From a virus, in the IMG/VR virus record IMGVR_UViG_3300035698_004130, positions 38,678-102,677 of that record: a stretch of DNA of 64,000 nt. One strand, given 5' to 3'. The translations under genes and the position numbers were made by a program. Each line of letters begins with the position of its first letter. The first letter of the stretch is position 1. The notes beneath the pieces were generated by a model. The model was not told where the DNA came from and ran no database searches. It was given only the letters and a program-made list of their open reading frames with translations. Below are positions 1 to 64,000 of the stretch, piece by piece.

Positions 1-689
1 TCCAGGGAAACGTAGAGAACATTTCTACCCTCAATTACAGCCTTGGCACCTTGGTTAACCAGATACAGAGACTTTCCAACACCAGGAGGAGCTACAACAA
101 TAGCAAGTTCCTTACGGCAGAGCCCACCTTCCAGGTTTCTGTTATGAGTTGGAAGAATCGTCTTGAACCGATCCCTATCCTTATCCTCATACATTCTCTT
201 CAGACGATTGTTTACATCTGAGAAGTAATCCTGCCCAACATCAACATTACGGTTTACTAGAAGTGCATCTTTAATAAGAGATTCAATCAGTCCATAATCA
301 TGATCCCCTTTGTTTAGCATGTTGGCTGAGATAGTAATTGCTGATTTGATAGCACTCTTCTTTGCAAAGTCCTCAACAGTATCCATGATAAACTCTCGGG
401 TATCAAAGATAGACTTATCAATACTGTTGATTAAAAGGATCTCATCCTCGTAGTCATAATCATCCTTCTCAGTAGAGTTGTTTTTAATGAAGTCTACTAA
501 GGCCGAGTCGGTAGGGAGGGTGCGATACTTATCGTAGAAGTCCCTTATCCCAATATAGATGTTTTGGTAACCTGTGGATTCAAAGTATTCAGGCTTGACG
601 ATGGCGACGACTTGAGAGAAGAACTCAATATCGTGCTTCAGGAGGTAAAGACAACCGCGTTGAGTGTTGTCTGACAGATTATAGGGCAT
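1..689 (-). CDS. DnaB/gp41-like replicative DNA helicase (3' end beyond window)
   Basis: Manual translation from ATG at 689: MPYNLSDNTQRGCLYLLKHD...GGLCRKELAIVVAPPGVGKSLYLVNQG...NVLYVSL (Walker A, SF4 helicase motifs H1/H1a). Confidence 0.9.
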   Translation of the reverse strand, partial: MPYNLSDNTQRGCLYLLKHDIEFFSQVVAIVKPEYFESTGYQNIYIGIRDFYDKYRTLPTDSALVDFIKNNSTEKDDYDYEDEILLINSIDKSIFDTREFIMDTVEDFAKKSAIKSAITISANMLNKGDHDYGLIESLIKDALLVNRNVDVGQDYFSDVNNRLKRMYEDKDRDRFKTILPTHNRNLEGGLCRKELAIVVAPPGVGKSLYLVNQGAKAVIEGRNVLYVSL

Positions 690-730
690 ACGGTGTTTAT
701 AGAGCTTTGTGTGTGTAGGAAATCTTGTTA

Positions 731-1279
731 TTACTTCGTATCTTTATTTTTGATCATTTTAGCATTAGCAGCTTGGAGGAACTCTTTCTTATGAGCCGTT
801 TCCTTATCAGTATTCTTCTTAGCTAATCCAGCCTTTCTAAACACTTCCATGTTTGGATCAACCTTCTTGTAGTGAGCATCTCCACCAGACTTCATTCGTT
901 CTTTGGAGTTTGTGATGGAGTCAGCATAGAATTTCTCGGCTTCAGCCTTACCCATACCGTTCATGATACGTTGCTCGATCTGTTTCTTCTTGGTGTGAGT
1001 GGATCCCTTTACAAAGGCACTAGGAGCATCAACAACTACCCTAATAGCTACTTTCTTACACTTTAGACATTTGACTTTTTCTGGTGGATTCTCAGTCTTA
1101 TACACAATGGTTTTGTATACATCGTAATCCCTTGGGTCATCTGAGTCATCCATTGCTTCCAATTGAGCTTTGGTTGCAGACTTAGTAAGAACCTCTTCAG
1201 TATAGGTTCCGTCATCCTCTTTCCAGATATACCTAATATCTATATTCTCACATGAATTACACTTATAGTTAATAAACAT
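731..1279 (-). CDS. FmdB-like zinc-ribbon protein
   Basis: YKCNSC ... CLKC..AIRVV.AP.AFVKG pattern, with a long spacer between the CxxC pairs. Confidence 0.5.
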   Translation of the reverse strand: MFINYKCNSCENIDIRYIWKEDDGTYTEEVLTKSATKAQLEAMDDSDDPRDYDVYKTIVYKTENPPEKVKCLKCKKVAIRVVVDAPSAFVKGSTHTKKKQIEQRIMNGMGKAEAEKFYADSITNSKERMKSGGDAHYKKVDPNMEVFRKAGLAKKNTDKETAHKKEFLQAANAKMIKNKDTK

Positions 1280-1458
1280 TACTCTACAGAGATTCCATAC
1301 TCTTCAAACACCTTTTGAGACATAGTTCTAATCTTCTCATACATCTCTTCCATCTTCTTTGGATCCATAACTGAAATTCTTGCACTCATGCGTTTCATTC
1401 TTTCTAATTCAGCGTCTACAACTTCGTAGTCAACTCCTCTATCTTTATCTTGTTCCAT
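1279..1458 (-). CDS. hypothetical protein
   Basis: In-operon ORF; likely start MEQDK at 1458; TAATG coupling to the next gene. Confidence 0.6.
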   Translation of the reverse strand: MEQDKDRGVDYEVVDAELERMKRMSARISVMDPKKMEEMYEKIRTMSQKVFEEYGISVE

Positions 1459-1762
1459 TCTTTTCCTTATTCCAAAGCCAGTATCTAAATCTACCTCTTT
1501 CCCAATGAAGGGACACATGTGTTAGGTAAGCAGGGGTAGGAGGTTCAATACCCTTGTCAGCATGATCGTCCATCCTGGGGGAAACATGCTGACAAATCCA
1601 ATCCATCACAGTATGGGTATCCCCAACCGAGTCATAACAGTATTTAGAAGGGTCGGGAGCCTCAATGAATTCCATGAGACGAGTAAGACTCATATCTGTG
1701 TATTTAGCTAACTCAAGTAGATACACAGTTCTTGATTTAAAGTAGTCTACCTTAGTCGCCAC
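1445..1762 (-). CDS. hypothetical protein
   Basis: Fills the gap after the RNR gene; likely GTG start near the RNR stop (ORF track extends to 1819). Confidence 0.55.
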   Translation of the reverse strand: MATKVDYFKSRTVYLLELAKYTDMSLTRLMEFIEAPDPSKYCYDSVGDTHTVMDWICQHVSPRMDDHADKGIEPPTPAYLTHVSLHWERGRFRYWLWNKEKNGTR

Positions 1763-3671
1763 AGCCACCACCATCAACTCTACAAGCGGCAGGAGCTTGT
1801 TCTGATTCGATTCCATCATTCATAAGGGGAACTGCATACTTGAGAATGTTAGCAGGAGTAGTTGGGATAGCTTCAAGAGGCTCAGGCATCTCAGGAGTTC
1901 CCTTACTTCCCGCACGGTAAACAGTCATTCCCTTCAAGTAAGGAGCATACCGCAAAGCGATCTTGGAAATCTCTTCAGGTGTTGCATCATTTGGTAGATT
2001 GATTGTCTTACTGATAGCATTATCAATGTAACGTTGAAGTGTAGCTTGAACCATCATGTGTTCCTCAGGATCAACATCGTAGGCTCCAACAATGTGTGAA
2101 TGGTCCTTACCCTGCTCAAGAGCTTCCTTAAACATTGGATCAAGAACAACAGTATCTCTCCAAACATTACCTTCTCTGTAGCGTCTCTTATACATCGGAG
2201 CAAAGATTGGCTCAATACCAGTTGAGGCTCCATGAACCATAGAAATAGTTCCCGTAGGAGCAGCAGTTAGCATTACACCGTTCCTGATTCCATTCTCTTT
2301 AATGAGCATTCGAATTCTGGCTGGAAGCGTCTTGGCAAATTCTTCAGCAAGGAACTTCTTGGATTCGAATTCTGGGAAAGAGCCCTTATCTCTTCCGAGA
2401 TACATGGAAGCCAAGTAGGATTCGTCACGAATGGTTGCGTATAGTCTCTCAAGGAACTCGATACACTTATCTGAACCATACTTGTGGCCCATTTTGATAA
2501 GCATGTGATGGAGCCCCATAGTGCCAAGACCAATTCTACGCGACCTCTCTCCTGCTGTTCTGCACTCTTCAATTGGGTAGTGGTTTGCCGTGAGAACATT
2601 GTCTAGGAATCTAATCCCTGATCTGATGGTTCTAGCCAGTCTCTTCCAATCAACATCCTTGCAATCATCAGTAAGCATATTGGATAGGTTAACATGACCA
2701 AGACAGCAATTTGCGTAAGAGTCAAGTGGAATTTCCCCACAGGGGTTGGTCGCATTCATCTCTAGGAAATACGACAGATTAGTGTAGCGATTAGTTAGTG
2801 AGATGTTGAAGATACCAGGATCTCCAGACTCAACTGCGTTCTTCCAAATTCTATCCCAGAGATCAATAGCTTTAAAGATTACTTTTTGGGTGTCTTCAAA
2901 CTTATCATCGGGATGGCGTAGATGAAGATTGACAGCGCGAGAGAGCGCATCGTCTTCATCTAGCGCGACAATGTTGATCGTCTCGGAATGCCCATCGGGC
3001 GAAACTCTGTTGGTTGAGTAAACATAATAGTTCTTGTTATTGTATCTGAAATACCAGTCCTCATCATTCTCACAAGCTTCAATAAACCTGTCAGTGATTG
3101 CTACTGAGATATTGAAGTTTGTTAGCTGAGAAAGATCCAGTTTAACATGCAGAAACTCCAGTAGATCAGGATGAGTAACGTTAAGTTGGGCCATAAGAGC
3201 CGTTCGTCTATTTTTTCCTGCCTTAACATGATTACCAACCTCATTAATCATCTGCATCACTGAAACAGATCCAGGTGCAGAATTCTTGATGTTTCCAATA
3301 TCGTCACCCTTGGGTCGGATCTTGGAGAAATTAAACCCAATACCCCCTCCACCACAGGAGATGCGATACATATCTTGAATCAACTTTCCAATTGATTCCA
3401 CAGTGTCTTCTGGTTCGATGGAATAGCAATTAAGAAGGTTCTGTTTATTCCTTCCTGCACCATAAATGATCCTCCCACCTGGAACGAAGTCGCCTGAACT
3501 TAGGATTTCAAAGAATCTTGTTTCAACTGTTTTTACGTCACCTTCTTTCTCAACAGATGCAACGTGCTTCGACATTACTTTGCATCTTTCACTATACTTT
3601 GTCTCGCCAGGGTATGCGTATCGTTGCTCAAAAATCTTCTGCCCTAATCCGTCCAGTTGCTTTATCGTCAT
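1752..3671 (-). CDS. nrdJ: Adenosylcobalamin-dependent (class II) ribonucleotide reductase
   Basis: PGGRI, LLNCY, GGGIG, ATNPCGEIPL, CCLGHVNL, APTGTIS, KGMTVYR (no class I YY pair), C-terminal CRVDGGGC; no nrdB adjacent. Confidence 0.9.
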   Translation of the reverse strand: MTIKQLDGLGQKIFEQRYAYPGETKYSERCKVMSKHVASVEKEGDVKTVETRFFEILSSGDFVPGGRIIYGAGRNKQNLLNCYSIEPEDTVESIGKLIQDMYRISCGGGGIGFNFSKIRPKGDDIGNIKNSAPGSVSVMQMINEVGNHVKAGKNRRTALMAQLNVTHPDLLEFLHVKLDLSQLTNFNISVAITDRFIEACENDEDWYFRYNNKNYYVYSTNRVSPDGHSETINIVALDEDDALSRAVNLHLRHPDDKFEDTQKVIFKAIDLWDRIWKNAVESGDPGIFNISLTNRYTNLSYFLEMNATNPCGEIPLDSYANCCLGHVNLSNMLTDDCKDVDWKRLARTIRSGIRFLDNVLTANHYPIEECRTAGERSRRIGLGTMGLHHMLIKMGHKYGSDKCIEFLERLYATIRDESYLASMYLGRDKGSFPEFESKKFLAEEFAKTLPARIRMLIKENGIRNGVMLTAAPTGTISMVHGASTGIEPIFAPMYKRRYREGNVWRDTVVLDPMFKEALEQGKDHSHIVGAYDVDPEEHMMVQATLQRYIDNAISKTINLPNDATPEEISKIALRYAPYLKGMTVYRAGSKGTPEMPEPLEAIPTTPANILKYAVPLMNDGIESEQAPAACRVDGGGCGD

Positions 3672-5260
3672 CCTATTGTGCTCAATCCTTCTTTCTTTGT
3701 AACCAGTATGTATTGAGATTCGCTCAATAGCTCTTGTAAGTGTGTATTGTGCGTAATTAACAATAGCACCTTATCAGGGTATTGCAATCTCAACGCATCG
3801 AGTAGATTATTTACTGCGCTGATCCCTGAATCATCGATATTATCACAAACTTCGTCAAAGAAGATTACGTTACAGTTGGTTCTAGAAATCTTAGCACTCA
3901 AATCTTGAAGTGCTAACATGATGGCAAGATTCACTCTTCTCTTCTCACCACCGGACAGTGAGATGTATTTAGTAACCAAGCCATTATTTTTTATCGTTTC
4001 TTCTAGTCCATCTGTGAACTCGATCGTAAATTGGCTACTAGTTAAAATCGAGATGTATTCGTTGCACTTTGAGTTAAAATACTCAAGGATGTTACGAATG
4101 ACGTATTTAATGAGCCCCTTCTCTGAAAAGGCTAATTCCCAGAACTTCATAACCTCTATAAGCGTCTCTAACTCATTAACTCTACTTGAGTATTCATCTA
4201 TCTGAGTGGTTACCTCAGTAAGTCGATCCCTACTTACTTGGGAAGTTTCAATTAACTTATTCTTCTCGTTATACTTTGCCCACTCAGATGAAGAATACTC
4301 AGGCTTAAGAGATAAGATTTTCTTTTCATTGAAGTCAACAGTCCCTTGATCGATGATTGAAATTGCTTGAAACTCTCCTAATCCTTCGGTGATCCTCTCA
4401 AGGTCTTCATGGGTCTGACACTTAAGATAGGAGTTTTTGCAAACAGGACACTCCTTATCTTCTGTGAATACCCCAGCATCCTTTGATTCTTGAAGCTTCT
4501 TAATCTTCTCTCTATATTTTCTTAACGATGTTTGAGCCTCACTTATCCTAGACCTGGATTCAACTATTTGACGTTCAGCCTCAAGGATATCTTCTAGGCT
4601 GGGTAACTCTACAAGGGAATACTTCGGACTTGGAATCTGGTCACCTAGCCGCTCCCTCTCTACCAGGAGCTTGTCTAGGAAAACTTGTGTAGTCTTCATC
4701 TCTGCATTGTAGCCCGATCTAAGTTGCTTGACAGCGGAACGCTTACCAAACATGTCATCCAGGTTGAAGCAGTTTCTGATGATCTTTCTCTTATCCTCAG
4801 GGTTTGAATCTAGGAAGGAGAAACTACTGTGCTGACCAAATACTACAGACGCCATAAACGACTTGTAGTCAGTCTCTAAAACCTCTTCGATATATTTTTG
4901 GGTCTCGGGAGCATTTTCCTTGTTTTGGTTTACACCATTAACAATAAAGTTTAAAGAAGTTGGTCTCTTGGTTCTAGTGATCTCAATATCACCAACACCC
5001 TCTTTATCTAGGAGAAGAGTAACGGACAATCCACTCCCGAACTGAGTGTTTACGATTGAGTCTTCGTTACTCTTGCGAATAGTCTTGCCAAAAATCCCTA
5101 GGGTGATAACCTCTAGGATAGCAGACTTACCAGCACCGTTTGATGCACCAGAATCCAGGTTGTTTCCAAGGATTCTTACAATACCATTATACTTTGTTAG
5201 ATCAAGATCTAAGTTCTTAAAGGAATAAATATTCCTAGCCTTCACTCGTTTTATTCTCAT
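3668..5260 (-). CDS. gp46: SbcC/Rad50-like recombination endonuclease ATPase subunit (T4 gp46-like)
   Basis: NGAGKS Walker A, CPVC zinc hook, LSGGEKRR signature, FFDE Walker B, ITH. Confidence 0.93.
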   Translation of the reverse strand: MRIKRVKARNIYSFKNLDLDLTKYNGIVRILGNNLDSGASNGAGKSAILEVITLGIFGKTIRKSNEDSIVNTQFGSGLSVTLLLDKEGVGDIEITRTKRPTSLNFIVNGVNQNKENAPETQKYIEEVLETDYKSFMASVVFGQHSSFSFLDSNPEDKRKIIRNCFNLDDMFGKRSAVKQLRSGYNAEMKTTQVFLDKLLVERERLGDQIPSPKYSLVELPSLEDILEAERQIVESRSRISEAQTSLRKYREKIKKLQESKDAGVFTEDKECPVCKNSYLKCQTHEDLERITEGLGEFQAISIIDQGTVDFNEKKILSLKPEYSSSEWAKYNEKNKLIETSQVSRDRLTEVTTQIDEYSSRVNELETLIEVMKFWELAFSEKGLIKYVIRNILEYFNSKCNEYISILTSSQFTIEFTDGLEETIKNNGLVTKYISLSGGEKRRVNLAIMLALQDLSAKISRTNCNVIFFDEVCDNIDDSGISAVNNLLDALRLQYPDKVLLLITHNTHLQELLSESQYILVTKKEGLSTIG

Positions 5261-6296
5261 GGTCTGAGATAATATCTAGCCCCTTCTCTAAATCTTCCTG
5301 CGGAATTGTGGAGGCTTGCTCTTCCAAGTATTGGCGAATCATATCACCATGTATGGATTGAACCGGGATATTTGGGTCGAAATTTGAAATGCGGTTATCC
5401 AGCTTCTTATCAAAGATGGGTTGGAATTTAATATCCACATGCTTCACCTTGTATTCTTCTAGAATATTGTTTCTAGTGTCAGTTGAGCCTTCCTCAGTGA
5501 ACTTATCCATGAGGACTCGCAGGATAGTGAAGTATCTTGGATCTTGGATCTCCTCTTTCATCTGTTCTAAAGATTCAAAGGGACAAACATAGTATCTTGG
5601 TCCGAACTCTACAGCCTTCTTTACCAGAGGTGACCAAACCCCTGGGGATTCTTGTGTAATTGTTCCAGTGAAGTGATCGTAATCACACTCACCAAAATTA
5701 GTTGACCATGGTGTCCCTAGAACTAGGACATTACCATCATCCTTATATCGGTGAATGTGGCCCAGAATCGTTCTATTCTTAAACACACCTTTCTCAAATC
5801 CAAAATCCATAAACCCACCTGAGTTCATGCAACCTTGGTATCCAAAGTGTCCAAAGACTACTGTGTCCTTATCCTTTATGTAACAAAGACTTTCCTTGAT
5901 TGTAGCCTCATTCTCATAGTGAGGAATAAAGAGGAAGTTAAGGTCTTCATCAAACTGGGTCTGGCTGATGAGAGACACTTTACTCCCGGACCACTCTAGG
6001 GTTTCCAATGCGGTTAGCCCGTCATCAGATTTATTTGCGGAATCATGGTTCCCCCGCAAGATGAAAACCTTTGTTAGTCCGGGAGTAAGTGAAATTTTCT
6101 TGAAGAGTCTTGCCACCTTTACAATAACCTCCGGGTGAGGTTTCCTATGGTGGTAGATGTCCCCTAAGAATACGACGTATTTTGGCTTGCTGCTATCGAT
6201 TAGCTTCAAGCAGGTTTCTACTTGGTTATCCAAATACCCCTTAAAAGGGCTATCAAAATGGGTATCCCCAATAATGAGGCATTTGGAGTTACTCAT
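5235..6296 (-). CDS. gp47: SbcD/Mre11-like nuclease subunit (T4 gp47-like)
   Basis: GDTH, LGDIY, GNHD, FGH, LGHIH metallophosphoesterase motifs; adjacent to gp46. Confidence 0.92.
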   Translation of the reverse strand: MSNSKCLIIGDTHFDSPFKGYLDNQVETCLKLIDSSKPKYVVFLGDIYHHRKPHPEVIVKVARLFKKISLTPGLTKVFILRGNHDSANKSDDGLTALETLEWSGSKVSLISQTQFDEDLNFLFIPHYENEATIKESLCYIKDKDTVVFGHFGYQGCMNSGGFMDFGFEKGVFKNRTILGHIHRYKDDGNVLVLGTPWSTNFGECDYDHFTGTITQESPGVWSPLVKKAVEFGPRYYVCPFESLEQMKEEIQDPRYFTILRVLMDKFTEEGSTDTRNNILEEYKVKHVDIKFQPIFDKKLDNRISNFDPNIPVQSIHGDMIRQYLEEQASTIPQEDLEKGLDIISDHENKTSEG

Positions 6297-6514
6297 CGGC
6301 GACGGCGATTGTTATTTGCAGACCCGATCCAGATACACAGGATGGTGATAAGAAGAATAGTGAGGATAATAACTAATGGTCCCCAAAGAGGTGCAGTAAT
6401 CCACCACCAACTCCAGGTGATGAACTCAGTAAGCTTGAGCACCAGGAACACAATGAAAAGCAGGAACATGGGTCCAACGCTTTCTACCTTAACAGTGCTA
6501 CTCACTTCAACCAC
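6293..6514 (-). CDS. small two-TM membrane protein
   Basis: LFIVFLVLKLTEFITWSWWWITAPLW hydrophobic motif typical of a common phage membrane protein family. Confidence 0.7.
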   Translation of the reverse strand: MVEVSSTVKVESVGPMFLLFIVFLVLKLTEFITWSWWWITAPLWGPLVIILTILLITILCIWIGSANNNRRRR

Positions 6515-6882
6515 CAGTGCTTTTCAGCATCCCCATCAAGTCCAATGTAAACTTCCATGCCTTCGGGACCGGAATGGAATGAAAGGATGTTCTTCCCATT
6601 TGGATTGGCCTCTAGACCACGGAAGGGAAGGTTATCCAACATCTTTTGAATGCAAGTAAGAACACCCTTACGACGGGAGAACTGCTCATTCATGCGACAC
6701 TTTGCCGAAAACATCGTTGAAGATACAGTATCAAAGATTACTGTATGCCCACCATGCTGCTTCATCTTACGCCCATTCTGTTCGAATTGTCTAAGATGCT
6801 TAACCTTTAGGTTAAGTGAGAATAGTTCATCCCCAGACTTATAGTCTAGGATTGTAACTCCAAAATCAGGTGCTTGGGCCAT
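6502..6882 (-). CDS. hypothetical protein
   Basis: 126-aa ORF, TAATG-coupled to the upstream gene. Confidence 0.7.
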   Translation of the reverse strand: MAQAPDFGVTILDYKSGDELFSLNLKVKHLRQFEQNGRKMKQHGGHTVIFDTVSSTMFSAKCRMNEQFSRRKGVLTCIQKMLDNLPFRGLEANPNGKNILSFHSGPEGMEVYIGLDGDAEKHWWLK

Positions 6883-7214
6883 TAGTCTACCACCTTAACA
6901 TTACGTGAGATGTAGGATGCAATCTTCTCAAAGGAGTATTTTTTTTCGTCATTCAAATGAATGAGCTTTTCTTGCATTTCAACAGATAGCCCGGCATAAG
7001 GCATAGTGGTTTCTAACGCTTCCCCCTTAGTAACCGACATAGGATAGCCATCATGCCAGTGTTCTTCCCTTAATTGCCCAGTGATGCTCTTAAGAACACC
7101 CAAGCAACAAAAGGCTCCCCCATCGTAGCTGCACATGCTTCCTTCCGTTTGGTCAAATTTCTTAGAGCGGAGGGCATTCAGCCATTTCTTCTTGATAATC
7201 TTACGCATTGTCAT
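6882..7214 (-). CDS. conserved phage hypothetical protein
   Basis: KWLNALRS..F.Q...FCCLGVL...LND...SFEKIA motif; ATG at 7214 preceded by AAAGGA RBS. Confidence 0.7.
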   Translation of the reverse strand: MTMRKIIKKKWLNALRSKKFDQTEGSMCSYDGGAFCCLGVLKSITGQLREEHWHDGYPMSVTKGEALETTMPYAGLSVEMQEKLIHLNDEKKYSFEKIASYISRNVKVVD

Positions 7215-7306
7215 AGTAGGTAGTCCTTTTTGAAACCTAGTTGTGTTTCCAAATGATTGGAAACCGATCAGTGAAACTGTCACCAAGTCTAACTTGGGCA
7301 GTGGAG

Positions 7307-7315
7307 GTATTATAG
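7307..7315 (-). promoter_or_regulatory. putative -10 promoter element (CTATAATAC)
   Basis: TATAAT in the gap after thyX, ~90 nt upstream of ATG 7214. Confidence 0.55.
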
Positions 7316-7368
7316 CCAGCCCGATGCCGGACTGACGTTCCATTCCCTTAAATTTCGCTAGAAAACAA

Positions 7369-8160
7369 TTAAATGTTCTCTTTAGTGATTCCCATTTTTT
7401 CAAGATCATCTGCGACTAAAAGCCAAAGAGCTTCTGCCATCTTTCTAATTTCGAATTGAGCGTCTGGCTTCAATCTTTGGTGTAGGAACCAAATTACTGA
7501 TTGCAGGGAGAGGGTCCAATAAGCCTTTGTATACATAGTCTGGGGGAGGATCATCCTCGCTACTTCCTTAGCAACACCGTTCTTAATTAGACTGTGATAG
7601 AGCTTTAAACTAGCCTTACAGTGTTCCTCCATTGCGTTGACAGCACCAGATTCTGACAGATAGGCAATATCGTATCTACTCAGCATATTCTCATATTCCC
7701 CTGAGCTTTGCTTGTTGCCATGCCCAGGATTGGATCTCAGGTATCTTGGAATATAGTAATTATCTGAGGTCTGGGTATACCGTCCAGAGGTCTCATTCCA
7801 AGAGCAACCCTTGTCGTTGTCATAGAGGTGGTCCAGAGCCTCCACAGAAACTTCCTCACCGTTGATCTCGTAGCTCCTGAATCCAGAGCCAACCTGATAT
7901 TTCATCAACTGTCGAGCCACATAAATGGGCAATTCAACCTCAAAGGTGTAGTATGAGTGACGGAATGGGCTAGTATGCTCATGCTCCCAGAGATATCCGG
8001 TGAGCTTCTTATCCTTATCCTCAAACTTGTCCTTTTTCTTGTCGTAGGAGGCTCTTGCAGCATTTGCTACTTTTAGGGCGTGATCGTGGACCATTTTGTC
8101 TACGAGGGATAATGAACTCTTCTCATCTAGGAGAAAATCAATTTTATTGGGTTCTTGCAT
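7369..8160 (-). CDS. thyX: FAD-dependent thymidylate synthase
   Basis: AARASY, HEHTSPF, PIYVARQL, WNETSGRY, KEVARMILPQ, AQFEIR. Confidence 0.95.
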   Translation of the reverse strand: MQEPNKIDFLLDEKSSLSLVDKMVHDHALKVANAARASYDKKKDKFEDKDKKLTGYLWEHEHTSPFRHSYYTFEVELPIYVARQLMKYQVGSGFRSYEINGEEVSVEALDHLYDNDKGCSWNETSGRYTQTSDNYYIPRYLRSNPGHGNKQSSGEYENMLSRYDIAYLSESGAVNAMEEHCKASLKLYHSLIKNGVAKEVARMILPQTMYTKAYWTLSLQSVIWFLHQRLKPDAQFEIRKMAEALWLLVADDLEKMGITKENI

Positions 8161-8198
8161 AGTATTTGATGTAAATAGGGGTGAGGAATTACTGACTG

Positions 8199-9131
8199 AT
8201 GATTGACATTGATGAACTAACCGTAGACGAATCCCTGGAACTTCTTGAGGGAATTACAAAGAAGCTTAATAAAATTAAGAAAGCAGGAGCCCAAAACTTC
8301 GGGGACCCAAAGATGGGAGATATGGTAAGCCAAGGCCAAAAGGAGATTAATAGAAATCCTAAGCCCGGATTTGGTGGGACTACCAAACGAAGGTCAGAAC
8401 ATAGACGTAAAAGAGGTGTGAAAAAGGCTCAGGAATCTCTTTTGAACTTTATCCAACAAGCTGTTAGTGAGGCTAATAAGGCTAACAAAGCTAAGAAAAG
8501 AAACTATGAGGGTAAGTCGGGTGCCGATATTATGTCCAAGGAGAAATTAGGAATTCATTCCTTGCCTGCTGGAACAAAAAAAAGAGCATTTGATGGCATG
8601 ATTAAATCCGATGCTAAGGGGGGAGGGACTAAAAATAGAATCCATCATGAGGCAGGAAGAAGGGCTGTTCACAGACAAAAAGCTCGCGAATCACTATTTG
8701 GAACAATCCATAACATGATTACCGAAGAGCAAGCAGATGACATTGAACAAGCCGGAGGTAGCCCTGAGGTTTTCAGAGCCACCAGAAAGGCCAAGCTCGC
8801 TCAAAGAGGTGTTCGTAAGTCTAAGCACATTTCCCGTAAGGATGCTTTAGGTAAGATGGGAGGAAGATATAAGAAAGATGGAACTCAAGCTGACAAGCAT
8901 ACTAAGTCAGGTGGAGAAAAGAACTTCTCGGATGATACCAAGAAGACTTCAGGTATTCCACTTAATCCAAAGGGTAAGCCTAAAAAGGGAAGATCAAGAG
9001 GAGACAAAGCTGACGTTAGAGGAAAGACTGTGAACACCTCACGTTCAACCGGAGAAGAAGGTCGTAAGGCTGATGCTAATGCAGACGCTTTCAGTGACCT
9101 AGTGGGTAACCTTAGCAAGAACAAACGCTAG
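8199..9131 (+). CDS. Lys/Arg-rich putative internal head protein
   Basis: Very basic modules separated by ESL...E linkers like those of the prohead protease extension; GTAAATA and GAGG upstream. Confidence 0.55.
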   Translation: MIDIDELTVDESLELLEGITKKLNKIKKAGAQNFGDPKMGDMVSQGQKEINRNPKPGFGGTTKRRSEHRRKRGVKKAQESLLNFIQQAVSEANKANKAKKRNYEGKSGADIMSKEKLGIHSLPAGTKKRAFDGMIKSDAKGGGTKNRIHHEAGRRAVHRQKARESLFGTIHNMITEEQADDIEQAGGSPEVFRATRKAKLAQRGVRKSKHISRKDALGKMGGRYKKDGTQADKHTKSGGEKNFSDDTKKTSGIPLNPKGKPKKGRSRGDKADVRGKTVNTSRSTGEEGRKADANADAFSDLVGNLSKNKR

Positions 9132-10228
9132 AGTTCAAACCTAACTCCATTACCGAAGGAACTGCCGACTTCAATATCAACTTCAAGGGGAGCCTTTAGT
9201 TCGATATTGAAGTTTTTTCGCATGTAGGTATAATTCCTAAGTTCATCAGACATGATTTGAACTGCTTCCCTAGTTTCTTCCTTGGGACACACAATTTCAA
9301 TGGAGTCGTGAACCGTCCCTACTACCTTTCCTCTAAATCCTCTATCCTTAAAAGTCTTCACAATGGATAGTAGACCACAAAGTAGGATATCATTAGCAGG
9401 AGATTGGATGGTAAAGTTCAGTCCCTGCCGGTAGGCTTCCCCCCTAATCTTCTTGAAAGGAGAATTAATGTTTGGAAGATTACGGTATCTACCAAAGATC
9501 GTCTTAGCATAAGCAAACTGCTCAACATACTCCTTAACCGTGTTCATATAGATTGGAACACCAGGGAAAGCTTCCATCCAACTATTGATGATCTCTTCAG
9601 CAGCAGCTTCTGAGATGTTTCTCTTAGCAGCTAGAGTGTATGCTGTTCCACCGTATACCGTAAGGAATGAAACTTCCTTTGCGATCTGCCGTTCTTCAGG
9701 GGTAATATCCTCAGGATCTTTCTTAAACGTAAGAGCAGCAGAGTAGGTATGAAGGTCCACTCCAGACTCAAAGGCTTTAATCATATTCCTTTCATTAGCT
9801 ACATGGGCTAGAACTCTAAGTTCCATTGCCTTCATGTCAACCGTAATGAAATCCCATCCAGTTGGAGCTACGATAAAGTCTCGGATGTTTACAGCAAGGT
9901 CTTTCTTCTCTCTAGGAAGAGTGTGGAAAGATACTCCAATCTTGGAAGCCTTTCCTCCACCCTTTCTAATGTTGGCACCAGAGTTTGATAATCTACCTGT
10001 TACCGTTCCATCAATGTTGTAGTTGGCGTAAATCCTACCATTTTTAGTATTCTCTAGGGATTGCTCCACTCCAACAATATAAGTGTTGTAAAGCTTTGAG
10101 AGTTTCTTAAACTCAGAAAACCTATCAAAGAATAGTTTAGCATCTTTCAACTTATCATCAGAGATAGTTCCCAAAACACTATTGGCGATATCAAGCTCTT
10201 CTTGCTTATTATACTTTTTCGCTGCCAC
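9128..10228 (-). CDS. polA: Family A DNA polymerase, palm/fingers subunit (split gene, part 3)
   Basis: TVTGRLS, motif A DMKAMELRVLAH, DLH, motif B RQIAKEVSFLTVYG, NFTIQS, motif C VHDS. Confidence 0.92.
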   Translation of the reverse strand: MAAKKYNKQEELDIANSVLGTISDDKLKDAKLFFDRFSEFKKLSKLYNTYIVGVEQSLENTKNGRIYANYNIDGTVTGRLSNSGANIRKGGGKASKIGVSFHTLPREKKDLAVNIRDFIVAPTGWDFITVDMKAMELRVLAHVANERNMIKAFESGVDLHTYSAALTFKKDPEDITPEERQIAKEVSFLTVYGGTAYTLAAKRNISEAAAEEIINSWMEAFPGVPIYMNTVKEYVEQFAYAKTIFGRYRNLPNINSPFKKIRGEAYRQGLNFTIQSPANDILLCGLLSIVKTFKDRGFRGKVVGTVHDSIEIVCPKEETREAVQIMSDELRNYTYMRKNFNIELKAPLEVDIEVGSSFGNGVRFEL

Positions 10229-10745
10229 TGAAACCTCTCTTTACATATTCCTTATCAACAAGCTCTTTCATCTTCATTAAAGTTTCATCATTAGTTGCAG
10301 GCTGATCCTTTGTAGTGTAGGCGAATGGATACAGCCCAAATCCAGACTCGTCATTAACTTCCCACTCCTTATCCTTGTTCTTCCTTAAAGAGAATAGAAC
10401 TTGGCACAGTTGCTGGTTTGAGGCAAGGTTCGTCCCCTCAGGGATTCTGGGTGAGGACATTAGGTAACTCTCTACCTCTTGAATCTTCTGTGCCAGTTGA
10501 TCCTTAATCTCTGCCAGCTTATCCGTATCAATAAGCATTCCCTCAAACTCAATATCACGGAAGACTACCGAGAGAGGTGAGATCAAGTTTAGGTATAGAT
10601 TCTCCAGGTTCTTTTTCTGAATCTCTTCGATGAGCTTCGCATAGACCTTTACTGTGTAGTAAGTGTCCATAGCGTTACCCCGAAGGCAAGGCATCATCTC
10701 AATGTTTGCCCAGTCGAACTTGGTGTTGTTTTCAACGGTTAGCAT
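10209..10745 (-). CDS. Family A DNA polymerase, ExoIII plus thumb subunit (split gene, part 2)
   Basis: GNAMDTYYT (ExoIII-like), IEFEGMLID, NLASNQQLCQVLF, PATNDETL thumb motifs. Confidence 0.85.
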   Translation of the reverse strand: MLTVENNTKFDWANIEMMPCLRGNAMDTYYTVKVYAKLIEEIQKKNLENLYLNLISPLSVVFRDIEFEGMLIDTDKLAEIKDQLAQKIQEVESYLMSSPRIPEGTNLASNQQLCQVLFSLRKNKDKEWEVNDESGFGLYPFAYTTKDQPATNDETLMKMKELVDKEYVKRGFSGSEKV

Positions 10746-11797
10746 TACTTGATCTTATCCAGGGGGAAGTAGTAGTAAACTAGGTCTCTCAGACCCTTGG
10801 GAATACCTTCAAGGTAAAGATGTTGCATAAGCTTTGTATCCCACACATGTTTAACGTCTACCACTCCATACCGTAGCAGGAACTTCAAATCGAACGTTGC
10901 ATGTTGGAAGATCTTTCTATTATTGTCGTTTGCCAGGACTAAGGAAACGAACTCCATAATCTTTGCCTTAGTCTTATATGAGAACTTAGCTTCCCTATGA
11001 TCGATAGGCATTGCTACTGTCTTTGCAACAATGATGTTCCCACGCTTAAACTCATCCAAATCCAACATTGAGAAAGAGATGGTATGAAGTCTATGCTCTA
11101 GGAAGTTCAACCCTTCAGTCTCCACATCAACAGCAATGGGAGCTTTTGTGGTATAGAACTCCACATGCTTCTTAATATCCTCTTCGCTTTGAATAATATC
11201 AAAATCAATCGGAACTAGAACATCCTTCTCATTGATGATGCTGTTTACAGCATTCTCAACATCCTTGGAGAAGAGGTAAGCATTCTTTGGTTCAGATACT
11301 ACCTGCCATGGATGCATGACGGATACCAGACTAAAGGTGAAGCCATCCTCTAGTTGCATCTCCTTAGCTTTGCCTCTGACAGTAGTATCCTTCTTATTCT
11401 TACCGTAGAAAATAGTAGTAGCTAGTTTACCACATGCAAATACTAAAGTAGGCTTAAACTGTGCAATGGTGTCTTCCAAGTGAGCCATGCATTTCTTTCT
11501 AGAAATTGGGTCACTAGTGTCCATGGTCATTCCTGGGCACTTCATTGCAGTTGTGAATCCAACCCTATCTGTTGAAATGCCAAGCCTCCTAAGCTCAAGC
11601 TTGATGGCTCGATACTCATTTGGCCTGAAGGCTGTGTAAGAACCCTCATGCATTTTGGGAGCATCGGAGACAAATAAGATCTCTTTTGGTTCCTCGAATT
11701 CGTAGTCTAAAATTGTTCTACGGGGGAGAGGCTTCTTAAGTATAGGGCAACCCTCACACTTAGGATTCTCTTCGTTAAATAACTTATCTAGATCCAT
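10745..11797 (-). CDS. Family A DNA polymerase, UDG4-like domain plus 3'-5' exonuclease ExoI/II (split gene, part 1)
   Basis: CEGC...ILFVSDAP...KC...C...KP.LVFACG...HP (SPO1-type UDG-like domain); AVDVETEGL (ExoI), HATFDLKFL (ExoII), WDTKLM. Confidence 0.85.
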
Positions 11798-12266
11798 ACA
11801 CGTTTATTAAATCTCTTGCCCATTCCAATAAATCCTCTACTCTTTTCCCAGAAGGTTGGGAAGTAGACCATAACTCAAGATTGGATAAGGTATTATCATC
11901 CCTAATACCATTTTTATGGTGAACATTTTCATTTGGAAGTAATTTTCTTCCAAGATGCTGTTCCATAATAAATCTATGCTCAAGCATATTTTTTACCTTA
12001 CCATTGTCATTAACAGAAAATCTAACATACCCAGCACCAGTTAGATGCTTACCCTTACCAAAGTTTGGATGGGTAATTCCCTTGCGAAGTTTAAAGCACC
12101 CACAAGATTTCTTATTACCTGTGGTTATATGGGAGCCAATGGATTTGAAGGAATCCCCACAGTGACACTTGCACTCCCACACAGCTAGACTCTTCCCTTT
12201 AAAGGAAGAATCGTCTACGACTAAATACTTAATAAAAGTGATTCCATTAACAATTTTACCCACCAA
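11784..12266 (-). CDS. free-standing HNH homing endonuclease
   Basis: [14 protein letters not shown]-terminal domain; [31 protein letters not shown]; start codon uncertain. Confidence 0.9.
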
Positions 12267-12353
12267 ATCCTTAACTTTCCTATTTGATTGTCTATACCCA
12301 ATTACACTGAGTATATAATGTAGTAAAAAAGGTTATGGACTTAAGAAGGAAGA

Positions 12354-12362
12354 CTATAATAG
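12354..12362. promoter_or_regulatory. palindromic CTATNATAG element (candidate bidirectional -10)
   Basis: CTATAATAG between divergent HNH and gp55 genes, 5 nt before ATG 12368. Confidence 0.55.
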
Positions 12363-12367
12363 ACCCA

Positions 12368-12724
12368 ATGAGTAACTACATTAATAACAAGAGATTCGAG
12401 GAGCTTATCCAAGAGCGCAAGGCAGGGGATAATACAAACGAAGAGGAGCTTTTCCAATTGTTTGATATGCTCATCGACCGACTAATGGTGACCTACAAAT
12501 TTAAGGTAGATCATGAAGAAGCGAAGCAGGAATGCTTTCTTCTAATCCTAAAGGTGCTAAACAACTTTAAGAAAGAATCAGGGGCAGCATTCAACTACTT
12601 CACTACAGTAATACTAAACAACTTCCGACTCCTCTATACGAAGAATAGAAAGTATGCTGAGAAGATTGAGGCTTACAGGAACATTAAACAAGGTGGCTAT
12701 TCATCTTCTTCAATGGATGAGTAG
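12368..12724 (+). CDS. gp55: Late-transcription sigma factor (T4 gp55-like)
   Basis: NYINNK..F....AFNYFTTVILNNF resembles gp55 region 2; likely start MSNY at 12368 (track starts at 12335). Confidence 0.75.
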   Translation: MSNYINNKRFEELIQERKAGDNTNEEELFQLFDMLIDRLMVTYKFKVDHEEAKQECFLLILKVLNNFKKESGAAFNYFTTVILNNFRLLYTKNRKYAEKIEAYRNIKQGGYSSSSMDE

Positions 12725-12886
12725 AATAGTTTAGGCAGATAACACCAGTGAAGATGTGAACCTCCTACGCGAAATGGCCAATCATCATCCAAGGGACTTC
12801 CACACCATGGAGGTTCCACAATGGGAGTATCAAACCACAACACATTTCCACAGTCTTCATGCCAGTCCCTGTAGTGGAAAGTTTTG

Positions 12887-13270
12887 TTAAACTCCGAGTT
12901 CCGCACTGATCCCACCATTGTATGTTACAATTCTAGGGAAAGCCTTGTGCAAGACTACCAGCATCGGGAGACTGGAGTAGCCTGATAGGCAGGAAGTAGA
13001 AATGGTCTCCTTATATTCCTTGATTGAGGAACGAATCACACCCAAAGCATTTGGGATGTTGAAAGTATCAATCACGTTAACCGCAGACTTAGTAAGTTCC
13101 GGGTGAGTTGAAAGGAGACCTTTAAAGACCTTGCAAGGGTCGTCCCACTCATTTACAATTAAGTAGTAGGATTTGTTCTTCTGCTCAATGTTGTCCTTAA
13201 TCGTTGCATCTAAATGCTTCGAGGACAACATATCGTTCGCAAAGAACTTTGCGGACATTGGGTTACTCAT
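12887..13270 (-). CDS. thioredoxin-fold-like protein with degenerate active site
   Basis: LIVNEWDDPCKVF (cf. WCGPCK), VNVID, SLPMLVVL (cis-Pro strand), YNG. Confidence 0.45.
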   Translation of the reverse strand: MSNPMSAKFFANDMLSSKHLDATIKDNIEQKNKSYYLIVNEWDDPCKVFKGLLSTHPELTKSAVNVIDTFNIPNALGVIRSSIKEYKETISTSCLSGYSSLPMLVVLHKAFPRIVTYNGGISAELGV

Positions 13271-13649
13271 TTGGTGTTTCGGGTGTTGCTTCGTCAGTGA
13301 CAATACTTAGCTTACTCTCTTGAGTAGCGTCTGGAGTTGGGAGGTCACTAAGGGGAATGAAATCAACAGGTGGCGCTTCCTTCTGAGCTTGCTGCTGGGC
13401 TTCCAAAGCTTGCTGTGCTTCAGCACTTTGCATCAGAGCTACAACACGTTCATGCATTGTTTGGCAACCAGCTAGGAAGATTTGCTTCCAAAAGGTTGGC
13501 TCTGGTAGATCCGGTGGTCTGATGCCACTGAAATTCTTAAATGACTGTGCTTCTTCAGCACTCAACTTGATTGTAATCTTCATTCTTCCTCTTGCGCGTT
13601 CGGATACTGAAACTCTTGAATCGTCCAGTTTTAGGTTTGTGCTTTCCAT
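13263..13649 (-). CDS. hypothetical protein, possible ribbon-helix-helix DNA-binding
   Basis: MKITIKLSAEEAQSF strand-helix pattern. Confidence 0.45.
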   Translation of the reverse strand: MESTNLKLDDSRVSVSERARGRMKITIKLSAEEAQSFKNFSGIRPPDLPEPTFWKQIFLAGCQTMHERVVALMQSAEAQQALEAQQQAQKEAPPVDFIPLSDLPTPDATQESKLSIVTDEATPETPNE

Positions 13650-13656
13650 CGGCAGG

Positions 13657-13665
13657 CTATCATAG
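13657..13665. promoter_or_regulatory. palindromic CTATNATAG element (candidate bidirectional -10)
   Basis: CTATCATAG between divergent starts at 13649 and 13682. Confidence 0.55.
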
Positions 13666-13681
13666 TCGTGACGATACCCAT

Positions 13682-14218
13682 ATGAACGATAATTTTGACG
13701 TTAAAGCTCTAGAAAAGGACAAACCTAAGAAGCGGATCAACTCAAGGACCAAGGGGAATACTTTCGAAAGGAAGATCGCAAAGATCTTGAATGAAAGATT
13801 CGATACCAAGGACTTCTGTAGAACCCCAGGAAGTGGTGCATTTGCAACTACCCACACTCTTCCAACATACTTGCAGATTCATGGTGATTTAATCACTCCA
13901 ATAAACTTTAAATATACGATTGAGTGCAAGAAGGGGTATAACAAGGAAGGTTTATGTGAGTTATTTAATAGCAAGTCCAAACTTATCTCTATGATAGCTC
14001 AGGCAAGGCGAGATTCGATGAAGGTTTCTCAATCTTTTTTATTAATTCTTTCTCAAGACCGTAAAGATCCACTAGTTATCACCGATGAGTGCCTAGAGAG
14101 ATTTATAGAAATGGAACAAATCAATGCGTCCTTCTCATGGGGAAAAGTTTCAATCGTAACTCTAAACGACTTTTTGAGTCTTACCGACAGCCACTTCTTT
14201 AATGAAAAGTCTTTGTAA
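13682..14218 (+). CDS. Holliday junction resolvase (Hjc-like PD-(D/E)XK)
   Basis: NSRTKGNTFERKIA...RTPGSGA...GDLI...IECKK. Confidence 0.8.
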   Translation: MNDNFDVKALEKDKPKKRINSRTKGNTFERKIAKILNERFDTKDFCRTPGSGAFATTHTLPTYLQIHGDLITPINFKYTIECKKGYNKEGLCELFNSKSKLISMIAQARRDSMKVSQSFLLILSQDRKDPLVITDECLERFIEMEQINASFSWGKVSIVTLNDFLSLTDSHFFNEKSL

Positions 14219-16339
14219 GAAAGCTTTTTGGGATGACAAGTAGGATTCCATCATTGTCTCCATTCCGGTATCTAGACTCAGCTTTTGGAGCGTCTTAAGG
14301 TCGGTAATACAAAAGATTTTTGTAAAGTAAATTCTAGCCCCTTCGAGGCTATTATTACATATTTCATCTTTTAAATAAACCTTCAAGCTTGTATCCTGAA
14401 CATTGAAGAATATAAAAGTGTTTCCTGTAGCTCTGATATCCCATTCACCTGAGTTAAACAGAAAAGAACTTATAATATCTTTCAATATGGTATTGTAACC
14501 GATCGAGTAGGATTCTGTAGTCTGGATATCTCTGAACTCGGAGATCGTAGAGTCGTCAGCAGACCCAGCAGCTACAAAGAGCTTCATTGCAAGATATTGC
14601 TTGGCTTCTGGAACATTCTTCTTGATATCAGAAATGATCTTCTTGTTCTTTAAGTAGACTGAACAGTATTGTTTGATCTTGTCTTCTAGAAGCTTTCTAT
14701 CATCCTCATCATGATTATGCTGGTATCGCTTTAGAAGTTGAACAAGTTCATACTTGTCATTATTAGCATTCAGTGGATCTCCAACTTCATTGTAGGATGA
14801 GTTAGCGATGAGGTTATCCAGCATAGATCCAATGAAGTTTGTAAATGGGGATACATTCTGCATATTCCCAGTTGAAGCATTCCTTGTCTTCACTCTGCTT
14901 GCTAGTGCTCCAATATCTGCTCCGATCTTCTGAAGTGAATCGGAGTAAGCTTTAACCGTGTTGATGTCCTTTACTCCAGTAATCTCTTGATACTTGAGCA
15001 TGAACCTGTTAGTTGGATCAGTGGTTACTCCAGCTACAAACTTAGATACGTTGTCTAGAGTTGCTACACCTAGGATTGGTTTCTGAATTCCAAGATAGTG
15101 CTTGATGTTGGACTGAGTGTAAAAGGCAGGATGCCCTGCTAGAAGAGCTTCTGAGTGTGTCGCCAGTGTTAATAGTTCAGGTCTATCTTTGAATATGAGT
15201 TCTAGTGGAGCAGACTTAACCATTGAGTTCGTAGAGATGTCTTCCTCTGAGAATCCCATAGTTACAAGAGCTTGCTTGGCCACTTCAAAGTTCTGATATA
15301 CCTCATACGTGTCTGCCATGAATCCCTCACCAGCACCAGACTTTCTAGTGATAATGAAGGAGGGTTTGCGAGCTTCTATATGGCGTTTTGAGGTCTTGAT
15401 GACCTTACCCACTGTCTCGCGTCCTCCAATAGGATCTAGGAGCACTGAGAAGTTCCTGATGGCTTGTGCGTCCTCTGGTTCAAGTGCTGCGCTCTCAAAT
15501 GTGGTCTGCCATTGCACGTAGGACTGATTTACCAAAGCAAGCTTCTGTTTGATGCCTGAATAAAGGGTTCCGGCACTTGATCCAATGGCTTCTGCACCTG
15601 GATGAGCAATCTGTGCTAATCTCTTTTGAGTGTCAATTAGATTGAAGACTGTTAGTGTATCCTGAAGGGAGAGGGCTCTAATTGCCTCGTCAATCCCTGG
15701 ACTTGTTCTGAGCCCAACATTGATTCTCTTAATCTTGATTTGAAATTTGAGAGTAATAGCTCTGGCTATCATCTTCAGGAATCCAATACTATCTTTGAAT
15801 ACTAATCCTGAGTTGGTCACATCCTCAAGGATGGAAACTGTTCCGTCTGAGTTAACCACTAGCATTGAAGTGATCTTGTTTTTCTCATTTTCCCCAATAT
15901 TGTCCTTCGCTAACGCTTCCATGATATCCCTTACGTTCTGAGAAACAATCAGAGAAACCCTTGGGTTGGTCATTTGAGGGAGAGTATCATACTCCTTCGT
16001 CATGGGATTATACTGGATCTTCACCTTCGGTGCTACGATCTGGTTCTCGATGGAAGCGGCACCACCTGTTACGAACTGCGTAAACATTTGGTATTCCTCC
16101 CAAGGTTTGCCCATTAGTAACTTCTTATCAATACCTTCGTATACTCGTGGGATAGAAGTTAAGATATCTTGAAATACTTCCTGCTCAGGAGTCAGGGACA
16201 TTTCTCCCATCATGGGATCTTGTCCCATTGGGTCTTGTTGTGCTTGAGGATCTCCTACAACCTCTTCCTCAATGAGAAGTTTAAGTGTCCTTTTCTTTTG
16301 CTTTGAGTAGCTTTCGAGTAGAGAGGTAAAGAAATCCAT
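14162..16339 (-). CDS. large hypothetical protein, putative internal virion protein
   Basis: 725-aa ORF downstream of the tail tube gene; N-terminus MDFFTSLLE resembles a capsid-targeting leader; CTAAATA upstream. Confidence 0.55.
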   Translation of the reverse strand: MDFFTSLLESYSKQKKRTLKLLIEEEVVGDPQAQQDPMGQDPMMGEMSLTPEQEVFQDILTSIPRVYEGIDKKLLMGKPWEEYQMFTQFVTGGAASIENQIVAPKVKIQYNPMTKEYDTLPQMTNPRVSLIVSQNVRDIMEALAKDNIGENEKNKITSMLVVNSDGTVSILEDVTNSGLVFKDSIGFLKMIARAITLKFQIKIKRINVGLRTSPGIDEAIRALSLQDTLTVFNLIDTQKRLAQIAHPGAEAIGSSAGTLYSGIKQKLALVNQSYVQWQTTFESAALEPEDAQAIRNFSVLLDPIGGRETVGKVIKTSKRHIEARKPSFIITRKSGAGEGFMADTYEVYQNFEVAKQALVTMGFSEEDISTNSMVKSAPLELIFKDRPELLTLATHSEALLAGHPAFYTQSNIKHYLGIQKPILGVATLDNVSKFVAGVTTDPTNRFMLKYQEITGVKDINTVKAYSDSLQKIGADIGALASRVKTRNASTGNMQNVSPFTNFIGSMLDNLIANSSYNEVGDPLNANNDKYELVQLLKRYQHNHDEDDRKLLEDKIKQYCSVYLKNKKIISDIKKNVPEAKQYLAMKLFVAAGSADDSTISEFRDIQTTESYSIGYNTILKDIISSFLFNSGEWDIRATGNTFIFFNVQDTSLKVYLKDEICNNSLEGARIYFTKIFCITDLKTLQKLSLDTGMETMMESYLSSQKAFLQRLFIKEVAVGKTQKVV

Positions 16340-16356
16340 GTTGGTTCAATAGACAA

Positions 16357-16389
16357 ATAGCTTATCCCTAGACTAAGGGAATAAGCTAT
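16357..16389 (-). terminator. stem-loop after tail tube gene
   Basis: ATAGCTTAT-CCCT...AGGG-A-ATAAGCTAT inverted repeat followed by a T-rich tail on the minus strand. Confidence 0.55.
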
Positions 16390-16409
16390 CTTTATTTAGG
16401 TTAGATGTC

Positions 16410-17009
16410 TTACTGATTCTGATCAGAATACTTCCCATAGTCCATGAAGTCCCATCTAAATGTTACCTCAATCGTTGAGAACTCGTTTGTCGAGTAATTC
16501 TTCTCAGAAAACCTTGTTGCCTTGGGGTAGACGCCGTATAGTTCCACATAAGCGTGAGGCTCCAAAGTATTGTCTAACTCAATAATAGTCATCTTATTGG
16601 CCTTGAATCCTCTATTTCCAGGTCCACCAGGAGAAGACAGCTTTGTCATGTCTCCAGTGGTAGGGTCATACATGGATTTGAACCATCCCCATAGTGCAGG
16701 GGAAACACGACTTAAATATTGGTTATCGAATGTGATCGTAACCTCATCTTGCGTAAACTTGCCAGGGTAGTAGAGTCTGTCATTTCCTCTATCCACAACA
16801 ATGTCATCAATTGTTCCTCCCACAGGAGAAACTTGCTTTGCAGCAGCAACCATATCGGTTGTTACCCCAGCAAATTCAGGGGGAAGACCATAGAATCGAC
16901 ATTCAAACTGGAAAGCTCTTACGGAGTCCAGTTGAGTGGAAACCTTAGGTAGAGTCTTACCAGGAGTGAAGTTTGCTCTGAAATCATTTTTTAGAATACT
17001 TTCTACCAT
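16410..17009 (-). CDS. gp19: Tail tube protein (gp19-like)
   Basis: YYPGK...VTITF...WGWF...LYGVYP...EFSTIEVTFRWD; follows the sheath gene. Confidence 0.88.
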   Translation of the reverse strand: MVESILKNDFRANFTPGKTLPKVSTQLDSVRAFQFECRFYGLPPEFAGVTTDMVAAAKQVSPVGGTIDDIVVDRGNDRLYYPGKFTQDEVTITFDNQYLSRVSPALWGWFKSMYDPTTGDMTKLSSPGGPGNRGFKANKMTIIELDNTLEPHAYVELYGVYPKATRFSEKNYSTNEFSTIEVTFRWDFMDYGKYSDQNQ

Positions 17010-17014
17010 AGTGA

Positions 17015-19015
17015 TTATCCGTTAATTGTTGCTGACTGATTCGTTAGATTAACTTCGAACACAATAGATTCAGCAGCCTTTGTTGGCTTAATTGTTACTG
17101 AGCACCAAAGCTCACTTCTATCTACTCTCAGTCCGGTATTTGTAGTGCTATCACACTTCACATCCCCTTGGACAATAGCTCTTCGGGCTAGAAGGTCATT
17201 AAGGAATGGTCTAAGTGCTTCTTCAACTTGTTCCCACGTAAACTGATCGTTAGGTTCATGCTGGAATGGCTTACCAAGTCTAAGGAGAACCTTTCTTAGG
17301 TAAATCATAAGTCTACGAACGTTAACTCTATCCAAGGCAGTTGGGTTTCTCTGAGCAGTCTTCTGGCCACCAATGATAATCCCTAGCTGAGTTTCTTTTT
17401 CAATAAAGTTGATGTTGTTGGTGTAAAGAACATCCTTATCCCCTTGGTTTAGCACTACTTCAACATCACTCGGCTTGGTGAGTCTACCTCTGCGTGTTCC
17501 AGCAGGAGCAAACCATGGCTCAGATACATTGTCAGTGAATACAAACTGTCTTGCAGCAAAGATCGTTGGGTCAAACCACTCATCAGCAGCCGAGTAAGGG
17601 TTAAATACCTGCAACCATGGCCAGTATACAGCAGCGTAGGAATTGTTGATTGCAGCAGTTCTGTCCTGTCTACCATTCATCCAGTTCACAGCCTCTTGAA
17701 CCTCACTGTATCCGTAAGGAGGTGAGACAATAGCTACAAAGTTCTTTGAGCTTTCAGCAAGAGTAATAAGCGCGTTCTGAACATCCTGATGGCTAATACC
17801 AGGAATCAATGCTAGTGAGACATTAAGGGAATCATCATCAAGAGCGTAAAGACCACTCTTAGCAGCAGCAGTTCCAATTAGGGCCGCTCTGTCGTCTGAA
17901 TCACTTGTTTCCGTAGTTGAGTAACCACTTTCTCCCCCAGCGAATGAGAAGGTGCCTTCCAACATCCTAACAAATCTAGGGGTTGCAAACGGATGAGCAA
18001 CACCTGCTGCATCTACGAATGTTGCATCTGCTAGAAGTGACTCACCAAACTGATCGGGAACACCCGATGTGAATGATACCCCCTCATTAAATATTTCCGA
18101 GTATAGGTAATCAGACTTATTGTTAGTATCGTGATTAACAAGAAGGAACTCAATGGATGCAGGACTAGAAGGACTAAGCTCAACACTAAATGTTTCCTTA
18201 GCTGATCCCTCACTGTTAATAGACAGCTTATCTCTACTTGAATTGTTGGTAACTTCCACTGACATACCTTGGACGGAGCCATCTCTTAGAGAGCTTAGGT
18301 TGTATCCTTCCCCAGGGTATACTGACGAGAACTTTACGACCATAGAAGATGCTGAAGATCCAGATGCAGTTGCTTCGCTTGCTCCACCACTTACTATGGA
18401 GCTAACATCCACAGAACCAAATAACCATGGGGAAGCTCCCGATAAAGTTAAGGTAGCACCAGAGCCAGCATACTTGCTAGCAATAAAGGTCATTCCAGAG
18501 GGGTCTGTGTAGGAGAAGATATCCTGGGTCCCAAGAAGATCAGTTCCTAAGCTAGCAGCAATGATTGCAGCAGATGTAGTGATTCCTGTTGAGGAAGTTA
18601 GTGTAATAACCTGGGAAGTGACCTTAGTTACCCCTGCGTTGTTTACGACAGTGTATGCGAATGAGCTAGGTAAAACTGGATCGTAAGATGCGACTGATAA
18701 GGTTGGGCAAGCTCCCACAGGTCCGTTTGCAACAGCAGATGAAAGTGAAGATGCCGTTCCAACTCTAACGAAGTATACTTGGTTAGTTGCTTCTAGAACT
18801 TCTAATGCACCTTCAAGCCCTTGTCCAGGGATTGCGGTCTTAGGTTGTCCAAACTTCTTAAGTAAGTTTTCTTGGGAAGTAGATAGAGTTGCGACATTAA
18901 GTGGTCCCTTGTCAGCAAAGCCGACGATTCCAACCACGCTAGACTCCACATTAGGAGTATAGATTGATTGGTCATTCTCTAATACGACTACAGATGGGCT
19001 TGCAGGTAATGCCAT
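17015..19015 (-). CDS. gp18: Contractile tail sheath protein (gp18-like)
   Basis: SPSVVVLE, GFADKGP, YWPW, PWFAPAG..RG, GQKT, LDRVNVRRL, EPND..TW. Confidence 0.95.
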   Translation of the reverse strand: MALPASPSVVVLENDQSIYTPNVESSVVGIVGFADKGPLNVATLSTSQENLLKKFGQPKTAIPGQGLEGALEVLEATNQVYFVRVGTASSLSSAVANGPVGACPTLSVASYDPVLPSSFAYTVVNNAGVTKVTSQVITLTSSTGITTSAAIIAASLGTDLLGTQDIFSYTDPSGMTFIASKYAGSGATLTLSGASPWLFGSVDVSSIVSGGASEATASGSSASSMVVKFSSVYPGEGYNLSSLRDGSVQGMSVEVTNNSSRDKLSINSEGSAKETFSVELSPSSPASIEFLLVNHDTNNKSDYLYSEIFNEGVSFTSGVPDQFGESLLADATFVDAAGVAHPFATPRFVRMLEGTFSFAGGESGYSTTETSDSDDRAALIGTAAAKSGLYALDDDSLNVSLALIPGISHQDVQNALITLAESSKNFVAIVSPPYGYSEVQEAVNWMNGRQDRTAAINNSYAAVYWPWLQVFNPYSAADEWFDPTIFAARQFVFTDNVSEPWFAPAGTRRGRLTKPSDVEVVLNQGDKDVLYTNNINFIEKETQLGIIIGGQKTAQRNPTALDRVNVRRLMIYLRKVLLRLGKPFQHEPNDQFTWEQVEEALRPFLNDLLARRAIVQGDVKCDSTTNTGLRVDRSELWCSVTIKPTKAAESIVFEVNLTNQSATING

Positions 19016-19017
19016 AA

Positions 19018-19266
19018 TTATTTCTTGGTGTTAGTGTCTTTCTTTAGGAAAGTTGATGGTGGGGTCACGTTAACTGGTTTAATGTCAGGAGTGACCTTAA
19101 TAACCCTTACAATCCTTCTAGCTATTAGGTTGTTTAAAATCCTACTTGAGTAGTTATCTGGGATGCTTACTGAAGCTTTTGCCCTCAGAAAGATCGATAC
19201 TTGCCCAGTTGGCGTATCAAAATACACACTGTGGCTCTGTAAACTAGTGTTTTGGATTAATCTCAT
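19018..19266 (-). CDS. hypothetical protein
   Basis: Likely start MRLIQN at 19266 with AGGAG RBS and GTAAATA upstream. Confidence 0.65.
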   Translation of the reverse strand: MRLIQNTSLQSHSVYFDTPTGQVSIFLRAKASVSIPDNYSSRILNNLIARRIVRVIKVTPDIKPVNVTPPSTFLKKDTNTKK

Positions 19267-19333
19267 ATAAATAGCTCCTACTGTATTTACATTCAACACA
19301 GACGATTGTAAGTTAAAAACATAGTTGGTATTG

Positions 19334-20434
19334 CTAGAGAATTTCTTTAACAGAGACATTATCAATAACACAGGCTTTAAGTCCTGTGGAGAGGGGTCTA
19401 ATTTGTAAGTCTAAAGCTGTGCCTGTAAAGGTTTGGGAATAAGATCCCGCAGTCGAGACACTATTACCACCGGATCCTAAGCCTATATGGAGAGTGTCTG
19501 AGATTGAAACTACATCAAAACTTACATAATAAGTCTTTGAATCATCAATAGTGAGTGGGTAACGCATGTAGGACCAATCCACTTGATTGGCGAAGCTTCC
19601 CTCATTTCCAATAATGGTTAGATTTGAATTACCATTATTACTAACCCAATTATTGGTTGCAGTAGCAAAATCACCATTTACCACCATCTCAGGGCCAAGA
19701 GTATCTGCTACACTAATATCTTCCACAGGTGCTTCATCCACAGGGTATTCCACCTCTCCACTGTCAATAGTAACACTATGCACAAATCTCTCAATCTTAC
19801 CTGTGCTGGTGTATCTGAACTTGGGCATTGGAATGTAAGTCTCAACACTTAGAGTAAAGGATTTCTGAATGATTCTGTCTTCTTTATCATTGGCTGACAT
19901 AGATCCCATATCACTATCCCCGCTCTCAATGAATACCTTAGTGTAATCAGAGAATTTAGTTCTTAGATTTAAGGCTGGGTTGAACATGGTGAAGATGGTT
20001 GATCTAATCATATCCATGTCTGCCTTATACTTCGACCAGATACTGATCTCGTAGGTAAGGTTCACTGCTCTTGGGGAAAGGCTTAGGATTCTAACTGCCT
20101 TTTGTGCGACGGGATCCCAGTAGGATTCGTTGATTAGAACATTATGGTCACGTTGTCTGTCTTCAGCGATAGTTGTAGCTTTCTCTGATACTGATACGAT
20201 GGGTAAGATAAGAGTGTTGTCTTGCTTTAGCTTGCCAACCATTCTCTCCTGATCTCCATGCACACAAGTAATCTGTAGTCTGTTTCCGTTACCGTCGATA
20301 TAAAATATGTTTCCAAAGACACTAAGAAGTTCTCTTAGTGTCTCTCTGTAGATATTATGGATAGTTGGTTGCAACTTGTTAGTTGACATCTCAATGATCT
20401 GATTCTTAACCTGAAAGTCTTGGGGAGCTTGCAT
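19334..20434 (-). CDS. Tail terminator/sheath stabiliser (gp15-like) with C-terminal beta-sandwich domain
   Basis: LPIVSV, NLTYEISIWSKY..DMD, F.LSVETY; position after gp13/gp14; C-terminal VNGDF...W...IDNVSVKE. Confidence 0.7.
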   Translation of the reverse strand: MQAPQDFQVKNQIIEMSTNKLQPTIHNIYRETLRELLSVFGNIFYIDGNGNRLQITCVHGDQERMVGKLKQDNTLILPIVSVSEKATTIAEDRQRDHNVLINESYWDPVAQKAVRILSLSPRAVNLTYEISIWSKYKADMDMIRSTIFTMFNPALNLRTKFSDYTKVFIESGDSDMGSMSANDKEDRIIQKSFTLSVETYIPMPKFRYTSTGKIERFVHSVTIDSGEVEYPVDEAPVEDISVADTLGPEMVVNGDFATATNNWVSNNGNSNLTIIGNEGSFANQVDWSYMRYPLTIDDSKTYYVSFDVVSISDTLHIGLGSGGNSVSTAGSYSQTFTGTALDLQIRPLSTGLKACVIDNVSVKEIL

Positions 20435-20982
20435 TAGATTTTGCCTCCAACCTTATCAGACGTATCGAAGTAGGCTTCATTATGAATATCCTGGGTATCT
20501 CTTAGCACGGTTGCGTGAACCATTAGGTGATATACGCCGTAAGCTTCAAAGCTATCTTCTTGGACTTCGTGAACTTGGTATTTGATATCTTGGAACTCAG
20601 GCTCCAATACATCTCCAATGATGATCTCTCTACCTAGATTCTGTTCCACATAGGTCTTGTTGAATATAAATAGTTGGTCGTTCTGAACCTCCACACCAAA
20701 TTGGGTAAGGTTCTCTTCAATTGGTCTTGGGTCGTAGTGAGCCCATAGGGAAATTGCTTGAGGGGCTATGGTCTTCTGTCTAGACTCCATGTAAACATCA
20801 TCCACATCATTAGATTTCATGAACTTGTATACTTTGATCTTGGATCCAGACAGCTTAATATTCTCGTTATCAATTCTATTAAATAGATTCTTATCATCCT
20901 TCTTGTTGTATAGGGATAAGATAGACTCCTTAGCAGAGTCTTTTAGTGGATCTAACGAACTGTTAACCTTGAATCTTGCCAT
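20434..20982 (-). CDS. Neck/head-closure protein (gp14-like)
   Basis: DDVYME, LTQFG, GDVLE, YQVHEV; synteny with gp13 and gp15. Confidence 0.72.
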   Translation of the reverse strand: MARFKVNSSLDPLKDSAKESILSLYNKKDDKNLFNRIDNENIKLSGSKIKVYKFMKSNDVDDVYMESRQKTIAPQAISLWAHYDPRPIEENLTQFGVEVQNDQLFIFNKTYVEQNLGREIIIGDVLEPEFQDIKYQVHEVQEDSFEAYGVYHLMVHATVLRDTQDIHNEAYFDTSDKVGGKI

Positions 20983-20984
20983 AA

Positions 20985-21848
20985 TTAGCCAACGATGAAT
21001 AGAGGTGGACCTTCAAGAGCATCCGATAGTTCTTCTTTAAGTAGAGCCTTCTCTTCTCTTGATTCAGCTAGTAGGAGTTCACCATCTAGCTTTGATCCTC
21101 CTGATGGGCCTGGAAGGACAGCATACTTGGATCTAACTCTTCCTAGGATTTCCTTCGATAGGCATAGAGCGTATCTTTGGATCCAATTCTTATACAGTGG
21201 ATGTATGGTTTCAGCGTCTAAGGCACGGAATTCTAGGATGACACCTTCATTATTACTAGGCATCGGCCAGATTTGCAGATACTTACCGTTTACTATCTGC
21301 CATGAGGAACCTTGTCCCAACACTCTACTAATCTGTTTCAAGTATTGCTGTGTCAGGAGATACTCACTAACATTGTAGTTATTAAACAATCCTGTATTGG
21401 TGAAGAACATGATGGCGAAATCATATTCTAGTGATCCTGGGGAAGCTCCTAAGTTGAAAAGTTGGTTTCTATACCAAACGTCATTCAAGCCATTTGCAAC
21501 TTCTGGAGGAAGCTCATACATATTGATGTTTGCAGAGGTGTAAAATACTGCATACTGTGTCATCCAGTTAGGAGCACGGTATTCAAGATTCGAGATAGCT
21601 TCATCAATACATGTCTCCAGTTGGAAAGGAGTTAATTCCACATCAATGGTAGGAGCACCTAACCTTCCTAGGATAAAGTCCTTTACAGATCTTTCAAAGG
21701 GCTTCCATTCATCTCCCTCATTTAAGTCTTTATCATTGAGACCTAGACCATTTGGCTCAGGAGGGGTGTAATCATTTAGCTTCTCTCCTCCAAATGTTCC
21801 GTAAGACGAGCCATAGCGAGTGATTGTGGGTATTCCGATATCAGACAT
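20985..21848 (-). CDS. gp13: Neck protein (gp13-like)
   Basis: LGAPTIDVELT..QL..CIDEA; WIQRYAL.LSKEILGRVRSKY...P..G..LDG..L..E. Confidence 0.9.
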   Translation of the reverse strand: MSDIGIPTITRYGSSYGTFGGEKLNDYTPPEPNGLGLNDKDLNEGDEWKPFERSVKDFILGRLGAPTIDVELTPFQLETCIDEAISNLEYRAPNWMTQYAVFYTSANINMYELPPEVANGLNDVWYRNQLFNLGASPGSLEYDFAIMFFTNTGLFNNYNVSEYLLTQQYLKQISRVLGQGSSWQIVNGKYLQIWPMPSNNEGVILEFRALDAETIHPLYKNWIQRYALCLSKEILGRVRSKYAVLPGPSGGSKLDGELLLAESREEKALLKEELSDALEGPPLFIVG

Positions 21849-21886
21849 TTGTAACCTTTAGTGTAGTAGTATCTACTATAGAAATG

Positions 21887-21920
21887 AAAATGGAGATCAG
21901 ATTAATCTGATCTCCATTTT
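21887..21920. terminator. terminator after major capsid gene (perfect 34-bp palindrome)
   Basis: AAAATGGAGATCAGATTAATCTGATCTCCATTTT. Confidence 0.75.
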
Positions 21921-21944
21921 CCATTTTAGCTTCTAGGCTAAGGA

Positions 21945-23543
21945 TTAGTATCCAGCATTTCCGCCGTAATACTTGGTGTTCCTGAACACTTCCTTCGTGA
22001 TGAAGTCCGATCCGGCTCCAACAAGTCGAATGACTCTGTAGAATCGTGATGCCGGTTGAATGGCAACCTTTCCGTAACGAGTCAGGATACCCTTTCTCGG
22101 TTGGAACGACTCAGGGTCAACAACCTTATCTAGTGGCATGATTGGAACGTATGGGCAGTAGAACAGTCCTGCATCCATTGGGCCGTTGCCCTTGTATCCA
22201 ACAATGATTTCGTCTTCAGGGAACATCGGATCCACAATGAGATCATACTTGCCCATGAACTTACCAGTGTAGCTGATTTGCTGGCCGTTGTTTGTCGTTG
22301 GACTCCAATCTCTTGGAATACCACCTTCAAGCTTGGCAGCAGATTCTAGCAGCGTAGCGATCAACGGTGAGGTGATGATTACGCAACCAGGACCACGCAG
22401 CGTAGTTCTGTAGATATCTTGGCTAGCGAAGTTAATCAGTGCCAGGACATTCGAGTATAGGTGGCCAAGGTGTTGTGGAGCAAAGTTTGTGGCAGTGCTT
22501 GCGAACCGGCCAAGATCCATAACGTATACATTGGAGCCACTAGTGTTAGCGGATTCTCCAGCTAGGTCAGAGTGGAAATCGTAGTTGAATGCTCCGGGAA
22601 CGAATCCTTCGGAAGTTTGACTTGGACCTCTACCACCGATCTCTGGGAATGCATCAGCACCACCATTGAAGAGTGAACGGAGATACCATCCACCAAGGGG
22701 GTTACCGTGTTGCGTTTCGAATCCATAAGCAATCATTCGAATGTCTTCGATAAGCTCACGGTCGATTTCTAGGTTCATTTCCTTCGACAGAAGATCCGTT
22801 AGCTCGGCTTCCATGTCTAGGTTATGATATGCCTTCAAGTCTTGAGCAGCTTCAAGAGTCCAAAGGGCTCTCATCTTACGCTCACGAGCTTGCACAGTCT
22901 GCTTCTGAATGTGCATTGTAACTTCTGGAATACCAGTAGTTGCAAGGCGTTCAGCAGCAGATACATTCCATCCAAGAGTAGTCGTGCTATCAGGCCACGA
23001 TGCTAGTTTACCACCATAAGTAGTCGAAGGTGAACCATGAGTGTCACTGATAACGTTGGAAAGGTCGAAACCTTGTGTTCCAGAGAAATCAGAGTATGCA
23101 AGGGAGTCGTTCGTTCCCGCACCAAACGTTCCTTGTGCTCCAGGTCCAGACACTGATCCGATAGGACCAGCGGCAAGGCCGAGTGGCGTGATCTTGAACT
23201 GAGAATACATCGTCTCAACATTGTCTCCGTATGCACGGGAGTTACCCATGTAGAAGATCTGTGAAACAGGTCCATCCATTGCTTGAGTAGCACCAATCTT
23301 ATTAAAGATCAATTCTGGATACATTCTACGAATCATGGGGAATGCCCACTTTTGGAATGTTCCAATCTTACCCACAGTCGTTGCCCCAGCACCGATAGCT
23401 TCTTCGTTTAGCTTCGAGTTCTGGTTGACAAATTCTTTTGCCTGATTATCCATCAGACGAGCGGTTTGGTAAGCTACGCTTTGGTCGGTAATCCCTTCCA
23501 GTAGCTTTTCCCAACGCTTCATTAATCCTGCTCTATCAGTCAT
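21945..23543 (-). CDS. gp23: Major capsid protein (gp23-like)
   Basis: PMIRR, Q.M.GP, V.AR.RKMRA.WTLEAAQDL.A.H..D.EAEL, EIDRE, GYKG...DAGLFYCPYVP, SFQP..G..TRYG. Confidence 0.97.
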   Translation of the reverse strand: MTDRAGLMKRWEKLLEGITDQSVAYQTARLMDNQAKEFVNQNSKLNEEAIGAGATTVGKIGTFQKWAFPMIRRMYPELIFNKIGATQAMDGPVSQIFYMGNSRAYGDNVETMYSQFKITPLGLAAGPIGSVSGPGAQGTFGAGTNDSLAYSDFSGTQGFDLSNVISDTHGSPSTTYGGKLASWPDSTTTLGWNVSAAERLATTGIPEVTMHIQKQTVQARERKMRALWTLEAAQDLKAYHNLDMEAELTDLLSKEMNLEIDRELIEDIRMIAYGFETQHGNPLGGWYLRSLFNGGADAFPEIGGRGPSQTSEGFVPGAFNYDFHSDLAGESANTSGSNVYVMDLGRFASTATNFAPQHLGHLYSNVLALINFASQDIYRTTLRGPGCVIITSPLIATLLESAAKLEGGIPRDWSPTTNNGQQISYTGKFMGKYDLIVDPMFPEDEIIVGYKGNGPMDAGLFYCPYVPIMPLDKVVDPESFQPRKGILTRYGKVAIQPASRFYRVIRLVGAGSDFITKEVFRNTKYYGGNAGY

Positions 23544-23544
23544 A

Positions 23545-24192
23545 TTAGTTCTTTAAACCTTTAAGTTTATCTAATACACGTTGGTCAACCCAAGGGTTAT
23601 CGCCTGCGTGATTCTCATTCAATTTGTTACTTTCCTCTTCATCAACGACGAAGTTTTCTTGGCTAATAACAAGTGCCGTATCCGAAAAGTTTCGACCTTT
23701 CGATTCTGAGAGTCTTTCCAGATCCTCATTTGTGTCTTCTAGTTGTTCTTCCAAACGGGTGCTCTTATCTACAGCAACCTTAACTTGGCTCTTCAACTTA
23801 ACGTTATCCTTCAGTAGCTTGTTAACTTGCTCTAAAAGAACGTCGTTCTTATGCTCAAGTGACTCACCTAGTGAAGCAAGGATTCCCATCCCAGTGATTT
23901 CATCTTCAGTTGTGTTCTCTACTGCAAACATTGATCTTACTGTTTCAAACATTTGAGCGTTTCTGTAGACTGGATTCTCTAGCTCAAGCTCCTTAATGGC
24001 TTGCTCCTTCAACTTATCGATGTTACCTCTAATGAAGTATGATACCTTGTTCGTGAGGTCAGCTTTGGCTTCCTGCACTTTCTGCTTAATAGTGACCGAC
24101 AGTAATTCCGCAATCTTTTCAAGGGTTGACTCATCCATCCCCTCAGGTAAATGATCTGCGATACTCTCGATTACATCTTTCTTTTTGCCCAT
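23545..24192 (-). CDS. Prohead core/scaffold protein (gp22-like)
   Basis: Acidic coiled coil between protease and major capsid genes. Confidence 0.75.
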   Translation of the reverse strand: MGKKKDVIESIADHLPEGMDESTLEKIAELLSVTIKQKVQEAKADLTNKVSYFIRGNIDKLKEQAIKELELENPVYRNAQMFETVRSMFAVENTTEDEITGMGILASLGESLEHKNDVLLEQVNKLLKDNVKLKSQVKVAVDKSTRLEEQLEDTNEDLERLSESKGRNFSDTALVISQENFVVDEEESNKLNENHAGDNPWVDQRVLDKLKGLKN

Positions 24193-24264
24193 ATTGACCT
24201 CTGTTGTATGATTATCTATATAGCCTCTTATCGAAAAGGCTATTCTTTTTGTTTTTTGTAACGA

Positions 24265-26034
24265 TTAGGTAGGAATAAACTTCTTTTTCTTACGTTTGTT
24301 AGCTTTCATTAGGGAAGCTGCTGACTTTTCCATTGAATCTCGGTTAGCTCTACCCTGCCTGGAAGCAGCTTTATTACCTGCTCTAAGCATTGCTGACAGC
24401 CCAGATCCCTTGTTATGCTTCTTTTGTGCTGTTTCAGCGTCCCCGACTCTACTCCCAGGATGTTTCCCTGAACCTATCGTCCCTTTAGCGGCTTGCTTTG
24501 CTCCCTGGCGTGATTCCCATCCACTTTTCTTAATCTTATTAGCAGCTTTGGTAGCTCCTTCAATTACTTGTAATAGGGATTCATGAGCCTTGCTTAACGC
24601 ACGACCTTTATTAAGTTGTTCTGCTCTCTGTCCATCACGCCTTCTTCCAACTGCGCTCTTTTCGGTAGAGTGTGCTTCAGCCTTTGCCCTTGCAATGTTA
24701 GATGTTTTAGTTCCGGGTGCTCTAGTTGCTGAATCTCTGGTGTTATAATTCTTTAGAAACTTATTGGTAGTTTTTACTCTACCTGCTTCATAAAGGGCTA
24801 TTAGAGAGGTTACAAAGGCTTCGTTGACGCCTGCGCCGAATGCATTATTCTTATTGGGTTTTGGCTTGATGTATTTTGGTTTGGCATTAACGCCTGCTCC
24901 AAAGTGGCTGTTAGCCTTTGCTTGAGCTTGCTTTGCGGCATGACGCTTTTCCGCATAGATATTAGCAGCCTTTCTAGCTCTCCCTGTTCGTCTATCACTA
25001 GCACTTGCAGGAGGAGTTCTCCTAACCTTCTTTACAGATGGCTTAGGTGCTGATTGCTTAACATCCGCCTTGGAAGCTGCACGCTTTTGGATGAAATCAC
25101 TAGTTGTTGTGATACCCTTCTTAATTCCAGATCCTGCTGCTCCAGCGGCTCTTCCTAGTTTTCTAGCAATTCCACCATCACTATTTGGTTTGGTAGTTCC
25201 AGACTTTTGCATTCCAGAACGAGCAGCACCAATTGTTTTTCCTGCGGAATGTGCAGCCCACTTAGCCGCCTTTCCAAGCCCAGACTTTACTTTAGGTGCA
25301 GCGAAGTTGCCAAAATCCTTTAGATTCTTTCCGGCTCTTTTACCCGCCCAACTAGCAGCCTTTCCGATAGCTTTTCCAACGCCTCTTGCACCCTTTTTAG
25401 CCATATCACCAAAGGCACCCTCATCAAGGTCTTCCCCTAGTGCTTCATTGATCTTTTGCTTAAGCATCGTCATTGCGATTTGCTCTCTTCGCATTCTCGA
25501 TACGATAGCTTGGGCCTTCTGACTGTTTAACTTAACAGATTCTGTTAGGCTGGGGTAGGCTCCGTGAGTTGATGGGTCTGATACAAGGTCAAACGTTAGA
25601 AGCTTAAAGTCTTCATTAACGGTCTTATACTTTGCACCTTCTGATAGGGTTCCCAAACCTCTACTTGAAATACCAATTTTAACTCCATCATTGATAAGAG
25701 CTTGAACGATCTTTCCACTAGGTGTAGAAAGGATCTCACACTCTCCAATAACGTCACCATTAGACTTAACTTCTAGGTTAGTGATAAGGTGGGATGCTTG
25801 GGAGAGTTGGATCTCATCATTTAGTGGATGATCCAATGCACCTACTAACGAGCGTGATTTAATCTTCTCGTTGAGGTTCTTTACTTGAGATTCCAATACC
25901 TTTCTTGGGTAGACTCGGTTGTTATTGTTAGCCTCGTCACACTTTTGGAACTTACCGGAAAGAATCATCTTCTTCTGCCCAGACTTGCTCTCGGTAACTC
26001 TAGCTTCTAATACGGAATACTCAACTAATAGCAT
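24265..26034 (-). CDS. gp21: Prohead protease (gp21-like) with long basic C-terminal extension
   Basis: G.FQ....N.NNRVYP, GALDHP, SHLIT, TPSG, GISSRGLG, DF.L.TFDLVSDPS; about 400 extra K/A/G-rich residues. Confidence 0.92.
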   Translation of the reverse strand: MLLVEYSVLEARVTESKSGQKKMILSGKFQKCDEANNNNRVYPRKVLESQVKNLNEKIKSRSLVGALDHPLNDEIQLSQASHLITNLEVKSNGDVIGECEILSTPSGKIVQALINDGVKIGISSRGLGTLSEGAKYKTVNEDFKLLTFDLVSDPSTHGAYPSLTESVKLNSQKAQAIVSRMRREQIAMTMLKQKINEALGEDLDEGAFGDMAKKGARGVGKAIGKAASWAGKRAGKNLKDFGNFAAPKVKSGLGKAAKWAAHSAGKTIGAARSGMQKSGTTKPNSDGGIARKLGRAAGAAGSGIKKGITTTSDFIQKRAASKADVKQSAPKPSVKKVRRTPPASASDRRTGRARKAANIYAEKRHAAKQAQAKANSHFGAGVNAKPKYIKPKPNKNNAFGAGVNEAFVTSLIALYEAGRVKTTNKFLKNYNTRDSATRAPGTKTSNIARAKAEAHSTEKSAVGRRRDGQRAEQLNKGRALSKAHESLLQVIEGATKAANKIKKSGWESRQGAKQAAKGTIGSGKHPGSRVGDAETAQKKHNKGSGLSAMLRAGNKAASRQGRANRDSMEKSAASLMKANKRKKKKFIPT

Positions 26035-26438
26035 TATTGTTTTTTACCTTTCTTCCAGAATTGGTCACTGGAGAACTTCTTAGACTTACTCTTCCCATGT
26101 CTTACCATGGTTCTTACAGAAAACTTCTTAACGTCTCCAAAGTCCGATGGGATTGTTCCCGAACTGAATCCCTTAGCAACTCTGCCCGAAACTGATTGAG
26201 CGTCATCCTTGCCCCACTTTCTCTTAGTGATTACATATAGACGATCTGACGACTTGGTTGAAAAGATTTGACCTACGAATCCATTTTTCAGTGCATCCAT
26301 AATGGACTTGTAAATATGAACCCTAGCCTTACTAGCGTTTGAATGCCCCTTTCCAGTAGTCTTCATTTTACTTCGACCAGCCTGTGAACCTTGTCCAGAG
26401 GATGCTCTTGTTTCCGAGATTAGCTTAAGTAGATCCAC
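26034..26438 (-). CDS. basic hypothetical head protein
   Basis: MDLLKLISE leader followed by a K/R-rich body; in head module. Confidence 0.65.
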   Translation of the reverse strand: MDLLKLISETRASSGQGSQAGRSKMKTTGKGHSNASKARVHIYKSIMDALKNGFVGQIFSTKSSDRLYVITKRKWGKDDAQSVSGRVAKGFSSGTIPSDFGDVKKFSVRTMVRHGKSKSKKFSSDQFWKKGKKQ

Positions 26439-26835
26439 GTTTCTTTATTCTCTTTTTCTTCCGAACTGGTGCTGTATTGACTCCAATCATTCCAACTGTT
26501 GTCATCTCAGCAATAGTTTCTCTTGCTTCCTTAAGGAGTGCTGTCAGCTTTACAATTAAAGAATTAACCTTGGCTTCCATAACCTTTTTAGGGTCCCCCT
26601 TAGGATTTGCTCTGGGGACTTCCTTTAGTGCTGGCTCTATGCCCTCATTAACAGGATCATTAGCCAAAGCAAAGTTCACAAAATTCTCGACAAGTGCGTC
26701 AGATAGCACTACTCCTCTAATATCATCCATTTGCACAGGAATAGCTCTCGCTCCTGTGGGCACTGTTTCATTGCTCATGCCAGCGAAGATATCTTCAGTG
26801 GCGGATAGCAAGTCATTATGATTCAGATTAGTCAT
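26425..26835 (-). CDS. hypothetical prohead protein
   Basis: In head module; IAEMTTVGMIG motif and basic tail; likely start at 26835. Confidence 0.6.
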   Translation of the reverse strand: MTNLNHNDLLSATEDIFAGMSNETVPTGARAIPVQMDDIRGVVLSDALVENFVNFALANDPVNEGIEPALKEVPRANPKGDPKKVMEAKVNSLIVKLTALLKEARETIAEMTTVGMIGVNTAPVRKKKRIKKRGST

Positions 26836-27124
26836 CGTATTCGTCATCGTATTCGTCATCCTCTAGTTCGTCATCTTCCAAAAGGCTCTCACCATCTTCG
26901 TAACTCACAGACTCATTAATTGCATCAAGGATGTAATCAACATGTTCTGCTAGAGTTTCTTCGGATAGTGGTTCCTCTAGTTGGGACTCACATAGTGGGC
27001 AAGCGTGCTCAGCTTCATCAGTTGCCTCTTCGACAACAGCCTCTGCACTTTCGGTGACTTTACGAGTCGGATCTGATTCAACAATCATCTTCACGAACTC
27101 GTCTGTAATTTCAATTCCTTTCAT
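26828..27124 (-). CDS. acidic prohead core-like protein
   Basis: Very acidic, CPLC motif, AGGAG RBS before ATG 27124, ATAGATA upstream. Confidence 0.6.
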   Translation of the reverse strand: MKGIEITDEFVKMIVESDPTRKVTESAEAVVEEATDEAEHACPLCESQLEEPLSEETLAEHVDYILDAINESVSYEDGESLLEDDELEDDEYDDEYDD

Positions 27125-27194
27125 AGTAAAAACTCCTGGCAGCAACTATTGCTACTTATATCTATTTTCCCTTATCTTTTTTTCAAGATAAAAT

Positions 27195-27491
27195 CTAGTT
27201 TCCGTCTGCATAAACGGACCCAGCTATCACATTTCCGGTATCTCCACACAATGTGGGGTCTCCAGACCGCCAAACAGCAATGTTATTAATGAAAACCGTT
27301 GGACTTCCAACTCCTGCCTTCACATAATGGATATCTGTTAAAAGGTTGTGGATCCCAAAGAAATCATTAGTGCAAACAACTGGGATGTTGTTAATAAACA
27401 CTGTTCCAAGGGCATTACCAGCGACAGCAGGGATTGGTGGGTATCCATTATGCCCATTAGTGAGATCTCCTGCTTTAACGATTAACGGCAT
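27195..27491 (-). CDS. PAAR-domain spike tip protein (gp5.4-like)
   Basis: GD...GH..YPP, TVFINNIPV, H...H, GSPTVFINN..V.R.GD...CG. Confidence 0.88.
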   Translation of the reverse strand: MPLIVKAGDLTNGHNGYPPIPAVAGNALGTVFINNIPVVCTNDFFGIHNLLTDIHYVKAGVGSPTVFINNIAVWRSGDPTLCGDTGNVIAGSVYADGN

Positions 27492-29946
27492 TTTTCCTTC
27501 CTGCTACGGTGATAACCACATTGTCGTCATCAACTAGAATTTGATCTAATCTATCTAGTTTACCTCCGATGACATGGTTGATTTTCATTTCATTTCTATT
27601 ACCCTTTTCGAGGTCTTTTAAGAATGATTTACTTGTGTTGTAAAATAACTCTCCAAGTTTATTCACAGTCAAGCGTCTAAACACATCGAACCAAGTTACT
27701 TCTTCGGGTTCATATGTAGAGTAGAGAGTATCCACAACTTGCGTTAGATATCCAATACCATTAGCTGAAACTGCCGGAGCAGCGGAACCATATGCTCCAT
27801 CAACGAAATACGTGTTAGCCATATTTGTTGCTAAGGGATCAAACTTGTATGTGTAATTCTGGGTATCAACAGGCTCAAACACACCAACTTTAATATCTCC
27901 TGATTCGTTGTAAAGGTTAACCTCTTGAAGCTCTGAACTACGCTCTTCGTCATCACTGAATTGGAATGAGGGACTGAATTCTAGGCTACGGGAAACAGTA
28001 TCGCCAAAGGAAGTGACTCTAGAGAATCCGTTAAATGGATTGAACTTGGATCCCATCACGGGGGTAACAACAATTCCAAAGGGAACATTCCTTGCAAAGA
28101 TAGCTCTATCCTCTGGGGATCTACTATCCTTTAGTGCTCTGAATGTGATATCATTTTGCTGTATGGTTATAGCTGAAGACTCCTGTGCATAACGATACAT
28201 TGGATCTCTGTAATCAAGATTGGCTCTCGTTACTGCGAATCCGTTATTCTTAGAGTGCTCATCAATTAGTGTCTGATCCGTTAGCAACTGATAGGTCGCA
28301 AATAAGGTATCCACTAAGGGATTGTTATTATCCAAAGAGCTAATGGATGACAATACAAGCTCAAAGTATAATGGCTCAAGAGACGAAGCTCCTGTATCAC
28401 CTGATACGAACTCATGGCTACCACTCTGTGAGGTTACTCCGAGGGTAGGATCCGGTGAAACTCCAAACAGCGTTAATGCATTGTATCTTGCTTCAGGAGA
28501 AACATAGTAAGTGCTGGAAGCCTCATTCTGGGTTAAGAGGGGGACAACACCCGAATCGATGGTTGAGTAGTTAATGTAGTAACCATCCCCATCCCCAGTT
28601 GTCATATTCTCACAGTTGCCACTAATGTCTTGCACTATTAATCCTGCGTTGGTTAGTGGGATACTTCCGTTCTCAAGAGTTAGTTTTACTCTAACATCTT
28701 CATTCAATCTTCTCTGTCTACGCAACTGTCTTGTTTGGTGGTTCTCTTCCTTGCCATCTGTGTCGATCAGAATGGCCTGTGATGCCAGGATACCTAAGCC
28801 TGCTCTTTCACCATGCTCAGGAGTTGTAATGCCCTCATATCTAATCCTAACATCGTTTCTCTGCTTCTGGCTGATGCCAATGTAGTAAGCTGCATCAAGC
28901 TCGTCAAGAGTTCCTGTAAGAATGTGTTTTCTCACCATTTCTAAGAACGATGGTAGGCCAATAAGTTGTCCCCCAGGATAGTGGAAAGAGTTGAATGCGG
29001 CTAGCAACTGTGGGTTTAAACTAGCTTTAACCTTGTCCAAAGTGAGCCCAAATACTGTGCTCTCAGACCACGGTTGAGATGAGTTTTGGGATTGTATTAG
29101 TTGGCTAACCTCAATTGTAATTGAGGGGGCAAAGATATTAGGGTAACTGAGGTTAGGAACTAAAACAGTTACCGGATCTGGCTCAACATTGAAAAAGTTT
29201 AGCTCTGGGTCAAACAGACGAGGCTCACTTGCAATTGAAGATGGAGGTAAGGGTTGAGAGAATATTTCTCTGGATACGTTTACAACTATGATTGGAGGCT
29301 CAGTCTGGACTACTGTTGTTGCACCGATTGATCCTGGCTCTTGAACCACACTAGGTGGAATCACAGTTGTTGTTAGATTTGGCTCTTGAACTTGCTCAGG
29401 AATTTGATTTACTACTTGAGTAAGAGAGATACAATCACTTAGGATATTAGAATCCTTACACACTAATTCACATGCCGGTTTGGTTAGATGTATACATCCT
29501 ACTGGCCAGAAAAGAGTTAGAAGTTCCGGGTCGAGTATCTGGGTGCACACCGAGCAGAACCTTTTAATAATTCTCAGTGTTCCATCAGGACAGAAAAATT
29601 CAACCTCTTTACAGCGGTATCTCTGAGGGGAACCAGTTGTTCCACCTGTTGTGGTTCCAACTGAAGGACCCCCTGTTGAAGGCCCACTAGGGTTTACTAC
29701 GATTCCACTACCACCAGCACTTGGATTGACACTAGTTCCACCAAAGCCGGGTCCAGGAGGTCTTCCTCCACCAGGACGACGAGGATCCCTAGGAAATTTA
29801 GGTGGTTTTATAATCTCGAATGGGGGATCACTCTGAGGAGGTTTTGGAATAATGATTACAGTTGTAGGTGGCGGGAGACCTGGAATAGTTACAGGCTGAC
29901 CCCCAGGAACGAACTCCCCACAATTGAACCGAAGACCTCCACCCAT
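27475..29946 (-). CDS. hypothetical virion protein with Pro/Gly-rich and Cys-rich N-terminus
   Basis: 823-aa ORF in baseplate operon. Confidence 0.65.
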   Translation of the reverse strand: MGGGLRFNCGEFVPGGQPVTIPGLPPPTTVIIIPKPPQSDPPFEIIKPPKFPRDPRRPGGGRPPGPGFGGTSVNPSAGGSGIVVNPSGPSTGGPSVGTTTGGTTGSPQRYRCKEVEFFCPDGTLRIIKRFCSVCTQILDPELLTLFWPVGCIHLTKPACELVCKDSNILSDCISLTQVVNQIPEQVQEPNLTTTVIPPSVVQEPGSIGATTVVQTEPPIIVVNVSREIFSQPLPPSSIASEPRLFDPELNFFNVEPDPVTVLVPNLSYPNIFAPSITIEVSQLIQSQNSSQPWSESTVFGLTLDKVKASLNPQLLAAFNSFHYPGGQLIGLPSFLEMVRKHILTGTLDELDAAYYIGISQKQRNDVRIRYEGITTPEHGERAGLGILASQAILIDTDGKEENHQTRQLRRQRRLNEDVRVKLTLENGSIPLTNAGLIVQDISGNCENMTTGDGDGYYINYSTIDSGVVPLLTQNEASSTYYVSPEARYNALTLFGVSPDPTLGVTSQSGSHEFVSGDTGASSLEPLYFELVLSSISSLDNNNPLVDTLFATYQLLTDQTLIDEHSKNNGFAVTRANLDYRDPMYRYAQESSAITIQQNDITFRALKDSRSPEDRAIFARNVPFGIVVTPVMGSKFNPFNGFSRVTSFGDTVSRSLEFSPSFQFSDDEERSSELQEVNLYNESGDIKVGVFEPVDTQNYTYKFDPLATNMANTYFVDGAYGSAAPAVSANGIGYLTQVVDTLYSTYEPEEVTWFDVFRRLTVNKLGELFYNTSKSFLKDLEKGNRNEMKINHVIGGKLDRLDQILVDDDNVVITVAGRKNAVNR

Positions 29947-32327
29947 TACATTAGGTTGATAGAAGGATTAGTACCGTTTAGGTTGATAGCGTTAGCTGAA
30001 AACCCATTTGGAATACCAATAATTTGGAATGATACTGTAGGGTAGATTGCAACCCCAGCACTAGACTCTCCTTCTACAACACCATTTACATAACTGTGTT
30101 CAAGGATATCATGGTTGATAACAGAGAATCCTGCAAACATCTCACCCGCATCTCTGTTTTGGAATGGGTAAGGAGTGCTGGTTCCAGGCTCAGTAGATCC
30201 ACCTGAGATTTCAGCGTTGTATTGATCGTTTGCAACCCATGAAACAAAGATTGTAAACTCATTAGGCTTCTTATCAATCCATACAGAGGCATTACCTGCT
30301 ACAGTTAGGTTGTTACCGTCCTTGTGAGTTCTGCAAGATAGTGGAGCACAGTTCCAAAGTTGTGCATCAACATGGTAGTCGGATGCCCATTGAACTTGTG
30401 ATCTATCTAGGAAGATTCGTTTCTTCACAAAGTGCATCATCACGTTACCTTTTGTTGAGGCTGATTGTCCCGTGTTTCTAATTTGGTCTGTTCCTAGGCT
30501 AGCAATTCTTGCTCTAGAGGCAAACTCTGAAGCTGCTCCAAATCTACTAAATGCAGCAAACTCTACTGATGGATTAGCATTGTTAGCAAAACCTGGACCG
30601 TAGGCATGATAGTTAATATGGTCGTTAGGGTATTCACCCTTTTGCAATCCTGTTCCCCTTTTAAGCCACTCGGCAATATCCCAGTCTGGGCGATCAGGAA
30701 TTACTGTCCCTGCTGGGTATCCATATCTTGAGATAACTTGTTGTTTAGCGGTTTCAGCGTTAGTGGTCCCTTGCTTAACTGCGATGTAGTGGCCAAGAAC
30801 TGACTCAACCCCGTAGTTGAATCCTCCCTTAACATACCCAGAGCCAATAACTCTTGGTCTGGCATCTGTAGCAAGTGTAGTGTAGATTGTTCCAATTTTA
30901 GAGTTAAAGTTACTCTGAAGATCCTTTACAGTGGTATCAACATATCCTTCGGAAGCTACTGGATTGGCTAGTGAGATTTGTGGAGTTGCGGCAGCAATAC
31001 CCCCTCTCTCATTATAGGCAAGCTCTGTGGTTCTAAAGAATGGTCTAATATCAATAACATCTGCTGCTGCAATAATGCTAGCACCTGTCTCCGTTAGGGA
31101 AGCAGACTTCTTAACAACAATGTAAGCTATAGGAAGGATGGACTGTCCAATTAGAGAGAAGTTCTCTTGTTCCACATTCTCAGACAGCAACGGCGCAAGG
31201 TTCATTAAATCATCAGGTGATGGGAATGAACCCTTCACCGTTGAGAACCCGGCAGTTCCATTCTCGTCGGCAGCGTGAGACAACATCAAGGGAGTTCCCC
31301 CTTGTGTTTGTAGAGATACAACATCCTGGCTATTAGACTGTGTTACCCCCGTTTGAAAGGATACACCAATTCCTGCACCTTTAACAATACCTAAGGTAGG
31401 CTCTGTTATGGTTGTGGGAGCCACACCGGCAAAGGCTGGAATAGTTGTGCTTTGTTGGTCAATTGCCTTGCTGTAAATAAACAGAAGGTCAATTCTTTGG
31501 GTTGCATCAGTTAGAATCTTAGTTCCAGTCTCATCGTAGTAGAAGTGTTCATCCTCATCAAAGGAAGGGATCTCCATACTCAATGCTGATGGCACATCCA
31601 CGATAGCAGTTCTAGCAACTCCTCTCCACCTCTTAATAAACTCACTCTCAAGCTTGCCTGTATGATAAAAGGATCCTAAGGAAAGACTTTCAGCTTGTGG
31701 AAATTTCCTAGTAGGGAAAGGAGTCCCATGTGTCCAGATCTGTCCAATGAAGTTTGGGTAAGTTGGTCGGGTTGCAGCAGCACCAATGTTAACTGCGTAG
31801 CCAGGGTAGGATGAAGTTACATACTCAGAAGGAAGATCATTGGACCTCATTGGGAATGTGAAGGCTCTTTCTGCAAGACCATTCATATTCAAAGCATCTG
31901 CGGTTAGTGTGCTTCTAAATTTAGCGATAGTTCCACTCACCAAGGGGCCAACATTAGTTTGGCTCCCCCATTCGTTGGGCTCTAGGTTGCTTTCAACTCC
32001 AAGAGCTTGGGTGATGAATTGAAGTGGATTAATAGCGTAAGCATCATTAATACGTGCCGTGAACTGCCCAGGCTGAACAATAACCCTAGCGGAGAATTCG
32101 TCTACGCTTGGACGAAGTTCAGTGAATCCACTTCTGTCAACTTGTAGGTTCGCAGTCTTACCAAGCAGTCCTTCTACTTGGTCTTTGAGAAACTTTGAGT
32201 TTTCCTCTTGCTGCTTAATAGGAATATTATCAACCTCATAGAAATAAGGGTCATTAGCCTTAAAATACCTAATCGGATTGGTAAACCTGTATGGTGAATC
32301 AAAGTAACTTACAATACCACTTGTCAT
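29946..32327 (-). CDS. putative baseplate/tail structural protein
   Basis: 793-aa ORF, TAATG-coupled; IRYFKANDPY.YEVDNIP, RIDLLFIY, IDIRPF motifs. Confidence 0.6.
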   Translation of the reverse strand: MTSGIVSYFDSPYRFTNPIRYFKANDPYFYEVDNIPIKQQEENSKFLKDQVEGLLGKTANLQVDRSGFTELRPSVDEFSARVIVQPGQFTARINDAYAINPLQFITQALGVESNLEPNEWGSQTNVGPLVSGTIAKFRSTLTADALNMNGLAERAFTFPMRSNDLPSEYVTSSYPGYAVNIGAAATRPTYPNFIGQIWTHGTPFPTRKFPQAESLSLGSFYHTGKLESEFIKRWRGVARTAIVDVPSALSMEIPSFDEDEHFYYDETGTKILTDATQRIDLLFIYSKAIDQQSTTIPAFAGVAPTTITEPTLGIVKGAGIGVSFQTGVTQSNSQDVVSLQTQGGTPLMLSHAADENGTAGFSTVKGSFPSPDDLMNLAPLLSENVEQENFSLIGQSILPIAYIVVKKSASLTETGASIIAAADVIDIRPFFRTTELAYNERGGIAAATPQISLANPVASEGYVDTTVKDLQSNFNSKIGTIYTTLATDARPRVIGSGYVKGGFNYGVESVLGHYIAVKQGTTNAETAKQQVISRYGYPAGTVIPDRPDWDIAEWLKRGTGLQKGEYPNDHINYHAYGPGFANNANPSVEFAAFSRFGAASEFASRARIASLGTDQIRNTGQSASTKGNVMMHFVKKRIFLDRSQVQWASDYHVDAQLWNCAPLSCRTHKDGNNLTVAGNASVWIDKKPNEFTIFVSWVANDQYNAEISGGSTEPGTSTPYPFQNRDAGEMFAGFSVINHDILEHSYVNGVVEGESSAGVAIYPTVSFQIIGIPNGFSANAINLNGTNPSINLM

Positions 32328-35300
32328 TAATTATCCTTTTCTAGATCGAAGGTATTTACTGATCTCACACCCTTACCATGCGTTTTAAGCGAACTATCAG
32401 TAGAGTCTCCACCATGCGCTCCTCGGTAGGGATAATAAATCGAAACAACCTTTGCTAATCCAGACTTACCCACTGAGTTATGTTTCGCGTTTGCGAAGCT
32501 GTTAGCAGCAGAATCATCCAGAACAGCCTTAATAGTTCCCGGACTAAACACCATAGATGATGCGTAGTAAAATCCAGAAGCTTCAAGAACTCCGTTGTTA
32601 TTCTTTATTAGAGACATGTGATTAGCACTAACATCTCCTGGTGCAATACAATTTGCAGAGAAGTTATATCCTTGGGAAAATACTTGTGGAATAAGTCCAC
32701 TAAGAGAGCTTTCATTATTTAATAGCCAGTTAGCTGCTGGGTCAGTTGAGAAGAACAACCTGAATGGGCCTAAGTTGCCAGCAGACGATCTGCTATATGC
32801 GTGATTGTTCGACTCTCCATAATAGTCCAAGATACTGACAGTTCTTGTATCATGAGTTCCCGAAGGTGCTCCTGATGCTGCTCCATACACTCCTGAAGGG
32901 CCAACGTATCCAGCGTCAACTGGGTGTAAGCTGCTTACGGTGATGTATTTAGCATTCAACATTGAGTTGTCTGCGATGTTCCAGATAAATAATCTATTAC
33001 AGTTATCTCCTTCAGAAACTCCATCAACAGCGTCATAAACAAGTCCAGAGGCATTCCAAAAGCCACATGGAAAGTGGACATTGTTTACTTCAACATTGCT
33101 TTGGTTAACTGCTCTTACACACATTCCCCCAAGGGTTACGGAACTGAAGTCTAAGCTGTTTACTGTATCTCCAATGGCGTCTTCCAGGTAGTAATGCTTG
33201 CCTTGTCCATTAACTGAGAATGCATCTGCACCCCCATAGGCTAGCGAAATATTTGCAGTAGCTGGCGAAGCCTCATAGTAAAGGGAATCATTAGGGTTAG
33301 GGTAAAACTGGACGGACCCGGCACTCGTGTAGAGAGGATAGTTTAGATCTGCTGAAGTTACATAATCAAGACCACTTGCAATTTGAAGTGCTCCATATGT
33401 CCCGTCACCCCAGAATTGAGCGTAGTCTCCTAAATCTTCCAACGTCAACTGGGATCCATGATCCACAACAATACAAGCTCTAGTAGAGTGAAGCTCCACC
33501 ATGGTGTGGTTTGCAGGATTAGTTAAGTCGTAGGAGCTTACTTGTAAACTACCATTGTAATCTCTCTGGGGAGTAATATCAATCTTTGAGTTATTGTCTG
33601 CGAGAATATTAATAGCATATCTACCAATGACCGTTGGGCCATGTATCCTGATAGTTGATCCTTCATCGGCAAACAATGCAACCTTCTTCTCTTGGAGTTC
33701 AAAGGTTGATGGCCCTGCAATCCTAGTTGCATACTTAGATGATCCTCTAAGAATAACTTCCGATCCTCCCTTTGCAGAAATAGCAGCACCATAAATCGCA
33801 GCGTCATCTAATAAGTAGGAGTCTGGATTGAAGATGATAGGGTGAACAGCGTCCAGGTTGGAACCTTGCTCTAGGATAATAGAGGGTAGAACACACTTCT
33901 GGCCTGTAGTATTCTGCTTAATTCCAAATGATCCAGAAGCTAGGAACTGATCATACATTTCAGGCATACCACTTGTTACTGTGGGAAGGAATGATGAGTT
34001 GATTAACTTAAGGTGAGTTCCGTTCTCAACAAGGGAAGTTTGATGAACGTGAGCACCATCAAGGGCGGTTGAGTTGTTGACGAATAAGGAGTAGGTATCC
34101 TTGTTGTAAGTTAAGGAAGAATCTTTTAGTCTAATACCTTCCTTCTGCGAATACTGAGCCTTAACACAATCTAACGCTAACTTAGAGTTTACAGCATCGA
34201 TACCTCTAAAGTTTCCGTAGTTAAATAGTCTACCACTGTGTTCAAGGACGGAGTTTTCTAGTTGGATTCCCGCATGTTTATTTAACTCTGTAATGAGTTG
34301 ATGAGCATCGAAGTATGCGACAGTTGCTGAACCATCTAGCTCAGTCTTTCCTCCAGTAATTCTTGAGTTAACCGCCTTAATACCAATATCATTCCTTGAG
34401 ATACAGAATAGGCTTCCCATACCAGGAATTGGAATATTCTGCGTTCCATCGTAGAAGATTCCTGGAATTCCGCTAAAGAAATTGCCGTATTGAATACCCG
34501 AGGTAGAGTGGTATAAGCCTAACTGCCTATCATCGTCAGTATGGAAATTGATTTCCGAATTAACTGCAAGGATACCGGCCCCATAGCTATCTTGGGGATT
34601 CTCATTCTTAAGCTTTGTAGTCCAAGCCTCACCAATACGAGTTCCAGTGGAATCGAATGGGTAGTTACGATATGCAACGAACGTCTTTGATATTAAAACC
34701 TTAGAGTTGAATGCTCTCAGCCCAGACTTGTGGCATCTGGATACGGAGCAATTCTCAAGGAATACATTAGAGTTTTCAATATTGATACCATGGTCCACAG
34801 TCCCACTCCAGGCTCCACCATCTACGGTGAAATTTCTGATGTATACTGGCCCATGGCAGTTCGTAATATTGATGCTTGCAAGTTTATTGACATACCCAAT
34901 TGACACAGTAAGATGGATTGCATCCCCTGGCGTTTCCCATACAATTTCTGCATCAGTAATCTCATTAATACAGGAAGCATCATACGTATCAATTAAATCT
35001 TCTGTTTGGGGATTGGACTCATAGTTTGTAAATGCAACTAGACCACTACTATTAAAAGCAGTAACCCAAGGAGTTGTGGGATTATTATCAGCTAAAGCTG
35101 CTCCAAGTCTATTATTGTTTCCCTCAATGATCTTCCTTGTGAATACAGTAAGATTTCCGGCAAGTCTGGTGTCCACAGTAGTTGGGGAACTCAGCATAAG
35201 CTGTAAGCCCCCAAGAGAGAATGAATGTGCTCCGTTTATTCCGGTGAGTAATGAGGGCATCACCATGTTATTAAACTTAGCTGAAGCTACTCCTAGGTGA

Positions 35301-35806
35301 TCCGAATGCGTTCCTAGAGAGATAGCAGATGCAATTGAGTAATCGCTATTAGCATCTGCGATTTCCCTATTCCAAATCTCAGAGTTTGATCCACCAGTTC
35401 CAATAGCGAATCCACGGTTTACAATCTCAAGACTACCCTTTGGCCCAAAGATCTTGTTGGAAAGGTTGAGTTCTCCAAGATTTCCAAAGTTCATTACCTC
35501 AACTAGGAGTGGGTAGTTAATCACTTCTGGAACAGCTTCTAAGCAGGAGCTTAGGGAAGTGTAGAAGTTACCACAAGTAGAAGGTGCAGTGGAAGAGACA
35601 ATAAAGCTCATCCCCGTGATAGCAGACGTAGCGTATCCAGCTCTTGCCCATAGTGCTGTTGTTCGCTCTTCTAGGTCAAGAACAGGAAGATTATCCTGCT
35701 CCCACTGGTAGAAGGAGCTTGGGTCAAACTTGGTTACAGGGTCCGTCCAGCACGAGTAGTGATCGTTGGCTCCTCCTGATACGTATATGTCGCTTGTGTT
35801 TAGCAT
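32327..35806 (-). CDS. tail spike/fibre protein with right-handed beta-helix (pectin-lyase-like) repeats
   Basis: Repeated GI.A.NS.I / GI.L.NS.L rungs; 1159 aa. Confidence 0.7.
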   Translation of the reverse strand: MLNTSDIYVSGGANDHYSCWTDPVTKFDPSSFYQWEQDNLPVLDLEERTTALWARAGYATSAITGMSFIVSSTAPSTCGNFYTSLSSCLEAVPEVINYPLLVEVMNFGNLGELNLSNKIFGPKGSLEIVNRGFAIGTGGSNSEIWNREIADANSDYSIASAISLGTHSDHLGVASAKFNNMVMPSLLTGINGAHSFSLGGLQLMLSSPTTVDTRLAGNLTVFTRKIIEGNNNRLGAALADNNPTTPWVTAFNSSGLVAFTNYESNPQTEDLIDTYDASCINEITDAEIVWETPGDAIHLTVSIGYVNKLASINITNCHGPVYIRNFTVDGGAWSGTVDHGINIENSNVFLENCSVSRCHKSGLRAFNSKVLISKTFVAYRNYPFDSTGTRIGEAWTTKLKNENPQDSYGAGILAVNSEINFHTDDDRQLGLYHSTSGIQYGNFFSGIPGIFYDGTQNIPIPGMGSLFCISRNDIGIKAVNSRITGGKTELDGSATVAYFDAHQLITELNKHAGIQLENSVLEHSGRLFNYGNFRGIDAVNSKLALDCVKAQYSQKEGIRLKDSSLTYNKDTYSLFVNNSTALDGAHVHQTSLVENGTHLKLINSSFLPTVTSGMPEMYDQFLASGSFGIKQNTTGQKCVLPSIILEQGSNLDAVHPIIFNPDSYLLDDAAIYGAAISAKGGSEVILRGSSKYATRIAGPSTFELQEKKVALFADEGSTIRIHGPTVIGRYAINILADNNSKIDITPQRDYNGSLQVSSYDLTNPANHTMVELHSTRACIVVDHGSQLTLEDLGDYAQFWGDGTYGALQIASGLDYVTSADLNYPLYTSAGSVQFYPNPNDSLYYEASPATANISLAYGGADAFSVNGQGKHYYLEDAIGDTVNSLDFSSVTLGGMCVRAVNQSNVEVNNVHFPCGFWNASGLVYDAVDGVSEGDNCNRLFIWNIADNSMLNAKYITVSSLHPVDAGYVGPSGVYGAASGAPSGTHDTRTVSILDYYGESNNHAYSRSSAGNLGPFRLFFSTDPAANWLLNNESSLSGLIPQVFSQGYNFSANCIAPGDVSANHMSLIKNNNGVLEASGFYYASSMVFSPGTIKAVLDDSAANSFANAKHNSVGKSGLAKVVSIYYPYRGAHGGDSTDSSLKTHGKGVRSVNTFDLEKDN

Positions 35807-35901
35807 TAGTAATTAGATCCCTTTCTTAAATTATCTTCAGCCCATAAAGGCTGAAAGTTAGTATAGTGGCAAGCTTTCTTTCTCTTATCAGGATCTCTCA
35901 T
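35806..35901 (-). pseudogene. 31-codon remnant of an HNH endonuclease C-terminus
   Basis: MRDPDKRKKACHYTNFQPLWAEDNLRKGSNY*; HYTN.QPLW..DN..KG is the tail of a phage HNH family. Confidence 0.7.
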
Positions 35902-35905
35902 AGCT

Positions 35906-36523
35906 CTAACCAAAAGTTATAGTCCATCTAAAGACTAATCCAAAATCTGAAGTCTTTACGATGTTACTAAAGTATTTATACGCTCCAAGGACAGAAGCCT
36001 CTGGAGTCGCATCTCTTGGGTTTGTAAGAAACAATCCAATTTCATTTAATGGCGCATCGTTGCCATCTCTAGCTATGCTGTTAGCTGTATCCTCATCTAG
36101 GAAGATAGTATATCTAACACTTGTGTCGTCAATCTTGGTGACCTTACTAAAAGGGATCTTACCATAGATTGGGGTTGGAGTTGTTATAACGGTTCCATTC
36201 TTATACTGGTTGGCCGAGAAGGAGTAAAGGTTACTGTCCCCAGCCCCAGTATATTCTGCGATGGAACTTAATGCCCCTGAAAGGGAGTTGGTTGCGCTCA
36301 CCTGAACAGAAGAGTTCCCACTGACACCAAGCTGGAATCTGTCAATCTGGTAGTCGGTGATTGATGTGGATCCGTTCCGGCTATACATGTAGGCTAGACC
36401 CCATCCAAACCCGGAAACAATCACATTCTTATCATCAAAGATAAGCTCTTCCACTCCATTGGCGATTTTATGGATCGTTAGATGCCCATTGATTTCCAAT
36501 TTATCTGTAAATGATTGTTGCAT
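35906..36523 (-). CDS. putative baseplate/tail-fibre attachment protein
   Basis: NVIV..., NEIGLF...AYKYF..IVKTSDF.LVFRWTI.F pattern. Confidence 0.6.
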   Translation of the reverse strand: MQQSFTDKLEINGHLTIHKIANGVEELIFDDKNVIVSGFGWGLAYMYSRNGSTSITDYQIDRFQLGVSGNSSVQVSATNSLSGALSSIAEYTGAGDSNLYSFSANQYKNGTVITTPTPIYGKIPFSKVTKIDDTSVRYTIFLDEDTANSIARDGNDAPLNEIGLFLTNPRDATPEASVLGAYKYFSNIVKTSDFGLVFRWTITFG

Positions 36524-36524
36524 G

Positions 36525-37550
36525 TTAAGTAAATCTAAAGACTAGTGATATTGTCGGCCCCTGATTAGTGAAGAATCCTACTCCATAAACCTTTTCAGTA
36601 TTAGTATTTAGTAGGTGCTCAAAGCCTGAGTTGTCCCCTGCAACCCCAAGTCCAGGGTTAATAGCCGTAAGATCCAGGTCATCATGGTTTAAAAAACTAT
36701 CCCATGAAGTGATCTTTGCTACCATCTTGTATTGCCTGTTAGTATTTAGAGCGTCCCACGTATATGGAGGGGTTAATCCAGACGCTAACATAGCTTTAAT
36801 ATCTAGGCAGTAAACTCCTACCTGTGTTACTCCCCCAAACGCAGCTAATGCAGCAGCATCCCCAAGTTTGGGCACAATAGCTACCTTAAATCCTCCACTT
36901 GAAGGTTGGTAGGTGGGAGAAAATGACTGCACTGCCCCACCCCTTGTATCCCCTTTAACATCAGTTGAATTAATTACATCACTCATTTTCAAGTAGCCAT
37001 CTCTATCCATGATCCCAAACTCATTGAATACTCCACTTAAGGTTCCAGAGAATTGAAATACTCCATCTCCGTCATAGAAGTTATAGTGGGACGCTGCACC
37101 AGAAGGTGGGTAGGGGCTAACCACATTCCATACAGAACTTAGAGAAGACACGATGGTAATATTAGAGTAGTGACCTAAATTGGGTAATCCTACTGTAGAC
37201 GCATTAGTGGTTGTATCTCCATCCTCTAATCGGGTATCATAGGGGGAAGGAGCTTGGGGGACGGAACTATACGATGGGAATTGAGCCCAAGTTGCCGAGG
37301 CATGGTATGATGAGGGGGAGTTCGTGTTATAGGCGTTAAACAGAATTCTCTCTTGGTTGTAGGTTGAGCCTTCTGTGGAGCTAATAGTATGAGCGTGATA
37401 ATTGAATCCGTCAGCGTCCTTTCCTAAGGTAAAACTATAAAAAGTAAAGTTCGATGTATCCAAGATTGCACTAGCAGATGGAATATCTGCGATTGCTGGA
37501 TTGACTGTAAGGAAGTCGGCTATAACTTCTCCAAAACCTTTAGTGAACAT
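36525..37550 (-). CDS. hypothetical virion protein
   Basis: 341-aa S/T/G-rich ORF in baseplate operon. Confidence 0.6.
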   Translation of the reverse strand: MFTKGFGEVIADFLTVNPAIADIPSASAILDTSNFTFYSFTLGKDADGFNYHAHTISSTEGSTYNQERILFNAYNTNSPSSYHASATWAQFPSYSSVPQAPSPYDTRLEDGDTTTNASTVGLPNLGHYSNITIVSSLSSVWNVVSPYPPSGAASHYNFYDGDGVFQFSGTLSGVFNEFGIMDRDGYLKMSDVINSTDVKGDTRGGAVQSFSPTYQPSSGGFKVAIVPKLGDAAALAAFGGVTQVGVYCLDIKAMLASGLTPPYTWDALNTNRQYKMVAKITSWDSFLNHDDLDLTAINPGLGVAGDNSGFEHLLNTNTEKVYGVGFFTNQGPTISLVFRFT

Positions 37551-40500
37551 TAGACTAATACCTCAACTTCATCAAGGGCGGCTGGGTAGCCAACGGATGC
37601 GAATGCTATTTGAACTCTACTATATGATTCTATAAATTGTCTGTAGTCTGCTCTTGAGCCATTAGTATCAGCGATTAGGTAGGGATGATCTGAATCATTT
37701 GCAACTCTCGATGCTTGCCCTCTAAGGGCTCCTGCTCCTCCAACGATTTTATTCCAGAACTTGAATATTCCTTGAACTTGGGATTTTGAAGTTGGAACAC
37801 GTATAGGGTAACAATCGTCAACTGCAATAACCTCTGAGCGTTGCTTGAGGGTTAAGTCCTGCATTTTGATTGAATCAAGAAGCATAAACTGTTTTGGTTT
37901 AGCTGAGTTCGGAATCATGAACAATTCTACAACATAGCTTTGATCCTTCCTGTGTAGTTGCCCAAAGGCTTTAAGATATTCGTTGTTTAAGATTTGTTGT
38001 CTATTATCTGTAGTGAAAGTAAACTTTAGATTTTGGAAGTCAGCTTCCTTGATTCCCACAATTGGGGAAGAGGATAGAACAGTATTGTTAGCAAGGTAAA
38101 TACATTCAAATGTAGTTGCTTCCTCCTCAAGCTCTTCTTGGGTCTTCTCTCTTAGTGGAAGGTGGAATAGAGTTGAGTAGCTTACTACTTCATCCTGCTT
38201 TATAATTGCAGGGTGTTGGACCCAAAATCCATCTTGGTTGAGACTCCACATCCTACCCAGTTCAGGCTTAGTGTGAACCCAGACTCCAATGGTTCTATCC
38301 CCAAACTTCTGGCCCTTGAGTTCTGTAACTAGTAACTTAGCATCAACCTCAAACTTATGTTCGGGCAGTAGGAAGTTCTCAGTGATTGGGTAAGAAGCAG
38401 GGGAAGAGTGCTTCTTCATGTCCATTCTAATTCTACCAAACCCATCTAGTGATCTATTCTGGATGAAGGTTCGATTATACATGTAGTCGTCATCGGTTGA
38501 GGACTTTCCTACAGGATCAATCTTAAACACTTGGAATCCATTATCCTCCGAGATACCGGAAGTTTGGATAAGCTCAACAGCATCAATAATACCTGAGTTA
38601 ACATACTCAAAGGTGTCAACATACATGTCATCGCTACTACTAGCAATATACACTCCGGCACTACTAGCTTGGAATCCATTTTTATTATTTAGATTATCCA
38701 AGGCAGATAGAGATGCAGTTACAAACCCTGCCGCACCTAGAGTATCAAACTCACTGTTATACAGGAGAGGCCCAAAGGTGTGAGAGTAAATGTTAGCACC
38801 ATCCTGGTAGTGCATATGATCGGATAATTGATGCCTAGCAAAATGGGTTGTGTAGTCCTTGTAGAAGAGATGGAATTCCTTCCCAAACCCAAAGTTATAG
38901 AAATCGTTGACGCTTTCCGGGAACCATCCGTCAGACTCTGTAGCAGAGTTTGCGTATGCTTGATACACATTTCTAACCTCTAGGGCTTCAGTTGTTGCTG
39001 ATCCATAAGCAGCAGAAGCTTCCCAATACTTTATGTCTTCCTTTAGAGAGTGAATGATAGCATAGAATTCTGGTAGCTGGCATCTATCATTGTGCCAATC
39101 AACAAGACCTAAACCTGTGTGCCCTCTTCCTATAAGAGCATCGCTAACTGTGTAGCCGTAGAAGGTTGAGCTAGAGTTGATACCCTGGCACACTGAGTAT
39201 ACCGCAGGTAAGTTAACATGGTCTGGAATGCTTTCAAAGCTTAGTGAGCTAGGAATGAATCCCAAAGGAATCCCACTCAAGCCTGAAAGCATGTAGTGGG
39301 ATGTAGGCATGTTAAACCCTGTCCTATCGTAATAGCCATTCTTGGGAGCTAGCTTCTCATAGGATCTTCTTCTTAGGGAATATCTACTTAGGTTTGAAGC
39401 ATTATTTGAGGCGTTGGTGTATAGAGGATCCATACGGCTAACCAAGTCCTTACGGGAGAAGGATCCTGCTGCCCCACCTAAACCTCTTTTGAATGAGGAA
39501 ATACTAATTCCAGAAGTGATCCAGTTCCTACAGTAAGATCCACCGTCAGCTTCGTCAACTGATGGCATAACCATGGGCATGGCCGAAGATTGGAAATTAA
39601 TGTAGTCTACTGTTGATAGGGTTAGACTAACTAAGGGAATTGAGTGAGCCGGAACAAAGGAATTTAATACCTTGGAAGCCAGCACGACTGCATCCCCAGA
39701 ATCAATATCGTCTGAGTTCTTCTTGGTGAAATCAAACTCGGAAGCATCAAATACTAACTTGAAGTGAGACGACTTACCCGACCATAGGGAAGCATACTCA
39801 AAGTTCTTGTTATTAAGGTTTAGGATAAGGTTGTTTAGGTTTGGTGGACTGTTATACCCAGAAGTGAATAGCAACCAACTTGAAGTTCGGGGTTCTTCAT
39901 CAACCTCCAAAGCATTGGTTGTTACGAAATCTTTAAACTGAAAAGCAAACAATTGGTTGACTCCAAAACATACAAGTCTATCTGTGATGAAATCAAGCAT
40001 CTCCTTCGTCATTTCAACATTGACGTAGTATGGATATTCTTCGAAGGGAGGGATAGGATAAACCTTTCCTCTGTAGCGGAAACCGTCTTCTTGGTTAGGG
40101 ATATTGAATGCTTCCGGGAACTTCAGGAAAGTCTCGTAAAGGATTCTATCCGTAGCGTGCTTAACATTATCATCCATGCTGGATGCAGAGTAGCCAACCA
40201 CATTCATATATGCTGCAATATCTGGATACCAGTTCTGGAAGGATTCAAAGTAGACTGATTCTGTAGCTAGTGAGTAGTGAATCAGGAATGGAATGTAGGA
40301 TTCCCATAACTCTGTGATACGAGACTCAATACTGAAGATATCCTTGGGGAACACAGTATTAAGTGCGAATTGAACAGACTGCTTAGTTCCAACCTTCTTG
40401 TAAACTTCTACAGCATTCTTAAGTTGTAATCTCCATCTTTCTGGGTTAGATCCAAACAGATCCCATCCGATCAGATCCGCTAGAAGAGGTAGGAACTCGT

Positions 40501-41425
40501 CTGGGCAGTCATCGATATCATACACTGTCTCTAGGAGATCAGTGTCACTACTCATATCAAATGCAGCGAACGAGATAGCTCTTAGTAGTCTGGAGAAGGG
40601 TCCAGCCGGGATCTTGTCCGTAGTTTGTAGGTCAGCGGTGATAAAGGTATCAAACTTGTCTCTAACAGTGAAGTCCGAACGATCTGCGTATAATGGAGAG
40701 TAGATAACATCCATCCAAGTTTGGAGATTATCTAATTGCTGCGTTCCACTTGTGAACTCCCCCCCAGCACTTGCAAAGGTAGCAGAGGGGTAGTAGGCAA
40801 GGTCATTACGCCAGATGAATTCTGACAAACCTTTCATGCAGTCGTTAAGGGCAATTGGCTCTCCTGCATATGTTTTCTCTACCAGTATGTTCTTTACAAA
40901 AGATGAGGGATCGTAGGTAGCTGCTGATGTGTTCAGGAAATACAACCATGAAAGATTCTCAATCAGGTAGTTGTGAGTAGCTGAAGGAGCATCTGTAAGG
41001 TGGAATGATGAGGTTGGAGCGTTTATTGCTATTGAGGGCAGTAGCTCGTCTTCAAGGTAATCTGCGAAGGATCCGCTAGTTTTGAAGTCTGAGAATGACT
41101 TTCCAACTCTATTCAGAATCTTGGTTTCAAATCTCTCTGTGGTAAGGAAAGATAGATTATTCTGCTTAACGAAGTATGGGGCGATTCCTTCAAGGGTATC
41201 CATACTGCTGTAGGATGTATACTCAACTGCACTAATGAATAGCACAGAGGATACACTACTAGCAAAATCAATATGTTCATTAATTAGAACATCTACTAGG
41301 TCATCTTCTTTTCCAAAAGTTGCTAAATCTTCTTCCTTGTAGAGGTTAGGGACAATATAGTCCAGAGCCTCAAAGTAATTAGGTTTGAAGTAAGTTTGGC
41401 TGTTTAAGTAAGTCTTTCCTGACAT
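37550..41425 (-). CDS. Baseplate wedge protein (gp7/P2 gpI-like domain)
   Basis: DIDDCPDEFLPLLADLIGW...RLQLKNAVEVYKKVGT; PAHS; follows gp6-like gene. Confidence 0.75.
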   Translation of the reverse strand: MSGKTYLNSQTYFKPNYFEALDYIVPNLYKEEDLATFGKEDDLVDVLINEHIDFASSVSSVLFISAVEYTSYSSMDTLEGIAPYFVKQNNLSFLTTERFETKILNRVGKSFSDFKTSGSFADYLEDELLPSIAINAPTSSFHLTDAPSATHNYLIENLSWLYFLNTSAATYDPSSFVKNILVEKTYAGEPIALNDCMKGLSEFIWRNDLAYYPSATFASAGGEFTSGTQQLDNLQTWMDVIYSPLYADRSDFTVRDKFDTFITADLQTTDKIPAGPFSRLLRAISFAAFDMSSDTDLLETVYDIDDCPDEFLPLLADLIGWDLFGSNPERWRLQLKNAVEVYKKVGTKQSVQFALNTVFPKDIFSIESRITELWESYIPFLIHYSLATESVYFESFQNWYPDIAAYMNVVGYSASSMDDNVKHATDRILYETFLKFPEAFNIPNQEDGFRYRGKVYPIPPFEEYPYYVNVEMTKEMLDFITDRLVCFGVNQLFAFQFKDFVTTNALEVDEEPRTSSWLLFTSGYNSPPNLNNLILNLNNKNFEYASLWSGKSSHFKLVFDASEFDFTKKNSDDIDSGDAVVLASKVLNSFVPAHSIPLVSLTLSTVDYINFQSSAMPMVMPSVDEADGGSYCRNWITSGISISSFKRGLGGAAGSFSRKDLVSRMDPLYTNASNNASNLSRYSLRRRSYEKLAPKNGYYDRTGFNMPTSHYMLSGLSGIPLGFIPSSLSFESIPDHVNLPAVYSVCQGINSSSTFYGYTVSDALIGRGHTGLGLVDWHNDRCQLPEFYAIIHSLKEDIKYWEASAAYGSATTEALEVRNVYQAYANSATESDGWFPESVNDFYNFGFGKEFHLFYKDYTTHFARHQLSDHMHYQDGANIYSHTFGPLLYNSEFDTLGAAGFVTASLSALDNLNNKNGFQASSAGVYIASSSDDMYVDTFEYVNSGIIDAVELIQTSGISEDNGFQVFKIDPVGKSSTDDDYMYNRTFIQNRSLDGFGRIRMDMKKHSSPASYPITENFLLPEHKFEVDAKLLVTELKGQKFGDRTIGVWVHTKPELGRMWSLNQDGFWVQHPAIIKQDEVVSYSTLFHLPLREKTQEELEEEATTFECIYLANNTVLSSSPIVGIKEADFQNLKFTFTTDNRQQILNNEYLKAFGQLHRKDQSYVVELFMIPNSAKPKQFMLLDSIKMQDLTLKQRSEVIAVDDCYPIRVPTSKSQVQGIFKFWNKIVGGAGALRGQASRVANDSDHPYLIADTNGSRADYRQFIESYSRVQIAFASVGYPAALDEVEVLV

Positions 41426-43017
41426 TATAGGTATGCGGAGTTGATGGTTAGGTTATTTAGCTGAATAACCTCGTTGTAGGCTACTTTAATAGTCCTATCA
41501 ATATTGTCTACTTCAGCATACCTAATCTCATTAATGTCGAGGAGGAATTTCACTAGATCCTGAGGAATAAATGATTCCCCAAAGTCTGTGTTATCCACAT
41601 TGAAATACTCTAGGATTCTTGCTTTCGTTCGCCCAACAATCTGGGATTCATTATTCTTATACTTGGAATCAATGGTAATCGTTAGGATAACATCCATGGT
41701 TCTGATAAGGCCATCCACTACTACAGGCTCGTCTGTGAGCATCTTTTTCTCCGATAGAGCGACAATTAACTGTCTCTTGTATTCTGGAGTGGCTTTACGG
41801 AGTTGAGTGTTCGATGACTTTTCAAGAACAAAAAGGTCGATAATGTTAGCTGAGGAGTAAGCTCTTCGCACAACTGCATTAGCCTTCCCGGTTGATCCGT
41901 AATTGGAAACAAAGGTATTGATGAATCCCTTGTAATCAACAAGGGTAACAAGTCTGTCCTGTCGTCTGAATGTGATTGGGGCATATCTCTTGGCATGGGC
42001 AACTGATTCAGCATCCGACCCACCAGTTCCAATACTTATGTTTTCTAGGACTCCTATATCGGGGGATACTTCGCTATCAAGCGTTCCCTCAATGGGAGCG
42101 TTCAGGAAGCTTGTAGCAATGTTTCCTCTGGACCCACCACCAACTCTATAGGATACTGTGTAGGTATCACCAACGGCAGGGGATAGTCCAACAGTGGAAT
42201 CTCCGAATAGGATAGATGCAGTAAAGTTATCGTTTGTGGTTACCTGGAACACCTTATCACTCGCTCCTGAAGCGAAGTAGATATTGTCCTCTTCGGAGTA
42301 GACTCCAGTGGTCGCCTCAGATCCCGTGATAAAGATCTGAGCACTCCTTTCGACGTAAGGGAACTGAGATAGGGAAATGCTCTTAATCGTGTCTGGTGAC
42401 TGGAACACGCCAGACTCAACAACTAGTGCTCCCTCTAGTAGAACTGCATCTGTGATGATTACAGTTCCATTAGAAGCACTAGCTCCGAATACAAGGTCAT
42501 TACTGTTTTGATCTAGGTCGATAGTTCCATCAGTTTTCACCTTATACAATGTGAAGGATAGTGATCCTCCATCCTCTGGGGAAGTAATACTTGTGACTCT
42601 GTTTGCGGGGGTAACAGTGAAGGATGATGGGGAAGCGATTGAGGGAGGAGTAATAGTGATCGAGGCATTTGCGGCGGCTGAGATCGGGCCTTTCATCCTT
42701 ACACCAACTAGCTCCAGAAGCTTCTTAACACTGCTTCTACTTCTAGCGGTTTTGAGATAGTTCTCATTTGCTAGGTAGTCGGCCTTGTTAGCCTGGATAT
42801 GCCCTACAGCAGCCATCAACTCAATCAGCATGATACCAAAATCAGACTCAGAGAAGTTGTTGTAATCTAGGGGGTAAGTAGCCTTAACATACTTGATTAA
42901 TGAAGTCCGAATAGACGCAAAGTCGGAAGCAGAAAAATCAATTAATTTCTCCTTGTTGTCTAGATTAGAAGGAAGAAACTTTAAAAAATCAGATTGGACT
43001 GTTCCTGTAAATACCAT
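41425..43017 (-). CDS. gp6: Baseplate wedge subunit (gp6/baseplate J-like)
   Basis: DF.SIR..L, NENYL.TA, FGD..VG..P, GG.RGN, GGSDAES, QDRLVT..DY. Confidence 0.9.
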   Translation of the reverse strand: MVFTGTVQSDFLKFLPSNLDNKEKLIDFSASDFASIRTSLIKYVKATYPLDYNNFSESDFGIMLIELMAAVGHIQANKADYLANENYLKTARSRSSVKKLLELVGVRMKGPISAAANASITITPPSIASPSSFTVTPANRVTSITSPEDGGSLSFTLYKVKTDGTIDLDQNSNDLVFGASASNGTVIITDAVLLEGALVVESGVFQSPDTIKSISLSQFPYVERSAQIFITGSEATTGVYSEEDNIYFASGASDKVFQVTTNDNFTASILFGDSTVGLSPAVGDTYTVSYRVGGGSRGNIATSFLNAPIEGTLDSEVSPDIGVLENISIGTGGSDAESVAHAKRYAPITFRRQDRLVTLVDYKGFINTFVSNYGSTGKANAVVRRAYSSANIIDLFVLEKSSNTQLRKATPEYKRQLIVALSEKKMLTDEPVVVDGLIRTMDVILTITIDSKYKNNESQIVGRTKARILEYFNVDNTDFGESFIPQDLVKFLLDINEIRYAEVDNIDRTIKVAYNEVIQLNNLTINSAYL

Positions 43018-43460
43018 TATACCTCTAGGTCAATTTTGAAATTGACTAACTCATTCTCTTTTAGGGCACAAAATAAACTAACTTTGATGCCTCCTGTTCT
43101 GGTTTCTAAAACTCTAAGCTTAGTAACCTTAACACTCCTTAGATATCTATTAAACGACACTCTAACCTCGTCTCTAATCGCATGGAATGTTGCTTCATCA
43201 ACAGGCTCCATAAGAAACCTTCTAAGGCTACATCCAAAGTCTGGTAGCATAAACCTTTCACCTCTCTCTGTCCTAATAACCGCCTTAATGGCAGCTTTAA
43301 CTAACTCCAATCCAGATGATTTGGAGAAGTAGCCCTTTCCGGGGTTATCTACTAAAGGATACCTCATACCCACAGACTTGCTGGTTTTTAGGGTCATATC
43401 CTTTTCTGCATAAGAAGGAACTATCTTACCATAGGTTGTTGTGGATGTGGGAATTGCCAT
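43017..43460 (-). CDS. gp25: Baseplate wedge subunit / sheath initiator (gp25-like)
   Basis: T.RGERFMLPDFGCSL...LMEP. Confidence 0.9.
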   Translation of the reverse strand: MAIPTSTTTYGKIVPSYAEKDMTLKTSKSVGMRYPLVDNPGKGYFSKSSGLELVKAAIKAVIRTERGERFMLPDFGCSLRRFLMEPVDEATFHAIRDEVRVSFNRYLRSVKVTKLRVLETRTGGIKVSLFCALKENELVNFKIDLEV

Positions 43461-45457
43461 TAATATATTTCAAATCTGGTATCAACAAGTGCGCTAGCAT
43501 TAAATATGTCAATGATATCTCTTAGGTCCGTCATTAATCCATCATAGTATGTATCATACGCAGCCCAATCAATGTCGTTTGAGGGATTATCTCCCAAGTA
43601 GTAACAGTTTGAATCAGCATCACATAACAAGTCAGTCTTTCCTAGGGAGGTTAATCCAAACTTTTGGTCCTTGGTGGGATTAATAGTGGCTGATGCGTTA
43701 CTCAGCGCAAAGTAGGTGGAAGAGAATGCTAACGTATGTGCTGGAAGTAGGGGGCTACGATCATACTGGGAGCCTACAACCTCTGTGATGTAACCCAAAT
43801 AAATGTTAGTCTTCGTAAGAGTATAAATAATATTGTGTAACATCTCATTCCATGCTAGGATATGACTGTTCCTACTTATCCATCCAGTCGCAGTATCTGG
43901 GTAAGAGGCTAGCTCTACTGGGTAATCAGAGCTAACACTGTAAAGATTGTTAATATAGTTTTCAATTGTTAACCCACTAACGGATGACGACCATTTCTTA
44001 GATACGGAAAATTCTGATCCCATTGTAGGTGTGTATAACCTACTCCTAGTCTGCTGGCTTAGAGCGTTAAGGATAATCTCCGCAGCCTTAGAGTGATTCC
44101 ACTGGGTTTCTGTTGCGGATACTGTAGTAATAGGGTTATACTCCTTTTGGATAGCCGGAACACCCGACCAGTAACCACCATCTGCTCCACCATCGACTGA
44201 TACCCCCTTTTGAACAAAGGAACTTTGGAGTTGGCTTGGGGGGAACCACCCAGAGGATAAAGCAATACCCGCGTAAACTTCACCATCCCTCGATTGACGG
44301 AATTCACCATCCCAAAATAGCAAACCTTGGGAATCCCGGAACGGTTCTTCCGACATACCATAATCAATCATACCATCAAAGATCATCCCTCCATACCCAG
44401 CTTCATGCCAATTGGCAACTTCGAAGAATGGGAAGGATCCATTATTACTAAAGGATGCCTCATTATACATTCCAGGGACTCCAATCTCTTGAGCCCCCGA
44501 GATAGCCGCAGTAACAAAGTTAGATACCATAAACTTACTGTTATTATAAGGGTGCATAGACGCTACATTTATAACTGCGGAAAGTAAATGAAACCCATTT
44601 GGATACCCTGGGTGATCCCCATTACCATTTGATAATTGGTCAGGGTAAGGCTCATACCCCGCACCATTCCCTACAGTGATTGCAATATTTAAGGAGGATG
44701 CAAGTGCGCTCACTAGAAGGCAGGATGAGTAGGTGAGAGCGGAGGTTGGGACTCCAACCTTATCCTCTAGACCAAACTCATTAGCTAGATCCACAGACCA
44801 GAATGATTGGTAGGCTGAAACAGTTTCAATAATATCAGTTATAAAGGGTGCGCCACAGGTGGTATAAAAATCCAATTGTTGAGCTTCCGAGGAAACCTCA
44901 AACTTCATTGGAACTCTGTGCCAAGATGCGGTAAGGCCGTGTTCAAGAGCAGAAGCGGCTTCCAATCTGTTTTGAGGTGCAGCAGCGCCATAAACCGAAG
45001 GGGCCCCTGTCTCGTCAGCAGTGCCAAGTTGAATACCATCCCAAATAACTAACTGAACACGTATCTTAACCTTATCGCATAAATCCATAAAGTCAGCGAC
45101 ATTGGCTAGGTGAGTTTCTTTATCCCTATCCCACACATACATGTCTGTAAACACCCTAATAGTGTTTATGCCAATATTACGAAGTAGATTTAGGCAATGC
45201 TCATTATCCTCACGACTGTAATACCACCATTGAGTAGTCTTGTTGGCCCCCATGAAAACTTTATCGCCATCGTGCCCCACGAGTCCCGCTAGCGCGGCTG
45301 TTTCATGAGAGTATCGTGGCGTAAACCCTGATTTCTCCCACTCAGAGTGAGGGATGGGGTAGTAGTTTACCCCCCTACAGTTGGAATAGTAGGATAAAGC
45401 CCCAGCCGAGATAATTGGATTTTGAGGTTGTTTGGTGATGATGGCTTGTTTTGACAT
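43460..45457 (-). CDS. putative glycoside hydrolase (clan GH-A, GH5-like TIM barrel)
   Basis: RGVNY, IGINTIRVF, VDLANEF (acid/base Glu), ASMHPY, MYNEA (nucleophile Glu). Confidence 0.68.
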   Translation of the reverse strand: MSKQAIITKQPQNPIISAGALSYYSNCRGVNYYPIPHSEWEKSGFTPRYSHETAALAGLVGHDGDKVFMGANKTTQWWYYSREDNEHCLNLLRNIGINTIRVFTDMYVWDRDKETHLANVADFMDLCDKVKIRVQLVIWDGIQLGTADETGAPSVYGAAAPQNRLEAASALEHGLTASWHRVPMKFEVSSEAQQLDFYTTCGAPFITDIIETVSAYQSFWSVDLANEFGLEDKVGVPTSALTYSSCLLVSALASSLNIAITVGNGAGYEPYPDQLSNGNGDHPGYPNGFHLLSAVINVASMHPYNNSKFMVSNFVTAAISGAQEIGVPGMYNEASFSNNGSFPFFEVANWHEAGYGGMIFDGMIDYGMSEEPFRDSQGLLFWDGEFRQSRDGEVYAGIALSSGWFPPSQLQSSFVQKGVSVDGGADGGYWSGVPAIQKEYNPITTVSATETQWNHSKAAEIILNALSQQTRSRLYTPTMGSEFSVSKKWSSSVSGLTIENYINNLYSVSSDYPVELASYPDTATGWISRNSHILAWNEMLHNIIYTLTKTNIYLGYITEVVGSQYDRSPLLPAHTLAFSSTYFALSNASATINPTKDQKFGLTSLGKTDLLCDADSNCYYLGDNPSNDIDWAAYDTYYDGLMTDLRDIIDIFNASALVDTRFEIY

Positions 45458-48153
45458 TATTGAATATCAATAGGTTCCCACATGAGATTTGGGACTTCAA
45501 TGTTTTTAAAGAACGTTCTTGTTGCTTCAAAGTTGTGCTTAATTTGACTGGTTGTTAATGCTCTTGAGTAGAACTTGGTGTTTCCAAGATAACCTTTAAG
45601 GCCACTAATAGTTCCTCCATAAGTTCCTCCCATAAAATTTCCATTGGGATTACCATCAGTCCAACCCCCTCCTAGAATCCAAGGGCTAAAGTATGTATCC
45701 AAGGTAAGTCCCACGCCTGGGTAAGATAAAGAGTTTTCTTTCTTGATAGAAGGGATCCTAGGCATACCCTCTCTAGCACTCTTACCAAACACTGTTGTAT
45801 AACTTGATACAGAAAGTTTAACCCCATCAAGATACATTCGAACTTCATCTTTTACGGGATCCAGGGATACTGTGATCTGACAGAATTCTCTTCCGCATGA
45901 GGATAGGGATACGCCCTCCTGGGTTCCCCAAATAGGAGCAGTCATACCATGCCATCCTAATGTTTCATCACAATTTCCCCCAAGTGCAAACGACTTATTA
46001 ATAAACCCTACGGAGCTTGAGTCAAAAGACTGAGTTGGTGCTAGAACCAATACTGCGTTGGTTACAGGGTTATCCTCGGTCAAGTTGGAAGGTAGTTCCC
46101 CAGTGGTAAATCTTCTATCCCTAGTAAATCCTAAAATAAGTCCTCTAACTACATTACTACCTTCATCGGCCCTCATGTAGTTGATATCACTTTGGGAGCT
46201 TACAGTAGTTCCAAACCCAGTGTTTTCATTTGATAGAATAAGTCTGTAAAGTCCAGAAACACCATTCTCACCAAAACCATAGTTTACTCCGTCTAACTCT
46301 GGCACGTGCACCCAGGTTTCAAAGGTAGCTCCTTCAGAGCTATAAAGGAAATCTTGAAACTCCGGCTTTGGGGGAAGTCTAATGAAGTTGCCAGTTGAGC
46401 TATAGGTTAGATCCTCTGATGATAGCTTCATAACTCCATCAAGATATGCAATACCCAATCCTCTATCAAATACAGAGGAAGCAGTTGAGGCTACTAATTG
46501 AGCGTTGTATTCAATTCCATTACTATTGCTATTGTGTAACTGGAACTCAACACTCTCTGGCCTATCAACCTGTGCGGTTAGGTAGTTATACATAGCGAAT
46601 AACTCATCTCCGATAACCGTCTGGTTAACTGATAGGCTGGGTGCTGATACGGCATTTGGATCTGTGCTGATGATAGTTCCAGATGCAATGTTATTGATTA
46701 ATAAATGTTCGAATACGATTGGATCTGTAACATCTAGCTGTTGTGTAAACTTAACCTCCAGGGGTAGAACAACTCCAGAAACGTCAGACTGATTTAGGAC
46801 GATGCTTCTCTGCTTCTCCACATCAACTAAAAAGTTAATACCCTCAAGATAGGAGAAGTCGTTAATAGGAATTTCTCCCGGTTGGAAGTAGAACTCGTTT
46901 CTATACAGTGCAGGGAGCTTGACAGCAAGTTCAATCTGCTTCTTCCTCTTATTAATCTTATCGATGAAGTGGGAGGTCTCTGACAGCATCACTTGACGCA
47001 TGTTGGCAATTAGAATCTGTGAGGATCCTGATGCCTCTAGTGCTCCAATGTAAGCTGAAACATCATAGATTTTTCTATTCTTATTACCAATAAGGTCTAG
47101 TAGGAGGTTATCCTGGGTGTAGTAGTTGGTTAGGAAATCAGAATCGTCAACTACGTTAGGATCTAAGATAGTATCAAAGTATTGCCTTAAACTCTCAGTG
47201 CTTGTTGGAACACCTCTTCCTCCAAGGTTTGGATCGTATTCAAGTTTCCAGTTACTCTCTGATGGGAGTTCAAGCCTTCTCTGCTCAATATCCATAAGGG
47301 CAGGAATGATACCACTAGTTTGTGAGTCATAGTATAGCCCGTCAATTGAAAGAACAAATCTACCATTCTTTGAGACAGGAGGACCAAAATTTAATCTAAA
47401 TACCTCTTCTGATAGGGTTTCCTCTGGTTGGCCAAGATTAGAGTTAGTGCCAGATAAAATAGAAGCATAGTCATCCCTAAACTCAGGCTCTAGGGAAGGG
47501 TCTTGAAGTCTAGCAGTAATGATCGCATCAACATTAGCTAGAAGGGAGTCTGCCTTGTCTGCGAAAGTTTGTGCGTCCTTTGCGTCCTGTAGCTCAATAC
47601 CAAATTGTGAGTTGAGCATGGCACTATAGGCTTCTGGATTAAGCCTTGATAACTCTTCCTTCTTAGCTCCTGCGTTACCTCCAGAATAATCCAGGTAATC
47701 CTTGAAGGAACCAAGGCAGTCAGAGATTGAATCAATTTGAGCTTGGGTGTTTTGATAGTTGTTGTAGAGTTGGCCTGCAAATCCAGCAGCGGCACCAGCA
47801 GCACCTAGAACTCCACCAAGAGCCCCAAGGAACCCGCCTTCATCTGAATCCAACCCATTCTTTGAGGAGTCAGATACGAAGCGGAAAATACCGTCCTCAG
47901 TATCATACTCAATGCCTCCGGTCAGGTATCTAAGTTTACCGAACAATGCTTTAGTTACATCGTTGGCTCTAGCAGAACCGTTTGCAGCAGATCCTCTAAT
48001 CCCATTTAAAACAGGAGAGGGTAGAAGTGTTAAAACATCTGTGGTAAGGTTTACCATACATGATGGCATACCAAATGCGGTCCCTAAGGCTCCTACAGGT
48101 CCACCTCCTTTTCCGGTTAATTCAAAAAATGTTTTACTATCAAATGTGGCCAT
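45457..48153 (-). CDS. virion protein with C-terminal LamG/concanavalin-like domain
   Basis: TFETWV, MYLDG, LKGYLG..KFYSRALT..QIKHNF. Confidence 0.7.
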   Translation of the reverse strand: MATFDSKTFFELTGKGGGPVGALGTAFGMPSCMVNLTTDVLTLLPSPVLNGIRGSAANGSARANDVTKALFGKLRYLTGGIEYDTEDGIFRFVSDSSKNGLDSDEGGFLGALGGVLGAAGAAAGFAGQLYNNYQNTQAQIDSISDCLGSFKDYLDYSGGNAGAKKEELSRLNPEAYSAMLNSQFGIELQDAKDAQTFADKADSLLANVDAIITARLQDPSLEPEFRDDYASILSGTNSNLGQPEETLSEEVFRLNFGPPVSKNGRFVLSIDGLYYDSQTSGIIPALMDIEQRRLELPSESNWKLEYDPNLGGRGVPTSTESLRQYFDTILDPNVVDDSDFLTNYYTQDNLLLDLIGNKNRKIYDVSAYIGALEASGSSQILIANMRQVMLSETSHFIDKINKRKKQIELAVKLPALYRNEFYFQPGEIPINDFSYLEGINFLVDVEKQRSIVLNQSDVSGVVLPLEVKFTQQLDVTDPIVFEHLLINNIASGTIISTDPNAVSAPSLSVNQTVIGDELFAMYNYLTAQVDRPESVEFQLHNSNSNGIEYNAQLVASTASSVFDRGLGIAYLDGVMKLSSEDLTYSSTGNFIRLPPKPEFQDFLYSSEGATFETWVHVPELDGVNYGFGENGVSGLYRLILSNENTGFGTTVSSQSDINYMRADEGSNVVRGLILGFTRDRRFTTGELPSNLTEDNPVTNAVLVLAPTQSFDSSSVGFINKSFALGGNCDETLGWHGMTAPIWGTQEGVSLSSCGREFCQITVSLDPVKDEVRMYLDGVKLSVSSYTTVFGKSAREGMPRIPSIKKENSLSYPGVGLTLDTYFSPWILGGGWTDGNPNGNFMGGTYGGTISGLKGYLGNTKFYSRALTTSQIKHNFEATRTFFKNIEVPNLMWEPIDIQ

Positions 48154-48156
48154 TGG

Positions 48157-49185
48157 TTATTCTTCGTAGGATGTTGGTTCTAGGGGAGTCGTTGGTGCTT
48201 CATTAGCTGGGTATCCAGAGTTGAAGTGAATTTGAGTTCCCTGCATACTATTTACTGATCCACCATCTGTGGCGATATTAGCATCAGCTTTTATATTTAC
48301 GTTAGTTCCCTTAATGTTTACATCTTGTGCAGCAGTAAGGTTGATATTGGCGTCTGAGGTAATCTGAACATCTCCTGTTCCATGAATCTGGACAGAGCCA
48401 TCAGCAGCGATTTGGATTCTAGCTTTGGGAGTTACTAGGAATATCCTGCCATCTTCCGCTTTGGAAACCAAGGTTACATCAGCGTTCTCGCTCCTTAGAT
48501 TAACATTTCCAAATCTATTGTTGCCTGGGCCTGCGAAAGCTCCAGTAGAATGGTTTTCAATATTAATGTCTCTTCCGTCAATAACATACATTCCTAGATC
48601 TGACTGGTATACCACAAACTTCTGAGACCCCTTAGATTTCATCTCAATGGATCTCTCAGAGTGAATTTCATCCCCTTCTGAGAATATAAGTAGTCCGTCT
48701 CCATGCTCGTTTCTTAAGATGACAGCATCCGATTTAGGGGAGTCGTTTAAGCTCAACATCTTTCCCTTTTCGCTGGTGAGGTCTGTCTTAGCTACAATCT
48801 GTGAAGGGAGGAACTTTCTAGTGATATGGACTCCAGCACCTACTTGGTTGGCGTAGGAAACTTTTTGAGGCTTCTTTCTATCTGAGTAGACCCTAGTATC
48901 TCCTACTACCTTCCAATCCTTTAGTCCCCCTGCCTGTGGCGTGTCAGGAGTATCCACAATAGTTGACATATAGTAAATCTTCCCATCTCCATCCTCATCC
49001 AATGCCGCAAGAATTCTGGATCCTTCTTCAGGGATCGCGAGCATTCCTCCATTATTGAGCATATACATTGGGGATGTGTAAGTTACATCAAAAGCTCCTT
49101 GGGATAGTGCAGGAAAAATTACCTTTAAAGTCCCTTGCTTATCATCGTCAACGTTGGATACTACTGTTCCTTTGATTATCTTCAT
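48157..49185 (-). CDS. Baseplate central spike (gp5/VgrG-like)
   Basis: G.VVSN.D..KQG.LKV OB fold, IPEEGS.I, C-terminal beta-helix repeats ending IHFN; no lysozyme domain evident. Confidence 0.8.
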   Translation of the reverse strand: MKIIKGTVVSNVDDDKQGTLKVIFPALSQGAFDVTYTSPMYMLNNGGMLAIPEEGSRILAALDEDGDGKIYYMSTIVDTPDTPQAGGLKDWKVVGDTRVYSDRKKPQKVSYANQVGAGVHITRKFLPSQIVAKTDLTSEKGKMLSLNDSPKSDAVILRNEHGDGLLIFSEGDEIHSERSIEMKSKGSQKFVVYQSDLGMYVIDGRDINIENHSTGAFAGPGNNRFGNVNLRSENADVTLVSKAEDGRIFLVTPKARIQIAADGSVQIHGTGDVQITSDANINLTAAQDVNIKGTNVNIKADANIATDGGSVNSMQGTQIHFNSGYPANEAPTTPLEPTSYEE

Positions 49186-51683
49186 TACCTAAGTTCCTTG
49201 GCGTAAGCTCTCTCAAAATCATTCTCTAGATACTCTTTTGAAAGACCCCTATCTTTATATGCATTGAGGTAATTTCTCTTAAAATTAGCTTTCATATCTT
49301 CCATAAGCTTACCAACCTTAACGACTCCTTCAGATGAAGGAATATCATTAACCCCAAGTTGCCTTCCTGTAGCTTTCAGATGGAATTCAGAATACATCTC
49401 TGTTCCATCCATGAAATGCCTAAACCCTTCGATGGAGTAAGCTCCTGTGTAAGGAGCAACTTTAGCCACCTTATCATAGCCCATTATGGAATTATTTCTG
49501 GCTAATAGGATACATTGTGTTCCAGCAGGTTGTGTAAGCTTAAAGAAGGGAATAGTTTTCATATCAACTTCAATAGCTAACTTTGCAAGCTCGCGCAAAA
49601 TATTCTCTTGGGTCGTAACAACCTCTTCAAGGGTGTCAACTTCAATGGTGGCACCCTTCTTTCGGGTGCTGTGTTCCACTAAAAGGTAGAGTAATGCAGC
49701 TAGTTCCTTGACGCTTAGAGCTTCAATATTGTCGATGCTTTTATTTAACCCAAGTAGTATATTCCTATCAGGGTCTGTGAACGAGCCTTCCCGTTCTAAC
49801 ATCTTAACAATGATATTAATATCACTCTCAACTCCCTGGGATTCTCCCTCATAAGGGACTACATCCCAAATTCTGTTAAGAATTCTTTTAGGTAGCTTAC
49901 CAAATACCTTTTTAATTGTATCTTGTTTAATGGAGTTAACAAAAGGAACTAGAGCTTTCTGCTTAATGCCCATATTGTATACTCCTGTGTATGCTTGGTT
50001 ATACTTTACTGATAATCCCATTACATTAGGATTATCCAAGTTATACCTGAATACCACCCTACCTTGGGATAGGAGTGCAGAGTCGTCTGGAGCACCATCA
50101 AGGGATAGCTTATCAACGCTAACAACCTCTTCTCCAAATGAAGAGTTTCTTGGTAGTTCGATATACTCTTTGTAGTAGGCATTTCTATAGAACGAAACGA
50201 AATACTTAGCAAGGTCTTCCTTGTTTATATAATCTACGGGTAGTCTCCTAGTAAGTTGTTCAAAGTTAACTACGCTTCGGAGGTATAGAAGATTATCAAT
50301 GATTAGTCTAGATCCAAAGATAAGAGCAGGCTTTGTTTCATCCTTAATAAATCCCTCTTTCTTCCACATCTTAAGAACCTTCATATCCGACTCCTCTAAG
50401 AAATCAATATCAAAGCCAGTTGTGTTCTTGAATTTTCCGTATAAGGATTTGTATCCCTCAATTATTCTTCTAAGTGGGATATAAAAATCAGGAAGGGTAT
50501 CGTAGATGCTATCATTATTTTCATTGGTGACCCTCATCTCCAGTAGTCCCTTATCATCAGGGAACTTATCCTTACCTTCTTGAATCTCATCAAACATGAT
50601 CTTAGTGTTAATATCAACATCCTCTAAATCCTCTAGCAGATTAATACCAAACTCCCTAAAGAATTGTATGTATTCCTTGATCTCCTTTCTAAATCTGGAT
50701 ACCTTGCTGGGAGAGTTCTTGCTCAAGTCCTTCATGAGAGTGTTGCCAGTGTTGACAAGATTTATTAAGCCAATGTAAGCTCCTGCTACTGGCTTTGAAA
50801 CGGATTCCTTAATTGCATCTAGCCCTCTTCGCCCAGAGGATTTGAAAGACCTCTTCTTTGTGAGTAACACACTAAAATAGGGATTGACTATACTGTTGAG
50901 ATCAGGAAGTAGAACTATAACATTAGGGTTGCTTGCCGCATTAGCAATATAGTCTGTAACAAGGGAAGTCATCACACTATGCTCCTTGTTGATTAGCTGT
51001 TCTCCTGTAAAACTTGTAGTAGCTCTGTAGCTTTTAAGATTCCTATCGGCAATAACCCTACTGAACTTATTAACTGCTCCATACAACCCTGTGCTTCTAC
51101 CGAACGCTAGCGAGTTAGCCTGGAGGAATGAGGTAGCCGCTGTGAATACCATTTCAATCTCTTTCACTCCTTCAGCAGTGGTCAGGAGGCTAGCCTTTTG
51201 TAGAGTTGTAGTGAATGGCCCACCCCAGTTATCAAGATCATCTCCTACTCCAAAAGCAAAGTAAACCTCGTTGAAGTTAGCCTGAACACCTTGTTCGTTT
51301 ACAAAGGTGCTTTCCACTCGGCTGATTTCCTTTGAGGTTAGATTATTATCCTTAAGCTTCGCTTCAGTGTATAATTCCTTAGCAATTTGCACCAGGAGGT
51401 TAGACGCTGATGATCTTCCAATAAAGAAGTTCTCAAACAAGTCATCGGTCTCAAGGAATTTAAGTCTTAAGTTGGATGGTCGGGAGACCGAGTGGGAGTA
51501 ATCAAACTCCATAAGGTTCCCATTGTTTCCGGGCGACACAATATAACTATTAGCAATCTCTTCCTCAGTTAGAGTTAAGAGAATACTACGATACGAGTTA
51601 GCCTTTTCCTTAGCGAAGAATATCTTTTCGATAGCTTCCCTAGATGTTGTAATGAAAACATTGCCTGTGAATACTCTTGTCAC
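49185..51683 (-). CDS. putative baseplate hub protein (gp27-like)
   Basis: Between gp53 and spike genes; C-terminal TIPFF...YTGAYSI..FRH......YSEF.L. Confidence 0.55.
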   Translation of the reverse strand: MTRVFTGNVFITTSREAIEKIFFAKEKANSYRSILLTLTEEEIANSYIVSPGNNGNLMEFDYSHSVSRPSNLRLKFLETDDLFENFFIGRSSASNLLVQIAKELYTEAKLKDNNLTSKEISRVESTFVNEQGVQANFNEVYFAFGVGDDLDNWGGPFTTTLQKASLLTTAEGVKEIEMVFTAATSFLQANSLAFGRSTGLYGAVNKFSRVIADRNLKSYRATTSFTGEQLINKEHSVMTSLVTDYIANAASNPNVIVLLPDLNSIVNPYFSVLLTKKRSFKSSGRRGLDAIKESVSKPVAGAYIGLINLVNTGNTLMKDLSKNSPSKVSRFRKEIKEYIQFFREFGINLLEDLEDVDINTKIMFDEIQEGKDKFPDDKGLLEMRVTNENNDSIYDTLPDFYIPLRRIIEGYKSLYGKFKNTTGFDIDFLEESDMKVLKMWKKEGFIKDETKPALIFGSRLIIDNLLYLRSVVNFEQLTRRLPVDYINKEDLAKYFVSFYRNAYYKEYIELPRNSSFGEEVVSVDKLSLDGAPDDSALLSQGRVVFRYNLDNPNVMGLSVKYNQAYTGVYNMGIKQKALVPFVNSIKQDTIKKVFGKLPKRILNRIWDVVPYEGESQGVESDINIIVKMLEREGSFTDPDRNILLGLNKSIDNIEALSVKELAALLYLLVEHSTRKKGATIEVDTLEEVVTTQENILRELAKLAIEVDMKTIPFFKLTQPAGTQCILLARNNSIMGYDKVAKVAPYTGAYSIEGFRHFMDGTEMYSEFHLKATGRQLGVNDIPSSEGVVKVGKLMEDMKANFKRNYLNAYKDRGLSKEYLENDFERAYAKELR

Positions 51684-51982
51684 TATGATAGTTTGGGAAT
51701 CTTAATTTGATCCCTTACATTTAGCTCTTGGAAAGGATCCTTAATGTTGTTAAACCAGCAAATAAGCCAGTCTAAGGTGGGAGTGCTGTAAAATAGATTT
51801 GAAATAAGATCTGCTCTGTGCTCAAACCCAGGAGGAACATACCCAACATCAAAGGAGAAATCTGCCATTCTTCTTTGAAACTGTTCAAAGTCCTCGGAGT
51901 TTAAAGTGGTGGTAACATTCTTATCCTTGTGTATTACTTGAACGAAACCAATCTTTAAATGATTATTATACTTCATCTCCAC
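51683..51982 (-). CDS. Baseplate wedge LysM protein (gp53-like)
   Basis: RADLIS..FY....LDWLI...NNI.DPF..L.....IKIP. Confidence 0.85.
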   Translation of the reverse strand: MEMKYNNHLKIGFVQVIHKDKNVTTTLNSEDFEQFQRRMADFSFDVGYVPPGFEHRADLISNLFYSTPTLDWLICWFNNIKDPFQELNVRDQIKIPKLS

Positions 51983-52916
51983 CTCTTAACGTAATCAATC
52001 CGTTGTAAGGATCAGTGTTGTTGTCCCCTAAGATTCCTTCCCATCCAGCTAGGTTGTCACCTTCAGTAACCTCCCCTGCTTTAAATGCTCCAAAGTCTCC
52101 AGTTCTATTCTCCGCTAGATTAAGGCTAATTTCAAGTTGTTTTGGAAGCAGGGTATTAATATCATAGCCTGCCTCTTCAACGATCTTAATATCGTAGCCT
52201 TCTGTAACACATGGAATATTGTTATACAAGGGTCCATGGGTAACTCTTACAATTGGTGGACCTTGGGTAGTATCTCTAGCATTGTTAAGGGTTGTGGATC
52301 TAATTAGGTTAACCCAGGAGAGAACAATGTCAATTAGAGTGTTCATATCCTTCATATCGTCCTTTGGATCTTCAAACTCCCCAAGAACATCTAGAAGACC
52401 ATCAACAGCGTTATCGAAGAAGTTTCTTCCCCCTGTCTTTAGTCTGGCTATTTCTTGGTAGTAGGCTCTGTGAGTTCTTCCATGCTCGACACTTTTCCCA
52501 GGATCGACGTTTGGAGTTAACTCATTGTTATGGAATGGCCCGTAACCACCTTCACCCGCATAGGCAAAGAATGACTTGATCGCAGCATCCTTTCCTGTAT
52601 AGAATAGGCTGAATTGTCTTTGGAAGTGATCTGCTAATCCCTCAGTGCCAAGATGCTCTAGTAAGTGTAGGAATGTTATTCTAAAGGTTAGGTTGAACTT
52701 TCTTGATTCCGCACCCATGTAAGCATGTAGCGCATTTGCTCTCCCAAGTAGCTTGTAGGTAGCTAGATTGGCTTTCCCAGTTTCGGTGATGGTGGGATTC
52801 TCCAGCATAGGAATATAAGTTCTGATAACTCTATTATCTGTCTGAGGAAATTCTAAGGTGAGATGTGATCTCTCCTCAATCTTCCTCTTATTCATCTTTT
52901 TGTAAAAGTTTGCCAT
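51966..52916 (-). CDS. Tail tube initiator (gp48/gp54-like)
   Basis: Y.LLGR....AY.G..SR.F.L.F; PPIVRV..G.LY...PCV; LP...EISL.L.E. Confidence 0.7.
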   Translation of the reverse strand: MANFYKKMNKRKIEERSHLTLEFPQTDNRVIRTYIPMLENPTITETGKANLATYKLLGRANALHAYMGAESRKFNLTFRITFLHLLEHLGTEGLADHFQRQFSLFYTGKDAAIKSFFAYAGEGGYGPFHNNELTPNVDPGKSVEHGRTHRAYYQEIARLKTGGRNFFDNAVDGLLDVLGEFEDPKDDMKDMNTLIDIVLSWVNLIRSTTLNNARDTTQGPPIVRVTHGPLYNNIPCVTEGYDIKIVEEAGYDINTLLPKQLEISLNLAENRTGDFGAFKAGEVTEGDNLAGWEGILGDNNTDPYNGLITLRGGDEV

Positions 52917-54466
52917 TATCGTGGAGTCCCAACAGAACCAGATGGTATAGATCCGGTAACGTCAATTCTATCGCTCATCTTCTGAAGGTGTCTAGTCTGC
53001 TTTTGCAGTTCCCCATGTTGAAGGTTCATTCGTCTAGAGTTAGCTCTAACTTCCATTAAATATTGCTCAAGGACAGTTCCCAGGAGGTTGGTCTTCATAT
53101 CCTTTGGCTTATCAATAGTCTTTTTGGTGTTGATCTTGATCTCTTCCTGGTATTTAGTTTGCTTCATTGATTCTTTACTGATACTAGAGAATGCCTTAGT
53201 AATCTCAGGCCAGAAGGTGTATCCAAGGCCAGCAGCAATTCCAATTGGGCCTAGGATGGACAGCATACCCCCCACTCCTGCTCTGCCACCTCTTCCTCTG
53301 CCTCCCATTATACCTGCTCCCATAGCTCCTGCATTACCCAAAACAGATCCCATAGCTATGGCGGGAAGAGCCTTTATTAGAAGTTGGTAGATAGTCCGGT
53401 TGAAACGATCGTAGTAAAGCTTCGCTGATTCTTTAACAGCCTTAGCTGAATCAAGAATCTCATCTGAGTCAGCTTTCATGTCCTCATTAATCTTTGTTTG
53501 GTTAAGGATCGATGCATTAACATTTCTCAGAGCAACAGCAAGGTCACCTCCAATGAATCCATCGGCTCTGAAATACTTCATCGAGTTGTTGTTAGCCTCG
53601 TAACCCGTTCCCACGATGCTATCCAGTCTGGTGTTAGCTTGGCCAAGGAACATCTTGATGTCGCCCATCAACTCTTCGGCAGGCTTGTTAGCGTTTAGGA
53701 AGGTATCCTCAGCACCTTCAATACCAAGTTGGAACCTCTTGCCCCAAGCTTCAGGACCAACAAGTAAGCTAGCGATAGCCTGATTAGCAGAGTTGTTCCT
53801 ACCACCAGTCATAGTGGTTAGGGCTTTCATCATGTTACCAGTGTTTTCTGCACCACCAGTAAGCGAAGTTCTCTGCATCAGACCCTTCACGCTGTTTACT
53901 GCCTCTAGTAAGGTCTCACTTGATATTAGGTAATTACGGGAAAGACTCTCATTAGATTTGATTAGCAGTGTCGCTGAATCAATATTGTTCCCCGTCATCT
54001 CTAGAAGACTGACCACAGACTCGCGTAGCTCGCCCGTATCCTGCCCTGTAAGGCGCATTCGGTTGGTTAATCGATTAACATCAGTCGAGTTGTCCCTGAT
54101 GCCCGCAGAAAAGTTCTTGAGCAGTTCAGCAGCATTCTCGAAGAATCCACCATTCAGTTCAGCAAGCACCTTTGTGTTCTCAGAGAGGAACCTGTTCATT
54201 GAGGTTCCCTGAGCTAAACTCTTCATTTGGACAGCATCTGCCCTCTTGAAGGATTCTCTCATCTGGTTCCCTACGGTTCCAAACTGGATGATGGACTCAT
54301 TCAGTCCTCTAAGCGACAGGATGTTGTTTGAAATGATATCCGTGTTATCACGAAGATATCTGTTTCCTTGGGTGTTTCCCTGGTTAAGAAGAGCAATATT
54401 CCTAAGTAGATCCTTAAGTAGCCTCTCTGTTCTGGGATCCATACCGGGAGTGGGAGTGCTAACCAT
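52916..54466 (-). CDS. Tape measure protein
   Basis: Helical protein with Gly-rich hydrophobic segment (GMLSILGPIGIAAGLG), upstream of tube initiator. Confidence 0.65.
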   Translation of the reverse strand: MVSTPTPGMDPRTERLLKDLLRNIALLNQGNTQGNRYLRDNTDIISNNILSLRGLNESIIQFGTVGNQMRESFKRADAVQMKSLAQGTSMNRFLSENTKVLAELNGGFFENAAELLKNFSAGIRDNSTDVNRLTNRMRLTGQDTGELRESVVSLLEMTGNNIDSATLLIKSNESLSRNYLISSETLLEAVNSVKGLMQRTSLTGGAENTGNMMKALTTMTGGRNNSANQAIASLLVGPEAWGKRFQLGIEGAEDTFLNANKPAEELMGDIKMFLGQANTRLDSIVGTGYEANNNSMKYFRADGFIGGDLAVALRNVNASILNQTKINEDMKADSDEILDSAKAVKESAKLYYDRFNRTIYQLLIKALPAIAMGSVLGNAGAMGAGIMGGRGRGGRAGVGGMLSILGPIGIAAGLGYTFWPEITKAFSSISKESMKQTKYQEEIKINTKKTIDKPKDMKTNLLGTVLEQYLMEVRANSRRMNLQHGELQKQTRHLQKMSDRIDVTGSIPSGSVGTPR

Positions 54467-54469
54467 CTA

Positions 54470-54910
54470 TTAAATACCAATCCATTTCATAAATCTTCTT
54501 ATCAAGTTTAGTTTAATCTCAACGGAGACAACCCTTGAGGTGAAGGCAATATCAAATGTTCTAAAGTTTTCTTTACCTAGGAAGGAGCCAATAATAGCTG
54601 GGGAATAGTAGTCGCAAGCCTTCCTGTTCTTATACAGTGTATTTACCATAGAGGCAAACATTTGTTCTGTTACTGTCTCCAGAACGACCACATTCAGCAA
54701 GGTATTATTCTGGGTAGAGAGAAAGTGCCCAGAAGAGGTTCTTTTAGACCGAACCACTAGACCAAATCTATTCCACGGGTAAGTAGCCTTTGTCTCTGGA
54801 GGCATTGGATACTCGAAGTGAATTATGTCTCCTGGCCTAACGGACAGAGGAGAAACTTGTCTTAGGGAGAATTTCCCGCTGTATTGGTGCAGATATTGGC
54901 TAGGTTCCAT
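54470..54910 (-). CDS. hypothetical protein
   Basis: PGDIIHFEY...FRTF; ATAAATA and GAGG upstream; weak resemblance to DNA end-protector proteins. Confidence 0.6.
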   Translation of the reverse strand: MEPSQYLHQYSGKFSLRQVSPLSVRPGDIIHFEYPMPPETKATYPWNRFGLVVRSKRTSSGHFLSTQNNTLLNVVVLETVTEQMFASMVNTLYKNRKACDYYSPAIIGSFLGKENFRTFDIAFTSRVVSVEIKLNLIRRFMKWIGI

Positions 54911-54987
54911 GTTTTTTCAAATTTCCTCATTTCTATTTATTATCTCAGACCTCGAAAGACTTTAATAGTATTTAAAAGGGTTACTAA

Positions 54988-55314
54988 GTGATCCTTGATG
55001 ATTCCTCCTTTATGTCTACTCTAGAAGAACAACTGATTGAAACGATTGATTTACTAAGCTTTACCTTTTCTACCTCCTTCGTTGATAAGTGGAAGTTTAA
55101 ATACGGGATACGACTTCTGAGGTTGTTTCAAGTAAGGATGTTAAAGTCTTTAGAGGCTAGAAAGCCCTTGAAGATTACAACAGTTTATAAGTTTCTTGTC
55201 GTTGATTCAGGGTTCAATCCTGATTTGGTCCTATCCTTCCTAGACGATATTGATTACGAAATCTACTATCCGATGATTCTAGGCAGAAAAAAAGACCTAC
55301 CCGAAATCGAGTAA
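54988..55314 (+). CDS. hypothetical protein
   Basis: 108-aa ORF; start may be ATG 55012. Confidence 0.65.
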   Translation: MILDDSSFMSTLEEQLIETIDLLSFTFSTSFVDKWKFKYGIRLLRLFQVRMLKSLEARKPLKITTVYKFLVVDSGFNPDLVLSFLDDIDYEIYYPMILGRKKDLPEIE

Positions 55315-55352
55315 GTCCTTGTGAGCCACCCAGCATTAGGTAGACTACCTGT

Positions 55353-55496
55353 ATGAGAAGCGATATTGAAGACGCCGTATTTCGGGGAAACTACAGAGCC
55401 AACCATAACGGCATGGGTCCAGACCTAGACCCCCTTGGGGTCTTTATTGGTTGGGTCTTTTTCTTTGGGCTTTTCTATCTTTTCATCTTCCAATAG
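55353..55496 (+). CDS. 47-aa single-TM small protein (not in ORF track)
   Basis: MRSDIEDAVFRGNYRANHNGMGPDLDPLGVFIGWVFFFGLFYLFIFQ*; TAGACT -10-like box 6 nt before the ATG. Confidence 0.45.
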   Translation: MRSDIEDAVFRGNYRANHNGMGPDLDPLGVFIGWVFFFGLFYLFIFQ

Positions 55497-56297
55497 TTTC
55501 TTAGCCTTAAGCTCTGCGTCCTTGATTACCTTCAACTTCTTCTGCTCATCCATTCGAAGAGCAACCTCGGAATTACAGTTGAACTTATCACATGCTGGCT
55601 GGTATTCGCACCAATCACAGAAGATGTTCCTTTGTGAGTAGAACTCGTCCTTCTTCTTCTTACGAATCTTCCACACCTTATCAATCTCCTTCTTCTCCCA
55701 TTGAAAGATTTGGAACTTCGAGAACCTTACGGATACGAAGTTGTTTGAAAGAGGGTAGTAGTGGGAGCAATAGATCTTGTCATAGGGGACGTTATACGTC
55801 CTGTGGATTGCAAAGGCGTAACCCATAAGTTGCTTATCATTAAGCAGATCTTTTTTCTTCTTTTCTCTCTTAGAAGTCTTGTAGTCGATTACGAGGTAAC
55901 TTCCATCAGTCCCCTTAATAACCCGGTCAATAATCCCGATGAACCCAATGTCGCGCTCAACATCTAGTGGGATTTTGTAGGCTCCTTCAGTGGCCACCGT
56001 CTCGCCCAGTTTTTGATTCCAAGAAAGAAAGTTTTCTAGGCAAGCCTTCATCCTATCATTCTCCCGGAAGGGAACTCTGTAGGTCGGCCTTTCAGCTTCT
56101 GCTACCTTTAGCAGAGACTTAAAGTCTTTAAGCTTGTAGCCTTCTTCGAATACTTTGTGGATAAACGAGCCGAAATTCAAGGCGTCCTCATTCTTGGATC
56201 CAAATCCTGGGTAACGCAGGACATATCTAAGATAATACTTCCATAGGCACTGATCGATTACATCGCTCTTCGATGCGCTAATACTATTTATAAACAT
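55425..56297 (-). CDS. Cas4/RecB-like PD-(D/E)XK exonuclease
   Basis: ISAS...C, GIIDRV, VIDYKT, QL..Y, C.WC.Y...C. Confidence 0.88.
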   Translation of the reverse strand: MFINSISASKSDVIDQCLWKYYLRYVLRYPGFGSKNEDALNFGSFIHKVFEEGYKLKDFKSLLKVAEAERPTYRVPFRENDRMKACLENFLSWNQKLGETVATEGAYKIPLDVERDIGFIGIIDRVIKGTDGSYLVIDYKTSKREKKKKDLLNDKQLMGYAFAIHRTYNVPYDKIYCSHYYPLSNNFVSVRFSKFQIFQWEKKEIDKVWKIRKKKKDEFYSQRNIFCDWCEYQPACDKFNCNSEVALRMDEQKKLKVIKDAELKAKKLLEDEKIEKPKEKDPTNKDPKGV

Positions 56298-56805
56298 GGA
56301 TAATCATTTTGGCGCTTTTTATTCTATTACAGGAACCACATAAAGGTTGTATATTGAACTGCCAATTTGAACCTCCTTTTGATAAAGGATGTATATGATC
56401 GGCGACCAAATCATCCTTTGTTCCGCAATACGCGCACTCGTGATTATAGACTTCAAGGGCCATATCCCAGTTAAAAAATCCAGGTGCTTCCAACTTTCTA
56501 GCTCTACGATCTCTGGAAGCGGAGAGCCTAACCTTCTTACCTTCTAGGGAAGAGCAATAATCCCTCTGGTAATTTTTTTGGTAGGCAGTATACTTCTCTC
56601 TGTTCCCTCAAACCCAGGTTTTCTGGGTAGAGGATATAGACTCCTTGTTATTTTCCCTATACGACTTTTGTTGCTTTTTTACAGAATTGTGATTTTCAGT
56701 ATAGAACTTTTGGTTCCTAGTTCTTACAATATCTTTTTTGCAGGTAGAACAATACTTAAATCCTGACTTAATCATGCAACAACACTTCCTACACACTACT
56801 ACCAT
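56284..56805 (-). pseudogene. HNH endonuclease interrupted by a single in-frame TGA
   Basis: Track ORFs 56608-56805 and 56284-56493 share a frame: ...QKTWV*GNREKY...RARK...CAYCG...DHIHPLSKGG.N...NIQPLC..CN..K. Confidence 0.8.
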
Positions 56806-56815
56806 ATAAATATCT

Positions 56816-57760
56816 ATGTCTATTGTGAACTCTTCTTTTATTAGGACTTACTGTTTAGGTAGGTTTACTGATAATTATAGGCTCTCCAACTGTGAGATGG
56901 AGTTAGTAATTCCATCTATTTTCCTCGATGACGACTACAATCGGCACATGTCCATCAATTTGGAGAATGGATTGTGGAGATGCTTTAAGACTGGAAATGT
57001 GGGAAACTTTCCAAAACTCATTTCAATCCTTGAGAAGTGCAGCTACAGAACTGCCTACGAGAGATTTGTATTTGAGAACCTTCTCATTGAGAATGTTCCA
57101 GATGAACCTGAAAAGGTAATCGCAACCACAGATATTGAGGACACAACTAAGTTCACCCTGCTTGAGGAGAATCATCCGTTCATTGTATCAAGGATGTTGG
57201 AGGGATCTAGGTTCTATATCTCGGACGAAGGATTTTATGCGGGAAGGCTGATTATCCCGTTCTTCAATTCCGCAGGGAAACTTTTCTACTTCCAAGCAAG
57301 GAGTATCAATGGCCGACAGCCCAAATATCTCAATTGCCGGTCTCTAAAAAGTTCTCAGGTGCTCTACCCGTTCAATTACGAGTCCTATGAACCCCTGTAT
57401 ATCACTGAAGGAGTGTTCGACTGCCTAAGTTTGCGTGCAGTTGGCCTAAATGCGACTACTACTCTATCCTGCGAAACCTCCAAGGAACAGATGGAGCAGT
57501 TGAGGCATTATCAAGGTCCACTAGTAAACGCCTTTGATAATGATGAGGCAGGAAGAAGGGGAACTAGAAAGTTCATGACGATTGCCCACAACTACAATCG
57601 AACTGATCTCAAGTTCATTCATCCTCCGGGATCATTTAAGGATTGGAATGAGATCCTGTTGAAGGAAGGACCGGATGAACTTATTAGTATCACCCGGAAC
57701 GTTAGCACTCTTGATGCAATGATGCTAGAGATTAACGAATTACAAATCCAAGATCATTAG
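56816..57760 (+). CDS. DNA primase (DnaG/gp61-like)
   Basis: RLIIPF...YFQAR...PKYLN, ITEGVFD, FDNDEAG (TOPRIM), KDWNE. Confidence 0.92.
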   Translation: MSIVNSSFIRTYCLGRFTDNYRLSNCEMELVIPSIFLDDDYNRHMSINLENGLWRCFKTGNVGNFPKLISILEKCSYRTAYERFVFENLLIENVPDEPEKVIATTDIEDTTKFTLLEENHPFIVSRMLEGSRFYISDEGFYAGRLIIPFFNSAGKLFYFQARSINGRQPKYLNCRSLKSSQVLYPFNYESYEPLYITEGVFDCLSLRAVGLNATTTLSCETSKEQMEQLRHYQGPLVNAFDNDEAGRRGTRKFMTIAHNYNRTDLKFIHPPGSFKDWNEILLKEGPDELISITRNVSTLDAMMLEINELQIQDH

Positions 57761-58667
57761 AATATATGATTTGGTCTAGAGCGTTAAACTTCAGCCTCAC
57801 AATGTAAGACCCTCTTTGGGAACCGAATGTTCCGTCCAGCATACTTGGATGGGTTGCAAGAAGACTTGTATCAAAGTTGTAGATAACAGTGTTTCCGGCA
57901 GTAACGTTACATAGTGATGACGTTGCAGCGAATCCTGATACAGTTACTCGTGATGCTAGGTTGCGATCGTCGTTAAGTTTGATGATCTCAATAGCAGGAT
58001 CAATCACCAGGGACTGCTTGAAGAGGTTGGTGATGCTTCTATCAATGTTTGCATTCTCCAGAGTAACCTCATTGGTTAGTCTAATATCCACCTTAGATCC
58101 AAGAACGATGTGGTTGTTCGCTAGTTTAGTGCTAACATGGAATAGGAGTGGTTCGGTTACTGTGAAGAACCTGTCCTCAGTAAGAGAAAACTCATTAATG
58201 AGTGTATCAAGGTCTGACCCAGCTTTTCGTCTAACAGTCCAAACATCGAGGTAGTTTCCAATTGCTGAAACCCTATTCTCGATTGGATTATCCGCAGATA
58301 GATTAAACACCGCTGAAGCAGCAGCCGTATCCAGAACTGTGGCATAGACGCCTTCAGAGATTCTGTAGATACCAGAGGCTCCCGCACTGTAGTTTGAGGC
58401 ATTGAAACCAATGTCATTAATGTCAGCGGATCCCGAGGGAGCAAAGTGCATTAGAACCACACTGGAGAAATCACTGTCGATCTCCCCATCATTGGTTACT
58501 ACTGAGCTAGGAGCCCAGTTACTCTCTGCTGCAAAAATACTCACACCACTAATTTCATAGGGATCGGTATACTGCCCATCATTAATGAAGTAAGTAACGA
58601 GCGCAGTCTTCCCTAGAACAGAGGGTCTGTTGTGTCTGGTATCAACTGAGGTGGTGTTAATAATCAT
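57732..58667 (-). CDS. hypothetical virion protein
   Basis: 311-aa beta-rich ORF downstream of the gp26-like gene. Confidence 0.6.
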   Translation of the reverse strand: MIINTTSVDTRHNRPSVLGKTALVTYFINDGQYTDPYEISGVSIFAAESNWAPSSVVTNDGEIDSDFSSVVLMHFAPSGSADINDIGFNASNYSAGASGIYRISEGVYATVLDTAAASAVFNLSADNPIENRVSAIGNYLDVWTVRRKAGSDLDTLINEFSLTEDRFFTVTEPLLFHVSTKLANNHIVLGSKVDIRLTNEVTLENANIDRSITNLFKQSLVIDPAIEIIKLNDDRNLASRVTVSGFAATSSLCNVTAGNTVIYNFDTSLLATHPSMLDGTFGSQRGSYIVRLKFNALDQIIYSNDLGFVIR

Positions 58668-58837
58668 TATTCGTCCTGAGATTGTTTGATATCATCGGAG
58701 TAGAATTTCATGAAGCTCATCCTTTCGATCTTCGTCATTTTCTTAACATCCGAGTATGCAAATTTGATCTTATTTACTAATATGTAGGCTTCGAGAAGCA
58801 ACTCATCTAAGGTTAAACTTTCTTCTAACTCACTGAA
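58667..58837 (-). CDS. gp51/gpT-like extension in the -1 frame of the gp26-like gene
   Basis: FSELEESLTLDELLLEAYILVNKIKFAYSDVKKMTKIERMSFMKFYSDDIKQSQDE*; begins at the T8 run 58836-58843; stop overlaps the next ATG (TAATG). Confidence 0.72.
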   Translation of the reverse strand, partial: FSELEESLTLDELLLEAYILVNKIKFAYSDVKKMTKIERMSFMKFYSDDIKQSQDE

Positions 58838-59586
58838 AAAAAATGTGCATCAAGCGGAACGTTTAGAACCTCAATGTGCTTACAGGTAGGGCACTCAAAG
58901 TTGAACCTGGGATCTACACCATAATCATTCTTTAGAATAGCATTTGAGATTGTTTTCATATCTCGGATAGCAAGCCTCTTTAGCACCGCATTTATGAACA
59001 CAGGGTCCGTAGTATCAGCAATACTCACCACAAATCTATGAAGATTCTTAATTATGGTGTCAACATCCGAAAGGTAGTTTTCTTCAATTACTCTTGGGAA
59101 CCTTACCTTCACATCCACATCTAGAGTTGGGAGTCTAATGATTCTTGGGTCTTCTAGCTCATCTTCAACATATGTGATATCCAGGTGCTTTGCGATATCA
59201 ATTGTGGTGGTAACACCCGCTCCACACTTTGGGCACGAGATTGGGAAGTTATACTCAGCCCCATAGCTAATCTCCCTAACCTTCATCAGCAGGAAGATCT
59301 TGTCGAATAGGACAACTGACTCAATTGGGATACCATCTACACACTTTCTAAGGATGCCATTGACCGCATCGACTCCACGGTTGCTAGTGGATAAGATCCG
59401 TTGCTCATCCTCAAACAGAAGTGGCTTCACTCTAACCCCATTGAAGTTTTCATAAAATTTACCTTTTGAAGGTAGCTGAACTTCAACTTCAACTTCCTTT
59501 GGCACGTTAGCGAATAGAGCTTCAATAGCATCTTCTCTGCTAATTGGGGTTGAGTTTTTTGGCGTAATGTCTGTTATTTTGTCCAT
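58825..59586 (-). CDS. Baseplate hub/tail assembly chaperone (gp26-like)
   Basis: LPSKG.FY, DKIFLLMKVREISYG, CPKCG, RFPR, CPTC, ends ..HFF. Confidence 0.82.
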   Translation of the reverse strand: MDKITDITPKNSTPISREDAIEALFANVPKEVEVEVQLPSKGKFYENFNGVRVKPLLFEDEQRILSTSNRGVDAVNGILRKCVDGIPIESVVLFDKIFLLMKVREISYGAEYNFPISCPKCGAGVTTTIDIAKHLDITYVEDELEDPRIIRLPTLDVDVKVRFPRVIEENYLSDVDTIIKNLHRFVVSIADTTDPVFINAVLKRLAIRDMKTISNAILKNDYGVDPRFNFECPTCKHIEVLNVPLDAHFFSVS

Positions 59587-59599
59587 TGTGGTCCTATGA

Positions 59600-59617
59600 T
59601 GTCTATTATAGTAGACA
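59600..59617. promoter_or_regulatory. inverted repeat with CTATTATAG core (candidate bidirectional promoter)
   Basis: TGTCTA-TTATAG-TAGACA between divergent starts 59586 and 59618. Confidence 0.55.
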
Positions 59618-61000
59618 ATGGAGATTCAAGTAGGCAATTTAACTTCCGTAGTAAAAACGGATAACCCGGATATCCTAAAAGGGCTTCATAATAAGTATGG
59701 CTTCTTTGTGCCAGGGTATCAGTATGCTACTTCTTACAGGAAAAGAAGGTGGGATGGTAAGAAAAGATACTTCAAGTTAAGTGGCACTTTCAAGACAGGA
59801 TTATTAAAAAGAATTCTAAAAGATCTTGATACCATAGGTTGCAAAGATACTCTTATCACAACTGACATTAAGGGTTTAGATGCTAAGGCAAAAAGGATAA
59901 AGGGATTTACCTACCGCAAATACCAAAAGGATGCAATTACCTACTGCCTTGAAAATCTTAGATGTCTGGTTAGCTCCCCAACTGGATCAGGAAAAACCCT
60001 AATCATGGCTGGGATCATCCATTCCCTACAGACTATAGACCCAGACCTAAAAGTGATTATCCTGTTTAAGGAGAAAGGAGTCTTAAAGCAAACTTACGAC
60101 TTCTTCAAGGGATGTGCTGTTAAGAACGTTGGGGTAAACTCTGGCGAAGGATACACAGAGGGGAACATCATGCTTTCCACTGTCCAAAGCATTGATAGGA
60201 TTCTGGATACTCACCTGGATGATGCAACCGTGCTTATGGTCGATGAGGTCCACCAGTTTGGCTCAGGAGAGACAACGATAGCCGCCATTGAGTCTTTTCC
60301 TAACGCAGTGTATAGGTTTGGCTTCACAGCTACAGTCCCTCAGGAAAAGTCTGAGAGCGTCAATGCGAGGATGACACTTGAGGGAGCTTTCGGTTCTGTC
60401 TTCACTACGAGAACTATGGAGGAGCTTATTGATGATGGCAGTCTTGCTCGGCCTATTATCCAGATTGTTCACCACGAGGACTTTGTGGATGAAGATCAAA
60501 CCTACCTTGAAATCTACGATCAGGCGATTGTTAATTCTGAAAGCCGTAATAACAAGGTTCTAAGCATCGTTAATCAGGTGTATTCAACTAACAAGAGTGC
60601 TAAGGTCCTAATCCTTGTAAAGAACATTCAACATATTAGAAACCTTGAAGCCTTAATTAAGGGTGTTGCTGTTGTTGAGGGGGATACCTCTCTCGAAGAT
60701 CGCTATAGGGTAATTAACAAATTCATTGAAGCAAAGGGCAACGCAACAATTATTGGAACCAAGGTTATGCAAACTGGTATTAGCATTGATGAGATTACCC
60801 ACATGATCGACGCTCGGTGTATGAAGGGAGAGATTCCCGTTATCCAAGGGCTTGGTAGAGGGGTGAGAAAAGAGAAGGGAGTCGCAGTAGTTTATTACTA
60901 CGACTTCTATGACACCGTGAAATACCTAAATAAGCACTCAAAGAGTAGACTCAAGCACTACAAAAACCTAAACCTAGAAATTAACTATGTCAAAATCTAA
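59618..61000 (+). CDS. uvsW: UvsW-like SF2 DNA helicase
   Basis: WDGK, R.YQ, PTGSGKT, VDEVH, GFTAT, TGISI, QGLGRGVR. Confidence 0.9.
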   Translation: MEIQVGNLTSVVKTDNPDILKGLHNKYGFFVPGYQYATSYRKRRWDGKKRYFKLSGTFKTGLLKRILKDLDTIGCKDTLITTDIKGLDAKAKRIKGFTYRKYQKDAITYCLENLRCLVSSPTGSGKTLIMAGIIHSLQTIDPDLKVIILFKEKGVLKQTYDFFKGCAVKNVGVNSGEGYTEGNIMLSTVQSIDRILDTHLDDATVLMVDEVHQFGSGETTIAAIESFPNAVYRFGFTATVPQEKSESVNARMTLEGAFGSVFTTRTMEELIDDGSLARPIIQIVHHEDFVDEDQTYLEIYDQAIVNSESRNNKVLSIVNQVYSTNKSAKVLILVKNIQHIRNLEALIKGVAVVEGDTSLEDRYRVINKFIEAKGNATIIGTKVMQTGISIDEITHMIDARCMKGEIPVIQGLGRGVRKEKGVAVVYYYDFYDTVKYLNKHSKSRLKHYKNLNLEINYVKI

Positions 61001-61235
61001 CGATGTCTTTACAAGGGAAGCCCAAGTAGACTCCCTTAACTTAATCACGAAAGAGCAGCAATCAATGATTGAATTCTGCACAGATACCCTGAGTGAGATC
61101 AAAAAGAGTAAGCGTATTACTGAAGCGTCTTTCAGGCAACTCACAAACATTTGGAGAGAGTTGGATTCCCTTAGAGAATTGTTCTTCCTGAGAATCCTTA
61201 ACTCCCTAAAACGTGGTGATATCCTTAATCGTTAG
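60987..61235 (+). CDS. small helical protein following UvsW
   Basis: 82-aa ORF overlapping the uvsW stop; position recalls T4 UvsW.1. Confidence 0.55.
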   Translation: MSKSNDVFTREAQVDSLNLITKEQQSMIEFCTDTLSEIKKSKRITEASFRQLTNIWRELDSLRELFFLRILNSLKRGDILNR

Positions 61236-62731
61236 GGTGCGCCCCACGAGGGGATTCCACCAGCTACAGTAAGCACATCTCCGTTTGACCCAATCGGTAG
61301 TCTAATAATATCCACACCATCGTAGTAAAGTAGATCCCCAGCCGTAATGGTATCTTTAAGGTTTGCAATATCTGTTAGAAGTGTGCTAGCCTCTTCTCTA
61401 GTTCCAATTTGAGTATCAACCCAACTCTTACGAGCTAACTGGGGTCCAGTTATGGGATCAGTGCTAGCTGACGGAGCCAGGACAAAAGTTCTTGTTCCGT
61501 CAGTCCTTGCGTATTGAAGATGGTCATCTGCTGTGAGAGTTCCTAGACTAGCGTGAGGGATAGCTCCGGGACTTTGGTATCCAATTGTTCTTGGGGATCC
61601 CCCAGAAACATATAATAGATCCCCATCAGCAGCACCAACATTCTCAAAGTCTTGGAAGTCATCTAATTGAGTAGCTGATAAATTACTTGATAATGCTAGG
61701 GATCCAAGAGAAAGTAGAGTTCTAGCCGCCGCTGAGTCCACAGAGTTTAGCAGACTTCTTCCATAAGTTTGGGAAGGCTCGTTTAGTAGTGCTCCATCCG
61801 TATCCCAGTATATCACTCCCCCAGGAGAAACAGTAAGGTTTGATAGCTCTGTTAAATTTCCGTTTAAAAGTTGTCGTAGTGCTGTTTGTGTGGCAACATA
61901 AGTGACGTTGGTTAAATGATTTCCTGCTGATGGAATTGCTGATGCATTTACCGCATTGATGAATCCTCGTGTCGCAGAGATATCCATATATTGATCGTGA
62001 GCGGAAAGAGCACTAAGTTCTGATAGTGACCCGTGAGCAGACGGTGAGTTTCCAGCTAGAAGACTCGATGGAGTATAGGTAACCCCATTTCCATCCGGGT
62101 TAACTAGAACTAGGTAATTGGCATCACCCACAGAGTAGGCATCAACATCTGATAAGCCAGAGAAACTAAGGGAATCCGATGTTGATAATGCCCCTAACCC
62201 CAGACCTAATCTGGTTGCTATAGCAGTGGTTAAAACCGCCTGAGATTGGGAAAAAGTGCTGTAGGGTGCTAACGCAATGTTACCCGCAGAATCAACAAAG
62301 TAAACACTATTGGCTACTGGAGTGATAACCCCTAAATCTGTTAGATTCTGGCTAGCTCCCTCGTAGATACTATTGAAGAATTCATCTACCGCTGAAACTG
62401 CGGATACAACTCCTGCTGGAGTGATTACAAGGGCTCTGTTAATATGTCCTGCTAGTGTGGCGATATCAACATCAGTAAGGTCAGTAAGTTTTGTTGCGGC
62501 TGTTCCTCCTGTCCCAATAAAGCTTGTGGCACTGACAGCACCATTAATAATCAATGTCCCCCCCGAAGAGGTTTCCAAACATTCAGCAAAAACTCTAACG
62601 GTGTTTACATCAGTTACTGTAATAGTAGTGGCTTCAATGTCGGCTAGCTCTGTTAGAGCCTTAGCCCTCAATTTAGAATCGTAGCCAATTCCAACAGGTT
62701 TGTTATTTGATGTGAATGGGGATACAACCAT
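61232..62731 (-). CDS. tail fibre/virion decoration protein
   Basis: LTDLTDVD, ARTLLSLG, DDHLQY.RTDG.R, GDLLY....RLPIGSNGDVLTV.GG.P.W fibre repeats. Confidence 0.7.
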   Translation of the reverse strand: MVVSPFTSNNKPVGIGYDSKLRAKALTELADIEATTITVTDVNTVRVFAECLETSSGGTLIINGAVSATSFIGTGGTAATKLTDLTDVDIATLAGHINRALVITPAGVVSAVSAVDEFFNSIYEGASQNLTDLGVITPVANSVYFVDSAGNIALAPYSTFSQSQAVLTTAIATRLGLGLGALSTSDSLSFSGLSDVDAYSVGDANYLVLVNPDGNGVTYTPSSLLAGNSPSAHGSLSELSALSAHDQYMDISATRGFINAVNASAIPSAGNHLTNVTYVATQTALRQLLNGNLTELSNLTVSPGGVIYWDTDGALLNEPSQTYGRSLLNSVDSAAARTLLSLGSLALSSNLSATQLDDFQDFENVGAADGDLLYVSGGSPRTIGYQSPGAIPHASLGTLTADDHLQYARTDGTRTFVLAPSASTDPITGPQLARKSWVDTQIGTREEASTLLTDIANLKDTITAGDLLYYDGVDIIRLPIGSNGDVLTVAGGIPSWGAP

Positions 62732-64000
62732 TATACCTCTGGGTAAATTACTGCGTGAGCACTGTAAAGGGAGAAAAGATTAGTAGCGTTGGATACAGTG
62801 TATATGATTTGAACAGTTACCGTAATATCTGAAGTCGAATCCTCTGCATCATTAGCCTGGGCACTACCTCTACTCTTACCATGTCCCCAACCTCCAGTTG
62901 TATCACTCCCAGTTGCGCTACCAATATCCACCCAGTGGGTTACCCTTTGCTTACTTGTGGAGTTCCTAGGAGAAATTACAATCTCACCCTTTAGAGGATA
63001 TTCATCAGTATCATTGGAAAGCTGGTTACTAGTAGATCCCCAAGAGACTCCTCCATTAAGGAGAATTCTCATTCCGGTATTTGATGATGAGTTTTGAAAT
63101 GCCTTGGCAGTCCATTTCACTACGCAGGCACCACTAAGTCCCATAGCATCTGCTGGAATAGTAAACTCAAATAAATCTACCCAGCTAGTTGTGCTAGATC
63201 CAGTTTGAATAATTGGATCCCCTGTCTGTGAATAAACCATGTAAGGGATTTTTAGCAGATTTCTTATTGCCACAAGGGATGCTTCTGTAGAGTTATCTAG
63301 TGCATCTGCGCCGATAGCATCTGCATCGATTTGATCTGAGGCAACAGTATCAAGAGTTGCAAGAGCACCTAAATTGAGAGATGCCTCGGTAAAGTGGACA
63401 GTAGAAGATGCTATGTGGTTATCAATAGTTGTGGTATCAGGTGCCGTCCATTCAGGGAGTGATCCATTTGAGGTTAAATGGTGTCCCACATATCCAATAC
63501 GCAATAAGGTTAGATCCCCCCCTAATTTGGCGTGAATAATGTCCCCTTGGGAATACCCTGAGGTATTAAACTTTGCGGCTATATTGGTTATATTGGTAGC
63601 AATAGCTGAACTAAGCTGAGTTGTGGAAGCTGATATGTCATCAGCAAAAGTTTCCAACTGATCGTGTGAACTTGTTCCTATATTTGATAATGCTGTGTGA
63701 TCTGTGGTATTTGTGTTTAATGCCCAAGCCGTTTCATTATCTCCAACATAGGAGGATAGACTTACAGTTGAAGCTGCAACATCGGCTATATTGGTTATAT
63801 TGGTAGCAATAGCTGAACTAAGCTGAGTTGTGGAAGCTGCAACATCGGCTATGTTAGTTATATTGGTAGCAATAGCTGAACTAAGCTGAGTTGTGGAAGC
63901 TGCAACATCGGCTATATTGGTTATATTGGTAGCAATAGCTGAACTAAGCTGAGTTGTGGAAGCTGCAACATCGGCTATGTTAGTTATATTGGTAGCAATA
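62731..64000 (-). CDS. tail fibre protein with 21-aa coiled-coil repeats (5' end beyond window)
   Basis: Frame of track ORF 62731-63657 stays open to the window end: (ADVAASTTQLSSAIATNITNI)n, TDHTALSNIG, IDNHIAS. Confidence 0.75.
   Translation of the reverse strand, partial: IATNITNIADVAASTTQLSSAIATNITNIADVAASTTQLSSAIATNITNIADVAASTTQLSSAIATNITNIADVAASTVSLSSYVGDNETAWALNTNTTDHTALSNIGTSSHDQLETFADDISASTTQLSSAIATNITNIAAKFNTSGYSQGDIIHAKLGGDLTLLRIGYVGHHLTSNGSLPEWTAPDTTTIDNHIASSTVHFTEASLNLGALATLDTVASDQIDADAIGADALDNSTEASLVAIRNLLKIPYMVYSQTGDPIIQTGSSTTSWVDLFEFTIPADAMGLSGACVVKWTAKAFQNSSSNTGMRILLNGGVSWGSTSNQLSNDTDEYPLKGEIVISPRNSTSKQRVTHWVDIGSATGSDTTGGWGHGKSRGSAQANDAEDSTSDITVTVQIIYTVSNATNLFSLYSAHAVIYPEV
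63771..64000. repeat. 63-bp coding tandem repeat (at least 3.6 copies, alternating A/B variants)
   Basis: AAGCTGCAACATCGGC recurs at 63771, 63834, 63897 and 63960; detached partial copy near 63577-63632. Confidence 0.95.

Follow-up and report, generated by a model that had tools for sequence, protein, structure and literature searches.

Gene layout and active-site residues

The analysed window comprises 64,000 nucleotides (positions 38,678 to 102,677 of IMG/VR record IMGVR_UViG_3300035698_004130) of an uncultured T4-like phage from salt-lake and marine samples. In this phage, the family A DNA polymerase is encoded by three minus-strand ORFs of 350, 178 and 366 aa, of which parts 1 and 3 share a reading frame and part 2 lies in the -1 frame. 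The features of the locus, in the order of transcription, are as follows.

12890..13270, minus strand: gene for a protein with a thioredoxin fold but no CxxC motif, conserved upstream of this polymerase family (AlphaFold2 model, PDB fold matches)
11784..12266, minus strand: free-standing HNH_3 homing-endonuclease-like gene, overlapping the start of part 1
10745..11797, minus strand: part 1, 350 aa, UDG-like family-4 domain (four conserved Cys) and exonuclease domain through Exo II (Pfam PF03167, PF01612)
11126-11128 and 11120-11122, minus strand: Exo I codons of part 1, D224 and E226, both invariant in 17 sequences
10889-10891, minus strand: Exo II codon of part 1, D303, invariant in 17 sequences
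10743..10747, minus strand: junction 1, TAATG, the part 1 stop overlapping the part 2 start with a -1 frame shift
10209..10745, minus strand: part 2, 178 aa, last exonuclease helix with the Exo III Asp, connector, first long thumb helix and thumb tip (profile alignment, Klenow residues 480-592)
10665-10667, minus strand: Exo III codon of part 2, D27, aligned to Klenow D501
10209..10237, minus strand: junction 2, GAGG (10234-10237), 5 nt, GTG (10226-10228) starting part 3 and TAA (10209-10211) ending part 2, a 20-nt overlap
9128..10228, minus strand: part 3, 366 aa, second long thumb helix, palm and fingers (Pfam PF00476 at 4e-72; alignment to Bst and Taq Pol I)
9836-9838, minus strand: motif A of part 3, D131; motif B comprises R180/K184/F188/Y192/G193
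9305-9310, minus strand: motif C of part 3, H307-D308

The three parts follow one another along a single UDG-like/exonuclease/family A polymerase profile. PHROG 17 matches are colinear (profile positions 551-785 for part 1, 797-922 for part 2 and 927-1232 for part 3), and the Pfam hits are UDG and DNA_pol_A_exo1 for part 1, a weak match to the DNA_pol_A N-terminus for part 2 and DNA_pol_A positions 58-380 for part 3. The ORF positions and both profile orders thus bear out an earlier sequence-only reading of three consecutive, colinear PolA genes with motifs spread over all three; its description of the junctions, a TAATG overlap and a 20-nt overlap with GAGG 5 nt ahead of a GTG, is likewise accurate. 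That reading also placed the first break within the proofreading site, in agreement with the alignment to Klenow, which locates the Exo III Asp in part 2. Its placement of the second break in the thumb holds in that the cut falls between the two long thumb helices; however, part 3 begins with the whole second long helix and not just with the thumb base.

Part 3 matches the family A polymerase model PF00476, which covers motifs A, B and C, with 243.6 bits against a cut-off of 34.3, and across 15 sequences D131, R180, K184, F188, Y192, G193, H307 and D308 do not vary. In motif C, a Ser takes the second acidic position, giving HDS in place of HDE. The four carboxylates of a DEDD 3′-5′ exonuclease (PF01612) are all present and invariant, D224, E226 and D303 in part 1 and D27 in part 2, the latter also carrying the invariant residues M1, L2, G23 and N24. 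Because these catalytic carboxylates are spread over parts 1 and 2, the exonuclease site must be built from two chains. The Tyr that defines the DEDDy type, four residues ahead of the Exo III Asp (Klenow Tyr497), is an invariant Gly in all split forms examined, while it is retained in the three unsplit relatives read (P0126, P0145 and P0161). Hence, proofreading may be weakened or work differently in the split forms.

Family 4 UDGs are recognized by the UDG fold, four Fe-S cysteines and the catalytic motifs GEAPG and HPS. Part 1 scores 29.3 bits with the UDG model PF03167 (cut-off 24.3); Cys87 and Cys103 hardly vary, and most sequences have an N-terminal CxxC. The GEAPG position reads SDAP or SDS, which makes glycosylase activity doubtful.

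Conservation of the split and order of the cuts

The split was compared in 81 non-duplicate IMG/VR loci showing 27-57% identity in part 2. The first cut is seen in every locus carrying part 1 (78 of 81) and the second in all 81 loci except L084-L086; the three-gene layout is kept in 78 of the 81, in answer to the earlier suggestion that relatives be inspected for the same split points. At junction 1, the 1-nt overlap is found in 50 of the 81 loci, and 23 others carry an insert of 274-1565 bp. At junction 2, the AGAGG is invariant among the five closest sequences. In addition, a profile search of 1.84 billion representatives recovered middle pieces as separate proteins of 157-181 aa, in about 100 clusters, and nearly all of them match from profile position 1. 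A word-index search gave no longer proteins containing part 2, yet the exhaustive profile search recovered fused forms. The INPHARED phages yielded no match at the DNA level and none for part 2 by tblastn; for parts 1 and 3, identity with cultured phages is only 23-33%, the nearest matches being of the SPO1 type. For annotation, "hypothetical" genes of 160-180 aa beside a truncated polA should be read as polymerase subunits.

The two cuts differ in distribution. The first, between Exo II and Exo III, is common to about 160 loci, whereas the second, in the thumb at the turn ahead of the second long helix, is confined to a derived clade. Another 79 loci have a fusion of parts 2 and 3 and a separate part 1, often at a distance of 0.1-3.7 kb with glutamine-synthetase-like or ThyX-like genes in between. 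When the tree is rooted on unsplit UDG-PolAs, the split forms together make up one clade (100) in which the two-part forms are basal, with a minimum of two changes. These observations fit two successive fissions, by which an unsplit gene would have become two genes and then three. When placed on a confident model of an unsplit relative, each cut falls in a loop between helices. This staged history would be a clear case of progressive fission in an essential enzyme.

The HNH_3 gene at 11784..12266 is missing at that place in all relatives, and its sole homologue among the related loci searched lies exactly in junction 1 of locus L009. The other inserts at junction 1 are unrelated genes, and no insert was ever seen at junction 2 among the loci examined. 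It is possible that insertion of a homing endonuclease gene caused the first cut, L009 being the single locus that points this way.

Probable assembly of the three polypeptides and alternative explanations

It is probable, judging from the gene sequences, that the three genes encode the replicative family A polymerase of this phage, split by two fissions and acting as a heterotrimer. A gene for a UDG-like/3′-5′ exonuclease/polymerase would have been broken twice to give three cistrons, each translated separately, probably with coupling at the codons where stop and start overlap. The break between Exo II and Exo III would be the older one and would since have turned into an ordinary gene boundary that gathers inserted genes in relatives, and the younger would have arisen at the turn that leads into the second long thumb helix. 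Most probably the three chains come together again as one enzyme without covalent links: part 1 would supply an Asp, a Glu and an Asp to the proofreading site and part 2 the remaining Asp, and a thumb helix from part 2 would pair with one from part 3. The arrangement of the genes and its conservation, their separate translation and the purifying selection on them are shown; binding among the chains and catalysis are predicted. When the three chains were co-folded, part 2 scored 0.90, and a control in which chain 3 was swapped scored 0.72; these scores do not separate the two interfaces and count neither for nor against assembly. Neither a PolB nor a second PolA was detected in the 102.7-kb record, which is 87% complete, and the missing part could carry another polymerase gene.

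Metagenome contigs can contain indels, but an assembly or sequencing artefact is hardly credible here, since the Logan contigs of four sequencing runs agree fully over the two junctions (0 differences, 0 gaps) and since the same layout recurs in dozens of independent metagenomes. Among the sequencing runs listed for this sequence, none was of RNA. Gene decay has as little to recommend it, because purifying selection acts strongly on each of the three ORFs: parts 2 and 3 give a dN/dS of 0.01-0.09 where synonymous sites are unsaturated, and for part 1, in which every pair is saturated at synonymous sites, pN is 0.07-0.23 versus a pS of 0.77-0.87. A single fused polypeptide could in principle arise by recoding, for instance by ribosomal frameshifts of -1 at junction 1 and +1 at junction 2, as part 2 is one base off the frame common to parts 1 and 3 and both junctions overlap. 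This is nevertheless very unlikely. No slippery sequence is conserved, the bases preceding TAATG vary among relatives, both junctions retain a start codon (ATG, GTG or TTG), and in 68 of 79 split loci the start of part 3 has an SD-like motif ahead of it. Moreover, whole genes separate parts 1 and 2 in the 23 three-part loci with inserts, many of which are opposite-strand ORFs, and in most two-part loci. Because the first cut so often holds inserted genes, some of them on the opposite strand, frameshifting, introns and inteins are ruled out as explanations. Joining of the pieces by a group I intron, a split intein or trans-splicing could be considered because introns and inteins are frequent in phage PolA genes, and the unsplit relative P0117 has an intein with an HNH insert. 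Its probability is nonetheless close to nil: the junctions overlap and hence leave no intervening sequence, and Rfam gave nothing meaningful over 8900-12500, just a chance miRNA match. Furthermore, part 1 ends in only about six unmatched residues and part 2 begins with none, which leaves no room for the intein halves found at the new termini of fractured genes with split inteins (PMC2677866). The sequence-only reading had already discounted introns and inteins.

A more serious alternative is that parts 2 and 3 form an exonuclease-free polymerase and that part 1 is an independent UDG-like/exonuclease-like protein outside the enzyme. In many relatives, up to 3.7 kb of other genes stand between part 1 and the rest, so its dosage or timing could differ, and the Exo III Tyr has been lost. 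On the other hand, the fourth DEDD carboxylate is absent from part 1 and invariant in part 2, Exo I and Exo II of part 1 are invariant as well, and keeping both exonuclease halves intact is sensible only if they form one site; in addition, part 1 adjoins the polymerase genes in all loci. An independent part 1 is consequently judged improbable, and a reassembled three-chain enzyme is preferred. Such an enzyme would offer a natural system for how exonuclease and polymerase sites communicate, and the two cut sites, which appear to tolerate chain breaks, could be useful for engineering split or conditionally assembled polymerases.

The thioredoxin-fold protein (12890..13270) was modelled by AlphaFold2 with a pLDDT of 77, and its top PDB fold matches are all thioredoxins. 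Homologues, in which CxxC is mostly absent, occur in 146 related loci; those with a listed position all lie upstream of part 1. A first HMM hinted that the gene tracks the second cut; an iterated HMM found it in 65 of 80 two-part loci too, so that this association is rejected. Any link of this gene to the polymerase is speculative, and it is rather unlikely that the protein joins the three pieces as a fourth, processivity subunit gripping the enlarged or split thumb. If it did, this would be a T7-style PolA-thioredoxin replicase of four small proteins in a T4-type phage showing no PolB.

Comparison with known systems

Family A polymerases are textbook single-chain enzymes. According to the sequence-only reading, known split phage polymerases are usually intron-interrupted or two-part family B enzymes, a view outdated by the two-gene exo|pol PolA split of T7-like cyanophages of the S-SBP1/S-TIP37 type (Czernecki et al. 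2023, PMC10201439; clade B in PMC12695635). Both splits affect a family A phage polymerase, create adjacent overlapping cistrons without intron or intein and are predicted to allow reassembly. In S-SBP1-type phages, however, there is a single cut at the exo/pol domain boundary in a T7-like cluster (cluster 5), called recent by its authors (PMC10201439), whereas the present enzyme is UDG-PolA-like, with nearest cultured matches of the SPO1 type, and carries one cut within the exonuclease domain and another within the thumb, the former old enough to hold many inserted genes by now.

The closest single-chain counterparts are the UDG-PolAs of the N4-like cluster 17 and of the SPO1, SP-10 and SP-15 type (PMC10201439, PMC13697223), which have the same order of a family-4 UDG-like head, DEDD exonuclease and Pol I-type polymerase, and share with the split enzyme a Phe at the sugar-selectivity position of motif B. 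They differ in being one polypeptide and in keeping the Exo III Tyr, and their cultured members are 23-33% identical to the split enzyme. T7 gp5 with thioredoxin as its processivity factor offers a looser parallel, a family A replicase with extra thumb sequence and a thioredoxin-fold protein that is, or here might be, associated with it; in T7 the thioredoxin is the host's, whereas here the candidate is a phage gene, mostly without CxxC, upstream of the polymerase.

Genes in pieces are documented among T4-related phages, namely the gp43A/gp43B PolB of Aeromonas phages 25 and 44RR, the mobE-split NrdA of Aeh1 and T4 gp39/gp60 (PMC2988022). As proposed here, these are essential replication enzymes made of separately translated, reassembling polypeptides, with free-standing homing endonuclease genes at or beside the splits. 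Those cases concern a two-piece family B polymerase, ribonucleotide reductase or topoisomerase, in contrast to a family A polymerase in three pieces, and the HNH gene lies inside junction 1 only in L009 and beside part 1 in this phage.

In the literature searched, coverage of which is incomplete, no description of a three-piece PolA was found. The contributions made here are the order of the fissions, an HNH endonuclease gene at the first cut in one relative, the loss of the Exo III Tyr in all split forms and a conserved upstream thioredoxin-fold gene. The previously published split of a family A polymerase is a domain-boundary cut only, and the three-gene form extends it to cuts through the proofreading active site and the thumb that are retained across a large, abundant group of aquatic phages.

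Gene layout and selection

The family A UDG-like/exonuclease/polymerase enzyme (UDG-PolA) of the window is encoded by three consecutive genes, parts 1 to 3, which match the PHROG 17 profile in order, with almost no loss at the joints and no added sequence. At junction 1, the part 1/part 2 boundary, TAATG (10743-10747) has one base common to the TAA stop of part 1 and the ATG of part 2. At junction 2, between parts 2 and 3, GAGG (10234-10237) precedes the GTG start of part 3 (10226-10228) by 5 nt, and the two genes overlap by 20 nt, the stop of part 2 being at 10209-10211. Part 2 is read in the -1 frame, whereas parts 1 and 3 are in frame with each other. The three-ORF split proposed by the sequence-only reading is borne out in detail by these junctions, the ORF coordinates, the Pfam matches and the PHROG 17 order.

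Genes of the polymerase region (window positions)
10745-11797, minus strand: part 1, 350 aa; Pfam UDG and DNA_pol_A_exo1; PHROG 17 positions 551-785
10209-10745, minus strand: part 2, 178 aa; weak Pfam match to the DNA_pol_A N-terminus; PHROG 17 positions 797-922
9128-10228, minus strand: part 3, 366 aa; Pfam DNA_pol_A positions 58-380; PHROG 17 positions 927-1232
11784-12266, minus strand: free-standing HNH_3 gene overlapping the start of part 1
12890-13270, minus strand: thioredoxin-fold gene; AlphaFold2 model with pLDDT 77
8199-9131, plus strand: gene for a very basic protein of 310 aa, opposite in strand to part 3 and located between it and thyX; no match in Pfam or PHROG

The window comes from an IMG/VR virus record of 102,677 bp, estimated to be 87% complete. 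An assembly artefact as the source of the three ORFs is ruled out, since Logan contigs from four salt-lake runs carry no differences or gaps across the region, several of them spanning each junction, and since four IMG/VR contigs with ~70% identity in part 3 have the identical three-ORF arrangement, with TAATG and AGAGG invariant among them and the window. The split points proposed earlier therefore hold both in the sequencing data and in related phage contigs. With pS at 0.5-0.87, synonymous sites approach saturation, against a pN of 0.01-0.23. Where estimable, dN/dS is 0.01-0.09 for parts 2 and 3; for part 1, every pair is saturated (pN 0.07-0.23). Judged by these substitution patterns, low pN against near-saturated pS indicates that parts 1-3 are working genes.

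Spread of the cuts and separate translation

A word-index search found 16 further stand-alone part 2 proteins (145-183 aa), and a profile search of 1.84 billion representatives listed about 100 stand-alone part 2 clusters (157-181 aa), nearly all of which begin at profile position 1. An IMG/VR pattern scan with the part 2 profile returned 80 loci, which, together with the closest IMG/VR contigs, gave 81 non-duplicate loci for ORF analysis. Junction 1 is present in 78/81, i.e., every locus with part 1, the remaining three being truncated upstream, and junction 2 in all except L084-L086. The overlap is 1 nt at junction 1 in 50 of the 81 loci and 8 nt at junction 2 in 55. At L084:3992-5482, an in-frame TGA follows part 2 residue 92 and the frame reopens directly after the stop, with a part 3 match, which could reflect an error, recoding of the stop or a cut at another position.

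With two-part proteins (part 1 separate, parts 2 and 3 fused) as seeds, a second scan returned 80 loci. In 79 of these, one ORF covers parts 2 and 3, and part 1 is separate in all 73 loci where it was found, in most cases 0.1-3.7 kb from the fused gene, with glutamine-synthetase-like, ThyX-like and other genes in between. Among the 81 loci, 23 have 274-1565 bp between parts 1 and 2. The inserted genes include one for an HNH_3 endonuclease (L009), one resembling glutamine synthetase (L085) and, in several loci, opposite-strand ORFs without an assigned function. Because whole genes intervene, some of them on the opposite strand, frameshifting, RNA splicing and inteins, each of which would yield one continuous chain, are excluded at junction 1. 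The evidence at junction 2 points the same way: the start codons (ATG, GTG or TTG) are conserved, a Shine-Dalgarno-like motif precedes the part 3 start in 68/79 loci, and the overlaps, of 1, 4 and 8 nt, have lengths commonly seen in translationally coupled genes. No conserved slippery site was found at this junction, and an Rfam search of the polymerase region found nothing.

Several kinds of gene recur at junction 1. Glutamine-synthetase-like genes of about 320-360 aa (among others L085:3045-4007, with Pfam Gln-synt_N and Gln-synt_C, L108:3950-4975, L121:4033-5004 and L136:1258-2271) are common in the two-part clade between part 1 and the fused gene, sometimes with a ThyX-like gene. Two of these are minus-strand inserts, opposite in strand to the polymerase genes: a family of small basic proteins with an N-terminal motif of the type Y-E-x-I-G-E-S-I-W-N-T-Y in L044, L045, L051, L062, L065, L075 and L084, the last with three tandem copies, and, in L047, L050, L060, L067 and L074, a protein of 166-207 aa that has a signal resembling that of lipoproteins (LSSCSTIKH) and is hydrophobic in its central part; neither has a Pfam match. 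In the second three-part clade, wherever junction 1 holds an inserted gene, a conserved near-palindromic motif, CTATTATATATAG, followed by 2 nt and ATG, lies upstream of part 2 (L044-L084, at locus position ~3980-4000, some 20 nt from the ATG of part 2). Flanked by divergent start codons only about 30 nt apart, it may act as a late-type promoter, whose transcript would then be almost leaderless, or mark one end of a mobile cassette.

Active sites, probable assembly and the thioredoxin-fold neighbour

Exo I (D224, E226) and Exo II (D303) lie in part 1 and are invariant in 17 sequences, while part 2 aligns by profile with Klenow residues 480-592, its invariant D27 corresponding to the Exo III aspartate, D501. 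Hence, the residues of the DEDD site are distributed over two polypeptides. The alignment of part 3 with Bst, Taq and Klenow polymerases begins at the second long thumb helix and extends to the C-terminus. The cuts were mapped on an AlphaFold2 model of the unsplit relative P0126 (mean pLDDT 87.8), the pieces being positioned by BLASTP. Junction 1 maps to the loop following helix 316-324, ahead of the Exo III helix 343-370, and junction 2 to the turn of two residues that links helix 486-496 to the long thumb helix 499-525, so that both pairs of new chain ends lie between helices. Compared with P0126, there are about 15 extra residues in part 2 and 12 in part 3 at junction 2.

All four exonuclease carboxylates are invariant across parts 1 and 2, as are the polymerase motifs of part 3 (D131; R180, K184, F188, Y192, G193; H307-D308). 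There are two notable deviations: motif C is HDS instead of HDE, and the Exo III tyrosine is replaced by Gly in every split form examined; Tyr-x-x-x-Asp is kept in the three unsplit relatives read (P0126, P0145, P0161). In Klenow mutants, loss of Tyr497 reduces exonuclease activity without abolishing it. The UDG-like domain (part 1 residues ~13-170) conserves the four cysteines of the family-4 UDG Fe-S cluster, and its GEAPG catalytic motif is replaced by SDAP or SDS, suggesting that it is probably structural rather than an active glycosylase. Our inference that parts 1-3 assemble is based on conservation, on exonuclease-site halves that complement each other and on the pairing of the thumb helices; in a single three-chain co-folding run, the score was sustained by the kept chain 1 alone. 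The split enzyme is probably the replicase, since no PolB or second PolA was found in the 87%-complete record, whose virion genes resemble those of T4 (sheath, prohead protease and a major head protein with 29% identity to that of T4-type phages).

The separate observation made earlier, that 12890-13270 is a thioredoxin-like gene, is borne out by the top matches of its AlphaFold2 model in a PDB fold search, all of which are thioredoxins. By iterated HMM, homologues (e.g., L048:2289-2627, L092:2121-2507) occur in 81 loci of L001-L087 and 65/80 two-part loci, i.e., 146, and lie upstream of part 1 in every locus with listed positions. The idea that the gene tracks the second cut is rejected by its presence in the two-part loci. 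WCxxC is kept in some two-part phages, and the redox cysteine pair is lost in most members of the family, including that of the window (WDDPC). By analogy with T7 gp5 and host thioredoxin, the protein could, speculatively, be a polymerase accessory subunit.

Likely order of the fissions and known split polymerases

In a quick maximum-likelihood tree (LG+G4, 55 rows, part 2 and part 3 region) rooted on unsplit UDG-PolAs, the split forms are one clade (SH-aLRT 100) with two-part forms basal, and a branch with support 74, nested in a clade with support 97, has the three-part forms on one side. The minimum number of changes of split state is two, which fits an old single fission at junction 1 followed by a later single fission at junction 2. 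Because the tree search was short and several branches are long, a single origin for the second cut can only be called likely.

None of the relatives has the HNH_3 gene at the start of part 1. In the first set of loci it has a single homologue (40% identity; L009:3400-4017), which lies exactly in junction 1, and HNH_3 genes at two different edges suggest a homing endonuclease family targeting polA. That such an endonuclease made the first cut is a possibility, which this one case does not show. In the polymerase domain of the unsplit relative P0117 (950 aa, no UDG head), an intein that itself contains an HNH-like insert follows directly on the conserved Gly-Arg motif ahead of motif A, so this PolA group is also targeted by inteins.

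HNH_3 genes at polymerase-gene edges recall the endonuclease-associated split genes of T4-related phages (PMC2988022), in which PolB, NrdA and topoisomerase genes are in two pieces. In MEP401-type OM43 phages, the polymerase is in two pieces with a small ORF in the gap. A literature search found no description of a three-piece PolA or of a cut between Exo II and Exo III. The two-gene exo|pol fission, which serves as a clade marker (PMC12695635), was reported in T7-like cyanophages as the first split seen in PolAs (Czernecki et al. 2023, PMC10201439), whereas the PolA described here is encoded by three genes.
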